From Amoebophrya sp. A120 (lineage: Eukaryota > Protista > Dinoflagellata), in assembly GCA_905178155.1 (NCBI GenBank), contig CAJINV010000025.1, forward strand, positions 338,516-343,747: a stretch of DNA of 5,232 nt, written 5' to 3'. The position numbers and the translations under genes were made by a program. Shown here one piece after another: positions 1 through 5,232 of this stretch. The number at the start of each line of letters is the position of its first letter. Position 1 is the first letter of the stretch. A model generated the notes under the pieces. That model made no database searches, was not told the DNA's origin, and saw only the letters and a program-made list of their open reading frames with translations.

Positions 1-183
1 TTTTGCTCCATATTAGCCTTAAAAACGCTATACTCACGGAGTTTTTGAATCGCATTACCGATCGGAGATCATCAGCTATACTTGTACCACCATCGATCGC
101 TCTACTTTCCGTATAGCAGTTTTGGCCCAAGAAGTTTTTAGTGTGTTGACCACTAACCGAGTGTATGATTAAGTTTGAACTAG

Positions 184-215
184 AAACCCTAAAACCCTAG
201 AACCCATTAAACCCT
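184..215. repeat. Short degenerate telomere-like (CCCTAAA/TTTAGGG-type) repeat tract
   Basis: AAACCCT AAAACCCT AGAACCC ATT AAACCCT: four units, one degenerate. Confidence 0.55.
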
Positions 216-242
216 GAGAAGCCCGGCCTCGACGCACGCCCA

Positions 243-271
243 TCTTGTCGCTCATATTATGAGCGACAAGA
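243..271. repeat. Perfect palindrome, 14-bp arms, 1-nt centre
   Basis: TCTTGTCGCTCATA-T-TATGAGCGACAAGA. Extends to 237-276 (CGCCC/GGGCG) with one bulged A. Confidence 0.95.
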
Positions 272-278
272 GGGCGAC

Positions 279-325
279 AAAATATGCATGTAGGGATTAT
301 GACATAATCCCTACATGCATATTTT
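279..325. repeat. Perfect palindrome, 23-bp arms, 1-nt centre
   Basis: AAAATATGCATGTAGGGATTATG-A-CATAATCCCTACATGCATATTTT. Confidence 0.95.
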
Positions 326-417
326 TCGAAAACCGAGTGTATGATTAAGTAAATAGATTACCGAAGAACATCCTACTTCCAGGAAATCGTGCCTGAGAGG
401 ACATCAACACTTTTCCA

Positions 418-436
418 ATGGTTACGTCTCGTCGTG
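418..436 (+). CDS. Exon 1 (MVTSRR), supplies the start codon
   Basis: ATG GTT ACG TCT CGT CGT G joins in frame to 807 (GA TTG CCC TGC TGG) across the TCGTG direct repeat. ORF 809..2182 otherwise has only a TTG start. Confidence 0.7.
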
Positions 437-3400
437 TATCAACTGCAAATATGTCTGGGTCTGGAAGATTCTGAGATTTGGAATGTACGTTTAGCATGGG
501 GGATAATGTCTGTAATGCATGCCGTAGCATCACAGACTTTTCGAGGGCTTCGCGCTGCCTATTCCGCATGACATCAAATGCCCTAGATCTCCTGCGTCCG
601 AAGCTGCTTGCGGCGACGGTGCAAAGGTTTTTGATGAGGTGCAGGCGGGTATGCATGACAATTGCGCTCTCCGCGTAGCCAAGGGTTGCATAATTCCCTT
701 TGCATATGCTGGTCATGCAATACAAATTTTTTTGGAATCCAAATGGAGCATCACAAGTTCGGATTCTTCCAGACCCAGACGAGACATTTTTGCATTTGAT
801 ATCGTGGATTGCCCTGCTGGGCGATTGCCGTGCTGGTCGCGGTACTAGGGGGAGCTGTCCTTATCGCTGTTGTTGTTACAACGACTGTGGTCATTGTCCT
901 ACAACGGGCAGGGCAGGCAAACGAAAACGAGGAACAACAAGTGTCATGGCCATGGGGGCAGAGGACAAGGCATAATGAAATCCCGACTGGCCGGAGGAAT
1001 CATAATGAAGTCCCGACTGGCCCCCCAGCTGGACTTCGATTGTCATGGCCATGGGGGCAGAGGAGTCATAATGAAATCCCGACTGGCCCCCCACCTGCAC
1101 CACCGCCGCGGCCAGCGCCTGGCCCCCAACCACCTGCACCACCGCCGCGGCCAGCGCCTGGCCCCCAACCTGCACCACCGCCGCGGCCAGCGCCTGGCCC
1201 CCAACCACCTGCACCACCGCCGCGGCCAATAGTACCCCCGTTATCTGCAGACACACAGCTCGTGATCCAGCATGCGGGGCTGAACGCGTTGTGCCAGTCG
1301 CCGGACGTGTTGGAGTGCAGGCAGTGGACGAGGACGCAACAAGGAGGCACGGCTACGGCTAGTCAAGAACATCAAGGCACAGCATCAACTGCTACGACAA
1401 CGAACGCCCCAAGTTCCTCCGACTCGACTTACTATGTGTCCGTCGACATGAAGAAGAATGTTGGCGCTTCTGCAAATAACGGCGCGGACGATGAAGATGG
1501 CTTCACCATTGAACTCGATCTTCCTGCTGGCGTGTTTTACGATGGACGTTATCCGGGTATACCCGCGTACCAGTCGGGCAAGTACATCGTGAGAAGCCGA
1601 AGATTGCGGCCCTCCTATGTCCGGCGCGACCCGGATCTGGCACAGTTCTCTCCCATTCGTTCCCAGCGCATGGGCTGGGCGGACGCAGAGCTTACGCTTC
1701 CCGGCGCGAGGACTAGTACGACGACCGGTTCTACTGCTGGTACTACTGGTGGAGCCATCGATAATAATGCGCCACCAGCAACGACAGCGCCACGACCAAT
1801 AAATACGATCCCAATTTTCCTGAAATTTGACGAGCTCGACTTTCGCAACGATGACCGCGCCAAGGATTTTCTGCACAACGCTGAAAAAATCTCGGATGTT
1901 TGCCACAGGGTTGCGCTGGGTCTTTCCCCGCTCCCAGCATTCCCAAGCCTAGAAAAGGAGTTCGGAAATTATGGTAGTAGCGCCACGACTTCTTCACAAT
2001 GGCAGCCACATGTTCTTGCAGGCGAACGCTTGAGGCGATTGTTTCGGATGCGGCCCGTTCCTGCTCCGGCCATCATCTCCGTAATCGGTCCGCCCGGCAA
2101 AGAGACCGGCTGTTATCCTGTGCAAAAGTATCGTACTCGTAGTAATTGCAGCAGTGCATTACAAATCTTGTTTCCAAGGTAAATCAGCATGACAAATTCC
2201 ATTTGTCACGCTGAGCAAATTTGTCATGCGATTTCTACTAGTACGATACTTTTGCAGTTCATAGCTGTGGCTTTTTGACGATGTTGGAAAAGGCTGATAG
2301 TGACAACGAGTCCTCGCCGTCGCCGGCGTCACCAACTACAACGCCAGCCGCACCTGCTGGACGAGCAAGCAGCCCCGTTCTGGCTCGGCGGTCGATGCTA
2401 TCCCAGTGCACAACCTCGTCCCCTCTCCCTCATTTCTCATGCAAAATACCAATTCCACACGTTCTCTCCTGACACTATTAATACTTATAACAAGTTCTGG
2501 TAGCTCAAATAGCACTATAATCCAGTGCAAATTTTTTGTCATGCAGAACCGGCATTCTTGCTGATGCTTGTATTGCCGTTCATGCAATGCAAATGAGGGG
2601 GAGGGCGGGGAGTTGTGCACTGTCATAAATGCCCTTGAGCGACGTGCTGCGGCGAGTCAAGGAGGCCCGAGAAAGTGCAGGCGGCTATCAAATGTAAAAA
2701 TGTCTGGGTCTGGAAGATGCAACTTGTGATGCTGCATTTGGATTCCAGAAAAATCTGTATTGCATGAGTTGTACTAAAGGGAGTGCAATTTTTGCTACGC
2801 TGAGAAGGCATTTGTCATGCGGAATAGGCATCAAGAAGTCCTCAGAAAATCTGTATTGCTAGGGTATGCATCACAGATCGATCATGGCTCGTCATGCAAA
2901 ACATGCATGACAAGTGTCAGAATCTTCCAGACCCAGACATTTTTGCATTTGATAGCGGCGCCACAACTACATTTCTGCAGCGGCCGGGGGCAGCAGCACC
3001 AGCACCAGCAGCGGCTCGACCACCAGCGAACACAACTACTATGTTGACACAAGCCTCGACTGCGGCAGATATTGACGACGCCCTGCAGGCTCTCTTTACG
3101 GACACGTCGACTACCGACTTTGTGCAGCAGCTGTACACGGAGCTGGTGCGAAACTTGCGGACAATGGACCGGTCGGGTTTTTTATACATCGACGTGCACG
3201 GCTTGAACACCTTGGTGCACTTTGAGCTTGTAGAAGTAGCAGACTCCTCGCAGCCCCGGGCCCCACCTGTCGCGGCTCCCGTTGTACAACTGCGGTATGA
3301 ACTGTCCCTGGTAGATTACAAAACCCTGTTGTACATGCGGTCTGCGCAGAAAGGTTTTGGTGGGCGGGATGACAGCGGCTTGGTCCTCAATAACACGAGC

Positions 3401-4097
3401 GGACGAGACAGCAGGCTGCTGCACGAAAAACTTCTTTTCGAGGTGGCGAGGACAGCGCCAACGCATTCCACAGTAACCTCCAACCCGGTTCTTGCACCTG
3501 ATTTGCACAGACCGCGGCCACAGACCGTACGAACCCTTTTCGCTTTGACGAAGTTACCAACCCAATGGGGTGGCGCACGTGGCCACATCAAGAATTTGTT
3601 TTATCCCCTGCGCCACAGTCGCCGCGATCCGAATAATGCGGGCCGATCCTGTAAAGCCTATGGTGACGAACTGTATCCCTGGGACCAATGGGCTCCGGAC
3701 GCGGTCCCAACGGGCCCGATGGCGGACGAGCCGGTTGCGTACGACCTGCTTAGTGGCATCATGGAGGACATAGCTTTCGGTTACGCGATTGTGGGCCACG
3801 CGTTCAAGGACCTCCTCACCTTTGAACAGAAAGAAGAGATCGAGATAGCCGTGCTAGAGGAAGACATTGCCGCCGGCGTCTACCAGAACATTCCAGCCGA
3901 CGCGCNACCTCCTCACCTTTGAACAGAAAGAAGAGATCGAGATAGCCGTGCTAGAGGAAGACATTGCCGCCGGCGTCTACCAGAACATTCCAGCCGACGC
4001 GCATTACGCGGCCCCGGCGGGAGGACAGCCTAGGGAGGAGATGGACCGGAACCGCATACGAGAGCGGAATAGCTGCCTAAGGGAGCGCAGCCGGTAA
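418..4097 (+). CDS. Reconstructed 5-exon gene, ~849 aa hypothetical membrane-anchored protein with Pro-rich and Thr/Ala-rich linkers; join(418..436,807..2113,2269..2398,2633..2685,2960..3905,4003..4097)
   Basis: Removing four TIR elements plus one TSD copy each gives 2550 nt (850 codons including TAA 4095-4097) with no internal stop. ATG 418 is the first ATG after an in-frame TGA at 394. Junction peptides are MVTSRR-G-LPCW, KETGC-GFLTML, ARRSM-P-LSDV and ESAGG-ATTTF. The N-terminus MVTSRRGLPCW precedes a long hydrophobic stretch (AIAVLVAVLGGAVLIAVVVTTTVVIVL). I recognise no domain. Exon borders can slide within the TSDs. Confidence 0.8.
437..801. mobile_element. MITE-like / introner element, family A copy 1 (365 bp), putative non-canonical intron 1
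   Basis: Left TIR 437-468 TATCAACTGCAAATATGTCTGGGTCTGGAAGA. Right TIR 765-801 TCTTCCAGACCCAGAC(GAGAC)ATTTTTGCATTTGATA. TSD TCGTG at 432-436 and 802-806. Confidence 0.92.
807..2113 (+). CDS. Exon 2: transmembrane helix, SWPWGQR/HNEIPTG repeats, Pro-rich repeats, Thr-rich linkers and an unrecognised globular region
   Basis: Corresponds to ORF 809..2182. The last 22 codons of that ORF (YPVQKY...LFPR) are read-through into the TIR element that starts at 2114. Confidence 0.85.
942..1092 (+). repeat. Coding direct repeats: SWPWGQR x2 and HNE(I/V)PTG x3
   Basis: TGTCATGGCCATGGGGGCAGAGGA at 942 and 1041. CATAATGAA(A/G)TCCCGACTGGCC at 971, 1001 and 1067. Confidence 0.9.
1085..1228 (+). repeat. Coding tandem repeat, 36-39 bp unit (GPQPPAPPPRPAP), about 3.5 copies
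   Basis: Near-identical units containing CCTGCACCACCGCCGCGGCCA four times. Length differences are whole codons. Confidence 0.95.
2114..2263. mobile_element. MITE-like / introner element, family B (150 bp), putative non-canonical intron 2
   Basis: 37-bp imperfect TIRs 2114-2150 and 2227-2263 (30/37 by hand), with a perfect 17-bp core TGCAAAAGTATCGTACT (2121-2137 / 2240-2256). TSD GCTGT at 2109-2113 and 2264-2268. Internal hairpin 2184-2214. Confidence 0.9.
2269..2398 (+). CDS. Exon 3 (GFLTMLEKADSDNESSPSPASPTTTPAAPAGRASSPVLARRSM)
   Basis: GC-rich segment between two TIR elements. It is in the frame of ORF 2275..2472 and in phase with exons 2 and 4. Confidence 0.75.
2399..2627. mobile_element. 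MITE-like / introner element, family C (229 bp), putative non-canonical intron 3
   Basis: 37-bp imperfect TIRs 2399-2435 and 2591-2627 (29/37 by hand; core CAGTGCACAAC / GTTGTGCACTG). TSD GATGC 2394-2398 / AATGC 2628-2632, one mismatch. Confidence 0.85.
2633..2685 (+). CDS. Exon 4, 53 nt (PLSDVLRRVKEARESAGG)
   Basis: Open, GC-rich segment between two TIR elements, in phase on both sides. Too short for the ORF track. Confidence 0.75.
2686..2954. mobile_element. MITE-like / introner element, family A copy 2 (269 bp), inverted relative to copy 1, putative non-canonical intron 4
   Basis: TIRs 2686-2718 and 2922-2954 (33 bp, one mismatch). TSD GCGGC at 2681-2685 and 2955-2959. Subterminal 2721-2766 is the reverse-complement homologue of about 714-759 in copy 1. 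Confidence 0.93.
2960..4097 (+). CDS. Exon 5, C-terminal region (ATTTFLQR...CLRERSR*)
   Basis: ORF 2894..3922 minus its element-derived first 22 codons, continued by the 3' part of ORF 3867..4097 once the 96-bp duplication and N (3906-4002) are collapsed. Confidence 0.8.
3810..4002. other. 96-bp exact tandem duplication separated by one N; probable scaffolding artefact
   Basis: 3810-3905 is identical to 3907-4002, with N at 3906. Collapsing it restores the reading frame (...IPADAHYAAP...). Confidence 0.88.
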
Positions 4098-4890
4098 GTA
4101 GCGAATGTGACCCATTGCGTGAATGCGAAGAGGACGAAAGCTGTGATCGTGTATTATTCAAAGTCTAATTGGAATTTCGAAACTCTAGAGATACACAAGA
4201 AGATGACCGTGGTCGACGATTCTTATATTACTATTTTTAAAAATGCGACATTTTGATTTTGGTGCTTGGAAGTAGCAGTATGCTATTACGATGCAGGATT
4301 TCTTTTTGTTAATCCGCGTCGGGGTTGAAAGCGGTGCTTTCTTCTCGCGAGGTTTGCGCTACTTCAGAAAAGCACATTGTTGCTAAACACAACAATAACG
4401 CGACATAAGAAAGATGAAACGTGTATGATTTTTACTTTTTCCCATTGGCCAGCTCCTTGGCCGTTTTTCAGAAAGGGAGCGAAGAGACTGAGTAGCGAAT
4501 GTGCTGACCCACACGACCCATTGCGTGAATTATGCGGAGACGAAAGCCGTGATGGTGTATTTTGAGGATTTTTGTTAATGGTATCAAATGTAAAAATGTC
4601 TGGGTCTGGAAGAATGCATGTTTGTCATGCTTGTCTGGCATGACTCTGAAATCTGTCGTGCACGTTACCCAAGAGCGCCACTTTTCTGTCATGCAGAAAC
4701 GCAGTTTGTCATGCAGAATAGGCAACACCTAGAAGCTCAGAGACTTCTCATGCTGAGCCAGCACCTGCGGCGTCCTCATGATATGCCACCCAGCATCACA
4801 AGTTTCCAGACTCAGACATTTTTACATTTGGTAAATGGACGTCGTCAACGATTTCGGTTGAAAGCTGAGCTTTCTTCTCGCGGTGTTTTT
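4097..4890. repeat. Diverged direct duplication in the 3' flank (about 4097-4355 vs 4491-4890)
   Basis: Shared blocks in the same order: AGTAGCGAATGTG, GACCCATTGCGTGAAT, GACGAAAGCYGTGATSGTGTATT, TTTTTGTTAAT, GGTTGAAAGC and GCTTTCTTCTCGCG. Confidence 0.8.
4582..4833. mobile_element. MITE-like / introner element, family A copy 3 (252 bp), downstream of the stop codon
   Basis: TIRs 4582-4611 and 4804-4833 (30 bp, two mismatches; right end is GTA rather than ATA). TSD AATGG at 4577-4581 and 4834-4838. Confidence 0.92.
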
Positions 4891-4942
4891 TGTTGAGGAT
4901 TACTATTACTATCTATTATATTCATGCGAAAATATTGGTCTA

Positions 4943-5232
4943 GAGAGGGTAAACGAGAGGTGGCCGGGAGGTAAAAAAGAGGTCAAAAGAGGTCAAAAAG
5001 AGGGCGACAGAGGTGGAGAGGTGGCGCGGGAGGCAGTTCGAGAGGGTGCGCGAGAGGTGGCGCGAGTATAGCCCGCCGAACCGGTCGCCCTTTAGGGCCG
5101 CTAAGCGCCTCGGAGGGTGCCGAGAGGTAGAAAAGAGTGCGGGCGAGAGGTGGACAGAGGTGCCGAGAGGTTGCGCGAATAAGGGGCGACCTCCCGCGGA
5201 CCCTCTTGGCCACCTCTCGGCCACCTCTGTCG
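4943..5232. repeat. Degenerate ~11-bp GAGAGGT-type minisatellite with an orientation switch; runs off the window end
   Basis: About 16 GAGG cores between 4945 and 5170, mostly 10-12 bp apart, then CCTC cores at 5190, 5202, 5213 and 5224. Confidence 0.8.

Follow-up and report, generated by a model that had tools for sequence, protein, structure and literature searches.

A likely membrane-anchored kinase-like gene of Amoebophrya sp. A120 interrupted by inverted-repeat introners with 5-bp direct repeats

The gene and its elements

The window, i.e. the whole stretch of 5,232 nucleotides analysed here, contains a gene of Amoebophrya sp. A120 with 100% identity to GSA120T00023842. Its exons lie on the plus strand and are separated by four elements, E1-E4, while a fifth, E5, is found downstream of the stop codon. 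Exon 1 (418-436) carries the ATG; its junction was put after the left direct repeat, and it is in frame with exon 2 only when E1 plus one repeat is taken out. Exon 2 (807-2113) holds a hydrophobic anchor, a Pro-rich repeat and the beginning of a kinase-like region. Exon 3 (2269-2398) and the 53-nt exon 4 (2633-2685) are both present in the public gene model, P0001; most of exon 4 is missing from the paralog model P0002 and present in P0005. The last exon (2960-4097) ends with a stop codon at 4095-4097, when a duplicate within it is counted once.

This duplicate (3906-4002) consists of an N at 3906 followed by an exact repeat of the 96 nt at 3810-3905, and is an assembly artefact: the paralogs contain the 96 nt once, as seen in the C-termini of P0002 and P0003, and contigs from the sequencing run X6 have a loose end at 3907. 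The initial annotation had described a joined reading frame of about 849 amino acids and made no mention of the duplicate. With the four elements removed from the sequence as assembled, the frame stops after 823 amino acids owing to the N and the second copy; the 849 amino acids are recovered once one copy is dropped. The locus carries five insertions, and the 2,547 coding bases of this joined frame are free of stops.

From its predicted features, the product is likely a kinase-like protein with a membrane anchor, belonging to a small tandem family of A120. On the plus strand, a single membrane anchor is predicted after two basic residues (818-901; Kyte-Doolittle 19-mer value 3.05, next best elsewhere 1.15), followed by a Pro-rich tandem repeat with a 39-nt unit (1083-1228), skipped by P0001, and by a predicted protein-kinase-like domain encoded by exons 2-5 (1793-3769). 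The protein kinase-like fold has two lobes, a catalytic Asp/Asn and a metal-binding Asp. The kinase-like leads come from the ESM Atlas (feature scores 0.93 and 0.95, 137-150 of 256 features shared, TM-score by query 0.30-0.39), and the match covers residues 226-662, spanning the sites of E2-E4. Pfam gave no match for two exon pieces or for P0001 and P0002, a PDB sequence search with the host protein gave nothing under E 0.5, and an AlphaFold model of it from a two-sequence alignment has a pLDDT of 28.7. Five relatives of the gene were found, every one an A120 protein; P0003, P0004 and P0005, whose models are fragments, share one contig of 446,646 nt with the gene. None of 360 pattern matches in metagenome contigs was confirmed as a relative.

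All four elements within the gene have TAT..ATA inverted ends and 5-bp direct repeats, as first annotated. E1 (437-801, 365 nt) is flanked by TCGTG (432-436 and 802-806), E2 (2114-2263, 150 nt) by GCTGT, E3 (2399-2627, 229 nt) by the imperfect pair GATGC/AATGC (4/5) and E4 (2686-2954, 269 nt) by GCGGC; E5 (4582-4833, 252 nt) has AATGG. The proposed removal lengths of 370, 155, 234 and 274 nt, each an element plus one repeat, are also correct. A direct-repeat match of 5/5 is expected by chance in 0.12% of random pairs within the window. According to sequence comparison E1, E4 and E5 form one related family, with E1 in reversed orientation (220 of 264 aligned bases identical to E4, minus strand). 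The inverted ends match at 30 of 37 nt in E1 when gapped (21 ungapped), 30 in E2, 29 in E3 and 33 in E4, and the folding of E1-E4 is far stronger than that of shuffled sequences (z -5.9 to -10.7). TAT plus seven variable bases plus AAA fits both ends of E1, E2 and E4 as well as the left end of E5; the exceptions are E3, which begins with TAT and has AAA out of register, and the right end of E5, which is TAC. A search of Rfam returned hairpin-level matches only, all under the gathering score.

Evidence at the junctions

As the initial annotation had stated, no GT-AG, GC-AG or AT-AC pair appears in any register through the repeats of E1-E4 on the plus strand. Major (GT-AG) and minor (AT-AC) introns were rejected, since excision at the exact cut yields none of the canonical end dinucleotides. 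Non-canonical cuts are not forced by sequence alone, as in-frame canonical pairs lie within 60 nt of every element (4 for E1, 36 for E2, 34 for E3 and 44 for E4). Frame restoration alone says little, because it is expected of any insertion. The decay of the elements had been taken as a sign of a live gene; this argument is weak, imperfect ends being found elsewhere too (11 of 105 copies are perfect over 32 nt).

Rather than sequence alone, it is the public gene model and the X6 contigs that favour the exact cut. In P0001, junctions 2-4 (E2, E3 and E4) are residue for residue as predicted, and the three junction peptides proposed earlier, ETGCGFLTMLEK, SMPLSDVLR and ESAGGATTTFLQR, are all present; exon 1, and with it junction 1, is absent. 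According to PMC7789003, intron boundaries in the A120 annotation are derived from transcript alignments. P0001 departs from the joined frame twice, at 1083-1228 and 3810-4003, and as both places coincide with tandem-repeat arrays the departures look like masking artefacts. Paralog P0002 has identical residues across the E2 site. Paralog transcripts could also have shaped P0001.

X6 was used as assembled contigs to which paralogs contribute; its molecule type is a guess (RNA), and it may be DNA. Its contigs include joined forms at E2, E3 and E4. At E4 they join 2680 to 2955, skipping 274, and at E5 they join 4576 to 4834, skipping 257. E2 is represented by loose ends at 2113 and 2264, E3 by a loose end at 2629 that keeps the first base of the left repeat, and E1 by one contig match that stops at 436 with 16 letters beyond. 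There are two joined forms at E4, one of the window type, with 49 letters on the shorter side, and one matching P0005. Many X6 contigs come from paralogs, with differences that match P0003, so the joins could stem from element-free copies. Three raw RNA runs with the same species label cover pieces of elements (exons 0/3), and no run on record as RNA was listed as covering the window stretch; neither result bears on expression. The removal product is shown indirectly at junctions 2-4; for junction 1 we infer it.

Family copies in another assembly

From a second assembly we took 130 loci, picked by the E4 end. E1/E4/E5-like elements are found at 117-130 of them, E2-like at 25 and E3-like at 9. 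The direct repeat is exact over 5 bp in 94 of 110 family copies and has one mismatch in 11, and perfect repeats of 3, 4 or 6-9 bp occur in none of the 110. The mismatches are spread over the five positions (3, 1, 3, 2 and 2 of the 11 copies) and therefore do not inform on the register of the cut. Among 33 strand-resolved copies, 15 have the same orientation as the coding strand and 18 the opposite.

Removing the element plus 5 nt beats plus 3, 4, 6 or 7 for open-frame length at 47-52 of 71 loci and gives a shorter frame in 7-12; the single-element frame test is weak (48/73 vs 39-41, p 0.05-0.08). Canonical registers are at chance level: 66 of 75 elements in long frames lack one, against 88.5% expected at random. 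Pfam matches on both sides are seen at one of 62 junctions.

One copy, L022:478-739, interrupts the bridge helix of the RNA polymerase II subunit RPB1, at a point between residues 830 and 832 of the yeast protein. Its exact removal leaves RPB1 collinear, while retention brings 10 stops. The copy lacks any canonical register; with the six closest canonical options, RPB1 would lose 1-3 or gain 3-4 residues. At the level of the sequence, only exact removal would restore the bridge helix.

Further, G is found at repeat position 4 of the coding strand in 32 of 75 elements, compared with 17 at the position mirroring it (p 0.007, or 0.014 when phase-matched). This excess is post hoc, does not recur in the 27 elements that lie outside long frames (10 vs 8) and is equalled in count at a flanking position, and we treat it as a lead only.

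Removal of the elements and known systems

We consider it quite probable that E1-E4 are miniature inverted-repeat introners that are cut from the pre-mRNA exactly, as the element plus one 5-bp copy, likely positioned by their paired inverted ends and not by GT-AG. A presumed transposase would insert through a 5-nt staggered cut, giving the observed 5-bp duplication. The element ends would then pair into a long stem, as predicted by folding, and bring both copies of the repeat next to each other. If each copy were cut at an identical position, the pre-insertion sequence would return, in line with the indirect evidence at E2-E4 and presumably also at E1. The most likely catalyst, at slightly better than even chances, is a relaxed U2/U5/U6 spliceosome without U1; otherwise a non-spliceosomal endonuclease-ligase would act. 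In PMC7789003, U1 snRNA is reported as not found in A120. Literature searches found no resolved removal mechanism for such introns.

Among other explanations, the one with most weight, though unlikely, is that the tandem-family member in the window is dead and riddled with elements, and that the joins in P0001 and X6 come from paralogs that never carried elements. The paralogs on the same contig, the X6 differences that agree with P0003 and P0005, and two contigs with 4 other letters each, one lacking the element at E5 and one lying upstream, all fit this; the X6 exon differences (9 synonymous vs 14 non-synonymous at the 23 sites listed, from 40 of 111 differences shown; p 0.11) are undiscriminating. 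Against it stand the window-type joined form at E4, the stop-free coding sequence after five insertions, the same element family inside RPB1 and other long open frames, and, from PMC7789003, the fact that the majority of A120 introns are RNA-validated and non-canonical. Paralogs are also the simpler explanation for empty sites if these are instead ascribed to DNA-level elimination in some life stage, as for ciliate internal eliminated sequences, with one direct repeat left. X6 may be DNA, and E5 is lost exactly, outside coding sequence, in several contigs at a depth near 25. However, no listed run exceeds 0.64 of words, close to the 0.705 expected of an element-free copy, and RNA would explain this no less well; PMC7789003 also describes such introns as RNA-seq-validated against genomic DNA that carries them. 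We hold such elimination to be very improbable.

Only marginally less improbable is that the ordinary spliceosome takes most of each element through nearby GT/GC-AG pairs, with few residues gained or lost. In-frame canonical pairs are indeed present by all four elements, and E2 has a GT at 2112 and an AG at 2257. However, P0001 and X6 have the exact cut, P0002 has the same residues over the E2 site, canonical registers are not enriched, and RPB1 at L022 would come out distorted if canonical options were used. The fragmentary models of P0003-P0005 could suggest that the open fragments are separate genes, but P0001 and P0002 continue across the sites, the kinase-like match crosses E2-E4, and the collinear paralog largely refutes this least probable of the readings.

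Beyond exact removal guided by paired ends, and more tentatively, A120 splicing may read shape, not sequence. The paired ends would then be a ruler, and any copy, orientation or 5-bp target would be cut at one fixed position within the duplication, without U1; we think this possible, though somewhat doubtful. Our best guess is a fixed cut after repeat base 4, which would give NT..NN ends and a leftover G preference at the last base. If splicing does read shape, selection would hardly see the transposon, even where it sits in the bridge helix of RNA polymerase II. Duplications with a mismatch, like that of E3, would then make the cut mappable genome-wide from existing RNA data.

The intron class and the A120 elements are already published, and the present locus is a rediscovery. 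Its value is a handle on the removal of introns without a terminal signal where U1 snRNA is not found. Four findings, namely the strict 5-bp rule, the independence of orientation, canonical ends at no more than chance level and the copy in RPB1, restrict the mechanism to a cut that is symmetric and guided by structure, and they supply cheap test junctions. The public gene model is also corrected: repeat masking and the assembly duplicate had deprived a likely membrane-anchored kinase-like protein of both its anchor and its real C-terminus.

The A120 introners in Farhat et al. 2021 (PMC7789003) number 29,850 copies and have ends of TAT + 7 nt + AAA with direct repeats of 5 bp; the paper defines the class by a 3-5 nt direct repeat at the boundaries. 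The initial reading as Amoebophrya-type introners is borne out, as the gene is from A120 and the ends and repeats fit the class; the suggestion that the families and rules might be new is not, since ends, repeats and copies are already in that paper. E1-E4 resemble those introners in genome, inverted ends, 5-bp repeats, hairpin, non-canonical ends and size (150-370 nt), with no difference in kind. Junction 1, the anchor, the strict 5-bp rule, the orientation independence and the RPB1 copy go beyond it, although its Figures S19-S25 may show part of this.

IS3EU DNA transposons (PMC12730594) share the outermost bases TAY..RTA and long inverted ends with the elements. However, they have 6-bp duplications and TAYGG..CCRTA ends, and IS3EU identity was rejected, the repeats here being perfect at 5 bp in 94/110 and at 6 bp in 0/110 and the ends TATC/TATG. 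The introners of Aureococcus, Micromonas and Polarella (PMC12130899 and PMC11282704) have a transposon origin, inverted ends and target duplications in common with the A120 type; in contrast to its chance-level canonical registers, the Aureococcus elements retain canonical splice motifs. The nonconventional introns of euglenids, in the summary given by PMC11282704, also have paired inverted ends, non-canonical junctions and duplication-like repeats; CAG/CTG at fixed offsets, a tendency to pyrimidine|purine junctions and exit as full circles, with no lariat, are described for the euglenid introns.

Elements and reading frame of the host gene

Four elements with TAT..ATA ends and flanking 5-bp direct repeats interrupt the gene, at 437-801 (E1), 2114-2263 (E2), 2399-2627 (E3) and 2686-2954 (E4), which recovers the placement in the initial annotation; a fifth, E5 at 4582-4833, sits downstream of the stop codon. 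E1, E4 and E5 form a single family, with E1 in the opposite orientation, and E2 and E3 belong to different families. Among E1-E4 the flanking repeat has one mismatch at one element, E3. Folding predicts a long terminal stem for each element (z -5.9 to -10.7 versus shuffles). As had also been claimed, no GT-AG, GC-AG or AT-AC pair is found in the window elements at any register slid through the direct repeats.

As assembled, the frame stops after 823 residues: an N at 3906 is followed by an exact repeat of 3810-3905. The C-termini of two paralogs agree with an 849-residue version, so the second copy is regarded as an assembly artefact; the 849-residue ORF proposed earlier holds with one copy removed, not as assembled. 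GSA120T00023842, a public model of a 700-residue protein from Amoebophrya sp. A120, matches the last exon at 100% identity, and the proposed junctions 2-4 (the sites of E2-E4) are residue-for-residue identical in it. This model departs from the predicted gene twice, with jumps from 1082 to 1229 and over 3810-4003, both coinciding with tandem arrays. According to Farhat et al. 2021 (PMC7789003), tandem repeats were masked in the A120 annotation and boundaries derived from transcript alignments. Both departures are probably masking artefacts, which would also have removed exon 1, E1 and the membrane anchor from the model.

The predicted 849-residue protein has a short basic N-terminus, one hydrophobic anchor, Pro-rich repeats and a kinase-like region. 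The ESM Atlas groups this region of both paralogs with APH/RIO1/Kdo kinase-like proteins; Pfam and PDB searches gave no support for it. The product is likely a putative kinase-like protein of the parasite, either lumenal or at the surface. Relatives of the gene are confined to A120, with P0002 on a different contig and P0003, P0004 and P0005 on that of the window. Of the 53-nt exon that separates E3 from E4 (2633-2685), some 15 residues are missing in the P0002 model; the exon may be skipped, the model wrong or the deletion real. Further, the 3' end of the gene is duplicated in tandem in degenerate form (4079-4900); the second copy, which bears E5, opens at 4473 with codons for the C-terminus of P0003.

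The E4 family in another assembly

Searching for exact matches to the E4 end yielded 130 loci, every one of them in a single further public assembly (JACKZZ01 contigs). They hold 114 complete elements, 110 of them with TAY..RTA ends plus flanks; among these 110 the direct repeat is a perfect 5-bp one in 94, has one mismatch in 11 and is neither in 5. The frame test covered 77 of the 130 loci (at least 1,500 nt, overlaps removed), where a family-free finder detected 156 elements, versus 1 on reversed sequence. After removal of each element plus one repeat copy, the open frame was longer than with each shifted control at 47-52 of 71 loci and shorter at 7-12; the test gave a weaker outcome when run on single elements. 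A canonical register is absent in 66 of 75 elements within long frames, in line with chance. The orientation of family copies is balanced (15 versus 18).

Pfam, run on 62 of 73 junctions, matched 8, one of them (locus L022) on both sides. Family copies adjoin domains at L046, L001, L038, L044, L077, L080 and L034, the domains there being Nramp, ABC transporter, gamma-tubulin complex, OHCU decarboxylase, methyltransferase, EF-Tu-like and scramblase. At L022:478-739, an E4-family element interrupts RNA polymerase II RPB1 in the bridge helix, with yeast residue 830 on one side and 832 on the other. This element has no canonical register; the frame meets 10 stops if it is retained, and with canonical alternatives RPB1 would change in length by 1-4 residues. 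If L022 is the sole RPB1 copy, exact non-canonical removal would be obligatory for the E4 family.

Joined forms in sequencing reads

Eight runs contain part of the window, each at most 0.64 of its words (0.705 is expected for an identical element-free copy), and none is recorded as RNA. Four runs were compared with the window in detail: three raw RNA runs, whose coverage is limited to pieces of elements, and X6, of unrecorded molecule type. RNA reads from X9 and X11 carry an identical E4-type end (2686-2718) or E2-type interior (2178-2229) with foreign flanks, and may represent retained elements, pre-mRNA or DNA from other loci.

X6 contigs join across E4 (skipping 274 nt) and E5 (257 nt), loose ends are consistent with exact joins at E2 and E3, and one contig terminates at 436. 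Exon differences in X6 agree with P0003 and P0005, so paralogs contribute to it; at E4 the window-type joined form is present too. In the joined form at E3 the mismatched repeat keeps the first base of its left copy, which puts the cut at least one base into the repeat, provided that the contig derives from an element-bearing copy. These joins support, and do not prove, splicing of the window copy.

One X6 contig omits exactly a 176-nt piece at 155-350, located between 20-nt direct repeat copies and containing telomere-like repeats (180-224) and perfect hairpins (240-274, 279-325); it may be another type of element or reflect a difference between paralogs. The stretch at 110-131, some 290 nt ahead of the ATG, resembles the 3'-terminal part of the dinoflagellate spliced leader and is possibly a relic leader. 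The window ends in degenerate purine-rich repeats with inverted arms (4940-5232).

Proposed removal route and known introners

The elements have a 5-bp duplication and symmetric ends, occur in either orientation and share no sequence rule where they would be cut. Removal signals would have to be symmetric, which makes the terminal stem the likely means of positioning the cuts; cutting at the same base in both repeat copies would restore the target sequence. A relaxed spliceosome is our first candidate for the catalyst, because nearly all spliceosomal proteins were found in A120 and U1 snRNA was not (Farhat et al. 2021, PMC7789003); a euglenid-like non-spliceosomal route ranks second. In Table S4 of that paper the predominant A120 intron classes have T as second base in nine of nine, the ninth being GT-CG. 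A cut that follows base 4 of the repeat would agree with this, the first T of the element then being at +2. The T could also be produced by the aligner, and our own test for such a cut is suggestive only.

Our literature search on the removal mechanism found no paper resolving it, and the present findings offer testable handles on this splicing route. The phenomenon is real; as a class it is already known, and most of it is known as a gene model too. Farhat et al. 2021 (PMC7789003) leave the removal mechanism open and count 29,850 introner copies in 1,954 families. They describe exactly these elements in A120, with TAT ends and 3-5 nt repeats, and the initial reading of the window elements as introners was correct: they agree with those of A120.
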